A stretch of 64,000 bases of DNA, from contig OZ241841.1 in assembly GCA_965202665.1 (NCBI GenBank), positions 2,144,001 to 2,208,000 of the forward strand, given 5' to 3'. The position numbers and the translations under genes were made by a program. The notes below the pieces were generated by a model, which saw only the letters and a program-made list of their open reading frames with translations, was not told the DNA's origin and did no database searches. Positions 1 to 64,000 of this stretch are shown one piece after another. Source of the stretch: Candidatus Spongiisociaceae bacterium (lineage in GTDB: Bacteria; Actinomycetota; Acidimicrobiia; Spongiisociales; Spongiisociaceae). Every line of letters begins with the position of its first letter. Positions within the stretch are counted from its first letter, which is position 1.

Positions 1-2
1 AA

Positions 3-224
3 GGAAGAGAGGTATTTATTTCTGATATAGAGGAATTCGTATTAACGGATACTCCTTATACTATAAAGCATGTCCGACAACATTTGAAAGAGATGGAAGA
101 TGAAGGAATAATATCAGTGCCCGGTAGATCTGCACATTTATCGGTACAGGCGACTTTGGAAGGAATGGAAGATCAAAAAAGGAAAACATATCCGCCTGGT
201 ACCAAAATTGATTTCTCTGAATAG
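3..224 (+). CDS. 3' end (partial) of a probable three-Cys-motif partner protein (TcmP-like)
   Basis: My translation from nt 3 gives GREVFISDIEEFVLTDTPYTIKHVRQHLKEMEDEGII...RKTYPPGTKIDFSE, stop TAG at 222-224. This resembles TcmP C-termini, and the neighbour is a DUF5131 gene, the usual partner. AT-rich. Confidence 0.55.
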   Translation, partial: GREVFISDIEEFVLTDTPYTIKHVRQHLKEMEDEGIISVPGRSAHLSVQATLEGMEDQKRKTYPPGTKIDFSE

Positions 225-234
225 GTGATGATAT

Positions 235-942
235 TTAATAGTTTGGAAAACCATTCCAAGTAATGCCATCTAGGGTTCGGCCACCTGCTTTGGGGGTGTT
301 ACCGCCCCATTGTTTGAAGAAAAATGGGATTTCTGCTTTTTGAGAAAGGTCTCGGAGATTACGTACCCAATCAATCTCTATGGGCCGGTGGCCTGGGCCG
401 GACTCGCCACCTGCTATTACCCATTGGATATTGTTTAGGTCGAGAGAGGGGAGGGGCCCTAGCAGAGGTTCGCAGGAAAGAAACCTTATACAGGCGTTTA
501 TCATACGTAAGTAGTTCGCTCGAAAGGTGTATTGATCGTTTTCTATACTTGTTCCCATCCATATATGCGGAGGTAGTTGCGTGCCATTTAGATGTTTTGC
601 CGCTCTTTGAGGACGCTTGGTTAAAACCTGAAAAGTGTGCTGTGATGCCCTTGCCATCGTATCAAATACTCCGTCAATGAAGTCGTCCGGCACCTCGGGA
701 TGGAAAAGATCGCTCATAGAGTTTACGAATACAAGTCGAGGGCGCATCCAGCGGAGCGGTTCCCCGATTTTGTCCCAGTGGAGCGTGACGCGGAAGCCGT
801 TGATATAGCGTTTGTTGCCCATTGCCTGCAGACGGGCGGCCAGCCTCTCCGCGTAGCAGTTATCGCACCCAGGCGAGACGGAGTCGCACCCGGTTACGGG
901 GTTCCAAGTTTCCTCGGTCCATTCGATATTTGACTTGCCCAT
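235..942 (-). CDS. DUF5131 / phage Gp37-Gp68 family three-Cys protein
   Basis: SNIEWTEETWNPVTGCDSVSPGCDNCYAE, VFVNSMSDLFH, FQVLTKRP, FLSCEPLLG, WVIAGGESG, FFFKQWGG. Start taken at the second Met (942), which has an upstream purine-rich RBS. Confidence 0.92.
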   Translation of the reverse strand: MGKSNIEWTEETWNPVTGCDSVSPGCDNCYAERLAARLQAMGNKRYINGFRVTLHWDKIGEPLRWMRPRLVFVNSMSDLFHPEVPDDFIDGVFDTMARASQHTFQVLTKRPQRAAKHLNGTQLPPHIWMGTSIENDQYTFRANYLRMINACIRFLSCEPLLGPLPSLDLNNIQWVIAGGESGPGHRPIEIDWVRNLRDLSQKAEIPFFFKQWGGNTPKAGGRTLDGITWNGFPNY

Positions 943-974
943 AGGTTTCCCTTCTTTCGGCTTTCTCAGCAAGC

Positions 975-2111
975 CTACTCAGCCGGGTGTGACAAAACGG
1001 GGATGCCGAGATGTTTGACGGCGACGGTGTCCGGGGTGGTTCCTAGGCCGGGGGTTTGGGGTAGATTCATTTGGCCCTTCTTTATTGTTGGGAAGGGGCG
1101 GGCTAGGGCTTCTCGCAGGGGGTTGGGGTTGGCGTCTATTTCCAGCAGGCCGTCGCCGCCTGTTGCGGCTAGCAGGTGGGCGGAGGCCAGCAACCCTATT
1201 CCGCCGCCCAGGTAGTGGGGGTAGAACCGTTTGCCTGCGGCCAAAATGCGGCGGGCCAGCGGCAGGCCCCCTGAAAAGCCGCCCCATTTGGTTATGTCCG
1301 GCTGGATGATATCCAGCGCGCCGGTTTCCAAAGCGGCCGCAAACTCCGCTTCGCCCCGCAGGTTCTCGCCTCCCGCCAAAGGGAGGGGCGACTCCTCCGC
1401 CAGCCGCCGCCAGTCCTCCGGGGGGCTGTCGGCCGGGATGGGCTCCTCCAGCCAGGCGACGCCGAACCCGTCCAACCGGTTGCTCATCCGGGCCGCCTCC
1501 TCCGCCGGCCACGCCCCGTTGGCGTCCGCCGCTATCACCGCCTCCGGCCCCAAACCTTCCCGCAACTGCCGCAGATTGGCCTCATCAACCTCCCAGCCGA
1601 AACCCACCTTCAACTTGAACGCCCCGAACCCCCCGGCCCGCCGCGCCTCCTCCGCCAAAGCCAGCGGCTCCTCCGGCCCCAGGCCGCTGGCGTAGCCTTC
1701 CACCGACCCCTCGCCCGCGCCGCCCAGGAACTTCCACAACGGTACCCCCGCCCGGCGCGCCGCCGCGTCCCACAGCGCGATGTCCACTCCGGCGATGGCC
1801 TGCGCCAGCGGCCCGGGCTCCCCCGACTGCACCGCCAACAGCCGGGCCCGCTCCGTCAAATGCGCAAACGCCTCCCGCGGCCCGGCCCATTCCCGCCCGG
1901 CCGTCAAAGGCCCCAGGAAAGATTCGATCAACCGGGCCCGGTGCTCGGCCCCCACCGCCGGAAAGTTGCACCACGCCTCCCCGAACCCCCGCACTCCGTC
2001 CTCATCCTCCACGCACACCGCCACCGCCGGCCGGTCGGTCATCGTTCCGAACGAGGTGCGCACCGGCCGCGCAATCGGCGCCCGGAACACCTGCGCCGTC
2101 ACTTTGCGCAC
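975..2111 (-). CDS. mandelate racemase/muconate lactonizing enzyme family protein (enolase superfamily)
   Basis: GFGEAW, AIAGVDIALWD, FKLKVG, DAN, WLEEP, GGEN, QPDITKWGG, PHYLGGG. Start uncertain (GTG 2111 or ATG 2150). Confidence 0.88.
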   Translation of the reverse strand: MRKVTAQVFRAPIARPVRTSFGTMTDRPAVAVCVEDEDGVRGFGEAWCNFPAVGAEHRARLIESFLGPLTAGREWAGPREAFAHLTERARLLAVQSGEPGPLAQAIAGVDIALWDAAARRAGVPLWKFLGGAGEGSVEGYASGLGPEEPLALAEEARRAGGFGAFKLKVGFGWEVDEANLRQLREGLGPEAVIAADANGAWPAEEAARMSNRLDGFGVAWLEEPIPADSPPEDWRRLAEESPLPLAGGENLRGEAEFAAALETGALDIIQPDITKWGGFSGGLPLARRILAAGKRFYPHYLGGGIGLLASAHLLAATGGDGLLEIDANPNPLREALARPFPTIKKGQMNLPQTPGLGTTPDTVAVKHLGIPVLSHPAE

Positions 2112-2148
2112 CGCCAGGCCCCCGCCGCCGGGGGTAAAGTTCCCCTCC

Positions 2149-4398
2149 ATGGAAACCCAACATACCAACCTCCCGCCCTCCCAGGGCGAACCGGAATTCC
2201 CGGGGGTGATCGGCCCCGACTTCCGCACCTCCACCCCCTGGTGGCCGCAACCTGAAAACGACGCCCGCGGCAAACCGGACATTCTGCTGGTGGTGTTGGA
2301 CGATGTGGGCTTCGCCGGACTGGGCTGCTACGGGGCGGAAATCGACACCCCGGTCATAGACGGCCTGGCCGAACAGGGCCTGCGCTTCAACGATTTCAAC
2401 GTCACCCCGCTCTGCTCGCCCACCCGGGCCTGCCTGCTCACCGGACGCAACCATCACAGCGTGGGAATGGCCTACCTGTCCAACGTGGACTCCGGCTTCC
2501 CCGGCTACCGGGGGCGGGTAACCGAATCGGCCGCCACCCTGGCCGAAGTGCTGCAGCACGCCGGATACGCCACTTTGGCCATCGGCAAATGGCATCTGGC
2601 CCCGCTGGAGGAAACCACCGCCGCCGGCCCCTACGATCAGTGGCCGCTGGGCCGGGGCTTCGGGCGCTACTACGGGTTCTTGGACGCCCTCACCGACCAT
2701 TTTTACCCGGACGTGGTGGAAGACAATCACCGAGTGGACCCGCCGGGCCGCCCCGAAGAAGGCTACCACCTCACCGAAGACCTCATCGACCGCGCCATCT
2801 CCTACATCCGGGATCAGGTTTCGGTCAAACCGGAGCAGCCCATCTTCACCTACATCGCCTTCGGGACCGCCCACTGCCCCCACCAGGCCCCCCAAAAATA
2901 CTTGGACAAATACCGGGGACGCTACCGGGAAGGGTGGGACGTGATTCGCCGCCGCCGCTTCGAACGTCAGAAGCAGATGGGGATCATCCCCCCCGACGCC
3001 CGCTTGGCCCCCCTCAACCCGGGCGTTCAAGAATGGGCGGACCTGACCGCCGACCAGCAACGGCTGTTCGCCCGTTTCCAGGAGGCCTACGCGGCCATGC
3101 TGGACCACACCGACGCCCAAATGGGGCGGCTGGTCGATTTCCTCCGCTCCATCGGGCGGATGGACGACACCATCGCGGTGGTGCTGTCCGACAACGGGGC
3201 CAGCCAGGAAGGGGGTCCGGACGGGGGAGCGGACATCGTCACCTACGAGGAGGACCGGTTCTGCAGCGTGGAATTCAACTTGGAGCGGTTCGACTCCATC
3301 GGCGGCCCCCATTCGCAGACCAACATTCCCTGGGGATGGGCGCAGGCGGCCAACACCCCTTTGCGCTGGTACAAGCAGAACACGTACGCCGGGGGGGTGC
3401 GCACCCCCCTGGTCATCGCCTGGCCGCGGGGGATAACCGACCCGGGGGCGGTCCGTTCCCGGTTCGTGCACGCCATCGACATCGCCCCCACCCTGCTGGA
3501 TCTGGCCGGGGTGGAACCGCAGCCCTCCTACAACGGGGTGGAGCAGATGCCCTACCACGGGGACACCATCCGCCCCGTTTTGGAAAACCCGGACGCCCCC
3601 CCGTCCCGGGAAAGCCAGTATTTTGAGATGATCGGCCATCGGGCCATCTGGCGCAACGGATGGAAAGCCCTCACCCGCCACCGCCGCAATGAGCCGTTCG
3701 CCGACGACCCGTGGGAGCTGTACCACATCGACTCCGACTTCTCCGAATGCGAAGACCTGGCCGGCCGCCACCCCGGCCGCCTGCGGGAAATGGCCGAATT
3801 GTGGGAGGAGGAGGCGGCCAAATATTCGGTGTTGCCGCTGGACGACCGCTACCTGGCGGTGCGGGCCTCCTCTTTCCAAACCCCCGGTTCGCCCCGGGCC
3901 CGCGACTCTTTCACCTACCTGGGCGGGTCGTCCCGCGTCCCCGGCGGGGTAACCCCCCTGATTTTCAACCGTTCCTTCTCCATCACCGCCCGCATCGCCC
4001 CCGCCCGCCCCGCCGAAGAGGGGGTTTTGACGGCGACCGGGGATGTGAGCGGCGGCTACGCCCTGTACGTCAAAGATGCCCGGCTCACATTTGAATACCA
4101 CTATTTGGGGCGCCGCCAAATCCTCGCCTCCCCGGTCCCGGTTCCCCCCGGAACCCGCCGTTTGGCTTTCCGGTTCGAGCGCGACGGCGACTTCCAAGGA
4201 AAAGGCTTTTTGGAAGCCGACGACCGGGTTTTGGCCGAGGGGGACATGGACGACATGGCCCGGGGGATGATCTCGTGGGGGTCGTTGAGCGTGGGCGCCG
4301 ACACCCTGTCCCCGGCCGGTTCCGGCTATGCGGGGGAGTTCCCGTTCACCGGCCAAGTGGAGCGGGTGGACTTCCAACTGCAGCCGCCCCCCGCCTGA
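2149..4398 (+). CDS. arylsulfatase (Cys-type, formylglycine-dependent)
   Basis: PDILLVVLDDVG, LCSPTRACLLTGR (CxPxR), GKWHL, SDNGAS. Start at ATG 2149 inside the listed 872-aa ORF. Confidence 0.93.
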   Translation: METQHTNLPPSQGEPEFPGVIGPDFRTSTPWWPQPENDARGKPDILLVVLDDVGFAGLGCYGAEIDTPVIDGLAEQGLRFNDFNVTPLCSPTRACLLTGRNHHSVGMAYLSNVDSGFPGYRGRVTESAATLAEVLQHAGYATLAIGKWHLAPLEETTAAGPYDQWPLGRGFGRYYGFLDALTDHFYPDVVEDNHRVDPPGRPEEGYHLTEDLIDRAISYIRDQVSVKPEQPIFTYIAFGTAHCPHQAPQKYLDKYRGRYREGWDVIRRRRFERQKQMGIIPPDARLAPLNPGVQEWADLTADQQRLFARFQEAYAAMLDHTDAQMGRLVDFLRSIGRMDDTIAVVLSDNGASQEGGPDGGADIVTYEEDRFCSVEFNLERFDSIGGPHSQTNIPWGWAQAANTPLRWYKQNTYAGGVRTPLVIAWPRGITDPGAVRSRFVHAIDIAPTLLDLAGVEPQPSYNGVEQMPYHGDTIRPVLENPDAPPSRESQYFEMIGHRAIWRNGWKALTRHRRNEPFADDPWELYHIDSDFSECEDLAGRHPGRLREMAELWEEEAAKYSVLPLDDRYLAVRASSFQTPGSPRARDSFTYLGGSSRVPGGVTPLIFNRSFSITARIAPARPAEEGVLTATGDVSGGYALYVKDARLTFEYHYLGRRQILASPVPVPPGTRRLAFRFERDGDFQGKGFLEADDRVLAEGDMDDMARGMISWGSLSVGADTLSPAGSGYAGEFPFTGQVERVDFQLQPPPA

Positions 4399-4529
4399 CC
4401 CCGTTCAAACGAAATTCCCCGACGGGGGCCGCTCCGCAGCGTTTGCCCCGCGACCCGCGCCCCCGCGTCTCCTCGGAAACATTTTTTCCGGTTTGGGCGG
4501 CGCCCGGTCCGCAACCCGGCTAACTTCGG

Positions 4530-4557
4530 TTGCGCAAAAGCTCATGAGCATGTGCAA
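4530..4557 (+). promoter_or_regulatory. candidate operator (imperfect dyad) at the start of the SorC-family regulator
   Basis: TTGCGCAAAAGCTCATGAGCATGTGCAA: perfect GCTCATGAGC palindrome with TTGC...GCAA outer arms, in an AT-richer intergenic patch. Confidence 0.4.
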
Positions 4558-5541
4558 ATGATACGTTCGCCCGCGGTCCGGGAACGGGAGATAGACCTCC
4601 CGTTGCCCCGCCATCGCCTATGCGCCCGCATCGCCCGTCTCTACTACGAGTCGGAGATGACGCAGGAGCAAATCGGGGAGGCGTTGGGCATTTCCCGCAT
4701 GAAAGTGAACCGCATGCTCAGCCTGGCCCGCCGCACCGGGGTGGTGCGTTTCCAGGTTACCGGGCCGGAAGAACCCTTCGCCGCCCTGCAACACGACCTG
4801 CTTACCTCCCGCCGTCTGCGGGATGTGCGGGTTACGGCCACCCCGCCTTCCCGTTCCGCCTTGCGCGCCTCGTTGGCCGCCGGCGCGGCCGACTGGCTCG
4901 CGGAGCAACTGCGCCCCGGCCTGGTGGCGGGGGTGGGCCTGGGACGGACCGTGTCCCTCATCCCCGGGACTTTCCGCACCGACCGCCCCATCCCATGCAC
5001 TTTCATCACCGTGGAAGGGGTGGGTGCCTCCCCCAAGGCCGGGTTCGCGGCCTACAACGTGACCAGCCGGTTGGCGGACGCGGCGGGGGCCGCTTCGGAG
5101 ATCATCACCGCCCCCACTTTCGTCAGCGAACCGGCCACCCGCGACGTCCTGTTGGCCGAACCGGCGGTGCGGGCCTCCCTGGAACGGGCCCGCCGCGCCG
5201 ACCTGGTCATCCAAAGCGTGGGCACGGTGGACCAAGACGCCCTGCTTTACCGGCACGGCGCCCTGGACGACCGGGACCTGCGGCGGCTGCAGGAGGCGGG
5301 GGCGGTGGGCGACGCCCTCGGCCATTTCTTCGACCAGGAGGGCCGCCACGTTCCCTGGCCCACCGACGACATTCACATCGGCCTCACTTTGGAGGACCTG
5401 CGCCGCCTGCCGACCAGCGCCCTGGTGGCGGGGGGGCGGGACAAGGCCCGCGTCATCCGGGCGGCCCTGCGGGGCGGATATTTCAACGCGCTGATCACCG
5501 ACGCCGACACCGCCCGCCTGTTGCTGGAGACGGGCCCGTGA
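4552..5541 (+). CDS. SorC/DeoR(LsrR)-family sugar-binding transcriptional regulator
   Basis: N-terminal HTH RIARLYYESEMTQEQIGEALGISRMKVNRML; C-terminal sugar-binding domain (GVGLGRT, GAVGD, LITD). Start may be later (TTG ~4603). Confidence 0.9.
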   Translation: MQMIRSPAVREREIDLPLPRHRLCARIARLYYESEMTQEQIGEALGISRMKVNRMLSLARRTGVVRFQVTGPEEPFAALQHDLLTSRRLRDVRVTATPPSRSALRASLAAGAADWLAEQLRPGLVAGVGLGRTVSLIPGTFRTDRPIPCTFITVEGVGASPKAGFAAYNVTSRLADAAGAASEIITAPTFVSEPATRDVLLAEPAVRASLERARRADLVIQSVGTVDQDALLYRHGALDDRDLRRLQEAGAVGDALGHFFDQEGRHVPWPTDDIHIGLTLEDLRRLPTSALVAGGRDKARVIRAALRGGYFNALITDADTARLLLETGP

Positions 5542-6737
5542 GCGGGGAGGCGCTGGTGGTCGGCGTGGGGATGACCCCTTTCCGGGGCTTCCGGGAGGAC
5601 GCCAGTCTGCGGGACATGGCGGCCGAGGCGGCGCGGGCCGCCCTGCGGGACGCCGGAACGGGGCCGGAGCACATCGACTTGGCGGTCATAGCCTGCGAAA
5701 GCGACCATTTCAACCGCCAGTTGAGCCCCGGCCAGATCCTGTTGGAAACGGCCGGGCTGGTGGGCAAAGCGGCGTTGCGGGTGGAGGGGGGTGGGGCCAC
5801 CGGGGCTTTGGCGGTGCAGGCCGCGGCGGGGGCGGTGGCCGCCGGGCGGGCCCGTTCCGCTTTGGCGCTGGGGGCGGAAACCAACGGACGGGGGGTGGAC
5901 CGCCCCACCGCGGTGGAGATTCTGGCCATGTCCGCCGACCTGGAATGGGAGACCCCGGTGTTCGGAACTTTCGCCGCCCCTTACGCCCTGATGATCAAAG
6001 AACACATGCGCCGTTACGGAACCACCCCCGACCAGTTCGCCCGCATCGCGGTCAAAAACCGCCGCGCCGCCCTCCACAACCCTTTGGCCCACAAAGGAAT
6101 GTCCCTCACCGTGCCGGAGGTGCGCAACTCTCCGCCCCTGGCCGGCCCCTACCGCCTGTACGACGCCAGCCCGCTCAGCGACGGGGCGGCGGCGGCGGTG
6201 CTGGCCGACGAAGAGTGGGCCCGGTCGCACAGCGCCACTTTCGGCCAGCGCCCGCCGGTGGCGGTGCGGGGGATGGGATGCGCCTCCGACCATCCCCGGC
6301 TGGCCGACCGCCCCGCGGAAATGTTCCCCCATTTTGCGGCCAAGCGCCGGGCGGCCCGCCGGGCTTTTCGGGAGGCGGGCATAGACGACCCGGCCCGCCA
6401 GATCGACGTGGCCGAAGTGTACGATTCGTTCAGCGGGGCGGAGTTGCAGGCCTACGAGGATCTGGGGTTGTGCGGGGAGGGGGAGGGGGGCCGGGCGGCC
6501 GGGGAGGGCCGGTTCGAACTGGGCGGCCCGCTTCCGGTCAACCCGTCCGGGGGTTTGCTGGGACGGGGGTCGGCGGTGGGGGCCACCGGCATCGCCCAGG
6601 CGGTGGAAGTGGTTTCCCAGTTGCGGGGGGAAGTGGAGGGGGAGCGGGCGGTGGCGGGGGCCCGAATCGGAGTGACCGACGCCCACGCCGGGGTGGGTTC
6701 CCTGTGCGCGGTCAACGTGTTCGGCAGGGCCGCCTGA
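5538..6737 (+). CDS. thiolase-fold (SCP-x/Ltp2-like) protein lacking the nucleophilic Cys
   Basis: GVGMTPF, IAVKN, SPLSDGAAA, EVYDSF, VNPSGGLL, GATG. GTG start overlaps the regulator stop (GTGA). VEGGGATG replaces the usual xxACASG. Confidence 0.88.
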   Translation: MSGEALVVGVGMTPFRGFREDASLRDMAAEAARAALRDAGTGPEHIDLAVIACESDHFNRQLSPGQILLETAGLVGKAALRVEGGGATGALAVQAAAGAVAAGRARSALALGAETNGRGVDRPTAVEILAMSADLEWETPVFGTFAAPYALMIKEHMRRYGTTPDQFARIAVKNRRAALHNPLAHKGMSLTVPEVRNSPPLAGPYRLYDASPLSDGAAAAVLADEEWARSHSATFGQRPPVAVRGMGCASDHPRLADRPAEMFPHFAAKRRAARRAFREAGIDDPARQIDVAEVYDSFSGAELQAYEDLGLCGEGEGGRAAGEGRFELGGPLPVNPSGGLLGRGSAVGATGIAQAVEVVSQLRGEVEGERAVAGARIGVTDAHAGVGSLCAVNVFGRAA

Positions 6738-7264
6738 TGCGCGTTTTGTCTTTCACCCGGGACGCCAATTACCCGCCGGAGGGCCGGGAGGACGGCGCCC
6801 CCGCCTTCTTGGAATGGGAGGCCTCCCAGCGCTACCGGCACGCCCTGGGCAGCAACGGCCCCTTCTACCGGGGTTTGGCGGAGGGCAGGCTGCGGGCCAG
6901 CCGATGCCGGGAGTGCGGGACTTCTTGGTTCCCCCCTTCTCCTTTCTGCCGCAAAGACCTCCGCCCCGCCGAATGGCGCGACCTGCCCGGAACCGGGCGC
7001 ATCGTCTCGGCGGCGGTGGTGCACAGCCCCCCGCCGTTCGGGGGGATACGGGCCCCCTATGTGCTGGCCGCCATCCGCTTGGACGGGGCCGAGGGAGGAA
7101 TAACCCACCGGGTGGCCGGGGACGCCGCCCCCCGGCACGGGGCTCCGGTGCGGGCCCGGTTCGGGGCCCCGGAAGGGGAGGCCCACCCTTTGCTGGGATT
7201 GTTCTTCGAAGTCGAAGAAGCCGCAAACGGCCCGGAGCCCGCGGAGGGAGAGGGGAAAAAATGA
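6737..7264 (+). CDS. DUF35 Zn-ribbon/OB-fold protein (thiolase partner)
   Basis: FYRGLAEGRLRASRCRECGTSWFPPSPFC, GTGRIVS, PYVLAAIRLDG; TGATG coupling to the thiolase-fold gene. Confidence 0.88.
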   Translation: MRVLSFTRDANYPPEGREDGAPAFLEWEASQRYRHALGSNGPFYRGLAEGRLRASRCRECGTSWFPPSPFCRKDLRPAEWRDLPGTGRIVSAAVVHSPPPFGGIRAPYVLAAIRLDGAEGGITHRVAGDAAPRHGAPVRARFGAPEGEAHPLLGLFFEVEEAANGPEPAEGEGKK

Positions 7265-8103
7265 GCCGCCCGGTCGGGATAGAAATTTTTTACTGGCTGG
7301 ACAGCTGGTCGGACGAGCAGTCCTCGGTGTTTCACAAGGCGGCCGCCGCCGGATACGACGGGGTGGAGATTTCGCTGGTGGCCGGGCTGGAGATGGACAT
7401 TCCCCTCATCGCCCGCACCGCCGCCGAGCACGGCCTGACGGTGCTGTGCAGCACCGGCCTTTCCCCGGAGATGGACATTTCCAGCCCGGTGTCCGACGTG
7501 CGGCGGGCGGGAGTGGATCATTTGCGCCGGTGCTTGGAGCAGGCGGCCGAGTTGGGCAGCCCCATCCTGGGCGGGGTCACCTACGCCACTTGGATGGGTT
7601 TCCCGGAGCGGGACCACGACGGCTATCGGGAGCGGTCGGCGGAAACCCTGGCCGAAGTGGCCCCCTACGCCCGGCGGCTGGGAGTGGACATCTGCCTGGA
7701 GGTGCTCAACCGGTTCGAGACTTTTATGTTCAACACGGTATCCGACTGCCTCCGTTTCATAGACATGGTGGGCGAGGAGGGCGTGCTGGCGGAGCTGGAC
7801 ACTTTCCATATGAACATGGAAGAAGACGACTTGGCCGACGCGGTGCGCCGGGCGGCGGGGCGCATCGGGCATGTGCAGGTGGCGGCCAACAACCGGCGGG
7901 CCCCCCAGTACGGGCACATCGACTGGACGGCTTTCCGGGCGGCCTTGGACGAGGCGGGATACGGGGGGTGGGTGGTGTTTGAAACCTTCCCCAACTCGCG
8001 GGCCGAAACCGGCCGGGCCACCTACGCCTGGCGGGATCTGACCGACGACCCGGACGGCGACGCGGCGCAGGCGGCGGCTTTCATCCGGGAGCGCCTGGCA
8101 TGA
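7261..8103 (+). CDS. sugar phosphate isomerase/epimerase, ketose 3-epimerase-like (TIM barrel)
   Basis: GYDGVEI, LEVLNRFE, LDTFHMNMEE, GHVQ, NNRRAP, VFETF (D-tagatose/psicose 3-epimerase-type metal ligands). Confidence 0.85.
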   Translation: MSRPVGIEIFYWLDSWSDEQSSVFHKAAAAGYDGVEISLVAGLEMDIPLIARTAAEHGLTVLCSTGLSPEMDISSPVSDVRRAGVDHLRRCLEQAAELGSPILGGVTYATWMGFPERDHDGYRERSAETLAEVAPYARRLGVDICLEVLNRFETFMFNTVSDCLRFIDMVGEEGVLAELDTFHMNMEEDDLADAVRRAAGRIGHVQVAANNRRAPQYGHIDWTAFRAALDEAGYGGWVVFETFPNSRAETGRATYAWRDLTDDPDGDAAQAAAFIRERLA

Positions 8104-9116
8104 CCCCCCGCACCCGCTGGTTCCTCAACGACCCCGCCGAGGCGGTGGGGGAGATGCTGGAAGGCTACGCCGCCGTCCATAAGGACAAGATCCGGCTGGA
8201 GGGGGGAATGGTGGTGCGGGCCCGCCCCAAAGAGGAAGGCAAGGTGGGGGTGGTGATCGGCAACGGCTCCGGGCACGAACCGGCCATGATCGGCTGGGTG
8301 GGGGAGGGCCTGTTGGACGTGAACGTCCCCGGCCCCATTTTTTCCTCCCCCGGCCCGTCCGCCATCGCCCGGGGAATCCGGGCGGCAGACCGGGGGGCGG
8401 GGGTTTTGCTGTTGGCGTCCAGCCACGCCGGGGACATCATCAACGCCGAAATGGCCATGGCGGAAGCCGCCGAAGCCGGAGCGGAGGCGGAGATGGCCGT
8501 GCTCTACGACGATGTGGCCTCCGCCCCCCCGGAGCGGATGGAGGAGCGGCGGGGCGGGGCGGGCCTGTTTTTCGCCTGGAAGATGATCGGGGCGGCGGCC
8601 GAAGAGGGCCGCCCTTTGGCGGAATGCGTACGGGTGGCGGAGAAGGCGCGGGCCAATATCCGTTCCATCTCGGCCGCGATGGGCGCGGTGGCCCACCCGG
8701 TGAGCGGAACCCCCCTGGGCGGCCCGGACCGGGGCGGCCTGTCGGTGGGAATGGGGGTGCACGGGGAACCGGGGACGCGGGTGGGCGAAGAAGCCTCCGC
8801 CGACGAAATAGCCGAACTGCTGGCGGGCCGGCTGGCCGACGACCTGGGCCTGGCCGGGGGGGATGAGGTGGGGACGTTGCTGAACAACGCCGGGTCGCTG
8901 ACTTTGATGGAGTTGTCGGTGTTGCACCGCGGCGCGGCGGCCGCCCTGGCCCGGCGGGGGGCGGAGCCGGTGCGGTCCTGGATGGGCCCCTACGCCACCA
9001 CTTTGGACATGACCGGGTTCGCCCTGGCCCTGTGCCGAATGGACGAAGAGTTGCTGGCCTTGTACGACGCCCCGGCCGACGGAGCGGGTTTCACGATGCG
9101 GGGGGGCGGGAGATGA
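8100..9116 (+). CDS. dhaK: dihydroxyacetone kinase-family substrate-binding subunit (DAK1)
   Basis: GNGSGHEP, DDVAS, RRGGAG, GMGVHGEPG, TLDMTG. Confidence 0.88.
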   Translation: MTPRTRWFLNDPAEAVGEMLEGYAAVHKDKIRLEGGMVVRARPKEEGKVGVVIGNGSGHEPAMIGWVGEGLLDVNVPGPIFSSPGPSAIARGIRAADRGAGVLLLASSHAGDIINAEMAMAEAAEAGAEAEMAVLYDDVASAPPERMEERRGGAGLFFAWKMIGAAAEEGRPLAECVRVAEKARANIRSISAAMGAVAHPVSGTPLGGPDRGGLSVGMGVHGEPGTRVGEEASADEIAELLAGRLADDLGLAGGDEVGTLLNNAGSLTLMELSVLHRGAAAALARRGAEPVRSWMGPYATTLDMTGFALALCRMDEELLALYDAPADGAGFTMRGGGR

Positions 9117-9763
9117 GGGCGGTGGACGCGGGGTGGGCGGTGCGGATGGCGGAGGCGGCCGCCCGGCGGGTGGCGGAGCGGGAAGAGGAACTGTCCCGCT
9201 TGGACGGGGCGGCCGGGGACGGCGACCACGGGGCGAACATGACCGCCGCCTTCGCCGAAGCCCGCCTCCGTTTGGAGCGGCGCCCCCCCGCCGGGCCGTC
9301 CGGGGCGTGGCGGGCGGCGAGCGGGGCTTTTCTGGAAAAAGTAGGGGGCGCGGCCGGCGGCCTGTTCGGGGCTTTCTTCGCCGCCGCCGCCGCCGCCGTG
9401 GCCGGCCAAGACGAGGCGGGTCCCGGCCTTTTGGCCGCCGCCTGGCGCCGGGGTTTGGATCAGGTGCGGCGGGCCGGTCGGGCCGCCCCCGGCCAGAAGA
9501 CGATGCTGGACGCCCTGGCCCCGGCGGTGAAAGCGGCCGAGGAGGCCGCAGCCTCCGGGGAGGACGCCGCCGCCGTCTTGCGGGTAGCCGCCCAAGCCGC
9601 CCGCCGGGGAGCGGAGGCCACCGCCGAAATGCGGGCCGCCGCCGGGCGGGCCCGCTACGCCCCCGACCGCAGCCAGGGCCTGCCCGATCCGGGGGCGGTG
9701 ACCGTCGCCCTGATGTTCGAAGCTTGGGCGGAAACCGCCCCCCGGCCGGCGGAGGCGGTATGA
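9113..9763 (+). CDS. dhaL: dihydroxyacetone kinase-family ADP-binding subunit (DAK2)
   Basis: LSRLDGAAGDGDHGANM, GGAAGGLFG, GQKTMLDAL, GRARY, DPGA; ATGA overlap with dhaK. Confidence 0.9.
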   Translation: MRAVDAGWAVRMAEAAARRVAEREEELSRLDGAAGDGDHGANMTAAFAEARLRLERRPPAGPSGAWRAASGAFLEKVGGAAGGLFGAFFAAAAAAVAGQDEAGPGLLAAAWRRGLDQVRRAGRAAPGQKTMLDALAPAVKAAEEAAASGEDAAAVLRVAAQAARRGAEATAEMRAAAGRARYAPDRSQGLPDPGAVTVALMFEAWAETAPRPAEAV

Positions 9764-11196
9764 AAGAAAGACTGCGCCTGGGCTACGCCGGGGTGGCCTT
9801 CCCCACCTACTACGCCGACGAGCACAACCAGTACCGCCGGGCCATCGACGGCTTGGAGAAACTGGCCGGGGAAATGGATTTCGACCTGACCGCGGTCGAC
9901 GGGGCGGTGGCCGACGTGCCCGCCGCCCAGACCGCCGCCGCCCGCTTGGCGGACGCCGGAGTGGATTTCCTGCTGTTGCAGGCGGCCGCCTGCGCCTCCG
10001 GCGAGATGCTGGAGCCTTTCACCCGGGCCGCCCCCCGCCTGGGCTTGTGGGCCACCCCCGAACCGACCCTGGCGGGTTCCATACAGTTGCATTCGCTGGT
10101 GTCGGTCAACCATTACGCCTCCATCATCCGCCGTCACCTGCGGGAGCGGGGCGTCCCTTTCAAATGGTTTTTCGGCCACATCGAAGACCCCGGCTTCGAC
10201 CGCCGCCTGCGGGTGACCGTCCGCGCCCTGCAGGGAATCAAGGCGATGAGTTCGGCCCGCATCGGATGGATCGGCGGCATCTCCCCCGGTTTTTACAACA
10301 TGAACTTCGACGAAGGGATGCTGCGGGAACGGTTCGGGACGACGATCGGAACTCACGACATCTCCGAAGTGGTGGAACGGGCCGAGTCTTTCCACCCCGC
10401 CCGGGCCGCTTCGGTGGTGCGGACCGCGGTGGAGGTCGCCGACGAAGTCACCGCCCCCGAACTGGGCATGGAGCGCAACGCCCGCCTCTACCTGGCCTTG
10501 CAGGAGTTGGCGGCCGAAGAAGGCTACGACGCCCTGGCCGTGCAATGCTGGCCGTCTTTCCAGGAGGAATACCATATCGCCCCTTGCATGGCCTACAGCC
10601 TGCTGGGTTCCGAAGACGGGATGGCCGTTTCCTGCGAAGGGGACGTGCCCGGTTCGGTGTCCATGCTGCTGATGAATTCCATGTCGCCCCGGAGCGGGTC
10701 CTCCACCCTCCTGGACCTGACCTGCCTGGACCCGGACAACGACGCCATCCTGTTCTGGCACTGCGGGGTGTCCCCCCGCCATTTCGGGGCGGGCAACGGC
10801 ATCCGCTGGGTGGACCACGTCACGCTGGGGCGCAAGTCGGATGTCCGCTACGGGGTGTCGGGGGATCTGCTGTTCGCCCCCCAGACGGCCACCATCGCCT
10901 ACGCCGGCGACCAGTTCCGGGAAATGTTCATCGCCACCGCCCAAGTGGTGGAAACCGGCAATCCCGGCTTCGACGGCACCCGGGGCTGGTTCTCGCAGTT
11001 CCGGCTCAACGGGGAGCCGATCGGGTTGATGGATCTGGTCAACACCGCCATCGTCGGCGGTCATGAACATCATTACGCGGTGGCCCAGGGCGACCTGTCC
11101 TCGGAGCTGGCGGAGGCGGCCGCCTGGCTGGGCATGAGCGCCACCCGCCCGGTTCCGATGCGGGATTACCTGCAGTTGGAGGGGGTGAACGCGTGA
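9760..11196 (+). CDS. L-fucose/L-arabinose isomerase-family protein
   Basis: DALAVQCWP, SCEGDVPG, FWHCG, GHEHH; ATGA overlap. Confidence 0.8.
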   Translation: MKERLRLGYAGVAFPTYYADEHNQYRRAIDGLEKLAGEMDFDLTAVDGAVADVPAAQTAAARLADAGVDFLLLQAAACASGEMLEPFTRAAPRLGLWATPEPTLAGSIQLHSLVSVNHYASIIRRHLRERGVPFKWFFGHIEDPGFDRRLRVTVRALQGIKAMSSARIGWIGGISPGFYNMNFDEGMLRERFGTTIGTHDISEVVERAESFHPARAASVVRTAVEVADEVTAPELGMERNARLYLALQELAAEEGYDALAVQCWPSFQEEYHIAPCMAYSLLGSEDGMAVSCEGDVPGSVSMLLMNSMSPRSGSSTLLDLTCLDPDNDAILFWHCGVSPRHFGAGNGIRWVDHVTLGRKSDVRYGVSGDLLFAPQTATIAYAGDQFREMFIATAQVVETGNPGFDGTRGWFSQFRLNGEPIGLMDLVNTAIVGGHEHHYAVAQGDLSSELAEAAAWLGMSATRPVPMRDYLQLEGVNA

Positions 11197-12089
11197 ACGG
11201 CCGCCTGCAACGTTCCGCCACCGACACCGGCCGCTTCGCCATCCTGGCCTTGGACCATGTCCGTTCTTTCGCCGCCGCGGTGCGGCCCGCCGACCCCGAT
11301 TCGGTCGCCCCCGAGTTTCTGCGGGAGGCTAAAACCCGGCTCCTGTCCGGATTGGGGGAGCGGGCCAGCGCGGTGCTGGTGGATCCCGTTTTCTGGAGCG
11401 GTCTGCCCCCGGAGAGCCGCCGCCCGGCCAACGGGGCGGGGATCGTGCTGGGCATCGAGGACGGCGACTACCACCGGGCGGCCGCCGCCCCCCGGCTGTT
11501 GCCCGGGTGGGATGCGGAACGGGCGGCCCGGATGGGGGCGGACGCGGTAAAGATTTCCTTCTACTACGACCCGGACGGGGACAGCCCCGCCCCGGACCGT
11601 TTCCTGGCCGAGGCGGCGGCCCAGTGCCGGGCGGCCGACATGCCTTTGTTCTGCGAACCGCTGGCCCTGAACGGAGACCCGCGGGCCCGGCGGCGGGCGG
11701 TGCTGGAAGGGGTGCGCCGTTTCGGGGAGTCGGGGGCGGACGTGCTGAAAGTGCAGTTCCCGGGGGAGTTGCGCCCCGACGCCCCCCGCGGCGCCTGGGA
11801 GGAGGCGTGCCGGGAAGTTAACGACGCAAGTCCGGTACCCTGGACGGTGCTGTCCGAAGGCTCCGACTTCCGCCTGTTCGCCGACTGCCTGCGCGTTGCC
11901 TGCCGGGCCGGGGCTTCCGGATTCATGGCGGGGCGGGCGGTGTGGCGGGAGGCCGCCTCCGGCGAGGGCGACATGGAAACCTGCTCCGCCCGGCTGGACG
12001 GCCTGCGGGCCATAGCCGAAGGGGAAGGGGCCGACTGGCGGGACAAGTCCCCGGTCGGATCAGCCCGCCCCGGAGAGGGAGGAAAATGA
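11193..12089 (+). CDS. class I ketose-phosphate aldolase (LacD/tagatose-1,6-bisphosphate aldolase-like)
   Basis: GRFAILALDH, ASAVLVDP, GADAVK, ADVLKVQFP (Schiff-base Lys), PWTVLSEG, GASGFMAGRAVW. Confidence 0.85.
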   Translation: MNGRLQRSATDTGRFAILALDHVRSFAAAVRPADPDSVAPEFLREAKTRLLSGLGERASAVLVDPVFWSGLPPESRRPANGAGIVLGIEDGDYHRAAAAPRLLPGWDAERAARMGADAVKISFYYDPDGDSPAPDRFLAEAAAQCRAADMPLFCEPLALNGDPRARRRAVLEGVRRFGESGADVLKVQFPGELRPDAPRGAWEEACREVNDASPVPWTVLSEGSDFRLFADCLRVACRAGASGFMAGRAVWREAASGEGDMETCSARLDGLRAIAEGEGADWRDKSPVGSARPGEGGK

Positions 12090-13180
12090 CCGACTTTCCC
12101 GTGTTGGACGAGGCCGCCCGGTTGCGGATGATGGAGGACCGGCCGGGGCCGGTGCGGGTCCTGTTCGACACCGACGCCGCCAACGAAATCGACGACCAGT
12201 TCGCCCTGGCGTGGGCTTTGCTGTCCCCCGACCGGCTGCAGGTGGAGGCGGCGGTGGCCGAACCGTTCTCCTTCGCCCATCTCCGCCCCGCCCTGCTGGA
12301 GGCGGCCGCCGCCGAACGACGGGGGGAGCGCACGGAGAACGTGGACAGCGCCCGCAAATGGGCCGCCAACCTGCTGCGGCAGGGCATGGACCCGGAGGAG
12401 TTGGAGTTCGTAACCCCCGCCCGGGGAATGGAACTGTCCTACCGGGAGATACATACCGTTTACGAAAAGCTGGGGCTGTCCGCCGCCGGTTCGGCCCACC
12501 GGGGGGCGGACCGCTACATGACCGCCCCCGACGTCCCGGTGGAAAGCGAGGGGGCTCACCGCATCATCGAGGCCGCCTTGGCCGACGAGGAGAGGCCCCT
12601 GTTCGTGGCCGCCATCGGGTGCGTCACCAACGTGGCCTCCGCCCTGTTGATGGCCCCCGAAATCGCCGCCCGCATGGTCGTCACCTGGACTTCCGGTTAC
12701 CCGACTTGGACCGACTTCTCCAACCGGCCTTCTTTGAACCTGGTGCAGGACCCGCACGCCTCCCGCTTGCTGTTCGACTCGGGCGTTCCGTTGGTTTACC
12801 TCCCCGGCTATCATATCGGAGCGCAACTGCGGTTCTCCGGGCCGGAGATGGAAAGATGGGTGGCGGGCAAAGGGGCGATAGGCGATTACCTCCACCACCT
12901 GTACACCCACAATCCCATTCACGCCCAGCGGGGGATACGGCCTTTCCCCGGCCAGTCGTGGGTGATCTGGGATCTGATCAACGTGGCCTGGCTGCTGGAA
13001 CGGGACTGGGTTCCCTGCCGCACCGCCCGCACCCCCCGTTTGGGGGAGGACCTGCGGTGGCGCCCCTGTCCGGACGGGCCGCTGATGATGGAGGCCTGCG
13101 AGATCGACCGGGACGCCATTTTCAAAGACCTGATAGCCAAATTGGACGATCAGGACCGGATACTGGAGGTGTACAAATGA
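12086..13180 (+). CDS. nucleoside hydrolase family protein
   Basis: VLFDTDAANEIDDQFAL, AIGCVTNVASAL, NLVQDPHA, VIWDL. Confidence 0.85.
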   Translation: MTDFPVLDEAARLRMMEDRPGPVRVLFDTDAANEIDDQFALAWALLSPDRLQVEAAVAEPFSFAHLRPALLEAAAAERRGERTENVDSARKWAANLLRQGMDPEELEFVTPARGMELSYREIHTVYEKLGLSAAGSAHRGADRYMTAPDVPVESEGAHRIIEAALADEERPLFVAAIGCVTNVASALLMAPEIAARMVVTWTSGYPTWTDFSNRPSLNLVQDPHASRLLFDSGVPLVYLPGYHIGAQLRFSGPEMERWVAGKGAIGDYLHHLYTHNPIHAQRGIRPFPGQSWVIWDLINVAWLLERDWVPCRTARTPRLGEDLRWRPCPDGPLMMEACEIDRDAIFKDLIAKLDDQDRILEVYK

Positions 13181-14229
13181 AGGCGGCGCTGCTTCATCCC
13201 GGCGACGGGAGGCGCATAACCATCGAAGAGCGCCCCCGCCCTTTCCCCGGCGCCCGGCGGGTGCTGGTGGCCCCGCGGGCGGTGGGCGTCTGCGGTTCCG
13301 ACCTGCACTATTACCGGGACGGCCGAATCGGGGAGTGGGTAATCGAAAACCCCCACATTCTGGGGCATGAGTTCGCCGGGGTGGTGGCGGAGGCGGGACG
13401 GGGGGTGGAGTCGGTGCGGAAAGGCGACCGGGTGACGGTGGAGCCCATCATCAACTGCGGGGAATGCGACCCCTGCCGCAGCGGCCTCTACAACCTGTGC
13501 CGGGATTTCCGCTTCATCGGCTCCCCCCACACCGACGGGGCCCTGGCCGGGTTCGTGTCGGTGCCCGCCTCTTCCGTCCATCCCCTGCCCCCGGGGATGT
13601 CCATGGAGCTGGGGGCCCTGGTGGAGCCCACTTCCATCGCGGTGCACGCCGTGCGCCGCAGCGACCTGCGGGGCGGGGAGATCGCCATGGTCATCGGAGC
13701 GGGACCCATCGGGCTGCTCATCGCGGCGACCGCCCTCACCTACGGGGCGGCCGGGGTGTTCGCCTTGGACATCAACAAGCGCCGCCTGCGGGCCGCGGAG
13801 AAACTGGGGGCGTGGCCGGTGGACGTTTCCCGTGACATCCCCACCGAAAAACTGTTGGCCAAAACGGAACCGGACGGGCTGGACGTGGTGTACGAGGCGG
13901 TGGGCGGCCCGGTCACTTTGGAGACCGCCTTGCAGGTGGTGCGGCCCGGGGGCAAAGTGGTGGCGGTGGGGGTGTGCTCCGAAGAGAGGATTCCGTTCAA
14001 CCTGATGCTGGCCCAGTCCCGGGAGGCCGACGTCATCCCCGTCTTCCTGGGCCGGGACGCCTTCCCGGAGGCCATCGAACTGTTGTCGTCGGGCGCGGTG
14101 GACGGCGAAGTCCTGCTGGGGGAGCCGTTCCCGTTGGAGCAGACCGATCTGGCCATTCAGATGGCGGCCGCCGGGGCGGACGGCCCCATCAAAATAATGA
14201 TCCGGCCCAGCCGGGAAGGGGAAGGTTGA
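13177..14229 (+). CDS. zinc-dependent polyol/alcohol dehydrogenase (sorbitol dehydrogenase-like)
   Basis: GVCGSDLH, LGHEFAG, CGECDPC...NLC, GAGPIG. Confidence 0.92.
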   Translation: MKAALLHPGDGRRITIEERPRPFPGARRVLVAPRAVGVCGSDLHYYRDGRIGEWVIENPHILGHEFAGVVAEAGRGVESVRKGDRVTVEPIINCGECDPCRSGLYNLCRDFRFIGSPHTDGALAGFVSVPASSVHPLPPGMSMELGALVEPTSIAVHAVRRSDLRGGEIAMVIGAGPIGLLIAATALTYGAAGVFALDINKRRLRAAEKLGAWPVDVSRDIPTEKLLAKTEPDGLDVVYEAVGGPVTLETALQVVRPGGKVVAVGVCSEERIPFNLMLAQSREADVIPVFLGRDAFPEAIELLSSGAVDGEVLLGEPFPLEQTDLAIQMAAAGADGPIKIMIRPSREGEG

Positions 14230-15236
14230 TGGCCAAAATGTGGTTCGACGCCGACGCCGACCCGGCCCACATCCGGGGCAAGGTCATAGCCGTGGTCGGG
14301 TTCGGCAACCAGGGACGGGCCCAGGCCCTCAACCTGCGCGACTCCGGTTTGGAAGTCATCGTGGGCAGCCGCCCCGACTCCTCCTACGAGCAGGCCGCCG
14401 CCGACGGGTTCACGGTGGTTCCGGTGGCGGAGGCCGTTTCCCGGGCGGATGTGGTGTTTTTCCTGGTTCCGGACGAGGTGATGCCGCAGGTGTTCGAAGC
14501 CGACATCCGCCCCGGCCTGCGGGCGGGCGACATGCTGGTGTTCGCCAGCGGCTACAACATCGCCTTCGACCTGATTACCCCCCCGCCGGACGCGGACGTG
14601 GTTCTCATCGCCCCCCGGATGATCGGGGCCGGGGTGCGGGAAACCTTTTTGAGCGGGGAAGGCTTCCCCAGTTTGGCGGCGGTGCATCAGGCGGCCACCC
14701 CCCTGGCCTGGGAGCGCACCCTGGCCCTCTGCCGGGGAATCGGCTCCACCCGCATGGGGGTCATCGAATCCAGTTTCCTGGAGGAGGCCACGGTGGACCT
14801 GTTCGCCGAACAGGTGGGATACCTGTACGCGGTGCGCCGCTACTGCGAGGTTTTGGTGGAGGCGGGATGCAGCCCGGAGGCGGCCATGCTGGAGTTTTAC
14901 GCCTCCGGGGAGATGGTGGAAACCTCCAAGGCCTACCGGGACATCGGTTTGTGGGATCAGATCGTCCTCCATTCCCGCACCAGCCAGTACGGGCAGGAGG
15001 TGACCGCCCGGCTGTCGGCGACGGAGGAGGAGGCCGAGCGGGAGCGGTTGCGGGGGATCATCGCCCGCATTCAGGACGGAACTTTCGCCCGCCGCTGGTC
15101 GGCGGAGCAGGCGGCCGGCTTCCCCGAATTCGACCAGGTGCGGTCCGAGAACATGAACCATCCCCTGCGGGCCGCGGAACGCCGTCTGTACCAGACGCTG
15201 GGCCGGACGGGGGAGGAGGTTCCGGCGGGCGGCTAG
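14229..15236 (+). CDS. ketol-acid reductoisomerase-family protein (atypical IlvC paralogue)
   Basis: GFGNQGRAQALNLRDSG, LVPDE, DLFAEQ are conserved; FASGYN, APRMIG and LEFYASGE are non-canonical. Confidence 0.85.
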   Translation: MAKMWFDADADPAHIRGKVIAVVGFGNQGRAQALNLRDSGLEVIVGSRPDSSYEQAAADGFTVVPVAEAVSRADVVFFLVPDEVMPQVFEADIRPGLRAGDMLVFASGYNIAFDLITPPPDADVVLIAPRMIGAGVRETFLSGEGFPSLAAVHQAATPLAWERTLALCRGIGSTRMGVIESSFLEEATVDLFAEQVGYLYAVRRYCEVLVEAGCSPEAAMLEFYASGEMVETSKAYRDIGLWDQIVLHSRTSQYGQEVTARLSATEEEAERERLRGIIARIQDGTFARRWSAEQAAGFPEFDQVRSENMNHPLRAAERRLYQTLGRTGEEVPAGG

Positions 15237-15401
15237 GAGATTTTGCGCAACACGGCGATTAATTGCCATTATCTAAAGAAAAGGAGGAAAGAAAAAACCG
15301 AATTTAATATGACGGCGGCCTTTACGAGGGGATAGTATGAGAAAAGGCTTCCCGGAGGCCGCGCCGGTCTTAGATAAAAACAACCCAAGGAGGCAAATCA
15401 A

Positions 15402-16802
15402 ATGAGATACGGAAAATTGCTAAAGGCCTCGGCGCTGGTGTTCGTCCTCGCCTTGGCGGCGACGGCGTGCACCCGCACCGAGACCGTGACCGAGACCGTG
15501 GAGGTTACGGTACCCGGTGAAACCGTGGTGGTCACGTCGCTGGTGACCGAGGAGGTGGAGGTGCCGGGCGAGACCGTGGTGGTTACCGAGACCGTGGTGG
15601 TCACCGAACCGCAGACGGGCCCCACCGGCGCCGGACTGCTGGACCTGGACAACTCCGAACTGGGCGGCATGACCTGGGACGACATCGTGGCCGCCGCCGA
15701 CGGCAGCCGGGTGAACTGGTTCATGTGGGGCGGCAGCGCGGTGATCAACGCCTACGTCAACGAATGGGTGGCCGAAGAGGCCAAAAACCGCTACAACATC
15801 GACTTGAACCAGGTTCGCATCACCGACACCGTGAACGCGGTGGACACGGTGCTCAGCGAAACCCAGGCCGGCGAGTTTACTTCCGGTTCCATTGATCTGA
15901 TCTGGATCAACGGTGAGAACTTCAAGACGATGAAACAGGGCGGCCTGTTGTTCTGCGGCTACTGGGACGTCATGCCCGCCATGTCAAACGTTGAGCAGGA
16001 CGCCGGGCACATCGCCTATGACTTCGGGACCCCGGTGGAGGAATGCGAAGTGCCGTGGAACTTGGCCCAGTCGGCCGTGTTCTACAACAGCGACTTGGTA
16101 CCGGAACCGCCCGCCGACTTGGACGCCCTGCTGGAGGCGGCCTGCGCCAACCCGGGCTCCTTCACCTATCCGGCCCCGCCCGACTTCACCGGCAGCGTGT
16201 TCGTGCGGCACGTGTTCTACGACGTGGCCAACGACATCCTGCCCGGCGGATACCAGGACATGGTGGGAATCCCCTTCGATCAGGCCATGTACGATCAGGT
16301 GGCCCAGGCCACTTGGGATCGCCTGAACGAGTTGGAGCCGTGCCTGTGGCGGAGCGGATCCACCTACCCGGTGGACCAGCCCGCTTTGGAACAGCTGTAT
16401 TCCAACTCGGAGGTGAGCCACTTCCTGGCCTACGGCCCGGCTTCCGCCGGTTCCAAGGTGGACAACGGCACCTTCCCGGAGAGCACCCGCACCTACGGGT
16501 TGTCAAGCGGGCAGATCGGCAACACCAACTTCGTAGCCATTCCCTACAACTCCCCCAACAAGGCGGCCACCCTGGTGGTGGCGGACCTGCTGCTGAGCGT
16601 GGACGCCCAGTTGCAGAAGGCCTACCCGGACGTGTGGGGCCAGATCAACGTGTTGAACGCCGCCAGCCAGTCGGCCTTCGCGGACGTGCCCCGGCATCCG
16701 TCGGTGGTGGACCCGGCCGATGTCATCGGCCTGCCCGAGTTGCAGGGCGACTGGGTTCCCAAGATCGAGGAAGGCTGGGTAGCCAACGTAGCCGAGCAAT
16801 AA
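15402..16802 (+). CDS. ABC transporter substrate-binding lipoprotein (YnjB-like)
   Basis: Lipobox ATAC, TVTETVEV/PGETVVVT stalk repeats, WFMWGG, DLIWINGENF, TYPAPPDFTGSVF, IPYNSPNK; RBS AGGAGG. Confidence 0.88.
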   Translation: MRYGKLLKASALVFVLALAATACTRTETVTETVEVTVPGETVVVTSLVTEEVEVPGETVVVTETVVVTEPQTGPTGAGLLDLDNSELGGMTWDDIVAAADGSRVNWFMWGGSAVINAYVNEWVAEEAKNRYNIDLNQVRITDTVNAVDTVLSETQAGEFTSGSIDLIWINGENFKTMKQGGLLFCGYWDVMPAMSNVEQDAGHIAYDFGTPVEECEVPWNLAQSAVFYNSDLVPEPPADLDALLEAACANPGSFTYPAPPDFTGSVFVRHVFYDVANDILPGGYQDMVGIPFDQAMYDQVAQATWDRLNELEPCLWRSGSTYPVDQPALEQLYSNSEVSHFLAYGPASAGSKVDNGTFPESTRTYGLSSGQIGNTNFVAIPYNSPNKAATLVVADLLLSVDAQLQKAYPDVWGQINVLNAASQSAFADVPRHPSVVDPADVIGLPELQGDWVPKIEEGWVANVAEQ

Positions 16803-16811
16803 GCGGAAACC

Positions 16812-16852
16812 CGTTTGGCGGCGCGCCCCTCCGGGGGCCGCGCCGCCAAACG
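16812..16852 (+). terminator. GC-rich stem-loop after the substrate-binding gene (attenuator or mRNA-stabilising hairpin)
   Basis: CGTTTGGCGGCGCG (16812-16825) pairs perfectly with CGCGCCGCCAAACG (16839-16852); no clear U-tract. Confidence 0.6.
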
Positions 16853-16871
16853 CCCGCCTTACGGCCCGTCC

Positions 16872-17786
16872 ATGACCCCCAAACTTCTCAAAGCCCCCCG
16901 CATGGGCGGTCCCCGCCTGTCCGAAAAAGGGGCCCGGCGCCTGAACATCGCCCTTTTGCTGACCCCCGCCATGGCGGTCATCCTCCTGCTGTTCATGGGC
17001 GGCCTGGTCACCGGTTTCCTGCGCAGTTTGGGCTATTTTCCGCTCATCGGCCTAACCGATTTCAACCTGGCCGCCTACTTTAACATTTTCACCGACAACG
17101 GTTTCATCCGCAGTTTCATCCTCACCTTCCACATCGCTTTTACCTCCACCCTGATCGCCAGCATCCTGGCCATCGCCTCGGCCATGTTGCTCCGCCCCGC
17201 TTTCCGGGGAAAACGGTTCGTCCATTTCATGTTTTCCCTCAACCTGACCATCCCCCATCTGGTGGGGGCGGTGGGCGTGCTCTATCTGTTTTCCGGTAGC
17301 GGGCTGGTGTCCCGCTTGGTGACCGGGGCGGGGCTGATCGACTCCCCGGGCGAGTTTCCGGCCATGGTTTTCGACCCGTGGGCGATCGGGATCATCATCC
17401 AGTACGTGTGGAAGGAGATTCCGTTCATCGGGGTGATCGTGCTGGCCATTTTGCTGTCGGTGGGGGAGGATTACGAGTCGGTGGCCCGTTCGCTGGGCGC
17501 CAACCGCTGGCAGGCTTTCCGGCACGTGACCCTGCCCCTGATCATGCCGGGGGTGGTGTCCGCGTCGGTGATCGTGTTCGCTTTCACTTTCGGGGCGTTT
17601 GAGATTCCCTGGTTGTTGGGGGCGACTTTCCCCAAAGCCCTGCCGGTGCTGGCCTTCGAGTCCTACACCGATGTGGACTTGGCGGCCCGTCCGCAGGCCA
17701 TGGCCATGGCCATGGTGATCGCCTTTATGAGTTCGTTGATGATTTTCGCCTACATGAAACTGTCCCGCCGCTACATCAGGAGCTGA
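16872..17786 (+). CDS. ABC transporter permease
   Basis: Multiple TM segments, WKEIPF, EAA-like loop YESVARSLGANRWQAFRHVTLP. Confidence 0.9.
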   Translation: MTPKLLKAPRMGGPRLSEKGARRLNIALLLTPAMAVILLLFMGGLVTGFLRSLGYFPLIGLTDFNLAAYFNIFTDNGFIRSFILTFHIAFTSTLIASILAIASAMLLRPAFRGKRFVHFMFSLNLTIPHLVGAVGVLYLFSGSGLVSRLVTGAGLIDSPGEFPAMVFDPWAIGIIIQYVWKEIPFIGVIVLAILLSVGEDYESVARSLGANRWQAFRHVTLPLIMPGVVSASVIVFAFTFGAFEIPWLLGATFPKALPVLAFESYTDVDLAARPQAMAMAMVIAFMSSLMIFAYMKLSRRYIRS

Positions 17787-17787
17787 A

Positions 17788-18645
17788 GTGAGAGCCCCCT
17801 CCCTCCCCGCCCCCACGGATACCGCCGTCTCCCACCGGGCCGCCTGGCGGGCGACCGGCCGCTGGGTGGGTATCACCGGCCTGCTGGCTTTTCTGGTGGC
17901 CCCCATCGTGCCCCTGTTCATCTGGTCCATCAGTTTCCGCTGGTTCTACCCGGCTATCCTCCCCACCGAATACAGCGGGCGGGCCTGGGCGGAGGTGCTC
18001 AACCCCAACAACGACGTGGTGGGGGTGGCGTGGAACACCGCCCTCATCGCCCTGGTGGTGACTTTGCTGTCCGTTCTGTTCGGGGTGCCCGCCGGGCGGG
18101 CCCTCGGTTTGTACGAGTTCCGGGGCAAGCGCATCGTGGAATGGATGATCCTGGCCCCCATCATCGTCCCCGGCCTGGCGGTGGTGCTGGGCATCCACGT
18201 CCTGTTCATCCGGGCCAACCTGTCCAACACCCTGCTGGGGGTGATCCTGGTGCATCTGGTGCCCACCTTGCCCTATATGACGCTGGTGATGTCGGGGGTG
18301 TTCGCCAACTACGACACAGATTTCGAACTGCAGGCCCGCTCCCTGGGGGCGGGCCGCCTGAAAACCCAGTGGTACGTGACCTTGCCCGCCATCTTCCCGG
18401 GGGTGGTGGTGGGGGCCCTGTTCGCTTTCATCATTTCCTGGAGCCAATACGTGCTGACCCTGCTCATCGGAGGCGGCCAAATCCAGACCCTGCCCCTGCT
18501 CCTGTTCAGCTTCGTCCGCTCCGACCCGGCCATCGCCGGGGCGTTGAGCGTGGTGTTCATTTTGCCCGCGGTGCTGGTGCTCCTGCTCAGCTCCCGCTAT
18601 CTGTCCGGCGACAACGCCGCCGTAGGAGGGATCGGAAACATATGA
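17788..18645 (+). CDS. ABC transporter permease
   Basis: TM segments, FELQARSLGAGRLKTQWYVTLP, ISWSQY. Confidence 0.9.
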   Translation: MRAPSLPAPTDTAVSHRAAWRATGRWVGITGLLAFLVAPIVPLFIWSISFRWFYPAILPTEYSGRAWAEVLNPNNDVVGVAWNTALIALVVTLLSVLFGVPAGRALGLYEFRGKRIVEWMILAPIIVPGLAVVLGIHVLFIRANLSNTLLGVILVHLVPTLPYMTLVMSGVFANYDTDFELQARSLGAGRLKTQWYVTLPAIFPGVVVGALFAFIISWSQYVLTLLIGGGQIQTLPLLLFSFVRSDPAIAGALSVVFILPAVLVLLLSSRYLSGDNAAVGGIGNI

Positions 18646-19760
18646 CACAGGTACGCCTCGACCAGCTGACCAAAATCTTCGACGAGAAGTCCGACCCGGC
18701 CGTGGACCGGTTCGACTTGGACATCGAATCCGGGAAACTGACCGCCCTGCTGGGGCCGTCCGGGTGCGGCAAAACCACCACCATGAAAATGATCGCCGGG
18801 TTGCTCCGCCCCACCTCCGGGGACATCCTGTTCGACGGCGACTCCATCGTCAACGTCGCCCCCGAGGAGCGGGGGGCGGTGATGGTCTTCCAGAACTACC
18901 TGCTCTTCCCCTATATGAGCATCGCCGACAACATCGGGTTTGGCCTGAAAATGCGGGGGGTGCCCCGCCGGGAAATCCGCCAACGGGTGGGGGACATGCT
19001 GGACTTGGTGCAACTGCCCGGCTTCGAAGGCCGCAAACCGAGCCAGCTGTCGGGCGGCCAGCAACAGCGCATCGCCCTGGCCCGGGCCCTCATCATCCAG
19101 CCCAACGTGCTCCTGTTGGACGAGCCGCTCAGCAACCTGGACGCCCACCTGCGGGACGAAATGCGGGATCTGATTCGGGGCATCCAAACCGAGCTGGGGA
19201 TCACCACCGTGTTCGTCACCCACGACCAGGAGGAGGCGGTGGTGCTGGCCGACCGCATCGCCCTCCTTTTCGAAGGCCGGTTGCAGCAGTTCGCCTCCCC
19301 CGACGCCTTCTACGAAAATCCTCTCAGCGTGGAGATAGCCAAGTTCTTCGGCGGCGCCAATTTCATCCCCGGGGTGAAAACCGGGGACGAGGTGGCCACC
19401 GAAGTGGGCACTTTTTCCGCCCCGCACGGGGTGGCGGAGGACGGACCGGCGGTGCTCAGCATCCGCCCCGAGGCGGTGGAGTTGGACGGCCGCGGCTACA
19501 ATTCGGCCCGGGGGGTGATCCGCTCCCATGTCTACGTGGGCCGTTTTTCCCGCTTCCGCATTTCCCTGGGGGAGTACGAGGTGGAGGCGGTGACCGAACC
19601 GGGCCGCGTGAAGGACTTTTCGGACGGGGACGAGGTGATGGTGCGGTTCGACCCGGACAAAATCTGGGTGCTGGGACCCAACGGCCCCCCCGCTCCGGAC
19701 GGCCCTCCCGCCCCGGACGGCCCCGCCTCGCTTCCCGCCCCTAGTCCGCTTGAGCCCTGA
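18642..19760 (+). CDS. ABC transporter ATP-binding protein (PotA-like, TOBE domain)
   Basis: GPSGCGKT, LSGGQQQR, LLLDEP, VTHDQ; C-terminal GPPAPD repeats. Confidence 0.95.
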   Translation: MTQVRLDQLTKIFDEKSDPAVDRFDLDIESGKLTALLGPSGCGKTTTMKMIAGLLRPTSGDILFDGDSIVNVAPEERGAVMVFQNYLLFPYMSIADNIGFGLKMRGVPRREIRQRVGDMLDLVQLPGFEGRKPSQLSGGQQQRIALARALIIQPNVLLLDEPLSNLDAHLRDEMRDLIRGIQTELGITTVFVTHDQEEAVVLADRIALLFEGRLQQFASPDAFYENPLSVEIAKFFGGANFIPGVKTGDEVATEVGTFSAPHGVAEDGPAVLSIRPEAVELDGRGYNSARGVIRSHVYVGRFSRFRISLGEYEVEAVTEPGRVKDFSDGDEVMVRFDPDKIWVLGPNGPPAPDGPPAPDGPASLPAPSPLEP

Positions 19761-20944
19761 CCGGGAGCGGCGCCCGGTGGGGCCTGGTTGCGGCCGGGTG
19801 GTCGGTTTACGCCTTCTACTACCTGGGGCGGGTCAATTTTTCGGCGGCGGTGCCCGGCCTGGAGTCGGAAATGGGCTTCACCCCCTCCCAGATCGGGTTT
19901 TTGGCGGCCGGGTTCTTCTGGGTTTATTCCCTGTCGGTGGCCCCCGTCGGCAAGCTGGCGGACCGCATCGGAACCCGCTGGCTGGTGGGACTGGGTTTGA
20001 CGGGAAGCGGCTTGGCCAACATCTGGTTCGCCTACGCCGGTTCTTTCGGCCCGGCTTTGGCGGCCTGGTCGGCCAACGGGGTTTTCCAGGCCATGGGCTG
20101 GACGCCGCTGCTGGGGGCGTTGCGCCGCTGGGTCCCCCCGGAGCGGGCCTCCCGGGTCATCGCCTCTTTCGGTTCCTGCTTCGTGGCCGGCACGGCCCTC
20201 GCTTTGGCCCTGGGCGGGGTCATCGCGGAACGGGCCGGGGCGCAACGGGTGTTTCTGGCGGCGGCGGCGGTCCTGATTCCCCTCGGTTTGGCGTGGTGGG
20301 CGGCGGTGCGGGATCCGATGGAGAAGCCGCGCCCGGCCCGGGCCGGGGCGGGGCCGGGGGCGCGCCGGGCGGTTCCGCTGTTGGTTCCGGCAGCGGCCAT
20401 CGGGGCCGTCTTCGTGGCCCTGGTGGTGTGGACCCCCGCCTACTTCGCGCAGGTCCACGGCCTGTCCGAATCCCGGGCCGGGGCCCTGTCGGCGGTTCTG
20501 CCCGCTTTGGCCGTCGCCGTCACTTTCCTGGCCGGCCGCTGGTTCCGGCGGGCGGAGGGGCCCCGGGCGGCGGCGGGGGGCGGGGTTCTGCTGGCGGCGG
20601 CCGCCCTGGCGTTGGCGGCGGCGGCCGGGGCCTCCGGGTTGGCGGCCGGTTTTGCGGCGATGGCGGCCGCCACCGCCCTGGTGGGCGCCGCCTCTTCGGT
20701 TACGCTGGGGCTGTTTCCCCGCCTGCTGGACGACGCGCAGGCGGCTTTCACCGGCGGTATTTTCGTGTTGGCTTTCAACTTGGGGGGCGGGGCGGCTTCG
20801 CCGGTGATGGGCCGCTTGGTGGAGCGGGGTTCCTGGAACCTGGCTTTCCTGTTCCTGGCGGCCTGCGCCGCGGCGGGGGCCCTTTGGACGGGGGGATGGT
20901 ACGCGAAGGCGAAGAGAAAAGGAGGAGCGGGCGATGAGGGTTGA
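19757..20944 (+). CDS. MFS transporter (GlpT/OPA-like N-terminus)
   Basis: The frame extends 31 codons upstream of the listed 19850 start and includes TM1 with YYLGRVNFS; GKLADRIGTR motif A. The start codon appears to be CTG. Confidence 0.8.
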   Translation: MTGSGARWGLVAAGWSVYAFYYLGRVNFSAAVPGLESEMGFTPSQIGFLAAGFFWVYSLSVAPVGKLADRIGTRWLVGLGLTGSGLANIWFAYAGSFGPALAAWSANGVFQAMGWTPLLGALRRWVPPERASRVIASFGSCFVAGTALALALGGVIAERAGAQRVFLAAAAVLIPLGLAWWAAVRDPMEKPRPARAGAGPGARRAVPLLVPAAAIGAVFVALVVWTPAYFAQVHGLSESRAGALSAVLPALAVAVTFLAGRWFRRAEGPRAAAGGGVLLAAAALALAAAAGASGLAAGFAAMAAATALVGAASSVTLGLFPRLLDDAQAAFTGGIFVLAFNLGGGAASPVMGRLVERGSWNLAFLFLAACAAAGALWTGGWYAKAKRKGGAGDEG

Positions 20945-22583
20945 CGACTGCGATCTGCTGGCCTTCGGCGGCTACCGGGAGATAAAAGACGGGTTCGCCT
21001 GGGACATCCCGGAGCGGATGAACATGGCGGCCGAGATTTTCGACCGGTGGGCCGACGACCGGCGCCGGGCGGCCCTGTACGTGGAGAAAGCCGACGGGCG
21101 GCGGGAGGTTTGGTCTTTCTGGAGCCTCATCCGTCTGGCGAAACGCTACGCTAATTTTCTGGCTTCGCTGGGGGCGGGGCGGGGCGACCGGGTGGCGCTG
21201 GTGATGCCGCAGGGGGCGGAACTGGCCGCCCTGCATCTGGCCGTCTATTCGCTGGGGGCGGTGGCCCTGCCCATGTCCAGCCTGTACGGGCCGGACACCT
21301 ACCGCCACATCCTGTCCGATTCGGGGGCGGGGATCATCGCGGTGGACGAGCGGTTCGCCGACCCCATCCGGTCCATCCGGGACGGCCTGCCCGATCTGCG
21401 CACGGTGGCGGTCGCCGGCCGCCCCGGCCCGGGCGAAGTCGGTTTGGCGGAGGCGGAGGGCTTTCCGCCCGCGTTTTCACCCGTCGATTCCGCCGCCGAA
21501 GACCCGGCCCTGCTGCTTTACACGTCGGGCAGCACCGGCCATCCCAAAGGGGCTTTGCACGCCCACCGCATCCTGGAAGGCTATCTGCTCACTTTCAAAC
21601 TGTTTTTCAACATAGAGTTCGATCAGTCCACCGTGTTTTACACCCCCTCCGACTGGGCCTGGGTGGGGGGCCTGCTGGACATTCTGCTGCCCGCTTTGCT
21701 GTTCGGCCATCCGGTGGTGGCCGACGAAAGCCGGTTTTCGGGGGAGCGGTCGTTTGAGGTGATGGCCCGCTACGGGGTGACGCACGCTTTTCTCACCCCC
21801 ACCGCTTTGAAGGTGATGGCCCAGGCGCCGGAGCCGGGCGCCGCCTACGACTTGGATGTGCGGGTCATCGCCTCCGGCGGCGAGTCGGTGGCCGACGAAC
21901 TGCACCGGTGGAGCGAACGGGAGCTGGGGGCGGTCATCAACGAGTTTTACGGGCTGACCGAAGTGAACCACCTGGTGGGCGGCTGTTCCGCTCTGTGGCC
22001 GGGGCGGCCGGGCTGGATGGGGCTTCCCTATCCGGGACGGGAGGTGGCGGTGCTGAACGAGGACGGCTCGGCGGCCGCCGACGGGGAAATCGGGGAAATC
22101 GGGGTGCGCCCGGGCGACCCCACCGGAATGCTGGAATACTGGGGCCGCCCGCAGGCCGCCGCCGACCGGGTGCGGGGCGGCTGGATCATGACCGGGGATC
22201 AGGCGGTGCGCGACCGGGACGGCTACATCCGGTTTCTGGGGCGGGACGACGACATGATTTCCAGCGCCGGCTACCGCATCGGCCCGGCCGAGGTGGAGGA
22301 ATGCCTGGTGCGCCATCCAGCGGTGGCGGAAGCGGCCGCCGTCCCCGCCCCCGACCGGTTGCGGGGGCAGGTGGTGAAGGCCCTGGTGGTGCCCGCCGAA
22401 GGTTGCGTCGGGAGCGAAGAGTTGGCGACTGAGTTGCAACAGCAGGTGAAGACGCAACTGGCCGCCTACAAGTATCCCCGCCTGGTGGAGTTCCGGGACC
22501 GCCTGCCCAAAACTTCCACCGGTAAGATAAACCGCAAAGTTCTAGCCGCCGCCGAGCGGGAGAAAGGAGACGACCATGCTTGA
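20934..22583 (+). CDS. acyl-CoA synthetase (AMP-forming)
   Basis: YTSGSTGHPKG, FYGLTE, TGD, GRDDD, GYRIGPAEVE, LPKTSTGK. Confidence 0.93.
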   Translation: MRVDDCDLLAFGGYREIKDGFAWDIPERMNMAAEIFDRWADDRRRAALYVEKADGRREVWSFWSLIRLAKRYANFLASLGAGRGDRVALVMPQGAELAALHLAVYSLGAVALPMSSLYGPDTYRHILSDSGAGIIAVDERFADPIRSIRDGLPDLRTVAVAGRPGPGEVGLAEAEGFPPAFSPVDSAAEDPALLLYTSGSTGHPKGALHAHRILEGYLLTFKLFFNIEFDQSTVFYTPSDWAWVGGLLDILLPALLFGHPVVADESRFSGERSFEVMARYGVTHAFLTPTALKVMAQAPEPGAAYDLDVRVIASGGESVADELHRWSERELGAVINEFYGLTEVNHLVGGCSALWPGRPGWMGLPYPGREVAVLNEDGSAAADGEIGEIGVRPGDPTGMLEYWGRPQAAADRVRGGWIMTGDQAVRDRDGYIRFLGRDDDMISSAGYRIGPAEVEECLVRHPAVAEAAAVPAPDRLRGQVVKALVVPAEGCVGSEELATELQQQVKTQLAAYKYPRLVEFRDRLPKTSTGKINRKVLAAAEREKGDDHA

Positions 22584-22971
22584 CGACCTGGCCCGGGAGT
22601 TGGCCTCCGGTCCCAACTTCGCTTCTTTGGCCACCATCCTGCCGGACGGGACGCCGCAGGTGCATCTGATGTGGGTGGACACCGACGGGGAGAACATCCT
22701 GATCAACACCGAGACGCACCGCCGCAAGTTTAAGAACATGACGGCCAACCCGGCGGCCACGGTTCTGATAGTGCATCGGGACAACCCGTGGCGGTACGCC
22801 GAGGTGCGGGGGGAGGTGGCGGGGACGGTGACCGGCCCCGAAGCCCGGGCCCACATCGACGAGTTGGCCCGCAAGTACCTGGGGGTGGACGAGTATCCCA
22901 ACCCGATCCAGTCGGAGCGGGTGATAGTCAAAATCGCCCCCCGGCGGGTTTTCACCCTTTCCCTGGGTTAG
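22576..22971 (+). CDS. PPOX-class (probably F420-dependent) oxidoreductase
   Basis: FASLATILPDGTPQV, RRKFKNM, NPWRYAEVRG, LARKY. Confidence 0.85.
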   Translation: MLDDLARELASGPNFASLATILPDGTPQVHLMWVDTDGENILINTETHRRKFKNMTANPAATVLIVHRDNPWRYAEVRGEVAGTVTGPEARAHIDELARKYLGVDEYPNPIQSERVIVKIAPRRVFTLSLG

Positions 22972-22978
22972 AGGCGGG

Positions 22979-23710
22979 TTGTTCTCCTACCATCCGGAGG
23001 TGCCGGCCCGGTTTCCTACCATCCGGGCCGGGGTGGCGCTGGCCGCCGGTTTGAGCAACGGCCCTTCCCCGCCCGCCCTGCTGGAACAATTTCGGGCCCA
23101 GCAACGGAAGACGCTGGCCGAACTGGGGGGCGCGCCGCTGTCCGAGGTTCCGTCGCTGGCCGCCTGGCGCCGGGTGTTCGCCGGTTTCGGGGTGAAGCCC
23201 ACCCAGTATCGAAATGCGGCCGAGGCCCTGTTGCGCCGCCTGACTAAACAGGGGGATATCCCGTCCCTCAACCTGTTGACGGATTTGGGAAATCTGGTGG
23301 CGGTGCGCCATCGTCTGCCGGTGGCGGTGCTGGACGCGGGTGCGGTGGCCGGATCTTTGACGGTGCGGTTCGCCGACGGTTCGGAAAGTTTCACCGGCCT
23401 GGGAGCGGGGGAGTCGTCCCCAGAGCCGGGCGAGGTGGTGTTCATCGACGAGGCGGGAACGGTGAGCGCCCGCCGCTGGTGCTGGCGCCAAAGCGCGGCC
23501 ACCGCCGCCGGCCCCGGCACCGAAACGGCCCTGTTCACCGTGGAAGCCCACCACGAAACCGCCGCCCCCGACACCGCCCGGGCCGTAGCGGACATAAAGG
23601 CCCTGTTGGAGGAACACCAACCAACCGCCCGTTGCCAAACCGCCCTGCTATCCCCCCAATCCCCAATATTCACCATTACCAAAAACGAAAATCAATCCCA
23701 AACCAGATAG
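22979..23710 (+). CDS. stand-alone B3/4 domain protein (tRNA trans-editing-like)
   Basis: AWRRVFAGFGVKPTQYRNAAEALLRR, GEVVFID, RRWCWRQS. Confidence 0.85.
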   Translation: MFSYHPEVPARFPTIRAGVALAAGLSNGPSPPALLEQFRAQQRKTLAELGGAPLSEVPSLAAWRRVFAGFGVKPTQYRNAAEALLRRLTKQGDIPSLNLLTDLGNLVAVRHRLPVAVLDAGAVAGSLTVRFADGSESFTGLGAGESSPEPGEVVFIDEAGTVSARRWCWRQSAATAAGPGTETALFTVEAHHETAAPDTARAVADIKALLEEHQPTARCQTALLSPQSPIFTITKNENQSQTR

Positions 23711-23814
23711 CCCCCTTTAGCGGGCGGCCCGGACAGGGACACGGCGCAACCCGAAAAAAATTTCACCTCCGCCAATAAACAGGAATGGCCTCCCTGACAA
23801 TTGCCCCGATTAAG

Positions 23815-23845
23815 TTGCCCCCCCCCCCCCAATTATGTGTATAGT
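23815..23845 (+). promoter_or_regulatory. candidate sigma70-type promoter with a C13 homopolymer between the -35 and -10 boxes
   Basis: TTGCCC (23815-23820) runs into C13 (23818-23830); TATAGT at 23840-23845; current spacer is 19 nt. Confidence 0.55.
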
Positions 23846-23871
23846 CACATTCAACGGGGAAGTGGATCTGT

Positions 23872-26800
23872 ATGACGACAAGCGAAACCGCTCAGGGCGC
23901 AATGATGGAAGGCGTCCATCGCCCTATGCCCGCGCTTGCCCCCAAACTGTTTTGGTTCCTCGTCGCCGTTGCCGTCGGTGCCACTCTCCTTCTAGCCGCC
24001 CCCCCTTCCCCAGCCCAGGAAACCACCCCCGAGACCGCGCCCGCAACTCCCACGATCACCCTAAGCGTAAACCAGACCAGCGTGACGGAGAGCAGTAGCA
24101 ATATTTCTATTTCCGTAACAGCGACGGCGAGCGAGGCGGTTTCATCCCCAACAACGGTAATGGTTGAAATAGGTAGAAACGATGATTCTGCGATGCGAGG
24201 AACAGATTATGCTTATGTAGCACCATTTCACATTATTATTGCGTCAGGGGGTATGACGGGAACGAGCAGTTTCAATTTGGCCAGTACCGACGACAATGTA
24301 GCGGGAGAGGGATCAGAGACCATCACGGTTTCCGGCACTGTAGCCGGTTTCACGGTTAACGGCACCTCCATCACTCTTGCGGATGCCGACACTGCGGTCA
24401 CCCTTAGCGTCGATTCAAGCAGAGCGGCTGAGAGCAGTGGTGATATTCCAATGACCGTGAAGGCTACCGTGGCCGTGGCTTTGTCATCAAATTTGGATAT
24501 AACGGTAAGTGTGGGAAGTAATCGTGATACGGCGGTGAGCGGGACAGATTATAAGGAGATAGGCGATGTTGTTATAACACTACTAGAAGGTCAAACGGAA
24601 ATCTCAACAATACTTAATCTGGCTGATACGGATGATAATATAGCAGGAGAAGGATCTGAATTTCTTACGATTACAGGTAGTAGTAGCGATTCTGATTTCA
24701 TCTTTGGTAGTGCTTCTTTCATTTTAACTGATGCGGATTCTCTGCCATCCGGTATTACATTAACGGCGGATACGAACAGTAGAATATCGGGTTTGCAACA
24801 GAACATAGAAGAAGGTAATGGGACAGTCACCGTTACCGTTACGGCTTCTTTCCCTGCTAACTACTCCACCGTTTTAGCTTATGATGTCAAAATTCGTATT
24901 ACAGGAGGTAGTTCGAGTGATAGTGCTTCTCCCGGAGCAGACTATAGATTGCCTGCTGGGTATGTTACTATTAAGGCTGGAAGCACTAGTTCGGTTGATA
25001 CTGCTTTTACTCTGACTGTAATAGATGACAACTATGCAGGTGAAGGCGATGAAATCCTAACCTTGTCTGGTTCCCACGCGACATTTACCGTTACGAATAC
25101 TACTTTGACTATCAAAGATAATGATGAAAAATCAACTACAATAAATTTGAGCGTTACGGGAAATGGAGTTGAAGGCGAATCAAAGAAAATAACTGTTACC
25201 GGTTCTTTCCCAGCCGGTTCCGCGGTTCTAGTGTCAAATACTTCTGTAAGCATTACTTTTGCTGGCACTGCTGATTCTAGAGGGGATTTTATAACAATAC
25301 TTCCGAAAACTCTAAACATCGCTAGTGGACAATCCAGCAGTTCAGTATCTTTCAATTTAACCGCAAAGGAAGATACTGTGGTTGAGGGTGCTGAGATCAT
25401 AAATGTTACTGGAACCGCTACTGATTTCTCCATTAACGGATCGAAGATTACGATTCTTGATAATGATCTCGTTTTAAGTATAGATACTGATGCTAATACT
25501 GCTGGAAATCAGAATACGATTGATGAAGATAGCGGTACTGCTACTGTAATGATTACTGCTAAATTCCTTGGTTCAGGTACTTTGGCTAAAAGCACAGCGG
25601 TATCTATTACAGTAGGAAAGGATAGCGATTCTGCTACTAAAGGCTCAACCAAAGATTATACTATAACGAGTTCCTTACCTGCTATAACTATTCCGGCAGG
25701 GAGTTCGCAAGTCTCGGCTACTTTTACATTTAGCATTAATAACGACACAGAACACGAGAAAGATGAAACTATAACTATTGTCGGCGGTGCTACAGGCTTT
25801 GTTATAGGCGATGTAGAGATGAATATACGCGATAATGACATTGGATTAAGTATTTCTCCCGAGTCTACATATGAGTTTGCCCAAAATGTAGAGTTTGAAG
25901 TAACAGCTGAACTTCCGTACGGTACAGCACCCGCTGGTGGAATCACTATTGGAGTTGTAATAGGCAAAAGTAGCGATTCGGCGACCACCAATTATTATAA
26001 GGTTGTAGGTGATGATTTTACGCTCACTATTCCACACACGAAAGCAAAAGGTTCTATTAGATTTAGGTTGAATTTAACGGAGGACGATACTATCATAGGG
26101 CCGGAAAAGATTTCTGTATATGCTAAATTCCAGGACTCTGATACCATAAATTCCAGTAAGTATGGTATCGATGAAACCTATATTCGAATAGTAAACTATA
26201 CAAGAATTCCCATATCTCTTTCTATTAGAGGTAGAGGTACAGGAAGCCTAACAGAAGTGGATGAAGGTAGTGATAATCGTATGTGGCTACAGATGAGAGT
26301 TAATGGAACACCATCTGTACCACATCGGGTACCTTTATCATATCGAGGCTCAGCTACATATAGGAATAGTAGCTCATCTGTCCGAGATCCTTTGGAGGAT
26401 TTCACAACTGTTGAACCAATACTGTGGTTAGCTCGATTTTCTTCTATTTCTACCATCGAATTTAACCTGAATGATGATGACCTAGCAGAGGGGCCAGAGG
26501 AATTTTCTGTACGGGCTATTTTTGGTTCTTATTTTTTTATTAGTAATACTATAAGAATTCTAGATAATGACGTTGCGCCTGATACCGTTTCTTTGAGCGT
26601 GGATTTGGACAAGGATACTGAAGGAAATCAGGATATAATTGGAGAGGGGGATGCCACCGTTGAGGTGAAGGTTACGGCCAGCCTGCCGACCGGGTCCAAC
26701 GCCTTCGGGTCGAATACCACCATCACCGTGATGGTGGAAGGGAAAGGAACCATCGGCAAAGCCGAGGCTACTGATTTCACTACAGTGGACAATTTTGATG

Positions 26801-28458
26801 TGATAATCCCGGCGGGGGAGGAAACCGGGTCGGGGACCTTCAACTTAACAATTACCGATGACAAGGTGGTGGATGTTACTCCGGAAACCATTACCGTGTC
26901 TGGTAGTACAACTCGTTCCGGATTGTCGGTCACCGGGGATACCATCACTATTAATTCCGATAACGACGTTGTCAGTGCGATCGCATTGAGCGTGGATACT
27001 GACACCGCAACGACAAACAAAGAGACTACAATCAACGAAGATAGTGATGAAAACAAAATCGAAATAACCGCTTCTTTAGGGGAGTTTAGTTTTGAAGGTT
27101 CATCTACTACTGTTGGCGTTACAATAGCAAGTGGAACTGCAACGATAAAATCGACGGATAACTCGGAATACGACTTTGCTGTGGACAGCAGTTCGCTTAA
27201 TATAACTATACCTGCTGGTACATCAAGCGGTTCAACTACATTTGATATTGTTACTAATAATGATCGTAAACTGGAAACGGTTACTTCAGGCTCCGGGGAG
27301 ACTATATTGATATCAGGTACTCTATCTGCCAATCCTGGTTTCAGCGTTACGGGAGCTACCATTGAAATTATTGACAATGAAGTGGCGGACTTGTTACCTG
27401 GTAGATGTAATGGAACTTATGTAACCAATACCGCACTATCCGATTTGGTCAAAGATTGCAAGATACTGATTGGTCTGAGGAATGCTTGGAGCCCTAATCT
27501 GTCTGACAGTCACCCTCTCAGAACTTGGGGAAATGGTGATAATACGGCCATCACAAGTTGGAGCGGTGTCACCATTTCCAATAACAGAGTAGGCGGGTTG
27601 GCTTTAGCAGGCAGTAGCACAAATGGATTTATAGAGGGTACAATCCCTATTAATTTATGGAAAATAAGTAAGCTGACTAATATCGATTTTTCTAATAATA
27701 ATTTGAGCGGAGAGATTCCCGTTCCCATTACTAAGTTACGTGGCCTTACCGCTTTAGATTTGTCTAATAATAGTTTAACTGGAGAAATTCCTGTTCGGTT
27801 TAGGATTTTGAGTAATCTTCGAACGTTAGATCTTTCCGGTAATATGTTGACAGGATCTATTCCTAGCCATCTTGGGGCTTTGACCAATCTCACTAGCCTG
27901 AAAATATCTAATAATCTGCTGTCCGGATCGATTCCTAATCGTATAGCTTCTCTGGTTAAGACATCGAATCAAGGTTTGAAGACCTTTTTCTTTTGCGATA
28001 ATAATCTTGAAGGGACGTGGCATACAAAACTTCAAAGAATAACATCGGATCTTAAGATGTCGGATTATGTCAACGATATTGACGTATGTCGTAGGTCTAT
28101 TGACTTAACCTTCGATAATCCGAGTGCTACTACCATACAAATAGGTGAGGGCAGTGGAACCGTAACAGTGACAGTTAAGGCTACCTTACATACATATAAA
28201 ACTACTCCGCCCAACGAGGATATCACAGTGAAAATAACCGTGGCAGGAGATTCGGCAACATCACCAGGCGATTTTACTGTGGATAAAACGGAGTTCAACG
28301 TGACAATAGAGAAAGACCAAATCAACAAAACGGCTACCTTTAGAATTACACTTGTAGATGATAATAGTGTTGAAGGGACTGAGAAGGTAAGTATATCTGG
28401 TGAATCTGATGGTTATGCGGTGAATGACACAGAGTTAGAGGTGACGGATAATGACTAA
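23872..28458 (+). CDS. large secreted Calx-beta-like repeat protein with a leucine-rich-repeat block
   Basis: Signal peptide ending SPAQ, repeated DSA..G.DY / DD...EG.E.I.V.G / I.DND modules, LRRs of LxxLxxLDLSxNxLTGxIP type at ~27400-28095. Mostly AT-rich. Start could be a later Met. Confidence 0.85.
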   Translation: MTTSETAQGAMMEGVHRPMPALAPKLFWFLVAVAVGATLLLAAPPSPAQETTPETAPATPTITLSVNQTSVTESSSNISISVTATASEAVSSPTTVMVEIGRNDDSAMRGTDYAYVAPFHIIIASGGMTGTSSFNLASTDDNVAGEGSETITVSGTVAGFTVNGTSITLADADTAVTLSVDSSRAAESSGDIPMTVKATVAVALSSNLDITVSVGSNRDTAVSGTDYKEIGDVVITLLEGQTEISTILNLADTDDNIAGEGSEFLTITGSSSDSDFIFGSASFILTDADSLPSGITLTADTNSRISGLQQNIEEGNGTVTVTVTASFPANYSTVLAYDVKIRITGGSSSDSASPGADYRLPAGYVTIKAGSTSSVDTAFTLTVIDDNYAGEGDEILTLSGSHATFTVTNTTLTIKDNDEKSTTINLSVTGNGVEGESKKITVTGSFPAGSAVLVSNTSVSITFAGTADSRGDFITILPKTLNIASGQSSSSVSFNLTAKEDTVVEGAEIINVTGTATDFSINGSKITILDNDLVLSIDTDANTAGNQNTIDEDSGTATVMITAKFLGSGTLAKSTAVSITVGKDSDSATKGSTKDYTITSSLPAITIPAGSSQVSATFTFSINNDTEHEKDETITIVGGATGFVIGDVEMNIRDNDIGLSISPESTYEFAQNVEFEVTAELPYGTAPAGGITIGVVIGKSSDSATTNYYKVVGDDFTLTIPHTKAKGSIRFRLNLTEDDTIIGPEKISVYAKFQDSDTINSSKYGIDETYIRIVNYTRIPISLSIRGRGTGSLTEVDEGSDNRMWLQMRVNGTPSVPHRVPLSYRGSATYRNSSSSVRDPLEDFTTVEPILWLARFSSISTIEFNLNDDDLAEGPEEFSVRAIFGSYFFISNTIRILDNDVAPDTVSLSVDLDKDTEGNQDIIGEGDATVEVKVTASLPTGSNAFGSNTTITVMVEGKGTIGKAEATDFTTVDNFDVIIPAGEETGSGTFNLTITDDKVVDVTPETITVSGSTTRSGLSVTGDTITINSDNDVVSAIALSVDTDTATTNKETTINEDSDENKIEITASLGEFSFEGSSTTVGVTIASGTATIKSTDNSEYDFAVDSSSLNITIPAGTSSGSTTFDIVTNNDRKLETVTSGSGETILISGTLSANPGFSVTGATIEIIDNEVADLLPGRCNGTYVTNTALSDLVKDCKILIGLRNAWSPNLSDSHPLRTWGNGDNTAITSWSGVTISNNRVGGLALAGSSTNGFIEGTIPINLWKISKLTNIDFSNNNLSGEIPVPITKLRGLTALDLSNNSLTGEIPVRFRILSNLRTLDLSGNMLTGSIPSHLGALTNLTSLKISNNLLSGSIPNRIASLVKTSNQGLKTFFFCDNNLEGTWHTKLQRITSDLKMSDYVNDIDVCRRSIDLTFDNPSATTIQIGEGSGTVTVTVKATLHTYKTTPPNEDITVKITVAGDSATSPGDFTVDKTEFNVTIEKDQINKTATFRITLVDDNSVEGTEKVSISGESDGYAVNDTELEVTDND

Positions 28459-31400
28459 GTTTACGGCTTCTGTGTTTGGTAGGTTGCTTCTTGCCTCTTT
28501 GGCGGTTGTTGGGTTTCTTGCCCTAATGGCCGGTTCTTCGGCTTTGGCCCAGGAGTTGGGGACGGAGCCAGTTATTAGGTTGAGTATCAGCCCGGGGAGC
28601 GTTACCGAGGGAGAGAATTATTCGCTGATAACGGTAACTGCCTCGTCTGACGTGTCGGTGCCGGAAGATACACGTGTTTCGGTATTTGCTATCGGCCTAA
28701 CCTCCGTCGAGGAATTAGATTTTATATCTTCATCACTAGAATTAGTTATTCCCCAATATAGCAATAGAATCTCTGAACTTTTGCTCTTAGACATCGTTGA
28801 TGATGATGATATTGAAGGAACAGAGATTATAACTGTTGTGGGCATAGCTAGCGGGTTTACGGTTGAAGGCGATGACATTCAGATCATAGATAATGATATT
28901 TCAACATTTAGCTCTTCTACGCCTTTTGCTATTGCTGAATCTCGAAATAATGACTTTTCAACCTCTAGTTCGTCCGACCTCTTTACTTTTTCTGATTCTC
29001 AGAATGATGATGCGGAGATTCCGGTTGCTACCTCCACTACAGAAACAACTCGTACTTTCCCAACTATGAATAAAACTGGATGTTCCGATGGAACATATGT
29101 GACTGATCCTACTATCAATACAGGTTTAGTATCTGACTGCGAAGCCCTGATAGACATAAGAAATCATTGGATCAGTGATCCTGATAATGTCATTTTACCA
29201 ACCAATCATCCCTTGAGAACATGGGGAGGGAACATTCGTAATTGGAAGGGTGTTACAATTAATGCAAAGCAACGTGTAATAGGTTTATCATTCCGAGGGA
29301 CTTGGGGCCTGCGATTCGATTTTAGAAGGAGTGACAGTAAGAAAAATATTGCGGGTACAATACCTCCTGATATTGGCCGACTGACCGAACTAGTGAAACT
29401 GATATTACGGCACAATGATTTGTCGGGTTCTATTCCAGACGAGTTGAAAAATCTCTCAAATCTAGAAATTATTGATTTTGAGGGCAATATTCTTACAGGA
29501 TCCATCCCTATCTGGTTGGATGATTTACCAAATATTAGAATTGTACGATTTGGTCTTAATAAATTATCGGGTAATATTCCGCCTTTGGATAATTTGTTAC
29601 AGATAAGAACTCTTAAATTTCATGATAATAAGCTCTCTGGGAACTTGCCTAGCCTAAGCAACCTTGGTACTCTTGCTAACCGGAGTGTTACGCTCGATTT
29701 TAGTCGTAATAATTTTTCAGGATATATACCAACTAACTGGGGTAACTTAGATATAAATGAATTACTTTTGAGTGGCAACAATTTGTCGGGGACTATCCCT
29801 TCTCAATTTCGTAACTTAGATAAACTAACGACTTTAGCACTACAAAGAAATAATCTTTCGGGTCCTATTCCTAATTGGTTAGGTAATTTACCACTCCACC
29901 ATATTGATCTTTCTCGTAATCAATTTTCTGGGAATATTCCTTCCTCTTTTGCCAGCTTAAATGATCTTAGAGTTTTGTCCCTTCATTATAATAATTTGTC
30001 TGGTGTTATTCCTTCGGGGCTTGGCAAATTAAAAAAATTGGCCCAATTGTCCTTGGGATCAAATCAATTTTCTGGGAATATTCCTTCCTCTTTTGCCAGC
30101 TTGAGTAATATTTTAGGTTTGTTCCTTAATAATAATAATTTGTCTGGTGTTATTCCTTCGGGGCTTGGCAAATTAAGCAATTTGATGTATTTGTCCTTAG
30201 AAGAAAATAATTTGTTTGGTGTTATTCCTTCAGGGCTTGGCGAATTAAATTTATGGACTTTGTCCTTAAATGAAAATTTCTTATATGGAACTATTCCTCC
30301 AGAGCTTGGTAATTTAGCACCTACAAAAGGTGGCAATTTATGGGCCTTTGATTTTTGCAGAAACTATTTTTCAGGATTGTTCCCAGATCCGTTACGTCTT
30401 ATTGCCAAATTAGATGGTGAAAGAGGTCAACAAGGTGATGCTGTTGACTGTCAAAGGGAGTTTGATATTACGTTGGACGTCGGTTCGTCTAATGTAAGTG
30501 AGGGTAGTTCTGCTGTGGTTACGGTGTCCGCTTTATTGAAATCTGGGCAGGTTGCTCCGGCGGGGGGTCGCTCGATTGCGGTTTCGGTTGGAAGATTGGG
30601 GGATTCGGCGACAGAGGGAACCGATTATACGGAAGTGGAGGATTTCACTATCACGATTGCGGCGGGCGCCTCGCGGGGGTCCGGGTCGTTTACTTTGTCG
30701 GCGGCGGATGACGATGTAGCGGAGGGTTCAGAACGGGTGACGGTGTTGGGATCCTCGGGAACGTTGGCCGTTAGGGAGGCGGAGGTTTTCATCAATGATA
30801 ATGATGTTGCCCCTACTGCCATAGTTTTGAGCGTAGATGCCAACGGGGATGGGGAAGGCGCTCCCACTGCGGTACTGGAAGGCTCCATTGACAACACGGT
30901 TAAAGTTACGGCGGCTTTCCCAGAAGGGTCCAAGTTGTTGCCGGAGGATACGGTGGTGTCGGTGTCGGTGTCGGGGGACGGGGGGGCCGGGCGGGCGGAG
31001 GCTGATGATTTCACGGCGGTGGATGATTTTGATGTAACAATCGCCGCCGGGCAGACGAGCGGATCCGCAACCTTCAGCCTGGCCGTCGCCGAAGATGAAG
31101 TGGCGGAAGGGACGGAGGCGATAACCGTGTCCGGAATCACCGACGCCGACGGGTTTGAGACCGTCACCGGGGCGGAGGTTTCCATAACCGACAACGACGC
31201 CGGACCGACCTCCATCACCCTCAGCGTGGACGCCAACGGGGACAAAGCGGGCGCCCCGACCACGGTGGCCGAAGGGGCGAAGGCGGCCACGGTGTCGGTC
31301 ACCGCGTCTTTCCCGGAGGGCTCCAAGATGTTTGAGGAGGACACGGCGGTGACGGTGGCGGTGGGCAAGGAGGGGGATGCGGCGGTGGAAGGTTCCGACT

Positions 31401-34400
31401 ACAGAACGGTACGTGACTTTACGATAACCATTCCCGGCGGGAGCAGAACCGGTTCGGCCTCCTTCCGGTTGAGGGGGACCGATGACGGGGTGGCGGGGGA
31501 AAGCGACGAAAGCCTGACCGTGTCCGGCCTGGCAACCGGCTTCAACGTGTCCGACGCAACTGTTGCCATCACCGACCGGGACGACCCTCCCACCGCCGTC
31601 GGTTTGAGCGTGGACCCGGCCCGCGCTGAAGAAACCAAATCGGATATTTCGGTTACCGTTACCGCCGCTTTCCCGGACGGGTCCAATACTTTGGCCGCCG
31701 ACGCCGCCCTGACCATCTCGGTCGGCGCGGAAGGGGATTTGGCGGCGGAAGGCGCCGACTATGCGGCGGTGGACGATTTCACCGTCGCCATCCCCGCCGG
31801 ACAGAGAAGCGGAACGGGCAAATTCGTCTTGGCGGGCACCGACGACGCAACGGCGGGGGAAGGTTCGGAAACCCTGACCGTATCAGGGGCGGCCAGCGGT
31901 TTCGCCGTGTCGGACGCCTCCTTCACTCTGGCCGACGGCGACGATTCGCCCGCTTCCATCAGTTTGAGCGTCGACCCGGCCAGCCCGGCCGAGCGGGCCT
32001 CCGCGGCCAAAGTTACGGTGACCGCCTCCTTCCCGGAAGGCTCCAGCACCCTGATCAGGGACACGGCGGTGACGGTGTCGGTCGGGGCGCCCAACGACTC
32101 GGCGGTTGCGGGAACCGACTATGCGGCGGTGGACGATTTCACCGTCACCATCCCCGCGGGCCGGTCCAGCGGTTCCAACACGTTCAGTCTGTCGGGGACC
32201 GATGACGATGTGGCCGGGGAAGGTTCGGAGTCCATAACCGTGTCGGGGTCGGCCGCCGGTTTCACCATCTCCGACGCTACGGTGGCCTTAACCGACGGCG
32301 ACGCCGCCCCGCGGACCATCAGCCTCGGCGCGCGTCCCTCCACCCTGGCGGAAAGCAACCGTCCGGCGGTGGTGACGGTGACAGCCGCCTTCCCGTCGGG
32401 GTCGGCCGTTTTGACCTCCGATACGCAGGTGACCGTGTCGGTGGGCGAGGCCGACGACGGAGCCGGCGAAGGAACCGACTATGCGGCGGTGGATGATTTC
32501 ACCGTCACCATCCCCGCGGGCCGGTCCAGCGGTTCCAACTCGTTCAGTTTGTCGGGGTCCGATGATGATGTGGCCGGGGAAGGTTCGGAGTCGATAACGG
32601 TGTCGGGGTCGGCCGCCGGTTTCACCATCTCCGACGCCGGTTTCACCCTCACCGACTCCGACTCCGTTCCCACCGCCATAACCCTCAGCGTCGATGCGGA
32701 GGCGGTTGTGGAAGGAAGCGCCGCCCGAACCGTCGCCGTCGCCGCCTCCTTCCCGGAAGGCTCCGTCCCGTTGGCGGAGGCGGTTTCGGTGGCCGTGACG
32801 GTGGGGGACGGCACCGCCGGGGCGGATGATTACGCCGCTACCCCCGCCGCTTTCAAGGTGACCATCCCCGCCGGCCAAATGCGGGGGACAGGCTCCTTCC
32901 AGCTGACCGTCGACTCCGACGCCGTCAACGGGGAACCGGAGGCCATCTCCATCACCGGAACCCTGGCCGGATATACGATCGCCGGCGCAACAGTGGACAT
33001 AGTGGAACGGTTGGCCGCCTTGGACGCCGCCCATTGCGGGGACGGAACCTTCGTGGCCGGCCCCGCTTCCAACGCCGCTTTAGCGGCCGACTGCCGCATC
33101 CTCGTCGAACTGCACCGGCGGTGGAGCGCGGTCGCCGGCAACGCCGACCTGCCCGTCCGCCACCCGTTGCGCACCTGGGGCGTCGGCGGAATCGGCTCCT
33201 GGGGCGGGGTGAGCGCCGCCGGGGGGCGGGTGACCGGGTTGTCGTTGCCCGGCCGGGCCGGAGCCCGCATCGCCGGCAGCCTTCCCGCCGCGCTGGGCGG
33301 CCTGACCGGCTTGACCGTTTTGGATTTGGGGGGCAACGATTTGCAGGGGGCGGCCCCGGGGGAGATCGGCGGGCTGGTCAAACTGACCCGCCTGGACCTG
33401 TCCGGCAACCGGCTGACCGGCCCCATCCCGGACGGCTGGCGCAGCCTGTCCGCCCTCGCCTACATGGACTTGTCCGGCAACCGGCTGACCGGGGAAATCC
33501 CGGAGCGGTTCAGCCAACTGTCCGCCCTCGTCCATATGGATTTGTCCGGCAACGACCTGTCCGGCCCCATACCGACCCGGTTGGGCGACCTGGCCGGCCT
33601 GACCGTTCTGGATTTGGGCGGCAACGGGTTGCGGGGGGCGATCCCCGACCGTTTGGGCCTGTTGCGCCGCATGACCTACCTGGATTTGAGCGGCAACTCC
33701 CTGGCCGGCTCCATCCCGGAGGCGTTGAGCCGGATGGCGGAACTTACCTTGCTGGACCTGTCGGACAACGACCTGTCCGGCGCCTGGCCGGTTCGCTTGG
33801 GCGACCTGGCGGCCCTGGCGGTGCTGGATGTCAGCGGCAACCGGCTGACCGGCGCCCACAACCTCGCTTCGTCGGATTTGACCCGGCTGGCCGCGCTGGA
33901 CCTGTCCGGCAACCGGCTGACCGGTTCGGTCGCCTCCGTCCCGGTCGCCGCCTCCGCATCCTCCGGGGACTTCGCCGTTTCCAGGGCTTTCACCGACCTG
34001 TCGGCGGCGGGTTGCGCCGACGGAACCTTCGTGGCCGACCCCGGCTCCAACGCCGCTTTGGCCGCCGACTGCCGGTGGCTGGTAGCGGCCCGCAACCACT
34101 GGGCGGCCGTTCCCGAAAACGCCTTCCTGCCCTCCGACCACGCCCTGCGTTCCTGGGGCGCGGGACGCATTAATTCTTGGCCGGGGGTGACGGTCGGCAA
34201 CGGGCGGGTGACCAAAGTGTCTTTGCGGGGCGACTACCGCCGCTGGCCGACGCAGCGGAGCGGCATCGCCGGAACCATTCCCGCTTCTTTGCAAAACCTG
34301 TCCGCCCTCACCCATCTGCTGTTGGACGGCAACCAACTGTCCGGGGCCATCCCCGCCTCCATGGGCTACCGGGGGAACCTGCCCGCCCTCACCCGCCTGT

Positions 34401-37400
34401 GGCTGGACGGCAACCAACTGTCCGGGGCCATCCCCGCCTCTTTGGGCAAATTAACCACCCTGCGGCAGCTGACGCTCAGCCGCAACCAGCTGTCCGGCTC
34501 CATACCGACGTTGCTGACCAAGCTGACCGCCCTCACCCATCTGCGGCTGGATCACAATCAGTTGTCGGGGGCGATACCCGTCGAGTTCAAACGGTTGTCG
34601 AATCTGCGGCACCTGCTCCTCAACGACAATAAGATGTCCGGCGGGATACCCCGCCAAATAGGCAACATGAGCGCGCTTACCCGGTTGAATTTGGGCGGCA
34701 ACCTGCTTACCGGCGAAATACCCACCCGGCTGGGCGCGTTGGACAATCTGACCTGGCTGATGTTGGACCGCAACCTGTTGATGGGGCGGGCCCCCCTGTC
34801 CGACCCGGTGGATCCCAAACCCCGGGCCACCCCCGCCCGGTTGGGGGCCCTGTCCAACCTGCGCGTTATGTGGTTGGACGACAACCGGCTGCACGGGCAA
34901 ATACCTTCCCGCTTCGGCGCGCTGAACAACCTGTGGGATTTGGATTTGAGCGGCAACCGGCTGTCCGGTTGGATACCCTCCCGCTTCGGGGCCATGGACA
35001 GTTTGCGCTGGTTGGACATGGGCGGCAACAACCTGTCCGGGGCCTTGCTTCCCGCCCGGCTGGGGGCTTTGAGCAACGCCGAATGGCTGCTGCTGAACGA
35101 CAACGATTTAGTGGGGGAAATCCCCACCCGTTACGGGGCTTTGAACCATCTGCGGTGGTTGCGGTTGGACGGCAACGACCTGTCCGGGGAGATACCCGAC
35201 CGGCTGGGCAGATTGGGCAAACTGCGGTGGTTGCGGTTGGACGGCAACAACCTGAGCGGCCCCATCCCCGCCGGCTTCGCCTCCATGACCGCTTTGGAGG
35301 AGTTGTATTTGCACGACAACATGCTGACCGGCTCCGTCCCCGCCGGGTTGGGGGCCCCGGTTTCCGGTCTGATGGTGGAAGGGGTGACGCAGCCGGGCAA
35401 CGTGGTCGGTTCGGGGGAGGCGGCGGGGGATCCCGCATCCGCCCTGCGCCGGTTGCGGCTGTGCGGCAACAACCTGACCGGCGGCCTGCCCGCCCATCTG
35501 CGCACCGCCCCGGACGGACGGAACGGGCGCTTGAGCCTCATCTGGCTGGACGCGGCGCCCGCCGACCACGCCGACCTGGGCGGATGCCGCCGGGCGGTGG
35601 AGTTGAGCGCCTCGCCGGACAGCGTTACCGAAAGCGACACGACGGTTGCGGTGTCGGTCACCGCCGCCCTGGTCGGATACGGGGAAAGCGGCCAGGCCCC
35701 GTGGATGCGCAACGGGGAAGCGGTCGCTTATGCGGAGCCGCTGTTCGGAGTGAGCGGAACCCGCCAGCCCGCCCTGCCGGATGCGGATACGGCGGTTACG
35801 GTGACGGTGGGGGCGAAAGGGGACGGGGCCTCCTCCGGGGTCGATTACACGGCGGTGGAGGATTTCACGATCACCATCCCGGCGGGCAAAACCAGCGGCA
35901 CGGGCCGGTTCATCCTGGCCGGCTCGGCCGACGACGTAGCCGGGGAAGGGTCGGAGACGGTGACGATAGGCGGGGAGCTGGCCGGAACGGCGGTCACCGG
36001 GGCGACGGTGGCCATCGCGGACGCCGATACGGCCCCCACCAGGCTCGTTTTGACCGTCGACGCCGCCAAAGTAACCGAAGGGAGCGGGACCACCCGGGTG
36101 ACGGTGACCGCCGCTTTCCCGGAAGGTTCGGCGGTGGCGGGACGGGACCTGACGGTTCTGGCGTCGGTCGGGGCGGCGGGGGACACGGCTTCGGAAGGGA
36201 CCGATTACCAGCGGGTGGCCGGCCTGCGGGTGACCATTTCGGCCGGGCAGCGGAGCGGGACGGCCGGGTTCGACTTGGCGGTGGTCGACGACAACCTGGC
36301 GGAAGGCTCCGAGTCGCTGAGCGTGGCCGGGACGCTCGCCGGTTACTCCGTCGCCGGAACTTCCATCGCCATCTCCGACGACGACGTCGCGCCCGTATCT
36401 ATAGCTTTGCAGGCCAACCCGGCCAAGACGGCGGAAAGGGCGGGGGCGGCCAAAGTTACGGTGACGGCGTCCTTCCCCGACGGGTCGGCGTTGATGACTT
36501 CGGATACGGCGGTGACCGTGTCGGTGGGCGCGGCCAATGATTCGGCGGTCTCCGGGACCGACTACGCGGCGGTGGGGAACTTCACGGTAACCATCGGGGC
36601 CGGGCAACGGAGCGGGTCCGCTTCCTTCCGGTTGCTTTCCACGGCCGACGGCGTGGCTGGAGAAGGGTCGGAGTCGTTGTCGGTGTCCGGTGCGGCGGAT
36701 GGGTTTGCGGTGTCGGGGACGAGTGTGTCCATCACCGATGGGGACGCCGTTCCGACTGCCATAGGTTTGAGCGTGAATCCGGCGAAGGCGGGGGAGGGCG
36801 CGGAGGCGACGGCGGTAACGGTGACGGCGGCCTTTGGGGAGGGTTCGGCGGTGCGGGCGGTGGATACGGTGGTGTCGGTGTCGGTGGGGGCGGCTGGTGA
36901 TTCGGCGGTTGCGGGGACGGATTACACCGCGGTGGATGGGTTTAGTGTGACGATTCCGGCGGGGAAGGCGAGCGGTTCGGGCAGTTTCAGTTTGGCGGGG
37001 ACGGATGACGATGTTGCCAGTGAGGGTACCGAAACTTTGTCGGTGTCCGGTGCGGCGGATGGGTTTGCGGTGTCGGGGACGAGCGTGTCCATCACCGATG
37101 GGGACGCCGTTCCGACTGCCATAGGTTTGAGCGTGAATCCGGCGAAGGCGGGGGAGGGCGCGGAGGCGACGGCGGTAACGGTGACGGCGGCCTTTGGGGA
37201 GGGTTCGGCGGTGCGGGCGGTGGATACGGTGGTGTCGGTGTCGGTGGGGGCGGCTGGTGATTCGGCGGTTGCGGGGACGGATTACACCGCGGTGGATGGG
37301 TTTAGTGTGACGATTCCGGCGGGGAAGGTGAGCGGTTCGGGCAGTTTCAGTTTGGCGGGGACGGATGACGATGTTGCCGGTGAGGGTACCGAAACTTTGT

Positions 37401-39337
37401 CGGTGTCCGGTGCGGCGGATGGGTTCAGGGTGTCGGGCGCCAGCGTGTCCATCACCGACGGGGATGTGGTTCCCACGGCTATAGGTTTGACCGTGGATCC
37501 GGGGCGAGTGGCGGAAGGTTCCGGCAAGACGACGGTAACCGTGACGGCGGCTTTCCCGGAGGGTTCGGCGGTGCGGGCGGTGGATACGGTGGTGTCGGCT
37601 TCGGTGGGCGCGGCTGGTGATTCGGCGGTCTCTGGAACAGATTACGCGGCGGTGGATGGTTTCAGCGTGACGATTCCAGCAGGGAAGATGAGTGGGTCGG
37701 GTTCGTTCAGTTTGGCGGGGACGGATGACGGGGTGGCCGGTGAGGGTACTGAAACTTTGTCGGTGTTCGGTGCGGCGGATGGTTTCAGGGTGTCGGGCGC
37801 CAGCGTGTCGATTACCGATGGGGATGTGGTTCCCACGGCTATAGGTTTGACCGTGGATCCGGGGCGGGTGGGGGAAGGTTCCGGCAAGACGACGGTAACC
37901 GTGACGGCGGCTTTCCCGGAGGGTTCGGCGGTGCGGGCGGTGGATACGGTGGTGTCGGTGTCGGTGGGGGCGGCTGGTGATTCGGCGGTCTCTGGAACGG
38001 ATTATGCGGCGGTGAAGGGTTTCAAGGTGACGATCCCGGCGGGTGAGGCGAGTGGTTCGGGTTCGTTCAGTTTGTCGGTGGTGGACGACAAGATAGCGGG
38101 TGAAGGAACTGAAACTCTGTCGGTGTCCGGTTCGGCGGATGGTTTCGAGGTGTCGGGCGCGAGCGTATCCGTCACGGATAACGACGCGGCGGTGGTTTCC
38201 GAGGCAGTGGTCGGGCTGGGGGTGTCGCCGTCGACGGTGGGGGAGGGCGATGGGGTGGTTTCGGTACGGGTGTCGGCAGTGTTGCCGGAGGGGATGGTCG
38301 CCCCGGCGGGCGGCGTGTCGGTGAATGTGTCGGTGGGCGGGGCCAGCGATTCGGCTGAGGCCGGTTCCGACTACCGGCGGGTGGATGATTTCTCGGTGTC
38401 CATCGCGGAAGGCAAGTCGGGCGGATGGGTTGATTTCCGATTGAACGTTACGGATGACGGCGAGGTAGAGGGGGCGGAGTCGGTGTCGGTGTCGGGCGCC
38501 GCGTCGAACTATGTGGTGTCGGGCGCCTCGTTGACCATCAACGACAACGACGAAGACGAGGGCGGCGGCGACGGCGATTCGCCAGGGTCGGTTGCGCAGG
38601 CCTCTCAGCAAGAGCCTACGCCGCCCCCGCCGCCGCCCTCATCGGCTTCTTCGCCCGCTCCCCCGCCGGCGGCTGGCGGCGGAGGCGGAGGGTTTGCGCC
38701 CGCAGGCGGCGGCCCGCCCCCCGCTCCCCCCGCCGCGCCGCCTGTTCCGCCGGTCGCCGAATCCGCAGAGGATGTTTGCGTGGGACGGTTCTGCGACGAA
38801 GATGGGAGCGTTCATCAAGCCAACATTGAGTTGGCGGCGGAGTGGGGCATCACCAACGGGTGCGGCGAAGGTCGTTTCTGCCCGGGTTTGTCCATTACGC
38901 GGAGTCAGATGGCGGCTTTCCTGTACCGGGCGGCGGCACGTCAGTCGGGCGCACCGCCCGCGGCGGGATCGGGAGTGGATTTGCCCGACGTAGGTTCGGG
39001 GGCGTGGTATCGGACTTTCGCGCGGTGGGCGGTTTCGTCGGGCGTGATCGCCACCCGGGCCGGAGGGTTCGACCCGGGCGGGGTGGTGACGCGGGGGGAT
39101 ATGGTGGTGATGCTGGCCGCCGCTTTCCCCAGTTTGACGGACGACGCGCCGCCCACGGAAGGCCTGTTCGAAGATTTGGGGGCCGGAGGCGACACGGCCC
39201 GGGCGGCGGAGGCGTTGCACAGGGCGGGGGTGACCAACGGTTGCTCCACCGCTCCGTTGCGGTTCTGCCCCGACCAGCCGGTAACCCGCTCCCAGATGGC
39301 CTCCTTCTTCGTCCGAGCCCTAACCGCCCTCCGCTAA
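28451..39337 (+). CDS. giant (3628 aa) surface protein: Calx-beta-like repeats, three LRR blocks, Pro-rich linker, C-terminal SLH domains
   Basis: Signal peptide ending ALAQ; LRR blocks at ~29080-30460, ~33030-33930 and ~34010-35590; ~120-aa Calx-like repeats; SLH motifs GITNGC...FCPGLSITRSQMAAFL and FCPDQPVTRSQMASFF. Confidence 0.9.
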   Translation: MTKFTASVFGRLLLASLAVVGFLALMAGSSALAQELGTEPVIRLSISPGSVTEGENYSLITVTASSDVSVPEDTRVSVFAIGLTSVEELDFISSSLELVIPQYSNRISELLLLDIVDDDDIEGTEIITVVGIASGFTVEGDDIQIIDNDISTFSSSTPFAIAESRNNDFSTSSSSDLFTFSDSQNDDAEIPVATSTTETTRTFPTMNKTGCSDGTYVTDPTINTGLVSDCEALIDIRNHWISDPDNVILPTNHPLRTWGGNIRNWKGVTINAKQRVIGLSFRGTWGLRFDFRRSDSKKNIAGTIPPDIGRLTELVKLILRHNDLSGSIPDELKNLSNLEIIDFEGNILTGSIPIWLDDLPNIRIVRFGLNKLSGNIPPLDNLLQIRTLKFHDNKLSGNLPSLSNLGTLANRSVTLDFSRNNFSGYIPTNWGNLDINELLLSGNNLSGTIPSQFRNLDKLTTLALQRNNLSGPIPNWLGNLPLHHIDLSRNQFSGNIPSSFASLNDLRVLSLHYNNLSGVIPSGLGKLKKLAQLSLGSNQFSGNIPSSFASLSNILGLFLNNNNLSGVIPSGLGKLSNLMYLSLEENNLFGVIPSGLGELNLWTLSLNENFLYGTIPPELGNLAPTKGGNLWAFDFCRNYFSGLFPDPLRLIAKLDGERGQQGDAVDCQREFDITLDVGSSNVSEGSSAVVTVSALLKSGQVAPAGGRSIAVSVGRLGDSATEGTDYTEVEDFTITIAAGASRGSGSFTLSAADDDVAEGSERVTVLGSSGTLAVREAEVFINDNDVAPTAIVLSVDANGDGEGAPTAVLEGSIDNTVKVTAAFPEGSKLLPEDTVVSVSVSGDGGAGRAEADDFTAVDDFDVTIAAGQTSGSATFSLAVAEDEVAEGTEAITVSGITDADGFETVTGAEVSITDNDAGPTSITLSVDANGDKAGAPTTVAEGAKAATVSVTASFPEGSKMFEEDTAVTVAVGKEGDAAVEGSDYRTVRDFTITIPGGSRTGSASFRLRGTDDGVAGESDESLTVSGLATGFNVSDATVAITDRDDPPTAVGLSVDPARAEETKSDISVTVTAAFPDGSNTLAADAALTISVGAEGDLAAEGADYAAVDDFTVAIPAGQRSGTGKFVLAGTDDATAGEGSETLTVSGAASGFAVSDASFTLADGDDSPASISLSVDPASPAERASAAKVTVTASFPEGSSTLIRDTAVTVSVGAPNDSAVAGTDYAAVDDFTVTIPAGRSSGSNTFSLSGTDDDVAGEGSESITVSGSAAGFTISDATVALTDGDAAPRTISLGARPSTLAESNRPAVVTVTAAFPSGSAVLTSDTQVTVSVGEADDGAGEGTDYAAVDDFTVTIPAGRSSGSNSFSLSGSDDDVAGEGSESITVSGSAAGFTISDAGFTLTDSDSVPTAITLSVDAEAVVEGSAARTVAVAASFPEGSVPLAEAVSVAVTVGDGTAGADDYAATPAAFKVTIPAGQMRGTGSFQLTVDSDAVNGEPEAISITGTLAGYTIAGATVDIVERLAALDAAHCGDGTFVAGPASNAALAADCRILVELHRRWSAVAGNADLPVRHPLRTWGVGGIGSWGGVSAAGGRVTGLSLPGRAGARIAGSLPAALGGLTGLTVLDLGGNDLQGAAPGEIGGLVKLTRLDLSGNRLTGPIPDGWRSLSALAYMDLSGNRLTGEIPERFSQLSALVHMDLSGNDLSGPIPTRLGDLAGLTVLDLGGNGLRGAIPDRLGLLRRMTYLDLSGNSLAGSIPEALSRMAELTLLDLSDNDLSGAWPVRLGDLAALAVLDVSGNRLTGAHNLASSDLTRLAALDLSGNRLTGSVASVPVAASASSGDFAVSRAFTDLSAAGCADGTFVADPGSNAALAADCRWLVAARNHWAAVPENAFLPSDHALRSWGAGRINSWPGVTVGNGRVTKVSLRGDYRRWPTQRSGIAGTIPASLQNLSALTHLLLDGNQLSGAIPASMGYRGNLPALTRLWLDGNQLSGAIPASLGKLTTLRQLTLSRNQLSGSIPTLLTKLTALTHLRLDHNQLSGAIPVEFKRLSNLRHLLLNDNKMSGGIPRQIGNMSALTRLNLGGNLLTGEIPTRLGALDNLTWLMLDRNLLMGRAPLSDPVDPKPRATPARLGALSNLRVMWLDDNRLHGQIPSRFGALNNLWDLDLSGNRLSGWIPSRFGAMDSLRWLDMGGNNLSGALLPARLGALSNAEWLLLNDNDLVGEIPTRYGALNHLRWLRLDGNDLSGEIPDRLGRLGKLRWLRLDGNNLSGPIPAGFASMTALEELYLHDNMLTGSVPAGLGAPVSGLMVEGVTQPGNVVGSGEAAGDPASALRRLRLCGNNLTGGLPAHLRTAPDGRNGRLSLIWLDAAPADHADLGGCRRAVELSASPDSVTESDTTVAVSVTAALVGYGESGQAPWMRNGEAVAYAEPLFGVSGTRQPALPDADTAVTVTVGAKGDGASSGVDYTAVEDFTITIPAGKTSGTGRFILAGSADDVAGEGSETVTIGGELAGTAVTGATVAIADADTAPTRLVLTVDAAKVTEGSGTTRVTVTAAFPEGSAVAGRDLTVLASVGAAGDTASEGTDYQRVAGLRVTISAGQRSGTAGFDLAVVDDNLAEGSESLSVAGTLAGYSVAGTSIAISDDDVAPVSIALQANPAKTAERAGAAKVTVTASFPDGSALMTSDTAVTVSVGAANDSAVSGTDYAAVGNFTVTIGAGQRSGSASFRLLSTADGVAGEGSESLSVSGAADGFAVSGTSVSITDGDAVPTAIGLSVNPAKAGEGAEATAVTVTAAFGEGSAVRAVDTVVSVSVGAAGDSAVAGTDYTAVDGFSVTIPAGKASGSGSFSLAGTDDDVASEGTETLSVSGAADGFAVSGTSVSITDGDAVPTAIGLSVNPAKAGEGAEATAVTVTAAFGEGSAVRAVDTVVSVSVGAAGDSAVAGTDYTAVDGFSVTIPAGKVSGSGSFSLAGTDDDVAGEGTETLSVSGAADGFRVSGASVSITDGDVVPTAIGLTVDPGRVAEGSGKTTVTVTAAFPEGSAVRAVDTVVSASVGAAGDSAVSGTDYAAVDGFSVTIPAGKMSGSGSFSLAGTDDGVAGEGTETLSVFGAADGFRVSGASVSITDGDVVPTAIGLTVDPGRVGEGSGKTTVTVTAAFPEGSAVRAVDTVVSVSVGAAGDSAVSGTDYAAVKGFKVTIPAGEASGSGSFSLSVVDDKIAGEGTETLSVSGSADGFEVSGASVSVTDNDAAVVSEAVVGLGVSPSTVGEGDGVVSVRVSAVLPEGMVAPAGGVSVNVSVGGASDSAEAGSDYRRVDDFSVSIAEGKSGGWVDFRLNVTDDGEVEGAESVSVSGAASNYVVSGASLTINDNDEDEGGGDGDSPGSVAQASQQEPTPPPPPPSSASSPAPPPAAGGGGGGFAPAGGGPPPAPPAAPPVPPVAESAEDVCVGRFCDEDGSVHQANIELAAEWGITNGCGEGRFCPGLSITRSQMAAFLYRAAARQSGAPPAAGSGVDLPDVGSGAWYRTFARWAVSSGVIATRAGGFDPGGVVTRGDMVVMLAAAFPSLTDDAPPTEGLFEDLGAGGDTARAAEALHRAGVTNGCSTAPLRFCPDQPVTRSQMASFFVRALTALR
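29918..30250 (+). repeat. near-identical 144-nt (two-LRR) duplication within the first LRR block
   Basis: AATCAATTTTCTGGGAATATTCCTTCCTCTTTTGCCAGCTT at ~29918 and ~30062; AATAATTTGTCTGGTGTTATTCCTTCGGGGCTTGGCAAATTAA at ~29990 and ~30134, with a variant at ~30206. Confidence 0.85.
36660..38190 (+). repeat. intragenic 360-nt tandem repeats (Calx-beta-like units)
   Basis: Lines 36721/37081 and 37441/37801 are nearly identical at a 360-nt offset; another near-identical pair at ~32110/32470. Confidence 0.9.
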
Positions 39338-39403
39338 CCCGTCGCTTACCCCCATCCGAAAGGTGCCCGCTCGGAGTGTCAGCCCGGCAAAGTTTTATAC
39401 AAC

Positions 39404-39709
39404 CTAATCCGCAGACGTCGTATCGTTACCGTCAGGAGATTCGGCGGCTTGGCTCCCCTCCGCCGATCTCGCTTGAGCCAGATACAAAAATTCATCAATG
39501 TCGTCGGTGGAATACTTAAGATGCTCGATCAGAAAGAATTCAAGATATGCGGTTTGAATGTGGAGAAGTTTCCTGATTTCATCTAGTTGTTGCCATATGT
39601 GGGTCCAAAGGATATGAGCAACACTGCCACTACGAACTTGCTGTCCGGTTAGAGCCTCGATTAGCTCCGCAATCTCTTCGGGTGTTTTAGAGGGAGGCGA
39701 GGGAGTCAT
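39404..39709 (-). CDS. hypothetical protein (101 aa)
   Basis: MTPSPPSKTPEEIAELIEAL...; overlaps the end of the upstream gene; lower GC than the flanks. Confidence 0.55.
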   Translation of the reverse strand: MTPSPPSKTPEEIAELIEALTGQQVRSGSVAHILWTHIWQQLDEIRKLLHIQTAYLEFFLIEHLKYSTDDIDEFLYLAQARSAEGSQAAESPDGNDTTSAD

Positions 39710-39959
39710 AAGTGTTTCCCGGCACCACCGCCAAAGCGTCCCGAAAATCGTAGGAAATAAGATCCGGATCCATTCTTTCCAGTAGTTGCTCCGTAAGTCC
39801 CCCTCTGCTAAGCCGCCTACGGGATCCCGCCAAGACCACGAAATCATCAAATACTTCGTGTACGCGGCCGCTGACCGGGCGAGCGCGGTTGTGATAAATG
39901 GTGATATGTTGCCCGACGAACTCTTCCAGCCGGTCCCTAATGTCTTGGGCGGGATCCAT
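39687..39959 (-). CDS. hypothetical protein, possible Sm/LSm-like fold
   Basis: Strong RBS GGAGGT; LEEFVGQHITIY...VSGRVHEVFDDFVVL resembles an Sm1-like motif. Confidence 0.6.
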   Translation of the reverse strand: MDPAQDIRDRLEEFVGQHITIYHNRARPVSGRVHEVFDDFVVLAGSRRRLSRGGLTEQLLERMDPDLISYDFRDALAVVPGNTYDSLASL

Positions 39960-40140
39960 TGTCCACCTCCCTTCCGTCTTTAGCATCGTTTTGATCCATA
40001 TACAGACTATCGGGCGGGTGCCGCAGATATCCGCTCCCCTGACGACGATCGCCCATCCCAGCTGACACCGATTATACCACGCCATCAAACTATCTGTTTG
40101 ACAGTTGTTGGATAATATCCCGACGTGGCCGGGGTTGGGG

Positions 40141-41121
40141 TCAGGCGGTTATTACCCGGCGGGCGGCTTCCGTTATTTGGGCGGGGCCGGGGACTATCGC
40201 CTCTTCCAGAGGGGGGCTGAAAGGGATGGGGGCGGAGGCGGCCCCCACCCGCACCGGGGCGGCTTTCAGGGAGTCGAAGGCGCGGCTGGTGATGGAGGCG
40301 GCCAGTTCCCCGCCGAAGCCGCCGAACTCCCACGCTTCGTGGGCCACCACCGCCCGCCCCGTTTTGCGCACCGAAGCCAGCACCGTTTCCAAATCCAGGG
40401 GCACCAGGGAACGCAGGTCGATCAACTCCGCCTCGATTCCCTCCTCCGCCAACTGGTCGCAGGCGGTCGCCGCGTGCCCGGCCATCACCGAATAGGAGAC
40501 GATGGTCACATCCCCCCCGGAGCGCCGCACCGCCGCCCGTCCCAGCGGCACCGTATGATCCTCCTCCGGGACCGGGCCCCGCTGGGCGGTGATTTTTTTG
40601 TTCTCCAAATAGACCACCGGGTCGTCGTCGGCGATGGCCGCCCGCAACAGGCCTTTGGCGTCGGCCGGGTTGGACGGGGCTACCACTTTCAGCCCCGGCA
40701 TATGGGTGAACAGGCCCTCCAAACTGGATGAATGCTGGGCGGCCGAGGAGCGCAGAACCCCGTCCGAAGCCCGCAGCACCAGCGGCACCGACGTCTGCCC
40801 TCCGAACATGTAGCGGAATTTGGCCGCCTGGTTGACGATCTCGTCCATCGCCCCCAAAGTGAATTCCACGAAACTCATGGAGGCCACCGGGCGCAGGCCG
40901 GTCACCGCCGCCCCCACCGCCGCCGCCATGATGATCGCCTCCGAAATCGGCATGTCCATCACCCGCTCCGGGCCGAATTCGTCCGCCAGCCCCCGGAACT
41001 GCCCGAAGTTGCCGCCCCAGCTGATGTCTTCGCCCAGCACGATCACCGCCGGGTCCTCCCGCATGGCGAATTGCATGGCCTGCACGGTGGCCGCCCCGAA
41101 ACTCATTCTGCGCTCGCCCAT
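40141..41121 (-). CDS. 2-oxoacid/acetoin dehydrogenase E1 beta subunit
   Basis: LGEDI, FGPERVMDMPISE, GLRPV, DEIVNQAAK, AAQHS, ELIDLRSLVPLD. Confidence 0.95.
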   Translation of the reverse strand: MGERRMSFGAATVQAMQFAMREDPAVIVLGEDISWGGNFGQFRGLADEFGPERVMDMPISEAIIMAAAVGAAVTGLRPVASMSFVEFTLGAMDEIVNQAAKFRYMFGGQTSVPLVLRASDGVLRSSAAQHSSSLEGLFTHMPGLKVVAPSNPADAKGLLRAAIADDDPVVYLENKKITAQRGPVPEEDHTVPLGRAAVRRSGGDVTIVSYSVMAGHAATACDQLAEEGIEAELIDLRSLVPLDLETVLASVRKTGRAVVAHEAWEFGGFGGELAASITSRAFDSLKAAPVRVGAASAPIPFSPPLEEAIVPGPAQITEAARRVITA

Positions 41122-41126
41122 GACCG

Positions 41127-42101
41127 CTACCCGGTGAAAACCGACTCCAAGGCGCCCGCCGCCTCGGGCAGGGGGCTTTGTTCGGCGAAGGCCACCGCGG
41201 CGGCCGTTTCCTCCCCGGCCCGCTCCCACGCCCGCTCCCGGCCCGCTTCGTCCAACGTTCCCGCCCCGGCCAGAAGTTTCTCCCAGCGCAGGACGGGGTC
41301 GGCCGCCCGGCGGGACTCCACTTCCTCCGCCGTCCGGTAAACCTCGGCGTCCCCCACGTAATGCCCTCCGAACCGGTAGGTGTCGGCGATGAGAAGGGTG
41401 GGGCCCTCCCCGGCCCGGGCCCGCTCCACCGCCGTCCCCGCCGCCTGATAAACCGCCCCCGCGTCGTTGCCGTCCACCGTTTCACCGGGGATGCCGTAGG
41501 CCGCCGCCCGCACCGACAGGTCCTCCACCGCGGTGGTTCGGCTACGGTGGGTGAACTGGGCGTACTGGTTGTTTTCGCATACGAACACGGCCGGCAACCG
41601 GCGGGCGGCCGCGAAGTTGAGGGCCTCGTGGAAAGTCCCCTTGTTGATCCCCCCGTCCCCGAAGAAGGCGACCGCCGCCTGGTCCGTCCCCCGCAAGCGG
41701 GCCGAAAGACCCGCTCCGGCGGCGATGCCCAGCCCGCCCGCCACGATCCCGTTCGCCCCCAGCATCCCCAGGGAAAAGTCGGCCACATGCATGGAGCCGC
41801 CCCGCCCCCGGCAGGCCCCCGTTTCCCGCCCGTACAGTTCGGCCATCACCCGCTCCATCGTCATCCCTTTGGCCAGGGCGTGGCCGTGCCCCCGGTGGGT
41901 GGAAGTGATGTAGTCGTCGGGGCGCAGGCGGGCGCACACCCCGGCCGCCGTCGCCTCCTGCCCCACATAAGTATGGACGAAGCCGGGCAGTTTTCCCTCT
42001 TTGAACAATTCGGCCACCCGGCTTTCGAACACCCGGATGCGCACCATCATCCGATGCAGGTCCAAAGCGGTTTCGGGGGTCATCCCCATCGGGAGGCTCA
42101 T
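41127..42101 (-). CDS. 2-oxoacid/acetoin dehydrogenase E1 alpha subunit (TPP-dependent)
   Basis: GFVHTYVGQEA, STHRGHGH, GRGGSMH, GDG...ENN TPP motif, TYRFGGH. Confidence 0.95.
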   Translation of the reverse strand: MSLPMGMTPETALDLHRMMVRIRVFESRVAELFKEGKLPGFVHTYVGQEATAAGVCARLRPDDYITSTHRGHGHALAKGMTMERVMAELYGRETGACRGRGGSMHVADFSLGMLGANGIVAGGLGIAAGAGLSARLRGTDQAAVAFFGDGGINKGTFHEALNFAAARRLPAVFVCENNQYAQFTHRSRTTAVEDLSVRAAAYGIPGETVDGNDAGAVYQAAGTAVERARAGEGPTLLIADTYRFGGHYVGDAEVYRTAEEVESRRAADPVLRWEKLLAGAGTLDEAGRERAWERAGEETAAAVAFAEQSPLPEAAGALESVFTG

Positions 42102-42856
42102 TGGCTGGTGTATCCCCCGTCCACCGCCAGGATCTGGCCGGTGATCATCGCCGCCGCCTCCCCGGCCAGGAACAGGACCGGGCCGGCCACGTCCTCCGGT
42201 TCCCCCAGCCGCGCCATCGGGGTGCGGGACAGGAAAAAATCACGCAGTTCCGGTTCGGTCTCCCACATTTTCCGCACCAGTTCGGTGGCGATATGGCCGG
42301 GGGCCACCGCGTTCACCCGCACCCCCGCCTCCGCCCATTCCACGGCCAGGGTTCGGGTCAACTGCACCACCCCGCCTTTGGAGGCCTGGTAGCCGACGCT
42401 CCCCGGATACCCGACCAGCCCGGCGATGGAGGCGATGTTGACGATGGAGCCGCCCCCCGCCTCCGCCATTCTCCTCCCCGTCGCCCGGCACATCAGAAAA
42501 GTGCCTTTCAGGTTGACCGCCAACAACCGGTCGAAGGCCGCTTCGTCGTGGGAGACGGCCGCTCCCCGCCCGGCGATCCCGGCGCTGTTGACCAGCACGT
42601 CCAACCGGCCCCGCTCTTCGGCCAAACCGCCCACCGCTTCCTCCACCGCCTCCGCATCGGACACGTCCAGCACGCAGGCTCCGCCCCCCGTCCGGCGGGC
42701 GGTGTCGGCCGCCCCCGCCGGGTCGATGTCCAAACAGGCCACCCAGGCCCCCGCCTCCGCCAAAGCGACGGCCGCCGCCCGCCCCAGGCCGCTCCCCGCC
42801 CCGGTTACCAACGCGGTCCGGCCCGCCAGCGAAAACCGCTCCGTCACGGGACTCAC
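42098..42856 (-). CDS. short-chain dehydrogenase/reductase
   Basis: TGAGSGLG, NSAG, NIAS, YQASK, VNAVAPG, VDGG; GTG start overlapping the lipoyl-protein stop. Confidence 0.93.
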   Translation of the reverse strand: MSPVTERFSLAGRTALVTGAGSGLGRAAAVALAEAGAWVACLDIDPAGAADTARRTGGGACVLDVSDAEAVEEAVGGLAEERGRLDVLVNSAGIAGRGAAVSHDEAAFDRLLAVNLKGTFLMCRATGRRMAEAGGGSIVNIASIAGLVGYPGSVGYQASKGGVVQLTRTLAVEWAEAGVRVNAVAPGHIATELVRKMWETEPELRDFFLSRTPMARLGEPEDVAGPVLFLAGEAAAMITGQILAVDGGYTSQ

Positions 42857-43089
42857 GGGACGATCACCGCCAGAACGGTCCCCACCGCCACCTCGTTGTC
42901 GGAGGCGGGCACCAGAATGTTGATGACCCCCGAGGCGGGGGACTCCAAAGCCACCTCCGCTTTTTCGGTTTCCACTATCACCACCTCCTGGCCCGCGGCC
43001 ACCGCCGCTCCTCCTTCCACCAGCCATTCCAAGACGATCACCTCCTCCACCACCCCCATCTGGGGAACCGTCAGCTGCGCGCCCTCCAT
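42853..43089 (-). CDS. stand-alone lipoyl-carrier domain protein (78 aa)
   Basis: VPQMG...EWLV.GG.V..GQ.VVIVETEKA...ESPASG lipoylation motif, followed directly by a stop. Confidence 0.88.
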   Translation of the reverse strand: MEGAQLTVPQMGVVEEVIVLEWLVEGGAAVAAGQEVVIVETEKAEVALESPASGVINILVPASDNEVAVGTVLAVIVP

Positions 43090-43772
43090 CAGATATGCCC
43101 GTGTTTCTCCAGGCCCTCCATCGGGGAAAGCCCGGCTTTCATGTCCTCCCGCACCCGCCCTTCGGCTGCGACTATTTCCTCCGCCCGCAGCAGCACCCGT
43201 TCCGCCTCCCGGGAGGGGACTATCAGAATCCCGTCGAATTCGCCCATCACCACATCCCCCGGATGGACGACCACTCCGCCGATTTCCACCGGGACCCCCC
43301 AAGCGGTCATCTCCCAGCGGCCGATGGCGTTCAACGGGGACAGGTCCCGGTAAAAAACCTGAAGGCCGATTTCCCGCAGTCCCTCGATGTCCCGCAAGTT
43401 GCCGTCCAGCACCACCCCCGCGCACCCCCGGCGCAGGGCCGACGTCCCGGTCAACTCCCCGAAATGCCCCACCAGCGAATCCAGGTTATGGTGCACCAGG
43501 ATGCTGTCCGGGGTGATCCGCTCGAATATTTCCAGGTAGGAGGAGATGCGCCCGATCCCTTCCTCCCATCCCACCGGCGGGTCGATGGCCTCCCCCCGCA
43601 GGGTGAAAGCGAACCCGGCCATGCGCTGTTCGGGAAACAGGGGGCGCAGGGCGGAAGGGAGCGTCGGTTCCGGCAACCCCAGGGAATACATGGCGTCGCA
43701 CACCGCCGACAGGTACAGCCGCCGGTATCGGGCGGCCATCTCCGCCGGGGAAATGGGTTTGTCGTCGTTCAT
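43089..43772 (-). CDS. RraA-family protein (HMG/CHA aldolase-like)
   Basis: SAVCDAM, AGFAFT, FGEL, GVVLDGNLRD, VHPGDVVMGEFDG. Confidence 0.88.
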   Translation of the reverse strand: MNDDKPISPAEMAARYRRLYLSAVCDAMYSLGLPEPTLPSALRPLFPEQRMAGFAFTLRGEAIDPPVGWEEGIGRISSYLEIFERITPDSILVHHNLDSLVGHFGELTGTSALRRGCAGVVLDGNLRDIEGLREIGLQVFYRDLSPLNAIGRWEMTAWGVPVEIGGVVVHPGDVVMGEFDGILIVPSREAERVLLRAEEIVAAEGRVREDMKAGLSPMEGLEKHGHI

Positions 43773-43782
43773 CAGGCTCCTT

Positions 43783-44967
43783 TCAGGTCGCCGCTATTCG
43801 AGCCGCCGCCGGGAGGGGGGAGCGCGCCGCGGCCGCCAGCCGCCGCACCCCTTCCGTCACATCCTCTTCGGAGGCGGCCAGGGAAATCCGCACGTAACCT
43901 TCCCCGCCCGGGCCGAACACCGACCCCGGGGCCACGCTGACGCGCCGCTCCCGCAACAAATCCAGGCAGAATTCCAGCATGGAGCGCCCGCCGGGGTCCG
44001 CCTCCGCCAGCATGTACATCGTCCCCGCCGGGCGCACCGCCCGCAAGCCCCCCCGCCGGGCCTCCTCCAAGGCCAGGTCGCGGCGGCGACGGTAGGCGGC
44101 CGTCATTTCCTCCACCGGCCGCAGAGGGCCCGCCAAGGCCGCCTCGGCCGCCTTCTGGGAGATGGTGCTGGGGCAGGAAATCACCGGCTCCTGCAGTTTG
44201 CGCAACAGTCCGGCGATGGGGCCGGGGGCGGCCGCGTATCCCACCCGCCAGCCGGTCATGGCGTAGACCTTGGAAAAACTGTACACCGAAATCACCCGGC
44301 CCTCCTCGTCGAAGACCCCGGCCGCGGTGTGGACGGCGTCTTCGTCCAGCAGCATCTGGTCGTACACTTCGTCGGACAGCAGCCACAGGTCGTGCCGGTC
44401 GCAGAAACGCACCAGGGACTCCATCGTCTCCGCCGGAAAGACCGCCCCGGTCGGATTGGAGGGGGTGTTTACGAACAGCGCCCGGGTGCGGTCGGTTACC
44501 AACCCGGCCAGCCGTTCCGGGTCGGGCAGGAACCCGTCCCCGGCGGCCAGCGGGTAGAAAACCGGCTCCCCTCCCGCCAGCCGCACCATTTCGTCCATGT
44601 TCGGAAACCCGGGGGTGGGCAAAAGGGCCTGATCCCCGTCGTCCAGCAAGGCCAGGTAGATGGTGAACAGGGCGTTCATCCCGCCCGCGGTCACCACCAC
44701 GTTGCCGGGGTCGGTCCGGTAGCCGTCCACCCGCTGGATTTTGTCGGCCAGGGCCTCCCGCAGGGACGCCAAGCCGCCGTTGGGCCCGTATCCGGTCCAA
44801 CCGGCCCGGGCCGCCGCGGCCGCCGCGTCGATGATGTGGCCGGGGGTGGTGAAAGCCGGCTCGCCCACTTCCAGCCGAATGGCCCGCGGGTCGGCGTCGG
44901 CCGCGTCGAACAGCAGGCGAATTTCGGAGGGCCGCCGGTCGGCGGCGCGGGCGGAGGGTTCTCTCAT
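43783..44967 (-). CDS. PLP-dependent aminotransferase class I/II
   Basis: LEVGEP, NTPSNPTG, SDEVY, SFSKVYAMTGWRVG, YVRISLA. Confidence 0.93.
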   Translation of the reverse strand: MREPSARAADRRPSEIRLLFDAADADPRAIRLEVGEPAFTTPGHIIDAAAAAARAGWTGYGPNGGLASLREALADKIQRVDGYRTDPGNVVVTAGGMNALFTIYLALLDDGDQALLPTPGFPNMDEMVRLAGGEPVFYPLAAGDGFLPDPERLAGLVTDRTRALFVNTPSNPTGAVFPAETMESLVRFCDRHDLWLLSDEVYDQMLLDEDAVHTAAGVFDEEGRVISVYSFSKVYAMTGWRVGYAAAPGPIAGLLRKLQEPVISCPSTISQKAAEAALAGPLRPVEEMTAAYRRRRDLALEEARRGGLRAVRPAGTMYMLAEADPGGRSMLEFCLDLLRERRVSVAPGSVFGPGGEGYVRISLAASEEDVTEGVRRLAAAARSPLPAAARIAAT

Positions 44968-44978
44968 AGCCGGACGGG

Positions 44979-45539
44979 TCAGCGGCGGGCGGAGGCTTTG
45001 GCTTCCAGGTCGGGGCGCTGGCCGGGGTCGAAGTAGCGCAGGGCCCAGTCCGCCCCCTGCCAGGTGATCAGCCGCCCGTCGCGGGGGGCCAGCCGCACCA
45101 GGTAGCGGTCCCAATCCCAGGAGGCTTTCAGCTGTTCGGGGCCGGAGGGCCCGGTGTAGCGGACGGCCATCTCCTCGGCGATGGGAACCCACTGCGAACC
45201 TTCCCCTTTGGCGGGCCCCTCCGCGATCTCCGCCCGGCACTGGGCCAGCACTTTGCGGATGCGGGGGTGGGCGGTCTCTTCTATGCAGATCGCGCACTGC
45301 GGGTTGCGGGCCAGGTCCCGCACCCATTCGGAACGTTTGCGCCCCACCACGTAGAAGGCCTCCCCGTCCCACTGGTACCACAGGGGCACGATCATCGGCC
45401 AGCCGTCCGGTTTGACGACCGCCAGTTTCAACAGCCAGGTGCTGTCCGGGCCGGCCAGAAACTCCTCTATTTGGGAGTCGGGGATGCCGCCCGCGTCCGA
45501 ACCTTCCTCGTAGTAACGATCCTGTTTGAAGTCGCCCAT
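44979..45539 (-). CDS. pyridoxamine 5'-phosphate oxidase-family (split-barrel flavin/F420) protein
   Basis: LAVVKPDGWPMIVPLWYQWDG, NPQCAICI, TWQG.DWA.RY; RBS GGAGG. Confidence 0.8.
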   Translation of the reverse strand: MGDFKQDRYYEEGSDAGGIPDSQIEEFLAGPDSTWLLKLAVVKPDGWPMIVPLWYQWDGEAFYVVGRKRSEWVRDLARNPQCAICIEETAHPRIRKVLAQCRAEIAEGPAKGEGSQWVPIAEEMAVRYTGPSGPEQLKASWDWDRYLVRLAPRDGRLITWQGADWALRYFDPGQRPDLEAKASARR

Positions 45540-45637
45540 AACGCCCTCCTGCCGCGGGTAATGCCGGTTTTTGTCCCCTCCCCATAGTAGCCTGCGCCGC
45601 ATAGGCGGGCGGGATAGAAAGACCATAGGAGACGCCG

Positions 45638-47800
45638 ATGTCCGGTTTGGCAAAACGTGGGGGATGGGCCCCGGTCCTGTTGGCGTTGGCGATGGTTGCA
45701 GGCTTGGCCGCTCCGGGGACGGCCCAGACTCCGCCGGCCGACGGGGTGGGAAGGGCCGACAACCGGGCCGAATATTCGGCCTGCGTGGGGGCGGCTTATC
45801 TGGAACCGGGCGTCTCCGGGCCTTTTCTGGACGTGCGCGGCTGGAACCTGGAGGACGAAATTTTCTGCGTGGCCCATTACGGGATAACCGAAGGCCGCAC
45901 CCCCACGACCTATTCCCCGACCGAGCCCACCCTGCGCTGGCAGATGGCCCTGTTCCTGTACCGGGCGGCGATGCCGGCCGGCATAGTTTTGCCCAGACCC
46001 GCCCGCGACCAGGGTTTCACCGACATCGGAGGCTTGTCCGACGAAGCTTGGCAGGCGGTTAATTCCCTGGCCGAGATGGGGATCATGACCGGCGAAGACG
46101 GCCTGTTCAGCCCCAACCTCCCCGTGTCCCGTAGTTCCATGGCCCGGTTGATGGCCGCTTTTCTGCGGGTGTCCACCCCCGGGACCGGGGCGTACGGTCC
46201 CGCCGCCCGGTTGCAGGACATCAGGCCGGACAACACCGTTTTCACCGACACCGAAGACTTGTTCGCCGGGGCCTACCGGGACATTGAGCTGATCTACGAG
46301 CTGGGGATCACCGAAGGCAAAACCGTCACCACCTACGCCCCCGACGATTCGGTCACCCGGGGGCAGATGGCCGCTTTCATCACCCGCATGCTGTCCCACA
46401 CTTTGGCCCGCCCGATCGGGGTGTCGGTGCAGGTGGGGTCGGGGCAGGGGGCGGAGGTGGAAGTGACGGCCTCGGTGCGGGATGTGAGTTACCAGCCCCG
46501 GCGGGACGTTCCGGTGGATATGTTCTGGATCGGGGACCCGGACGGCACGTTCTCCACCGCCCGCACCTGCCCCCGCGACGCCGATGAGGTCGGTTCGGGA
46601 GCCCGGTTGTGCGAAATCGACGACGACGACGACCGAACCAACGCCGCCGGGGATGTGGTGACGACCATCACCCAAACCTCGGCTGGCAAGGTTTGGGCCT
46701 GGACCGGGAAAAAAGGGGACCGGGTCCGCACAGCCCCGGTGGGGACGCTCAGCGGCTCCCAAGGGGTGGGCTCGGCCCGAGTGGCCGCCGGGTTGAAAGT
46801 GTCCGACAGCCTGGCGGAAAACCAACAGAAACTGAAATACGGCCGCCCGGTCACTTTCATCCTGCAGGTGGTGGACGAAGACGGCGCCCCCTTGGATCTG
46901 AGGGACATCGGGATAAGAATCTCCTCCACCGAAGTCGCCCCCTCCGGGGGGACCGGTTCCCGAACCGATGTCCGCACCCACCGCACCGACGACCGGGGGC
47001 AAATCAACCTCACGTACACGCAGACGGATCCGGATATCAGCCGCGCCGACGGGGACGCCCGGCTGACGCTCACCCTCTACGCCGACACCATCAGCCAGGA
47101 CCTGCAACTGGAGGACGACACCACCAACGGGTTGGTAGTGGCGGGGGGAGCGGCGGAGGAGGCGGAGGTGTCGTGGTCGGACGATGAGCCGGAGGCGGCC
47201 GCCTTGGTGCTGGACCAGATGGAGGCCCACCATCCGGCCTCCGCCGCCGGCCGGGGCGCGGCCAACCGGGTGACCGCCACCGTCATCGACCAGTACGGAA
47301 ACCGGTTCAGCGGAGTGCGGCGGGTGTTCTTCGACTCCGACGACCCGGACGGGGTCGGCCAAGCGGCGGCCGCCGGGGCCGGTTCTTTGCGGCGCACCAC
47401 CACCCGGGGCGGGATCGCCACCCTGGACTACCAGCGGGATTCGGCGGACAGCGGGGTGGAAATCATCCGGGCCTGGGTGGACCGGCAGGACGGCCCCCGG
47501 CTGGACTCCAACGATTTGGCCCACTATTGGACCAAATCCCCGGCCGGTTTGGAAAGGCGCTCCGCGGTCGGCTCGTTGCGGTTGATCGACGCCGACGCCG
47601 ACTGGTTGGTTTTCGAAGACAACGGGCGGGAGGTGTGGGCGGCCTCCTACGACTCCAACGACCGGTTCATCGGCCGCTCCGGCCTGGGCATTCCCCTGGC
47701 CGAATTCGAGAACCAACTGCGGGATGCGGTGGGGCGCCGGATAACGGTGGACGGCTACTCGGAGAGCCCCTCCGGGAGCAGCCGTTTCATCCTCGGCTGA
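45638..47800 (+). CDS. S-layer homology (SLH) domain protein with Ig-like C-terminal region
   Basis: Signal peptide; GITEGRTPTTYSP...RWQMALFL, FTDIGG...FSPNLPVSRSSMA, GITEG...YAPDDSVTRGQMAAF. Confidence 0.88.
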   Translation: MSGLAKRGGWAPVLLALAMVAGLAAPGTAQTPPADGVGRADNRAEYSACVGAAYLEPGVSGPFLDVRGWNLEDEIFCVAHYGITEGRTPTTYSPTEPTLRWQMALFLYRAAMPAGIVLPRPARDQGFTDIGGLSDEAWQAVNSLAEMGIMTGEDGLFSPNLPVSRSSMARLMAAFLRVSTPGTGAYGPAARLQDIRPDNTVFTDTEDLFAGAYRDIELIYELGITEGKTVTTYAPDDSVTRGQMAAFITRMLSHTLARPIGVSVQVGSGQGAEVEVTASVRDVSYQPRRDVPVDMFWIGDPDGTFSTARTCPRDADEVGSGARLCEIDDDDDRTNAAGDVVTTITQTSAGKVWAWTGKKGDRVRTAPVGTLSGSQGVGSARVAAGLKVSDSLAENQQKLKYGRPVTFILQVVDEDGAPLDLRDIGIRISSTEVAPSGGTGSRTDVRTHRTDDRGQINLTYTQTDPDISRADGDARLTLTLYADTISQDLQLEDDTTNGLVVAGGAAEEAEVSWSDDEPEAAALVLDQMEAHHPASAAGRGAANRVTATVIDQYGNRFSGVRRVFFDSDDPDGVGQAAAAGAGSLRRTTTRGGIATLDYQRDSADSGVEIIRAWVDRQDGPRLDSNDLAHYWTKSPAGLERRSAVGSLRLIDADADWLVFEDNGREVWAASYDSNDRFIGRSGLGIPLAEFENQLRDAVGRRITVDGYSESPSGSSRFILG

Positions 47801-47912
47801 ACGGCGGGTTTAGGTTTTGCCCTGATTGCCCGGCGGGGGCCGGTTCGCTAGTGTATAATCGGACGGACGTTCCCGGTCGGACGCCGGGGTTAGGTAATAG
47901 GAGGAACCAGTC

Positions 47913-49712
47913 ATGAACGAAACTTGGATGGGCGAAGAGGCCGCCCCGCCGGAGATCGCCGAGCTGACGGCCGGCTATAAGGAGAAGCGGATCAGCCGCC
48001 GGCAGTTTATGAAGAGGGCGGCGGCGGCCGGGATCGGAGCGGCCGCGGCGGCTTCCATTCTGGCGGCCTGCGGCTCTGATGACCCGGCTCCCACCACCAC
48101 TACCGAAGCCGCCGCCGCGCAGGAAACGACCACCACCGCCGCCGCTACCACCACCACGGAAGCGGAGATGACGGGGCCGGCCGTCGGCGGAACGTTGCGG
48201 GAAGGCTACAACCGGGACGTTTCCAAGCACGACCCGCTGACCACCAACTGGTACGACCCGGCCTTCTTCGCCGTTTACGAGGCGATTTTGACCAACAACC
48301 CCGCCGGGGAGTCGGTGCCGCAGTTCGCTTCCGACTTTTCGGTGTCCGACGACGGCTTGGAATACCGGTTCACCATCCCGGAGGGGAAACTTTCCCATTC
48401 CGGGGGGACCATCAACGCCGAGATGGTGGCCGAATTTTACCGCTCCGTCCAGCAGTACAGCTTCGTGGCCGGTTTGGCCGCCCCGGTGGACACCTACGTA
48501 GCGGAGGGCAACGAGGTGGTGGTGAAGATGAAGAACGCCTGGATCGGCGCTCTGGGGCCGCACAAGACCGGCTACTGGCGGATCATCAACATCAACACCT
48601 GGAAGGAACTGTCTTTGACGGCCGAAGGGGAACTGGACGCCGGTTCCACCTACGGAACGGCAGTGGCGGACGGCACCGGGCCTTTCACCCACGAAGAGTG
48701 GGTGCCGGGCAGCCATGTGCTGGTGCGGCGCTGGGATGACTATCCGGGCACTTTGACCCCCTTCTTCGAAAACAAGGGGACCGCCTACCTGGACGCCATC
48801 CGCTGGTCGGTGATCACCGAAGGCGGGCAGCGGGCCACCCAGTTGGAGAACGGCGACATCGACACCCTGATCAACCCGCAGCATCAGGACATCGGCCGGT
48901 TGGAGACCAACCCGGATCTGACCGTCATCCGCCATCCGGAATGGTCCGGCTACCACCTGTCGATGAACCGGGACTACGACGAGTTCTTCGGCGACCGGTT
49001 GACCCGCCAGGGTTTGTCGCACGCTTTGGACCGGGAGGGAATGGTGGAGGCGCTCCTCTACGGCAACGGGGCCGCCACCTACGGGCCGTTCCCCACCACC
49101 GACCGGCAGTACGACCCGGCGGTGGAGCAGTTCAACCAGTTCGACGTGGATCTGGCCAACCAAAAACTGGACGAGGCGGGATGGACGGTGGGCTCCGACG
49201 GCGTGCGGGAACGCAACGGGGTGCGCTTCGAGTTCCGCTACGCGGTGGAGGACGAAACCACGCAGAGGGCGGTGGCGGAGGCGGTGGCCGCCCAGTTCTC
49301 CCAAGTGGGGGTGCGGGCCAACCTGGATGTGATCGACCGGGCCCTGCACTTCGCCGAGATCAGCGCCCCCGGCCGGGATTCGGCGGAAATGGCCCTCTTC
49401 TTCTGGCTGTGGCCCATCCCCCTGGACGTGCTGATTCTGTTCAGCGGCGAAATCTTCGTCCCGGTGCCCAACTTCTCGCACGCCATCGAGCCGCGCATCG
49501 AGCAGGCCATCGCCGACTGGCAAACCTCGGCCAACGAAGCGGAGGCCCAGGCCGCCTCTTCGGCCTTCCAGTTGGCGTGGGCGGAGGAGTTGCCCTACCT
49601 GCCGCTGATGAACCAGAACGCCACTTTCGTGCATCACAACCGGGTGCACGGCTGGCAGCCGTTCGTATGGAACCTGTATCCGTACTACAACGACACCTGG
49701 ATCGAGGCTTAA
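47913..49712 (+). CDS. ABC transporter substrate-binding protein family 5 (Tat lipoprotein)
   Basis: SRRQFMK twin-Arg motif, lipobox LAAC, Thr/Ala linker, GTGPF, LDEAGW; TATAAT at 47854 and RBS AGGAGG. Confidence 0.92.
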   Translation: MNETWMGEEAAPPEIAELTAGYKEKRISRRQFMKRAAAAGIGAAAAASILAACGSDDPAPTTTTEAAAAQETTTTAAATTTTEAEMTGPAVGGTLREGYNRDVSKHDPLTTNWYDPAFFAVYEAILTNNPAGESVPQFASDFSVSDDGLEYRFTIPEGKLSHSGGTINAEMVAEFYRSVQQYSFVAGLAAPVDTYVAEGNEVVVKMKNAWIGALGPHKTGYWRIININTWKELSLTAEGELDAGSTYGTAVADGTGPFTHEEWVPGSHVLVRRWDDYPGTLTPFFENKGTAYLDAIRWSVITEGGQRATQLENGDIDTLINPQHQDIGRLETNPDLTVIRHPEWSGYHLSMNRDYDEFFGDRLTRQGLSHALDREGMVEALLYGNGAATYGPFPTTDRQYDPAVEQFNQFDVDLANQKLDEAGWTVGSDGVRERNGVRFEFRYAVEDETTQRAVAEAVAAQFSQVGVRANLDVIDRALHFAEISAPGRDSAEMALFFWLWPIPLDVLILFSGEIFVPVPNFSHAIEPRIEQAIADWQTSANEAEAQAASSAFQLAWAEELPYLPLMNQNATFVHHNRVHGWQPFVWNLYPYYNDTWIEA

Positions 49713-49769
49713 GTTACGTATGAGCGGGGGGCGGTTCCGTTCCGCCCCCCTCGTCGATAGGGAACGCCG

Positions 49770-50714
49770 ATGACATCGGACGCGGAGACCGCCCCTCGGT
49801 TGGAAGATTGGAACGAACGGCTGGCCGCATACGAGGCGGCCCGGCACATGGGGGCTTTCCGTTCCGCTCTGCGCCGCATGCGGTTCAACAAGCTGTTGCT
49901 GATCGGCGTGGCGTTGGCGATTCTGGTGCTGGCGGCGGGCATCCTGGGTCCGGTCATCTCCGGGGTGGACCACACCTTGCAGAGTTTCCGGGACACCCAT
50001 CTCCCCCCCGGTTCCCCCGGTCATCTGCTGGGCACCGACCATCTGGGCCGGGACGTGGCCGCCCGCCTGTTCATCGGCATCCGGGTCAGCCTGTTGGTGG
50101 CGGCCGGGGTGACTTTGCTGTCGCTGATCCTGGGGTTGCTGTTGGGAATGTTCGCCGGCTACCTGGGGGGGTGGCGGGACCGCACCATCCGGGGGGTGGT
50201 GGACTTCGTGTGGGGGTTCCCGCTCATTTTGGTGGCGGTGCTGCTGGCGGGCGGCTTGGGCGGAGGGCTGTTTCCGGTGATTCTGGCGGTGGGGCTGGTC
50301 AACACGGCCGCCATCGCCCGGGTGGTGCGGGGGGAGGTGCTGGCCCTCAGCGAACGGGAGTTCATCGAAGCGGCCCGGGCGGGCGGGCTGTCCACCCCCC
50401 GCATAATGTTCAAGCACATTTTCCCCAACATCCTGGCCCCCGCCCTGGTGCTGGCCTCCTACTACGTGGCGGTGGCCATCATCGCCGAAGCGGCCCTGTC
50501 TTTCATCGGCCTGGGCGCCCAGCCCCCCACCCCCAGCCTGGGGGGGATGGTGTCCGACGGGCGCAACTTCCTGCAGCAGAACCATTGGGAGTCCACCATC
50601 CCCGGCCTGGCCATCATGTTGCTGGTGTTGGCGGTGTCCCTGATCGGGGACGGCCTGCGGGACGTCTTCGACCCCCGGTTGCGGCATGAGGCCAAAGGGG
50701 TGGAAAGCCAATGA
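49770..50714 (+). CDS. Opp/Dpp-type ABC permease (OppC-like)
   Basis: HLLGTDHLGRD, EFIEAARAGG, HIFPN, EAALSFIGLG, GDGLRDVFDP. Confidence 0.93.
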   Translation: MTSDAETAPRLEDWNERLAAYEAARHMGAFRSALRRMRFNKLLLIGVALAILVLAAGILGPVISGVDHTLQSFRDTHLPPGSPGHLLGTDHLGRDVAARLFIGIRVSLLVAAGVTLLSLILGLLLGMFAGYLGGWRDRTIRGVVDFVWGFPLILVAVLLAGGLGGGLFPVILAVGLVNTAAIARVVRGEVLALSEREFIEAARAGGLSTPRIMFKHIFPNILAPALVLASYYVAVAIIAEAALSFIGLGAQPPTPSLGGMVSDGRNFLQQNHWESTIPGLAIMLLVLAVSLIGDGLRDVFDPRLRHEAKGVESQ

Positions 50715-51628
50715 AAACCCTGGTCGCCCGCACCGTCTACATGGTGGTGGTTTTGGTGTTGTCCTCCATCGCCGTGTTCTACGCCATCCGCCTGTCCGGG
50801 GGGGACGTGACCGCCGCCCGGTTGCCCGCCTCCGCCAGTTTCGAACAGCGGGAGGCCTTCAAAGAGCAACTGGGTTTGAACGACCCCATCTACGAGCAGT
50901 ATTTCAACTACATGGGGCGGGTGCTGAGCGGCGACCTGGGTTCTTCGCTCACCAACAACGCCCGCATTTCCGACCTGTTGCTCACCCACGGACGCAACAG
51001 CCTCATTCTGGGGGCGGCCGCCTTCGTGTTGGTGTTCGCCATCGGGATTCCGCTGGGAATGCTGGCTTCCCTGCGGCGAAATTCGTGGTGGGACGGGGGG
51101 ATTATGTCCTTTTCGGTGGCGGGGATGGCCGTTCCCAACTTTTGGCTGGCCCTGCTGGCGGTGTGGTTGTTCGCCTCGGTGCTGGGCTGGTTCCCTTCGG
51201 CGGGTTGCTGCAGCCCCCGCCAGTTGGTCCTGCCGGCGGTGGTGCTGGCCATGGAGGGAATCGCCCTCACGGTGCGGATGACCCGCTCGGCGATGCTGGA
51301 AAACCTCAACCAGGACTTCGTGCGCACCCTGCGGGCGGGCGGGCTGGGGGAGGTTTCGGTGATCGGACGGCACGTGTTCCGCAACGCCCTGGTGCCCATC
51401 GTGTCCCTGGCCGGGTTGCGCATCGGGCAGATAGTGGGCTACGCCCTGGTGGTGGAAACCATATTCGGCTGGCCCGGTTTGGGCCAAGTGCTGGTCAACG
51501 CGGTGTTGCGGCGGGACTATCCGGTGGCCCAGTTCTTCTCCCTGGTGCTGGTGACCATCGTGCTGTTGGGCAACTGGCTGGCCGATGTGGGATACACGAT
51601 GGTCAATCCCCGGCTGAGGAAAGCCTGA
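50711..51628 (+). CDS. Opp/Dpp-type ABC permease (OppB-like)
   Basis: LGLNDP, GDLGSS, PNFW, RMTRSAM, HVFRNAL, VETIFGWPGLG, RDYP. Confidence 0.93.
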   Translation: MKTLVARTVYMVVVLVLSSIAVFYAIRLSGGDVTAARLPASASFEQREAFKEQLGLNDPIYEQYFNYMGRVLSGDLGSSLTNNARISDLLLTHGRNSLILGAAAFVLVFAIGIPLGMLASLRRNSWWDGGIMSFSVAGMAVPNFWLALLAVWLFASVLGWFPSAGCCSPRQLVLPAVVLAMEGIALTVRMTRSAMLENLNQDFVRTLRAGGLGEVSVIGRHVFRNALVPIVSLAGLRIGQIVGYALVVETIFGWPGLGQVLVNAVLRRDYPVAQFFSLVLVTIVLLGNWLADVGYTMVNPRLRKA

Positions 51629-52659
51629 TGGCCGCCGCCGACTCCGGGGCGGCGGTGGCGGAGGCCCCGGCTCCGGCCGGGGGCGGCGGGTCGCTCCTGT
51701 CCATCCGCGGTTTGCGCACCGCGGTGACCGGCGGCGGGGAAACCTTCGACATCGTGCGCGACCTGTCCCTGGATTTGTTCCCCAACGAAATTCTGTGCCT
51801 GGTGGGGGAGAGCGGGTGCGGCAAAAGCATCACCGCCCTGTCGGTCATGCGGCTGTTGCCCACCCCGCCGGTGCAGGTGCGCTCCGGGGAGATTCTCTAC
51901 GAAGGGCGGGATCTGCTGGCCCTGCGGGCGGCGGAAATGCGGGACATCCGCGCCGACCGTATTTCCATGATTTTCCAAGATCCGCTGACTTCCCTGGATC
52001 CGGTGTTCACGGTGGGCGGGGTGATGACCGAAGTCATTCAGGCCCACCGTCCGGCGGAGCGGGCGCAGGCCGAAGAGATGGCGGTGGCCGCCCTCGCCGA
52101 AGTGGGCCTGCCCGACCCGGCCGCCCGCATGCGCTCCTACCCCCACGAGTTGTCGGGGGGGATGCGGCAACGGGTGATGATCGCCATGGCCCTGGTGCTG
52201 GACCCCGACATCCTGATCGCCGATGAGCCCACCACCGCCCTGGACGTGACCGTCCAGGCCCAGATTTTGGACAAACTGACCAGCGAACAGCGCCGGCGGG
52301 GAATGTCCATGTTGCTCATCACCCACGACTTGGCGGTGGTGGCCGCGGTGGCCGACCGGGTGGCGGTGATGTACGCCGGGGAGATAGTGGAGCAGGCCCC
52401 GGTGGTGGAACTGTTCGACCACCCCCGCCATCCTTACACGCAGGGGCTGTTGCGGGCCCTGCCCCATGTGAGCGCCACCCGCCACCGCCTGCATCCCATC
52501 CGGGGGGTGGTGCCGCCTCCGCAACTGATGCCGGAGGGGTGCCGGTTCGCCCCCCGTTGCCCGCACGCCCTGGACCGGTGCTGGAGCGACCCCCCGCAGT
52601 TGGCGGAGGAGGAGGGGCGGGCTTTGCGCTGTTTTAACCCGCAACCGTTCGTCCGATGA
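51628..52659 (+). CDS. Opp/Dpp-type ABC ATP-binding protein (OppD-like)
   Basis: [42 protein letters not shown]. Confidence 0.95.
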
Positions 52660-53372
52660 GCGGGGGCCCGGCCGGGCCGGTTCCGGCCAACGGGGGGCCG
52701 ACGGCGGTGGCGGTGCGCACCGCGGAGGGACTGGTGTTGCGGGGCCACGAATGGCCGGTGGACGGCCCGGCGGTGCTGTTCGTGCATGACTTCGGGGATG
52801 ATTTGGACTCCTGGGGGCCGGTCACCGCCCGTTTCGCCTCCTGCGGGTTTCGGGTGATCAGCATGGAACTGCGGGGGCACGGCCTGTCCGAAGGCGACCC
52901 CGACCCGGCCCGCCTGCTCGACGACCTGGCCGGGCTGTCGGCGGAGATCGCCGCCTCTTTCGGTCCGGTGGGGGTGGTTTCCTACGGCTGGGCCGCCGTC
53001 GGGTTGCTGTATCTGAACGAGGAGTCTGGGGCTCCGGTGCACGCCCTGCTCACCCCTTTCTCCGGGGAAGAGATGGATTGGCGGGGAACCCGCTCGGCGA
53101 TGCGGGTGATTTTGGGCGGCTCCCTGGACGAGGTCCGCCATCGCTACCTGGACCGGATCTATCCGAAAATTTTGGGCCACAAACTGCGGGTGTCCGGGGC
53201 GTCGGCCGCCTTCGGCCCGCAACTGTTGGAGGATCAGCCGCAACTGCTGGAGCATCTGGTTATGTTTATGCGCAGGGAACTGATTCCCTACCATTTGGCT
53301 TGGATCGCCCAACGCGCCGACCAGTTGCGGGCGGGCGGCGCGGCGGCCCCCGACCGGGATAACCCGGAGTAG
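52656..53372 (+). CDS. alpha/beta-hydrolase-fold protein, degenerate catalytic motif
   Basis: AVLFVHDFG, ELRGHGLSEG; no GxSxG at the nucleophile elbow. Confidence 0.65.
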   Translation: MSGGPAGPVPANGGPTAVAVRTAEGLVLRGHEWPVDGPAVLFVHDFGDDLDSWGPVTARFASCGFRVISMELRGHGLSEGDPDPARLLDDLAGLSAEIAASFGPVGVVSYGWAAVGLLYLNEESGAPVHALLTPFSGEEMDWRGTRSAMRVILGGSLDEVRHRYLDRIYPKILGHKLRVSGASAAFGPQLLEDQPQLLEHLVMFMRRELIPYHLAWIAQRADQLRAGGAAAPDRDNPE

Positions 53373-53423
53373 CCACGCGAGTAAGCCCGCAGACAAGATA
53401 AGACCAGTAGAAAGGACCAGGCG

Positions 53424-54296
53424 ATGCCGGTTGTCGACGCCCACTTGCACCTGTTCCGGGCGCGGAGCGAAACCTATCCCCGGGATGTCATAGACGGGAT
53501 GACCCCGCCGGAGCGGGAAGAACCCGCCGAGGAGTTTTTGGCCGCCATGGAACGGGCCGGGGTGGACCGGGCGGTGATCGTCCCCCTTTCCACCCACGAC
53601 CATTATCTGGCGGAGATACTGCGCGACTTCCCCGGCAAATTCGCCGGAGTGGGGGTGTACGACGCCGATGCCCCGGACGGGGCGGGGCAGGTTGCCCGCC
53701 GGGCGGAGCAGGTCGGCGTCCAGGGGTTGCGTTTCTACGGGTTCGGGGCCGATGCCGGGCAGGCCCCGGAGGAGATGGCCGTGTTTCCGGTTTTGGAGGC
53801 GATGCGGGAGGCGGGGATGGTGGTGTGGTTCTACGGGTCGCCCGACCAGGTGCGCCTGTTGGACGGGGCGATGGAACTTTTGCCCGGCCTGAAAGTGGTT
53901 TTGAACCATTTGGGGTTCTGCCCCGACATTTGGATGGAAATCAAGATGGACGCCGACATGCGCCCCCGGTTCGACATCCCCCTGCCCCCGGATTCCCTGG
54001 AGCTGATAGAGGAGACGGCCGCCAAGCGCCCCGATGACCTCTACGTGCACGTGTCCGGCCAATACGCCTTCACCGGTGCCGACTACCCGCACCCCGACCT
54101 GCAGGAAGTGGTGGACCGGGTGTACGCGGCCTTCGGGGCGGAGCGGATGATGATGGCCTCCGACTGGCCGTGGATAAAACACAACCCGGGCTACAAGGAA
54201 ACCCTGGCCCTGGCGGACCTTTACCTCCCCGACCTGACCCCGCCCGAACGGGAAGCCATCCGCGGCGGCACCGCCTCCTCCCTTTTCACATTTTAA
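53424..54296 (+). CDS. amidohydrolase family 2 protein (lactonase-like)
   Basis: VDAHLH, GVDRAVIV, LNHLG, AFGAERMMMASDWP. Confidence 0.88.
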   Translation: MPVVDAHLHLFRARSETYPRDVIDGMTPPEREEPAEEFLAAMERAGVDRAVIVPLSTHDHYLAEILRDFPGKFAGVGVYDADAPDGAGQVARRAEQVGVQGLRFYGFGADAGQAPEEMAVFPVLEAMREAGMVVWFYGSPDQVRLLDGAMELLPGLKVVLNHLGFCPDIWMEIKMDADMRPRFDIPLPPDSLELIEETAAKRPDDLYVHVSGQYAFTGADYPHPDLQEVVDRVYAAFGAERMMMASDWPWIKHNPGYKETLALADLYLPDLTPPEREAIRGGTASSLFTF

Positions 54297-54786
54297 GAAA
54301 AGCCACCGCTAGTTTACAATCCCAAGCAGCAACCAGCGCCGTAGCGACAAGGGGGCGTGAAAACTAAATCCTGGGGCGCCTTAACCTGGGGCGCCTATGA
54401 TTCCTTTCGCCCACCACGACTGCGAATGGGTAACCCGCGAAAATATGGAGTTACCCTTCGGTTGGGAATCGGTCTGCTTGCTGGGCTCCGCCCAAACCGG
54501 GAAACGCCGGTTGCCCCTCCCTCAGATTATCGATGCGCTGATGTCCGCCGGTACCATCTTTATCGATGCAGAGGGCAGAGGTGATTGGCCTATCGTCTTG
54601 ACCTATCACGCGTTCGGTCCCACACAGGACAGTCCCATCCATGTCTTGTTCGGGTTTCATCAATTTTTTCCGGTGGGTAAAATAATGCACGCTTGTCGTT
54701 ACCTATGCGATGCTTCTCGGCAATTCTCAGGATTTGGGGATGTTAGGCTACGCTTAGGACGCGAGAGGGAATAGGAGGTACAACCA

Positions 54787-55113
54787 ATGCCTGCAGATTC
54801 AGACTACGATCCGTTGGATTACGATAGTTTGGGAGCGCGGTTGCCTGAGCATATTAGGCAGTGGCGGGATGACCCGAACCATTGGTTCAACGACCAGGAG
54901 GACAACCGGTATTGGGAGGAGTACGATCGGGACTTGATGGCTGGTCGGCGCGGCGCGGAGGTGTGGGAGGCGGCGCGTCGTATGGAGGAGGCGGGTCAGA
55001 CTACGGTGACCATCAACGGTCGGGAGTACCCGGCGGCTACCACCGCCGACTTGGAGAGAATGTACAAGGCGGCCCGAAAACGCGCCCGCGCGCAAACCGA
55101 ATCTCCTTCCTGA
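54787..55113 (+). CDS. hypothetical 108-aa protein, array copy 1
   Basis: RBS AGGAGGT; conserved core DPNHWFNDQEDNRYWE...MEEAGQTTVTINGREYPAA. Confidence 0.85.
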   Translation: MPADSDYDPLDYDSLGARLPEHIRQWRDDPNHWFNDQEDNRYWEEYDRDLMAGRRGAEVWEAARRMEEAGQTTVTINGREYPAATTADLERMYKAARKRARAQTESPS

Positions 55114-55140
55114 CGTTCGGTAACGATTGGAGGCGCAACG

Positions 55141-55467
55141 ATGTCTGCAGACTCAGGTTACGATCCGTTGGATTACGATGTTTTTGGGCGGCGGTTGCCT
55201 GAGCATATCAGGCGGTGGCGGGATGACCCGAACCATTGGTTCAACGACCAGGAGGACAACCGGTATTGGGAGCAGCATGACCGGGATCTGATGGCTGGTA
55301 GGTGCGGCGCGGAGGTGTTGGAGGAGATCCGTCGCATGGAGGAGGCTGGCCAGACCACGGTGACCATAAACGGTCGAGAATACCCGGCGGCGGTGCGCTC
55401 CAACATAGAGAAGTTCCGAGCCTTGGCTCGAGAACGCGAGCGTTCCCAAACCGAATCCCCTTCCTGA
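55141..55467 (+). CDS. hypothetical 108-aa protein, array copy 2
   Basis: Own RBS TTGGAGG; same length and core as the other copies. Confidence 0.85.
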   Translation: MSADSGYDPLDYDVFGRRLPEHIRRWRDDPNHWFNDQEDNRYWEQHDRDLMAGRCGAEVLEEIRRMEEAGQTTVTINGREYPAAVRSNIEKFRALARERERSQTESPS

Positions 55468-55495
55468 CGTTCGGTAACGATTGGAGGCGTAACCG

Positions 55496-55822
55496 ATGTC
55501 GGCAGGCTCAGACTACGACCCTTTGGAGTATGACATTTTGGGGAATCGGCTCTCCGAGGAGGAGATACGGTGGCGGTCGGACCCGAACCATTGGTTCAAC
55601 GACCAGGAGGACAACCGGTATTGGGAGGAGTACGATCGGGACTTGATGGCTGGTCGGCGCGGCGCGGAGGTGTTGGAGGAGATCCGTCGCATGGAGGAGG
55701 CTGGTCAGACCACGGTGACCATCAACGGGCGGGAGTATCCGGCGGCGGTGCGCTCCAACATAGAAAAGATACGCGCCCGAACCAGGGAGCGCGAGCGCGC
55801 CCAAACCGAATCCTCGTCCTGA
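55496..55822 (+). CDS. hypothetical 108-aa protein, array copy 3
   Basis: Own RBS TTGGAGG; most divergent N-terminal block. Confidence 0.85.
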   Translation: MSAGSDYDPLEYDILGNRLSEEEIRWRSDPNHWFNDQEDNRYWEEYDRDLMAGRRGAEVLEEIRRMEEAGQTTVTINGREYPAAVRSNIEKIRARTRERERAQTESSS

Positions 55823-55850
55823 CATTTCGGGAACGATTGGAGGTACAAGG

Positions 55851-56177
55851 ATGTCTGCAGATTCAGATTACGATCCGTTGGATTACGATAGTTTGGGGGC
55901 GCGGTTGCCTGAGCATATCAGGCGGTGGCGGGATGACCCGAACCATTGGTTCAACGACCAGGAGGATAACCGGTATTGGGAGCAGCATGACCGGGATCTG
56001 ATGGCTGGTAGGTGCGGCGTGGAGGCGTGGGAGGCGGCGCGTCGTATGGAGGAGGCGGGTCAGACTACGGTGACCATTAACGGTCGGGAGTACCCGGCGG
56101 CTACCACCGCCGACTTGGAGAGATGGTACGAGGCGGCCCGGAAACGCGCCCGCGCTGAAACCGAGTCTCCTTCCTGA
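55851..56177 (+). CDS. hypothetical 108-aa protein, array copy 4
   Basis: Own RBS TTGGAGGT; same length and core. Confidence 0.85.
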   Translation: MSADSDYDPLDYDSLGARLPEHIRRWRDDPNHWFNDQEDNRYWEQHDRDLMAGRCGVEAWEAARRMEEAGQTTVTINGREYPAATTADLERWYEAARKRARAETESPS

Positions 56178-56205
56178 CGTTTGGGTAGCGATTGGAGGTA
56201 CAAGG

Positions 56206-56532
56206 ATGTCTGCAGATTCAGATTACGATCCGTTGGATTACGATAGTTTGGGGGCGCGGTTGCCTGAGCATATCAGGCGGTGGCGGGATGATCCGAATCA
56301 TTGGTTCAACGACCGGGAGGACAACCGGTTTTGGGAGGAGGATGACCGGGAGTTGATGGCTGGTCGGCGCGGCGCGGAGGTGTGGGAGGAGGTGCGTCGT
56401 ATGGAGGAGGCGGGCCAGACCACTGTGACCATAAACGGGCGGGAGTACCCGGCGGCGGTGCGCTCCAATATAGAAAAGATACGCGCCCGAACTAGGGAGC
56501 GCGAGCGCGCCCAAACCGAATCTTCGTCCTGA
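56206..56532 (+). CDS. hypothetical 108-aa protein, array copy 5
   Basis: Own RBS TTGGAGGT; same length and core. Confidence 0.85.
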   Translation: MSADSDYDPLDYDSLGARLPEHIRRWRDDPNHWFNDREDNRFWEEDDRELMAGRRGAEVWEEVRRMEEAGQTTVTINGREYPAAVRSNIEKIRARTRERERAQTESSS

Positions 56533-56579
56533 CGGTCGGCCAACCATCATTTTCGATTATCCCAAAGGCGGGATTCAGT

Positions 56580-56942
56580 TCAGTCTGTGTCCGGCCAAAA
56601 AACGGTAGCGCCCAAAACCTGGTTCCTGTGCCAGTTGATTCTTACCCAAACCGGGCCTTCCGGTGGCTTTATGTCCGATTCTCGGGGTATGTAACCAAGT
56701 TTTTTGTCCTCGGCTTCGATATATAAGGCATCAAGATCATGCAGGTTGTAAGTCTCATATACCGCCCGCCCTGGGATAAGTCGTTTTCCATGCTCCCCGT
56801 ATAGGTCGGCGAGATTTTCCTGACGGTTCTCGAAGGTTACTCCCACCAAGTCAATGCTGTATCCTTCAACGTCGCCATCGAAACTGTCATCATCAAAATA
56901 CCCGGTTCTGACAGGATAGCCGCGCTTGGTATTTGCTTTCAT
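56580..56942 (-). CDS. HIRAN-domain protein
   Basis: LVGVTFENRQ...ETYNLHDLDALYI...KKLGYIPRE matches the HIRAN pattern (vGv.f..rq / EP.N.yD.nAi / lGYvP); lower GC. Confidence 0.65.
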   Translation of the reverse strand: MKANTKRGYPVRTGYFDDDSFDGDVEGYSIDLVGVTFENRQENLADLYGEHGKRLIPGRAVYETYNLHDLDALYIEAEDKKLGYIPRESDIKPPEGPVWVRINWHRNQVLGATVFWPDTD

Positions 56943-57017
56943 ATCTTCCCATAATAGCAAACCCCGGTTTTGCTGTTGATCCGATGACGGATGATCCCCG
57001 TATAGTTTGCGGGCGGG

Positions 57018-58190
57018 TTATTCGCCGTTGGCGGGTTCGGCTCCCCAGGCTCCTATGGCGGCGATCATCCGGCTTACGCCTTCTTTCAGCAGGTCGGGGG
57101 CGGTGGCCAGGGAAATCCGCACGTAGTTTTCAGCGCGGGGACCGAAGGTTTCACCGGGCACCACCGCCACCCCCTGTTCTATCACCAGCCGCCGCGCGAA
57201 CCGGTCGGCGGTGAGTCCGCTGCCGGAAACATCCACCATCTGGTAGAAAGCCCCCGACGGCCGCACATAGGGCGTCCCCGCCCCGTCCAGCAGTTCCATC
57301 ACCATGTCGCGCCGCCCGCGGTAGGCGTCCCGCATTTCCGCCACCGCCTCCTGCGGGCCGGTGATCGCCGCCGTCGCCGCTTTCTGGGCGGGGGCGTTCA
57401 CGCAGGACGTGATCGGCTCCTGCACTTTGACGATGCTTTCCGTCACCTCCGGGGGCGAAACCAGATACCCGACCCGCCACCCGGTCATCGCGTAAGTTTT
57501 GGAGAAGCTGAAAAAACTGATTACCCGCCCGTCTTCGTCCAGGGGGGCGGCCGAAGGGGGCGGCTCCTCGTACCAAATCTCGTCGTACACCTCGTCGGAC
57601 AGCACCCACAGGTCGTGCTGGCGGGCCAACTCCATTATTTCCAGCAAGGCGGAGCGGGGAGTCGCCGCCCCGGTGGGGTTGCCGGGGGAGTTGAGGAGGA
57701 CGGCCCGGGTGCGGTCGGTGATGAGCGGTTCCATCAGTTCCGCTTGCGGGATAAAATCGTTTTCGGGGAGCAGCGGATAGGGGACGTCGACCACCCCGGA
57801 CAGGTTGGTCATCAGCCGGTAGTTGGGCCAGGCCGGGTCGCTGATCAGAATTTCCTCCCCCGGGTCGCACAGCGACACGATCGCCCCGTACACCCCGGCC
57901 ACCGCCCCGGGGGTCACCACGATGTCGTCCGGGGAGGCTTCTATCCCGTTGCGCCGCCGCACCTTGTCGGCCAGGGCTTCCCGCAGTTCGGGGATGCCGG
58001 CGTTGGGAGTGTATTTGGTGAAGCCTTCATCCCCGGCCCGCCGGGCGGCTTCCACCACATGGGCGGGGGTGTCGAAGTTGGGTTCCCCCACTTCCAGATG
58101 GATGGCGCCGCCCTTTTCCAAGGCCAATTCCATAATGTCCCGGATGCCGGACCGCCCCAGCGAGTCCACCACATTGGAGGTTGTCCGCAT
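57018..58190 (-). CDS. PLP-dependent aminotransferase class I/II
   Basis: LEVGEPNF, NSPGNPTG, SDEVY, SFSKTYAMTGWRVG. Confidence 0.93.
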   Translation of the reverse strand: MRTTSNVVDSLGRSGIRDIMELALEKGGAIHLEVGEPNFDTPAHVVEAARRAGDEGFTKYTPNAGIPELREALADKVRRRNGIEASPDDIVVTPGAVAGVYGAIVSLCDPGEEILISDPAWPNYRLMTNLSGVVDVPYPLLPENDFIPQAELMEPLITDRTRAVLLNSPGNPTGAATPRSALLEIMELARQHDLWVLSDEVYDEIWYEEPPPSAAPLDEDGRVISFFSFSKTYAMTGWRVGYLVSPPEVTESIVKVQEPITSCVNAPAQKAATAAITGPQEAVAEMRDAYRGRRDMVMELLDGAGTPYVRPSGAFYQMVDVSGSGLTADRFARRLVIEQGVAVVPGETFGPRAENYVRISLATAPDLLKEGVSRMIAAIGAWGAEPANGE

Positions 58191-58199
58191 CGCCCCGCC

Positions 58200-59372
58200 T
58201 TAGATGATGTTTTTGACTTCGGGGAAATGGCAGGCCGTCAGATGGCCGGGGGCCAGCTCCCGCAGGGGGGGTTCTTCTTCCCGGCAGACATCCCGGTCTT
58301 TCCCCACCGGGCAGCGGGTGTGAAACCGGCACCCGGAGGGCGGGTTGAGCGGGCTGGGCACGTCCCCTTCCAGCAGGATGCGGGAACGTTTCCGCTGATG
58401 AACCGGGTCGGGCACCGGCACCGCCGACAGCAGGGCGTGGGTGTAGGGGTGCATCGGTTCGGCGAACAGTTGGTCGGTGGGGGCCGACTCGGCGATTTTG
58501 CCCAAGTACATCACCGCCGTGTGGTCGCAAATGTGGCGCACCACCGCCAAGTCGTGGGCGATGAACAGGTAGGTGAGGCCCAGCCGTTCCTGGATTTCGT
58601 GGAACAGGTTGAGCACCTGCGCTTGGATGGAAACGTCCAAAGCCGACACCGGTTCGTCCAGGATCAGAAAGCCGGGGCGCAACGCTAAGGCCCGCGCCAC
58701 CCCGATCCGCTGCCGCTGGCCGCCGGAGAACTCATGCGGGTAGCGGTTGGCGGCGTTGGCGCTCATCCCCACCAGTTGCAACAGTTCCCCCACCGCCTCC
58801 GCGCGGGCGGAGCGGGTCAGGTCCAGATGGACTTCCATCAGTTCGGCGATGGCCGCCCCCACCGTCATCCGCGGGTTGAGGGAGGCGAACGGGTCTTGGA
58901 AAACGATCTGCATGTGGCGGCGCAACTCCCGCAACCGGCGCCGGTCGGCGGCGATGATGTCGATGGTTTCCACCCGCCCGTCGCCCGGGCCGCCGTCCGG
59001 GGACCCGTTTGGGTTCGCCGCCGGTTCCTGTTCGCCGTCCTCCTCCGGGCCGGGGGCGCCGTCCAGCCGCCGTTGCAGGAACACCTCCCCGGAGGTGGGT
59101 TCCACCAAGCGCAACACGGAGCGGGCGGTGGTCGATTTGCCGCAGCCGGATTCGCCGACCAGGCCCAAGGTGCGTCCGAACGGGATGTCGAACGACACCC
59201 CGGCCACCGCCGACACCTCCCCCTGGTTGCGGCTGAAAATCCCGCCGCTGAGAGTGAAAGTTTTCACCAGGTTGCGCACCGACAGGGCCGCGTCGCGGCT
59301 GATCGGCGTCTGCGTCTGTTGCGCGGCTGGGTGGGTCAAGCGGCCTCCGTTGGTTGTGGCGGGCGGAACCAT
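58200..59372 (-). CDS. Opp/Dpp-type ABC ATP-binding protein (OppF-like)
   Basis: [53 protein letters not shown]; acidic/Gly-Pro insertion after Walker A; start uncertain. Confidence 0.93.
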
Positions 59373-59493
59373 TCTACATTCCCCGACCGGGCGGGGTTCG
59401 GGTTTCGCCCGCCGCCGCCCTCATCGGGATGATAATATGGGGGGCGGCGGTCCGCCGGGCCGCTCGCATCAAACTATGGAAGGAGAGCCGTCG

Positions 59494-60036
59494 ATGTCGG
59501 ATGACGATTTTCGGGGGAAGCTGGGGGGTTTGGACCCCGAAGAGTTGGATTTGTTCCTGGACGAGGATTGGCTGGCCCGGCTGGCCTGCCTCACTCCGGA
59601 CGGGGCGCCCTACGTGGTGCCGCTGTGGTACCAGTGGCAGGACGGGGCCCTGTGGTTCGTCGGCCGGCAACGGGCGGTATGGTGCGAATACATCAAAAAC
59701 GACCCCCGGGTGTCGGTGGTGATCGACGCCGCTGAAACTCCGCCCGAATACGAAGGCCGTTCCATGCAGATCCCCAAGGTGATGTTCCAGGGCATGGGCG
59801 AGATAACGGAGGAGCCGAACATCGGCGGCCTGTGGGTGGATATAGCCAAAGAAATGTCCTACCGGTACCTGGGGCCGAACGGCCCCGAATATCTGACCGG
59901 CACCATGAACCAGCCCCGTTGGCTGATCAAAGTGGTTCCGACCAAGATCGACACCTGGCAGGGGGTGGGCTGGGCCCGGCGCTACTGGGTGGAGGGCACC
60001 GGCGGCCCCTCCTACGAGGAGGCGCACGGAGGCTGA
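59494..60036 (+). CDS. pyridoxamine 5'-phosphate oxidase-family protein (paralogue of 44979-45539)
   Basis: RLACLTPDGAPYVVPLWYQWQDG, DPRVSVVID, TWQGVGWARRY; RBS AAGGAG. Confidence 0.82.
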   Translation: MSDDDFRGKLGGLDPEELDLFLDEDWLARLACLTPDGAPYVVPLWYQWQDGALWFVGRQRAVWCEYIKNDPRVSVVIDAAETPPEYEGRSMQIPKVMFQGMGEITEEPNIGGLWVDIAKEMSYRYLGPNGPEYLTGTMNQPRWLIKVVPTKIDTWQGVGWARRYWVEGTGGPSYEEAHGG

Positions 60037-60140
60037 TTCCGGCGGGCGGGGGGCTCCGGCCGGCCTCCCGCCCCGGCTGGTTCCGGTAGTTCCGGTACGG
60101 GTTTAGCCTGACTCCTTGACGCTAGGTAAGGAGGTGGCTG

Positions 60141-61082
60141 ATGGCAGCCCGTTTGCGGTCCTATCCGAAAGTTTACACCCTGGGCCATGTGGCCTTGGAG
60201 CAGATGATGAACGAGCCGGACCTTTTGGTGGAGATCACCGAAAAGGTGGACGGCTCCCAGTTCAGCTTCGGCCTGCTGGAGGGCCGGCTGGCTTTCCGCA
60301 GCAGCGGGCAGGAGATTTTCCCCGAATCGGCCGGGAAGCTGTTTGAACCGGCGGTGGCGCAGGTGCTGTCGGTGCGGGAGCGGCTGGCCGACGGCTGGTC
60401 CTACCGGGGGGAGGCCTTTTTCCGTCCCAAGCACAACACGCTGGCCTACCAGCGGGCGCCGCGCGGCCACGTAATGCTGTTCGGGGTGGACCGGGGCTAC
60501 CAGGATTGGGCGGACGCCGCGGTGCGGGAGGAAGCGGCGGAGGAGCTGGGGATGGAGGCGGTGCCGGTGTTGCACCAGGGGCCGTTGCCGTCGTTGGAGG
60601 AGTTGCGGGGGATGCTGGACCGGGAGTCGGTCTTGGGCGGGGTGAAGGTGGAGGGGATAGTCATCAAGCAGGTCGCCAACGCGTTTTTCGACAAGGGGGG
60701 CAAGGCCTTGATGGCCAAACTGGTGTCGGAGGAGTTTGCGGAAACCCACCGGCGGGAATGGCGCAAAACCAACCAGTCCCAGAAGGAGGGCCTGGCCGAG
60801 CTGGCCGAATCGTACCGCACCGAAGCCCGCTGGCGCAAGGCGGCGCAGCATCTGTCCGAACGGGGGGATCTGGCGGGGGAGCCGCGCGACATAGGCCCGC
60901 TGATCGTGGAGGTGCGCCGGGATTTTTTGGAGGAGGAGGCGGACAACGTAAAAGAAAAGCTGTGGCGGATGTTCAAAGACCAGATGCTCCGCAAAGTAAC
61001 CGCCGGCCTCCCCGAATGGTACAAAAAAACCCTAGCGGAAGCCCAGCTCCCGCCCGCACCCCCGGAGGAGGTTGCCGATTGA
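60141..61082 (+). CDS. ATP-dependent RNA ligase, Rnl2-like
   Basis: Nucleotidyltransferase motifs: YPK, I TEKVDGS, III YRGE, IIIa MLFGV, IV EGIVIK, V AKLVSEEFAE; no DNA-ligase OB domain evident; RBS AAGGAGGT. Confidence 0.8.
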   Translation: MAARLRSYPKVYTLGHVALEQMMNEPDLLVEITEKVDGSQFSFGLLEGRLAFRSSGQEIFPESAGKLFEPAVAQVLSVRERLADGWSYRGEAFFRPKHNTLAYQRAPRGHVMLFGVDRGYQDWADAAVREEAAEELGMEAVPVLHQGPLPSLEELRGMLDRESVLGGVKVEGIVIKQVANAFFDKGGKALMAKLVSEEFAETHRREWRKTNQSQKEGLAELAESYRTEARWRKAAQHLSERGDLAGEPRDIGPLIVEVRRDFLEEEADNVKEKLWRMFKDQMLRKVTAGLPEWYKKTLAEAQLPPAPPEEVAD

Positions 61083-61193
61083 TATGAAAAGCGGGGTATG
61101 CTTGTTCCCGCAGGCGTGAGAAAGGTCGGTTGATGTCAACTTCTGCTGCGGCGCCTCCGTTGTCGCGGTTGCATGTCGTAGAAAGGATTCGAA

Positions 61194-61439
61194 ATGACAT
61201 TTACGGATAGGACACCCTCATCAGACGCTGAGGCTGTTGCGCGGGAACGGGAGCGGTGGTTTTCCGACCCCGAGGACAACGCTTACTGGGAGGAGATGCA
61301 CGCCAGCTTGGAGCGGGGCGACCCCCAGCATGCCGAGTTCTCCCGCGCCGCCGCCGAGCACATCTTGGGGAGCCTGCGCCCGGGCGAGAGGCTGGAGTTG
61401 CGTCCCGGGGAGGGCCTTTTCGTCGTCTCCGACGACTGA
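61194..61439 (+). CDS. hypothetical 81-aa protein related to the array proteins
   Basis: RBS AAAGGA; WFSDPEDNAYWEE versus WFNDQEDNRYWEE in the array. Confidence 0.65.
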   Translation: MTFTDRTPSSDAEAVARERERWFSDPEDNAYWEEMHASLERGDPQHAEFSRAAAEHILGSLRPGERLELRPGEGLFVVSDD

Positions 61440-61627
61440 AACCGCCCGAGCGCAACACGCGCCGGACCGGTTCCGCGTCATCCGCTGGTCCGGAATGTCG
61501 CTGGTTCAACTCCGCCGCGATCCGCAACGCCGCCTGGGCGGGTTATACGCTATCGGGCGGACGGATTCGTCCTCCGCCGGAGGGGGCGGTAATGGCCGCG
61601 GTTAGTCGTTACCGGGTCGCCACCGTG

Positions 61628-61647
61628 TTATTCCGGCGGCGGAATAA
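61628..61647. terminator. perfect hairpin between convergent genes
   Basis: TTATTCCG-GCGG-CGGAATAA. Confidence 0.35.
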
Positions 61648-61730
61648 ACTGGCCGCCGGTCGGTTCGTCCTGGTCGGCGGTAGCGGACGGGCGGAGGGTT
61701 TTAGAAGTCGGAGCGTACTTGTCCGGTCAC

Positions 61731-62198
61731 TCAGCCACCCCCCCGCGGCTGGGGGTCGTAAATGGCCGACAAAGAACCCTCCGGTTCGTCCTTCACTACC
61801 CAGTGGACGTTGGGGATAGTTATCCGGGATAATAATTCGGTTAGCCGGTCGGTCGTTTCGGCTAGCTGGTTGGAGGTTACCGCTAGCTGTTCGGAGGTTT
61901 CACGATTAGCCCGCGCCGTTTCCCGGTTATCTTCCGTCGCCCTCCGGTTATCTTCCGTCGCCCTCCGGTTATACTCCGCCGCCCTCCGGTTGTCTTCCGC
62001 CGCCCTCCTGTTATCCCATGCCGCCGCCCATAGAGATCCGTCTATCCGAGTCGCCATTTCATCTAACCGGTCGGTCGTTTCCCGGTTCGTTTTAGCCGCC
62101 GTCCGGTTGTCTTCCGCGCTCTCCGGGCGGCGTAACCGAAATCCGTCCTTCTGTTGGTTACCGCCGTCCTCCGGCGGCCTGTTTGGTTCGTCCGTCAT
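61731..62198 (-). CDS. hypothetical coiled-coil protein with heptad (EDNRRAA/T) repeats
   Basis: RBS GGAGGA; 21-nt tandem repeat at ~61923-62029. Confidence 0.7.
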   Translation of the reverse strand: MTDEPNRPPEDGGNQQKDGFRLRRPESAEDNRTAAKTNRETTDRLDEMATRIDGSLWAAAWDNRRAAEDNRRAAEYNRRATEDNRRATEDNRETARANRETSEQLAVTSNQLAETTDRLTELLSRITIPNVHWVVKDEPEGSLSAIYDPQPRGGG

Positions 62199-62495
62199 AG
62201 TTCGTCCTCCGTTCGGTCGGTTTCTAACGCGTAGTCACCGTCGTTCGTCTTTCCGCCGGGGGCTCTATCCGGTTCGGGTTCGGCGGACCGAGGGTTCTAA
62301 TCCCCGCCGTCCGTTATAGTAGAGCATTAGCCGAGTTGGTGGAGTGGTGTCAAGTTGGCGGGCGTATAATTCGCCGTCCGGGGGGTCCGAACGGCGGCGG
62401 CGCGGGTGGCGTAGGCGGAGGCCCAGCTTCGGCGACGCAGCTGGCTGTTGTTCCACCACTATGTCCGTTATGTCCACATCTGCTAGAGTGACGTT

Positions 62496-62774
62496 ATGAG
62501 CAACCTACAGCAGGACCTCCAACGTAGATTCCCTCAGATAGCCGACCGTCTCCAAACTCGGGACGGCAAGCTGACTTTGTTAGACAACGGCGTACCCGTG
62601 GCCGTGTTGCTGACGCCCGCTGAAATGGAAGGTTTGGAGATCACATTGGAGTTGATGTCCGACCCCGATGCCGCTACCGAGATTCGAGAGGCAGAAGAAG
62701 CGTACAGAGTAGGCGACGTAGTTGAAGACGAAGCCAAGATTAGAGAACTCATAAGCCGCCAGTCCGGCAATTAA
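62496..62774 (+). CDS. type II antitoxin, Phd/YefM family
   Basis: LTLLDNGVPVAVLL...EGLEITLELMSDP...EIREA; TAATG coupling to a toxin-like ORF. Confidence 0.78.
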   Translation: MSNLQQDLQRRFPQIADRLQTRDGKLTLLDNGVPVAVLLTPAEMEGLEITLELMSDPDAATEIREAEEAYRVGDVVEDEAKIRELISRQSGN

Positions 62775-62977
62775 TGCAAAAATACGCACCAGCGTTTGCC
62801 CCGGCTGTTCAGCGTGCGTTGGCGGAAACGTTGCCAGAGTCTGTTGCGTTAGCGGCTGTGGATTTAATCTATGGGGATATGTCCCAAAACCCTCAGAGGG
62901 TACATAACCCGTCATCTAAATCCGATGCTCTAGTAATTGATGAACAAGGGTTTCTACCCGCAATTTCTCCGGGGTAG
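62774..62977 (+). pseudogene. truncated RelE/ParE-family toxin
   Basis: First 43 aa (RALAETLPESVALAAVDLIYGDMSQNPQRV) resemble actinobacterial RelE N-termini. The GKPL...SARRGxYR catalytic half is absent, and the tail is read antisense to the next gene. Confidence 0.65.
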
Positions 62978-63998
62978 TTGTCAACCATTTCCGTAGTTCC
63001 CTACGCGCCACCGTTACGGAAACAGGCTTGTCCTTTGCTATTCTGCTATCTCTTATCACAGACCACTCTTCGGCGGCTTTGATACGGAGATCCCCGCCCA
63101 GAAGAGCAAGTTCCGTATGTATGGGGTCGGTATCATCATATTCTGGTATAGGCAAGCGCCATAGATGTTTTTGTAAATGGCGAGGGCCAAACTGCCCTTT
63201 GGCCATTAGAGGTTTTACCGCTTTTTCGAGGGTTTCACTATTAATTATGGCTGAAAGATAGTCCGCTTCTTCTATAGACAGGCATTCGATCCAGAATAGC
63301 GTGGTATAAATCAATGGGCTTGAATCATCCAGGACAGCTGCTGTAGGTCGCCCGGAAGAAGTGTATATTAGACGAATCTGCGCAAGATTTTTTGTCTGCA
63401 TCGTTAGTTTATTCACATAATCAATTTGATCAACTAAGTTGAGTTTGGTATCTTTACTCTTGTAGTCTTCCCATAAGTTATACATTACTTGCCAGCGTCT
63501 ACGCATTCTCTCACTCAAGGTCCTACCATCAATACCGCCAATCGACGTTTCCGAGTTGGAACGGATAATACTTTGACCCCGTTCGCTTATTGGCAAAACC
63601 ACCTTCTGTGGTTCAAGTAATATATAGGGGGCGACAGTTTCGCCTAAATGAATATCATATATATGATTTTCTTCTAAAGGCCCTGATAGTTTTTGAATTT
63701 CTGCTTGTTCAAAATTTTTCCAAGGCGATTTTTCTTGTGAACTACGATGTGGTTCAACGCGGCAAAGTCCTCTAACTAACGAGGAGTCTAGGTTAGATGT
63801 CTTTACAAAAAAGAGCACGCGTGGCACCGTGGTAGCACCTTGCGTGGCACGTCTACCATACTCAGAGTTATATTTATCTGAAGTATCTTTGTAATCAATA
63901 TAATCGTATTCGTAAGGGCCACCTTCTTTACCAAGCCAACGCTTTGTCTTGGATTTTAGTTTTTTGGCATCTGTAGAAGTTGATGTTTTGGTAGCAAA
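62916..63998 (-). CDS. C-terminal part of a probable type IIG restriction-modification / N6-adenine methyltransferase protein (5' end outside the window)
   Basis: The frame stays open to the window edge in my translation; QGATTVPR, LGETVAPY, YTSSG, EEADYLSAIINS, GQFGPRHLQK, LPIPEYD are typical of the target-recognition region; AT-rich. No methyltransferase motif lies inside the window. Confidence 0.65.
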   Translation of the reverse strand, partial: FATKTSTSTDAKKLKSKTKRWLGKEGGPYEYDYIDYKDTSDKYNSEYGRRATQGATTVPRVLFFVKTSNLDSSLVRGLCRVEPHRSSQEKSPWKNFEQAEIQKLSGPLEENHIYDIHLGETVAPYILLEPQKVVLPISERGQSIIRSNSETSIGGIDGRTLSERMRRRWQVMYNLWEDYKSKDTKLNLVDQIDYVNKLTMQTKNLAQIRLIYTSSGRPTAAVLDDSSPLIYTTLFWIECLSIEEADYLSAIINSETLEKAVKPLMAKGQFGPRHLQKHLWRLPIPEYDDTDPIHTELALLGGDLRIKAAEEWSVIRDSRIAKDKPVSVTVARRELRKWLTTTPEKLRVETLVHQLLEHRI

Positions 63999-64000
63999 GA

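Follow-up and report, generated by a model that had tools for sequence, protein, structure and literature searches.

The window analyzed here is a stretch of 64,000 nucleotides (64 kb) from the genome of a Candidatus Spongiisociaceae bacterium, hereafter G000, which is a single contig of 2.77 Mb (94% complete, 64% GC); positions up to 64,000 are those of the window, and the sister-species genome used for comparison is designated G001. Near the end of the window two kinds of small gene, which we call A and B, follow one another on the plus strand. Gene A (54397..54774) is an ORF of 125 aa that is both polymorphic and mosaic between strains, and its product is a predicted RNase toxin of DUF4258-like type (BECR fold). 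Its stop overlaps the GGAGG ribosome site of the first B gene (54772..54786), an arrangement suggestive of translational coupling, and upstream of it (54293..54320, plus strand) lies a weak candidate match to a sigma-70-like promoter (9/12; four such matches in the region versus 1.3 +/- 1.3 in shuffled sequence). Five tandem copies of B follow, each an ORF of 108 aa: copy 1 (54787..55113), copy 2 (55141..55467), copy 3 (55496..55822), copy 4 (55851..56177) and copy 5 (56206..56532). They are separated by one spacer of 27 nt that contains GGAGG (55114..55140) and three of 28 nt (55468-55495, 55823-55850 and 56178-56205), all on the plus strand, which gives the array a period of 354-355 nt. All five frames are intact, of the same length and free of indels, and a GGAGG precedes every start, just as an earlier note on this DNA had described. 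No remnant of a toxin gene was found in the four spacers. The ribosome sites of B are strong, with anti-SD pairing energies of -9 to -12; that of copy 1 is -11.6 versus a weak -4.7 for A. Immediately beyond the array, the segment 56533-57010 contains a minus-strand ORF of 126 aa (56580-56960) with no Pfam match; it is unique in the genome, differs in G001 and is apparently absent in the sequencing run X17.

The B proteins are acidic (pI 4.7-5.1, with 4.8 for copy 1, a predicted antitoxin), and the structure model of copy 2 (pLDDT 65) is composed of helices and a beta-hairpin in the order helix-hairpin-helix. An acidic helix region with a W-x-x-D motif is conserved across all the B subfamilies. 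In the sister lineage there are B proteins of 158-187 aa in which the helix-hairpin-helix module occurs twice, and an 82-aa paralogue stops right after the hairpin. The earlier note recognized no family for B, and our searches of Pfam, NCBIfam, PADLOC, PDB sequences and the ESM Atlas likewise gave no usable match; fold searches with the structure model reached no known fold (best E of 1.4 in Foldseek, best Z of 4.0 in VIA-align). Neither Pfam nor NCBIfam matched an RHH, HTH or AbrB DNA-binding domain in these proteins, and a possible resemblance to ribbon-helix-helix antitoxins finds no support in profiles. A zinc-finger-type antitoxin was also considered and rejected: B has no CxxC motifs, the hhalign probability was 8%, and a rank test was not clearly above its reversed control. 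No RNA dataset was among the listed matches that carry the sequence.

The five copies are 74-93% identical in pairwise comparisons of their DNA, and no single tree accounts for the way in which their differences are distributed. The earlier note had distinguished four variable blocks, A to D, between conserved cores and had grouped the copies differently from block to block (1 with 3 and 2 with 4 in block B; 1 with 4 and 2 with 3 in block C); we recover the same groupings. Incompatibility affects 498 of the 1485 pairs of informative sites (55 sites, five copies), and compatible sites are clustered along the gene (PHI-like permutation, P of 5e-5 to 1.5e-4). In a parsimony analysis, the best single tree takes 137 steps versus 123 with a tree for each block, the minimum being 115, where the blocks are those delimited post hoc, after inspection of the data. 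Long identical tracts link shifting pairs of copies: 1 and 3 (nt 85-178), 2 and 4 (nt 51-116 and 118-169), 2 and 3 (nt 164-209), and 4 and 5 (nt 1-86). The same picture extends to other strains. The members of 10 B clusters together with four further representatives gave 72 sequences, from which two (one a fragment, the other without the anchor motif) were dropped; this left 70, the window's five among them, from two species-level groups. These contain 52 block combinations, a count that is inflated by point changes and may include short-read chimeras, and the block types are common to the window's species and its sister species. Site incompatibility, block trees and the number of combinations thus all support the earlier proposal that the B copies are a repertoire generated by recombination or gene conversion. 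The accompanying claim, that the blocks reassort independently, fared less uniformly: the mosaic reshuffling is real, but blocks C and D are coupled (xEAAR with the TTAD-type, xEEI/V with the VRSN-type) in 69 of the 70 sequences, and this coupling spans an invariant core of 20 codons.

Selection was compared between cores and blocks as the earlier note had suggested. The pooled pN/pS is 0.35 for the whole gene, 0.11 and 0.0 for two cores, and 1.08, 0.32, 2.19 and 0.58 for blocks A to D, the values above 1 (blocks A and C) resting on few codons; since the blocks were defined post hoc, these figures show that the cores are constrained but not that any block is under positive selection. As to the machinery involved, the earlier note had seen no reverse transcriptase nearby, and there is no RVT_1 candidate anywhere in the 94%-complete G000. 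A diversity-generating retroelement is ruled out both on this ground and by the variation itself, which is block-wise and affects all four bases rather than adenine only. Genes comEC and dprA are present, and as no reverse transcriptase was found, ordinary homologous recombination suffices.

Gene A is as changeable as the array behind it. For this comparison, protein records were grouped into assemblies by the shared size of their longest contig, and not by DNA. In seven assemblies whose flanking proteins are 97-100% identical to those of G000, A is 74-82% identical in six and 99% identical in one. There are at least three allele classes of A within one species, 78-88% identical to one another, and A is a mosaic between strains (120 of 351 pairs incompatible, P of 1e-4). 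At the locus that has a single B gene, A is nearly invariant and B varies at its N-terminus only. Run X17 differs from the window at 69 positions and by four gaps over 53400-54711, with at least 17 of these inside the amidohydrolase gene (870 nt).

The A protein has a pI of 6.3, hence is not basic, and is a lone domain of 125 aa in which no signal peptide, secretion domain or delivery domain was seen. Across 40 sequences of the family H82, H98, C100 and C104 are invariant; when the most distant paralogue is added, just I44 and H98 remain so. The protein carries an N-terminal PF..H..P.GW extension and a C-terminal H-A/S-C..C tail. Its structure model is of low confidence (pLDDT 50), with an order of helices and strands that is compatible with the BECR fold; searches with this model matched no known fold, comparison with PDB sequences gave nothing below E 0.1, and in the ESM Atlas the scores were at best 0.80 or less.

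More can be learned from profile comparisons. Profiles were built from 29 DUF4258 and 29 BrnT genes, leaving out matches with internal stops. In a first alignment, the A family matched the 29 DUF4258 sequences with an hhalign probability of 65.6% (P of 5.8e-5). With 15 diverse members of A the probability rose to 91.4% (P of 9.1e-7), and the score was 38.5, where none of 30 column shuffles exceeded 15.1; this comparison, over 51 columns, was chosen in advance, and its P scaled to a Pfam-sized search corresponds to an E of about 0.02. The match to BrnT (PF04365) was weaker (probability 18%, P of 0.0013; for scale, DUF4258 and BrnT match one another at 76%). When the A profile was used to rank 2324 ORFs, most of the non-toxin ones being spurious frames, seven of the first 10 ranks and 16 of the first 50 went to the 58 DUF4258/BrnT toxins, and with the reversed profile none of the first 50 did. 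Conversely, the best match of the DUF4258 profile in G000 is a paralogue of A (E of 0.09). A direct Pfam scan found DUF4258 in one of 10 A members at E 0.2, with a best score of 12.4 bits versus the 25-bit cut-off; G000 contains no match above the DUF4258 (PF14076) cut-off and none to BrnT (PF04365), and single-sequence profile comparisons of A with two DUF4258 proteins gave no match. DUF4258 is described as an uncharacterized TA toxin family of the BECR fold (PMC11980606, accessible text), and is placed in a Colicin-like branch whose characterized members mostly cut tRNA, often with a conserved histidine (bioRxiv 10.64898/2026.08.28.747851, accessible text). His98 of A, which is invariant even with the most distant paralogue included, may be the catalytic residue. 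Since the A family aligns with the DUF4258 toxins, B is most likely the antitoxin of A, and we consider it probable that the two are a BECR-type toxin and its cognate antitoxin. An antitoxin or immunity role had been one of several options offered for B earlier; it is now the best supported of them, and it is the conserved upstream partner A, itself polymorphic and previously missed, that makes the case.

The association of the two genes is not peculiar to the array, as A precedes B wherever both occur (three loci in G000, two in G001). In G000 a 52% identical A is followed by an 82-aa B at 2566459-2567065, and adjacent A and B ORFs lie after a tRNA-Leu gene at 2584152-2584755; these were the best new profile matches among 33,708 ORFs (E of 0.01 for A and 0.003 for the B, of the 81-aa subfamily). 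Compared with other strains, the A gene at this last locus has a frameshift close to its end; its B is intact. In G001, A precedes B at the syntenic locus and again at about 894 kb. Orphan B genes occur as well. Within the window, a distant paralogue of 81 aa (61194..61439, plus strand) has the WFxD-EDN motif and matches B with an hhalign probability of 86% (P of 6e-6), and G000 has two further lone B-like ORFs (1539 and 2210 kb); alignments between the B subfamilies have probabilities of 81-87%. The orphan in the window is preceded by an RNA ligase gene (PF09414; 60141..61082, plus strand), mentioned here for context. In G001 a member of the A family, absent in the window, is located between this ligase and the 81-aa B paralogue, its start overlapped by the stop of the ligase, and a link of RNA repair between the ligase and the predicted RNase is possible. 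The distribution of the two families is narrow: B is present in 2 of 41 related genomes, A in the same two among 29 genomes of the family (plus three weak matches at E 0.06-0.07) and in one of 251 genomes of the class, G000 itself. Among 1.84 billion representatives A had three true matches and a spurious one, to a long repeat protein, and no longer protein carrying the A domain. No relatives of A or B were found in viral contigs or in JGI metagenome contigs, a set from which near records may be missing; the runs that carry the sequence include sponge metagenomes. As far as these searches go, neither family seems to extend beyond this genus.

Five block-swapping copies that stand directly behind a strain-variable gene for a likely RNase toxin are likely to be a mix-and-match set of antitoxins. 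Our preferred reading is that A and the five B genes form a type II toxin-antitoxin operon: a predicted RNase toxin that varies strongly between strains would be kept in check by a recombining antitoxin repertoire; judged from the comparisons above, the chances that it is correct are about even. On this reading, A would be a DUF4258-like RNase of the BECR fold that acts inside the cell, and the acidic W-x-x-D helix region of B would bind it. Unequal crossing-over and gene conversion by way of the invariant cores could produce new B copies and combinations without any dedicated enzyme, and new A alleles may arrive by homologous recombination between strains, for which comEC and dprA are at hand. 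Carrying several B variants would then let a cell survive more A alleles, and diversity would be kept on both sides. That the locus is an undescribed system, as had been suggested, holds good for both protein families and for their layout; the module itself is most likely of a known kind, a type II TA with a DUF4258-like toxin.

The principal competitor accepts the TA module but regards its array as a matter of dosage or as a nearly neutral by-product of frequent short duplication: extra toxins would be purged and extra antitoxins tolerated, and conversion would reshuffle old variants with their specificity unchanged. The genome lends itself to such an argument. A comparison of G000 with itself revealed many tandem duplications, so that amplification alone is not unusual here, and of nine that were inspected four have toxin or antitoxin genes. 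At 2471407-2475076 an intact PIN gene (above the Pfam cut-off) is followed by five full-length partners of 96-102 aa and two partner fragments, with broken PIN copies interleaved; here the toxin had been part of the repeat unit and its surplus copies are broken, as this competitor would have it. The partners are of no known family, with two more at 2542658-2543428 and three in G001, and they too are mosaic (832 of 1653 pairs incompatible, P of 2e-4). At 802320-803869 a PemK/MazF gene is flanked by two near-identical partners of 176 aa that belong to no Pfam family, and at 1877826-1878465 there are two tandem Phd/YefM antitoxin genes. The fourth locus, 1068432-1069312, has a distant gene of the A family (probability 93.6%) with two tandem acidic partners of 72 aa, for which no relation to B was detectable by profile; four partner-like frames follow the G001 orthologue of this A-family gene. 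Known toxins with repeated partners in the same genome make it more likely that B is an antitoxin, and equally strengthen the view that amplification is simply a habit of this genome. The G001 copies of B, moreover, look frameshifted, which may be decay or sequencing error. Three observations speak against dosage or neutrality: the 74-82% identity of A between strains whose flanks are 97-100% identical, a spread that the A of the single-B locus does not have; the coupling of blocks C and D across their invariant core; and the sharing of block types with the sister species. On balance we find this competitor unlikely, though the most credible of the alternatives.

Less probable still is an anti-phage module, in which B would keep A inhibited and use its variable blocks as sensors of phage proteins or of infection stress, the release of A would abort the infection, and pressure from phages would drive the diversity. 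Type II TA and other defence genes are enriched in sponge-associated UBA5794 genomes (PMC12008989, accessible text) and BECR toxins have been tied to defence (PMC11980606, in the part available); in addition, copy 2 of B weakly matches the phage family of unknown function phrog_1409 (PHROGs, E of 4e-4). This match, however, occurs in one of the two copies scanned, none of 10 proteins matched PADLOC 2.0 (2023 library) at E up to 1, and viral contigs hold no relative. Phage pressure alone would also leave it unexplained that A is as variable as B. The related notion of the earlier note, that B might serve as a phage decoy, gains no support from the viral-contig and PADLOC searches.

Distinctly improbable, in our estimation, is that B confers immunity to toxins delivered by neighboring cells (A or a related domain being what is delivered), or that A and B are not a toxin pair at all. 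The architecture of the array does match the esaG and tipC loci (PMC9484751, accessible text), and at 1498663-1503537 G000 has a minimal T7SS-like pair, in which a single WXG100 gene accompanies the gene for an FtsK-type ATPase of 1371 aa. Yet A is a single domain without a secretion or delivery part, the WXG100/FtsK locus is about 700 kb from the array with no toxin gene seen beside it, and the 1.84 billion representatives included no longer protein with an A domain.

There remains the question of whether the array is genuine. It comes from a metagenome-assembled genome of a mixed population, and strain variants of one or two genes might have been joined into a false array; no single contig piece or read among those compared spans it whole. 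For comparison, Logan contigs from four runs, each belonging to a different study, were aligned with 54200-56800 of the window. In X1 and X3, either of which may be the source sample, the listed short contigs that cover spacers and the ends of B copies are identical to the window (0 differences), and the read depth over the array is close to that of the flanks (in X1, 55-85 versus 70-73). Runs X8 and X9 also show most of the copy-end and spacer pieces among those listed, and in X9 a gene of the copy-4 type departs from the window in its block-B/C sequence. All five B proteins are on record in exact form, each on 2-4 contigs, several B variants occur together on one long contig in other assemblies, and in G001 homologues of B stand in tandem at the syntenic place, between the amidohydrolase and aminotransferase genes. 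An assembly artefact, already largely excluded, is very improbable.

How does the A-B locus compare with known systems? Toxin-first BECR modules of the DUF4258 (PF14076) and BrnT (PF04365) type likewise consist of a small toxin-like gene and then a small partner, and A aligns with these toxins over the helix-strand-strand core; nevertheless, it is far below the DUF4258 family cut-off and has, in addition, the N-terminal extension and the H-A/S-C..C tail, the latter absent from the DUF4258 alignment. B differs from the zinc-finger (YgiT/MqsA-like) partner that accompanies DUF4258 genes and has no Pfam match to BrnA, and it forms a five-copy mosaic array. Gene order differs as well, the toxin coming first in A-B and the antitoxin first in DUF4258 modules as given in the available part of PMC11980606. 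At the esaG locus of Staphylococcus aureus and the tipC locus of streptococci, a polymorphic toxin is accompanied by a row of immunity paralogues that differ from one another and are reshuffled, gained and lost through homologous recombination at conserved blocks (PMC9484751, in the accessible text). The tandem non-identical B copies beside the polymorphic A likewise recombine through conserved blocks; but the toxins of those systems are secreted by the T7SS against other cells, whereas A has no delivery part and is not found with a secretion system, and no kinship in sequence is expected. Extra, or orphan, antitoxins have been proposed to neutralize incoming toxins of the cognate type in the anti-addiction model (PMC7354431, available text), to which the orphan B genes of G000 offer a likeness. 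Unlike such antitoxins, the B copies are tandem and mosaic and share an operon with A; neither "tandem" nor "duplication" occurs in the main text of that paper. We suggest by analogy that A-B may function like the esaG/tipC arrays and the anti-addiction antitoxins while being a member of neither, and it lies below the DUF4258 cut-off. In the literature searched, outside which most subscription journals fall, no paper was found that describes arrays of this kind at the loci of type II TA systems, or that deals with Spongiisocius.

If the preferred reading of A and B as a toxin operon with an antitoxin repertoire is true, nature would have supplied in this locus a test case for the anti-addiction idea, which in the available text of PMC7354431 is not yet shown to be a common use. 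A single species would offer at least three allele classes of the toxin together with dozens of recombinant antitoxins, whose variable blocks point to the specificity surface. A new toxin family confined to this genus would be added at the edge of DUF4258, and the same amplification would be at work at unrelated TA loci of one symbiont. A broader idea, which we put forward tentatively and think somewhat more apt to be wrong than right, is that the genus runs a within-species arms race of toxins and antidotes at its chromosomal type II TA loci. Recombination would carry toxin alleles from strain to strain, and cells would respond with tandem block-shuffled antitoxin repertoires, poly-immunity arrays for toxins that are not secreted, which would have evolved in parallel for the new DUF4258-like family and for the PIN and MazF types.

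Several minor observations concern the surroundings. A small acidic protein or domain with the motif LPDGY...IVRxDPxLP recurs in G000 at 1866426-1867804 and 1494906-1495184, and one is inside the partner array of G001 at the 1068-kb-type locus. In the window, 61734-62198 (minus strand) is an ORF of 155 aa whose EDNRRAA-type repeats are 7 residues (21 nt) long. At 62496-62977 a Phd/YefM-like antitoxin (E of 6e-7, just under the cut-off) overlaps an ORF of 67 aa without a Pfam match, which resembles a truncated RelE-type toxin. Low-GC stretches are found in the window at about 24000-31000 (0.40-0.44) and 62900-64000 (about 0.50), and genes for tRNA-Arg and tRNA-His are situated about 3 kb beyond its end.
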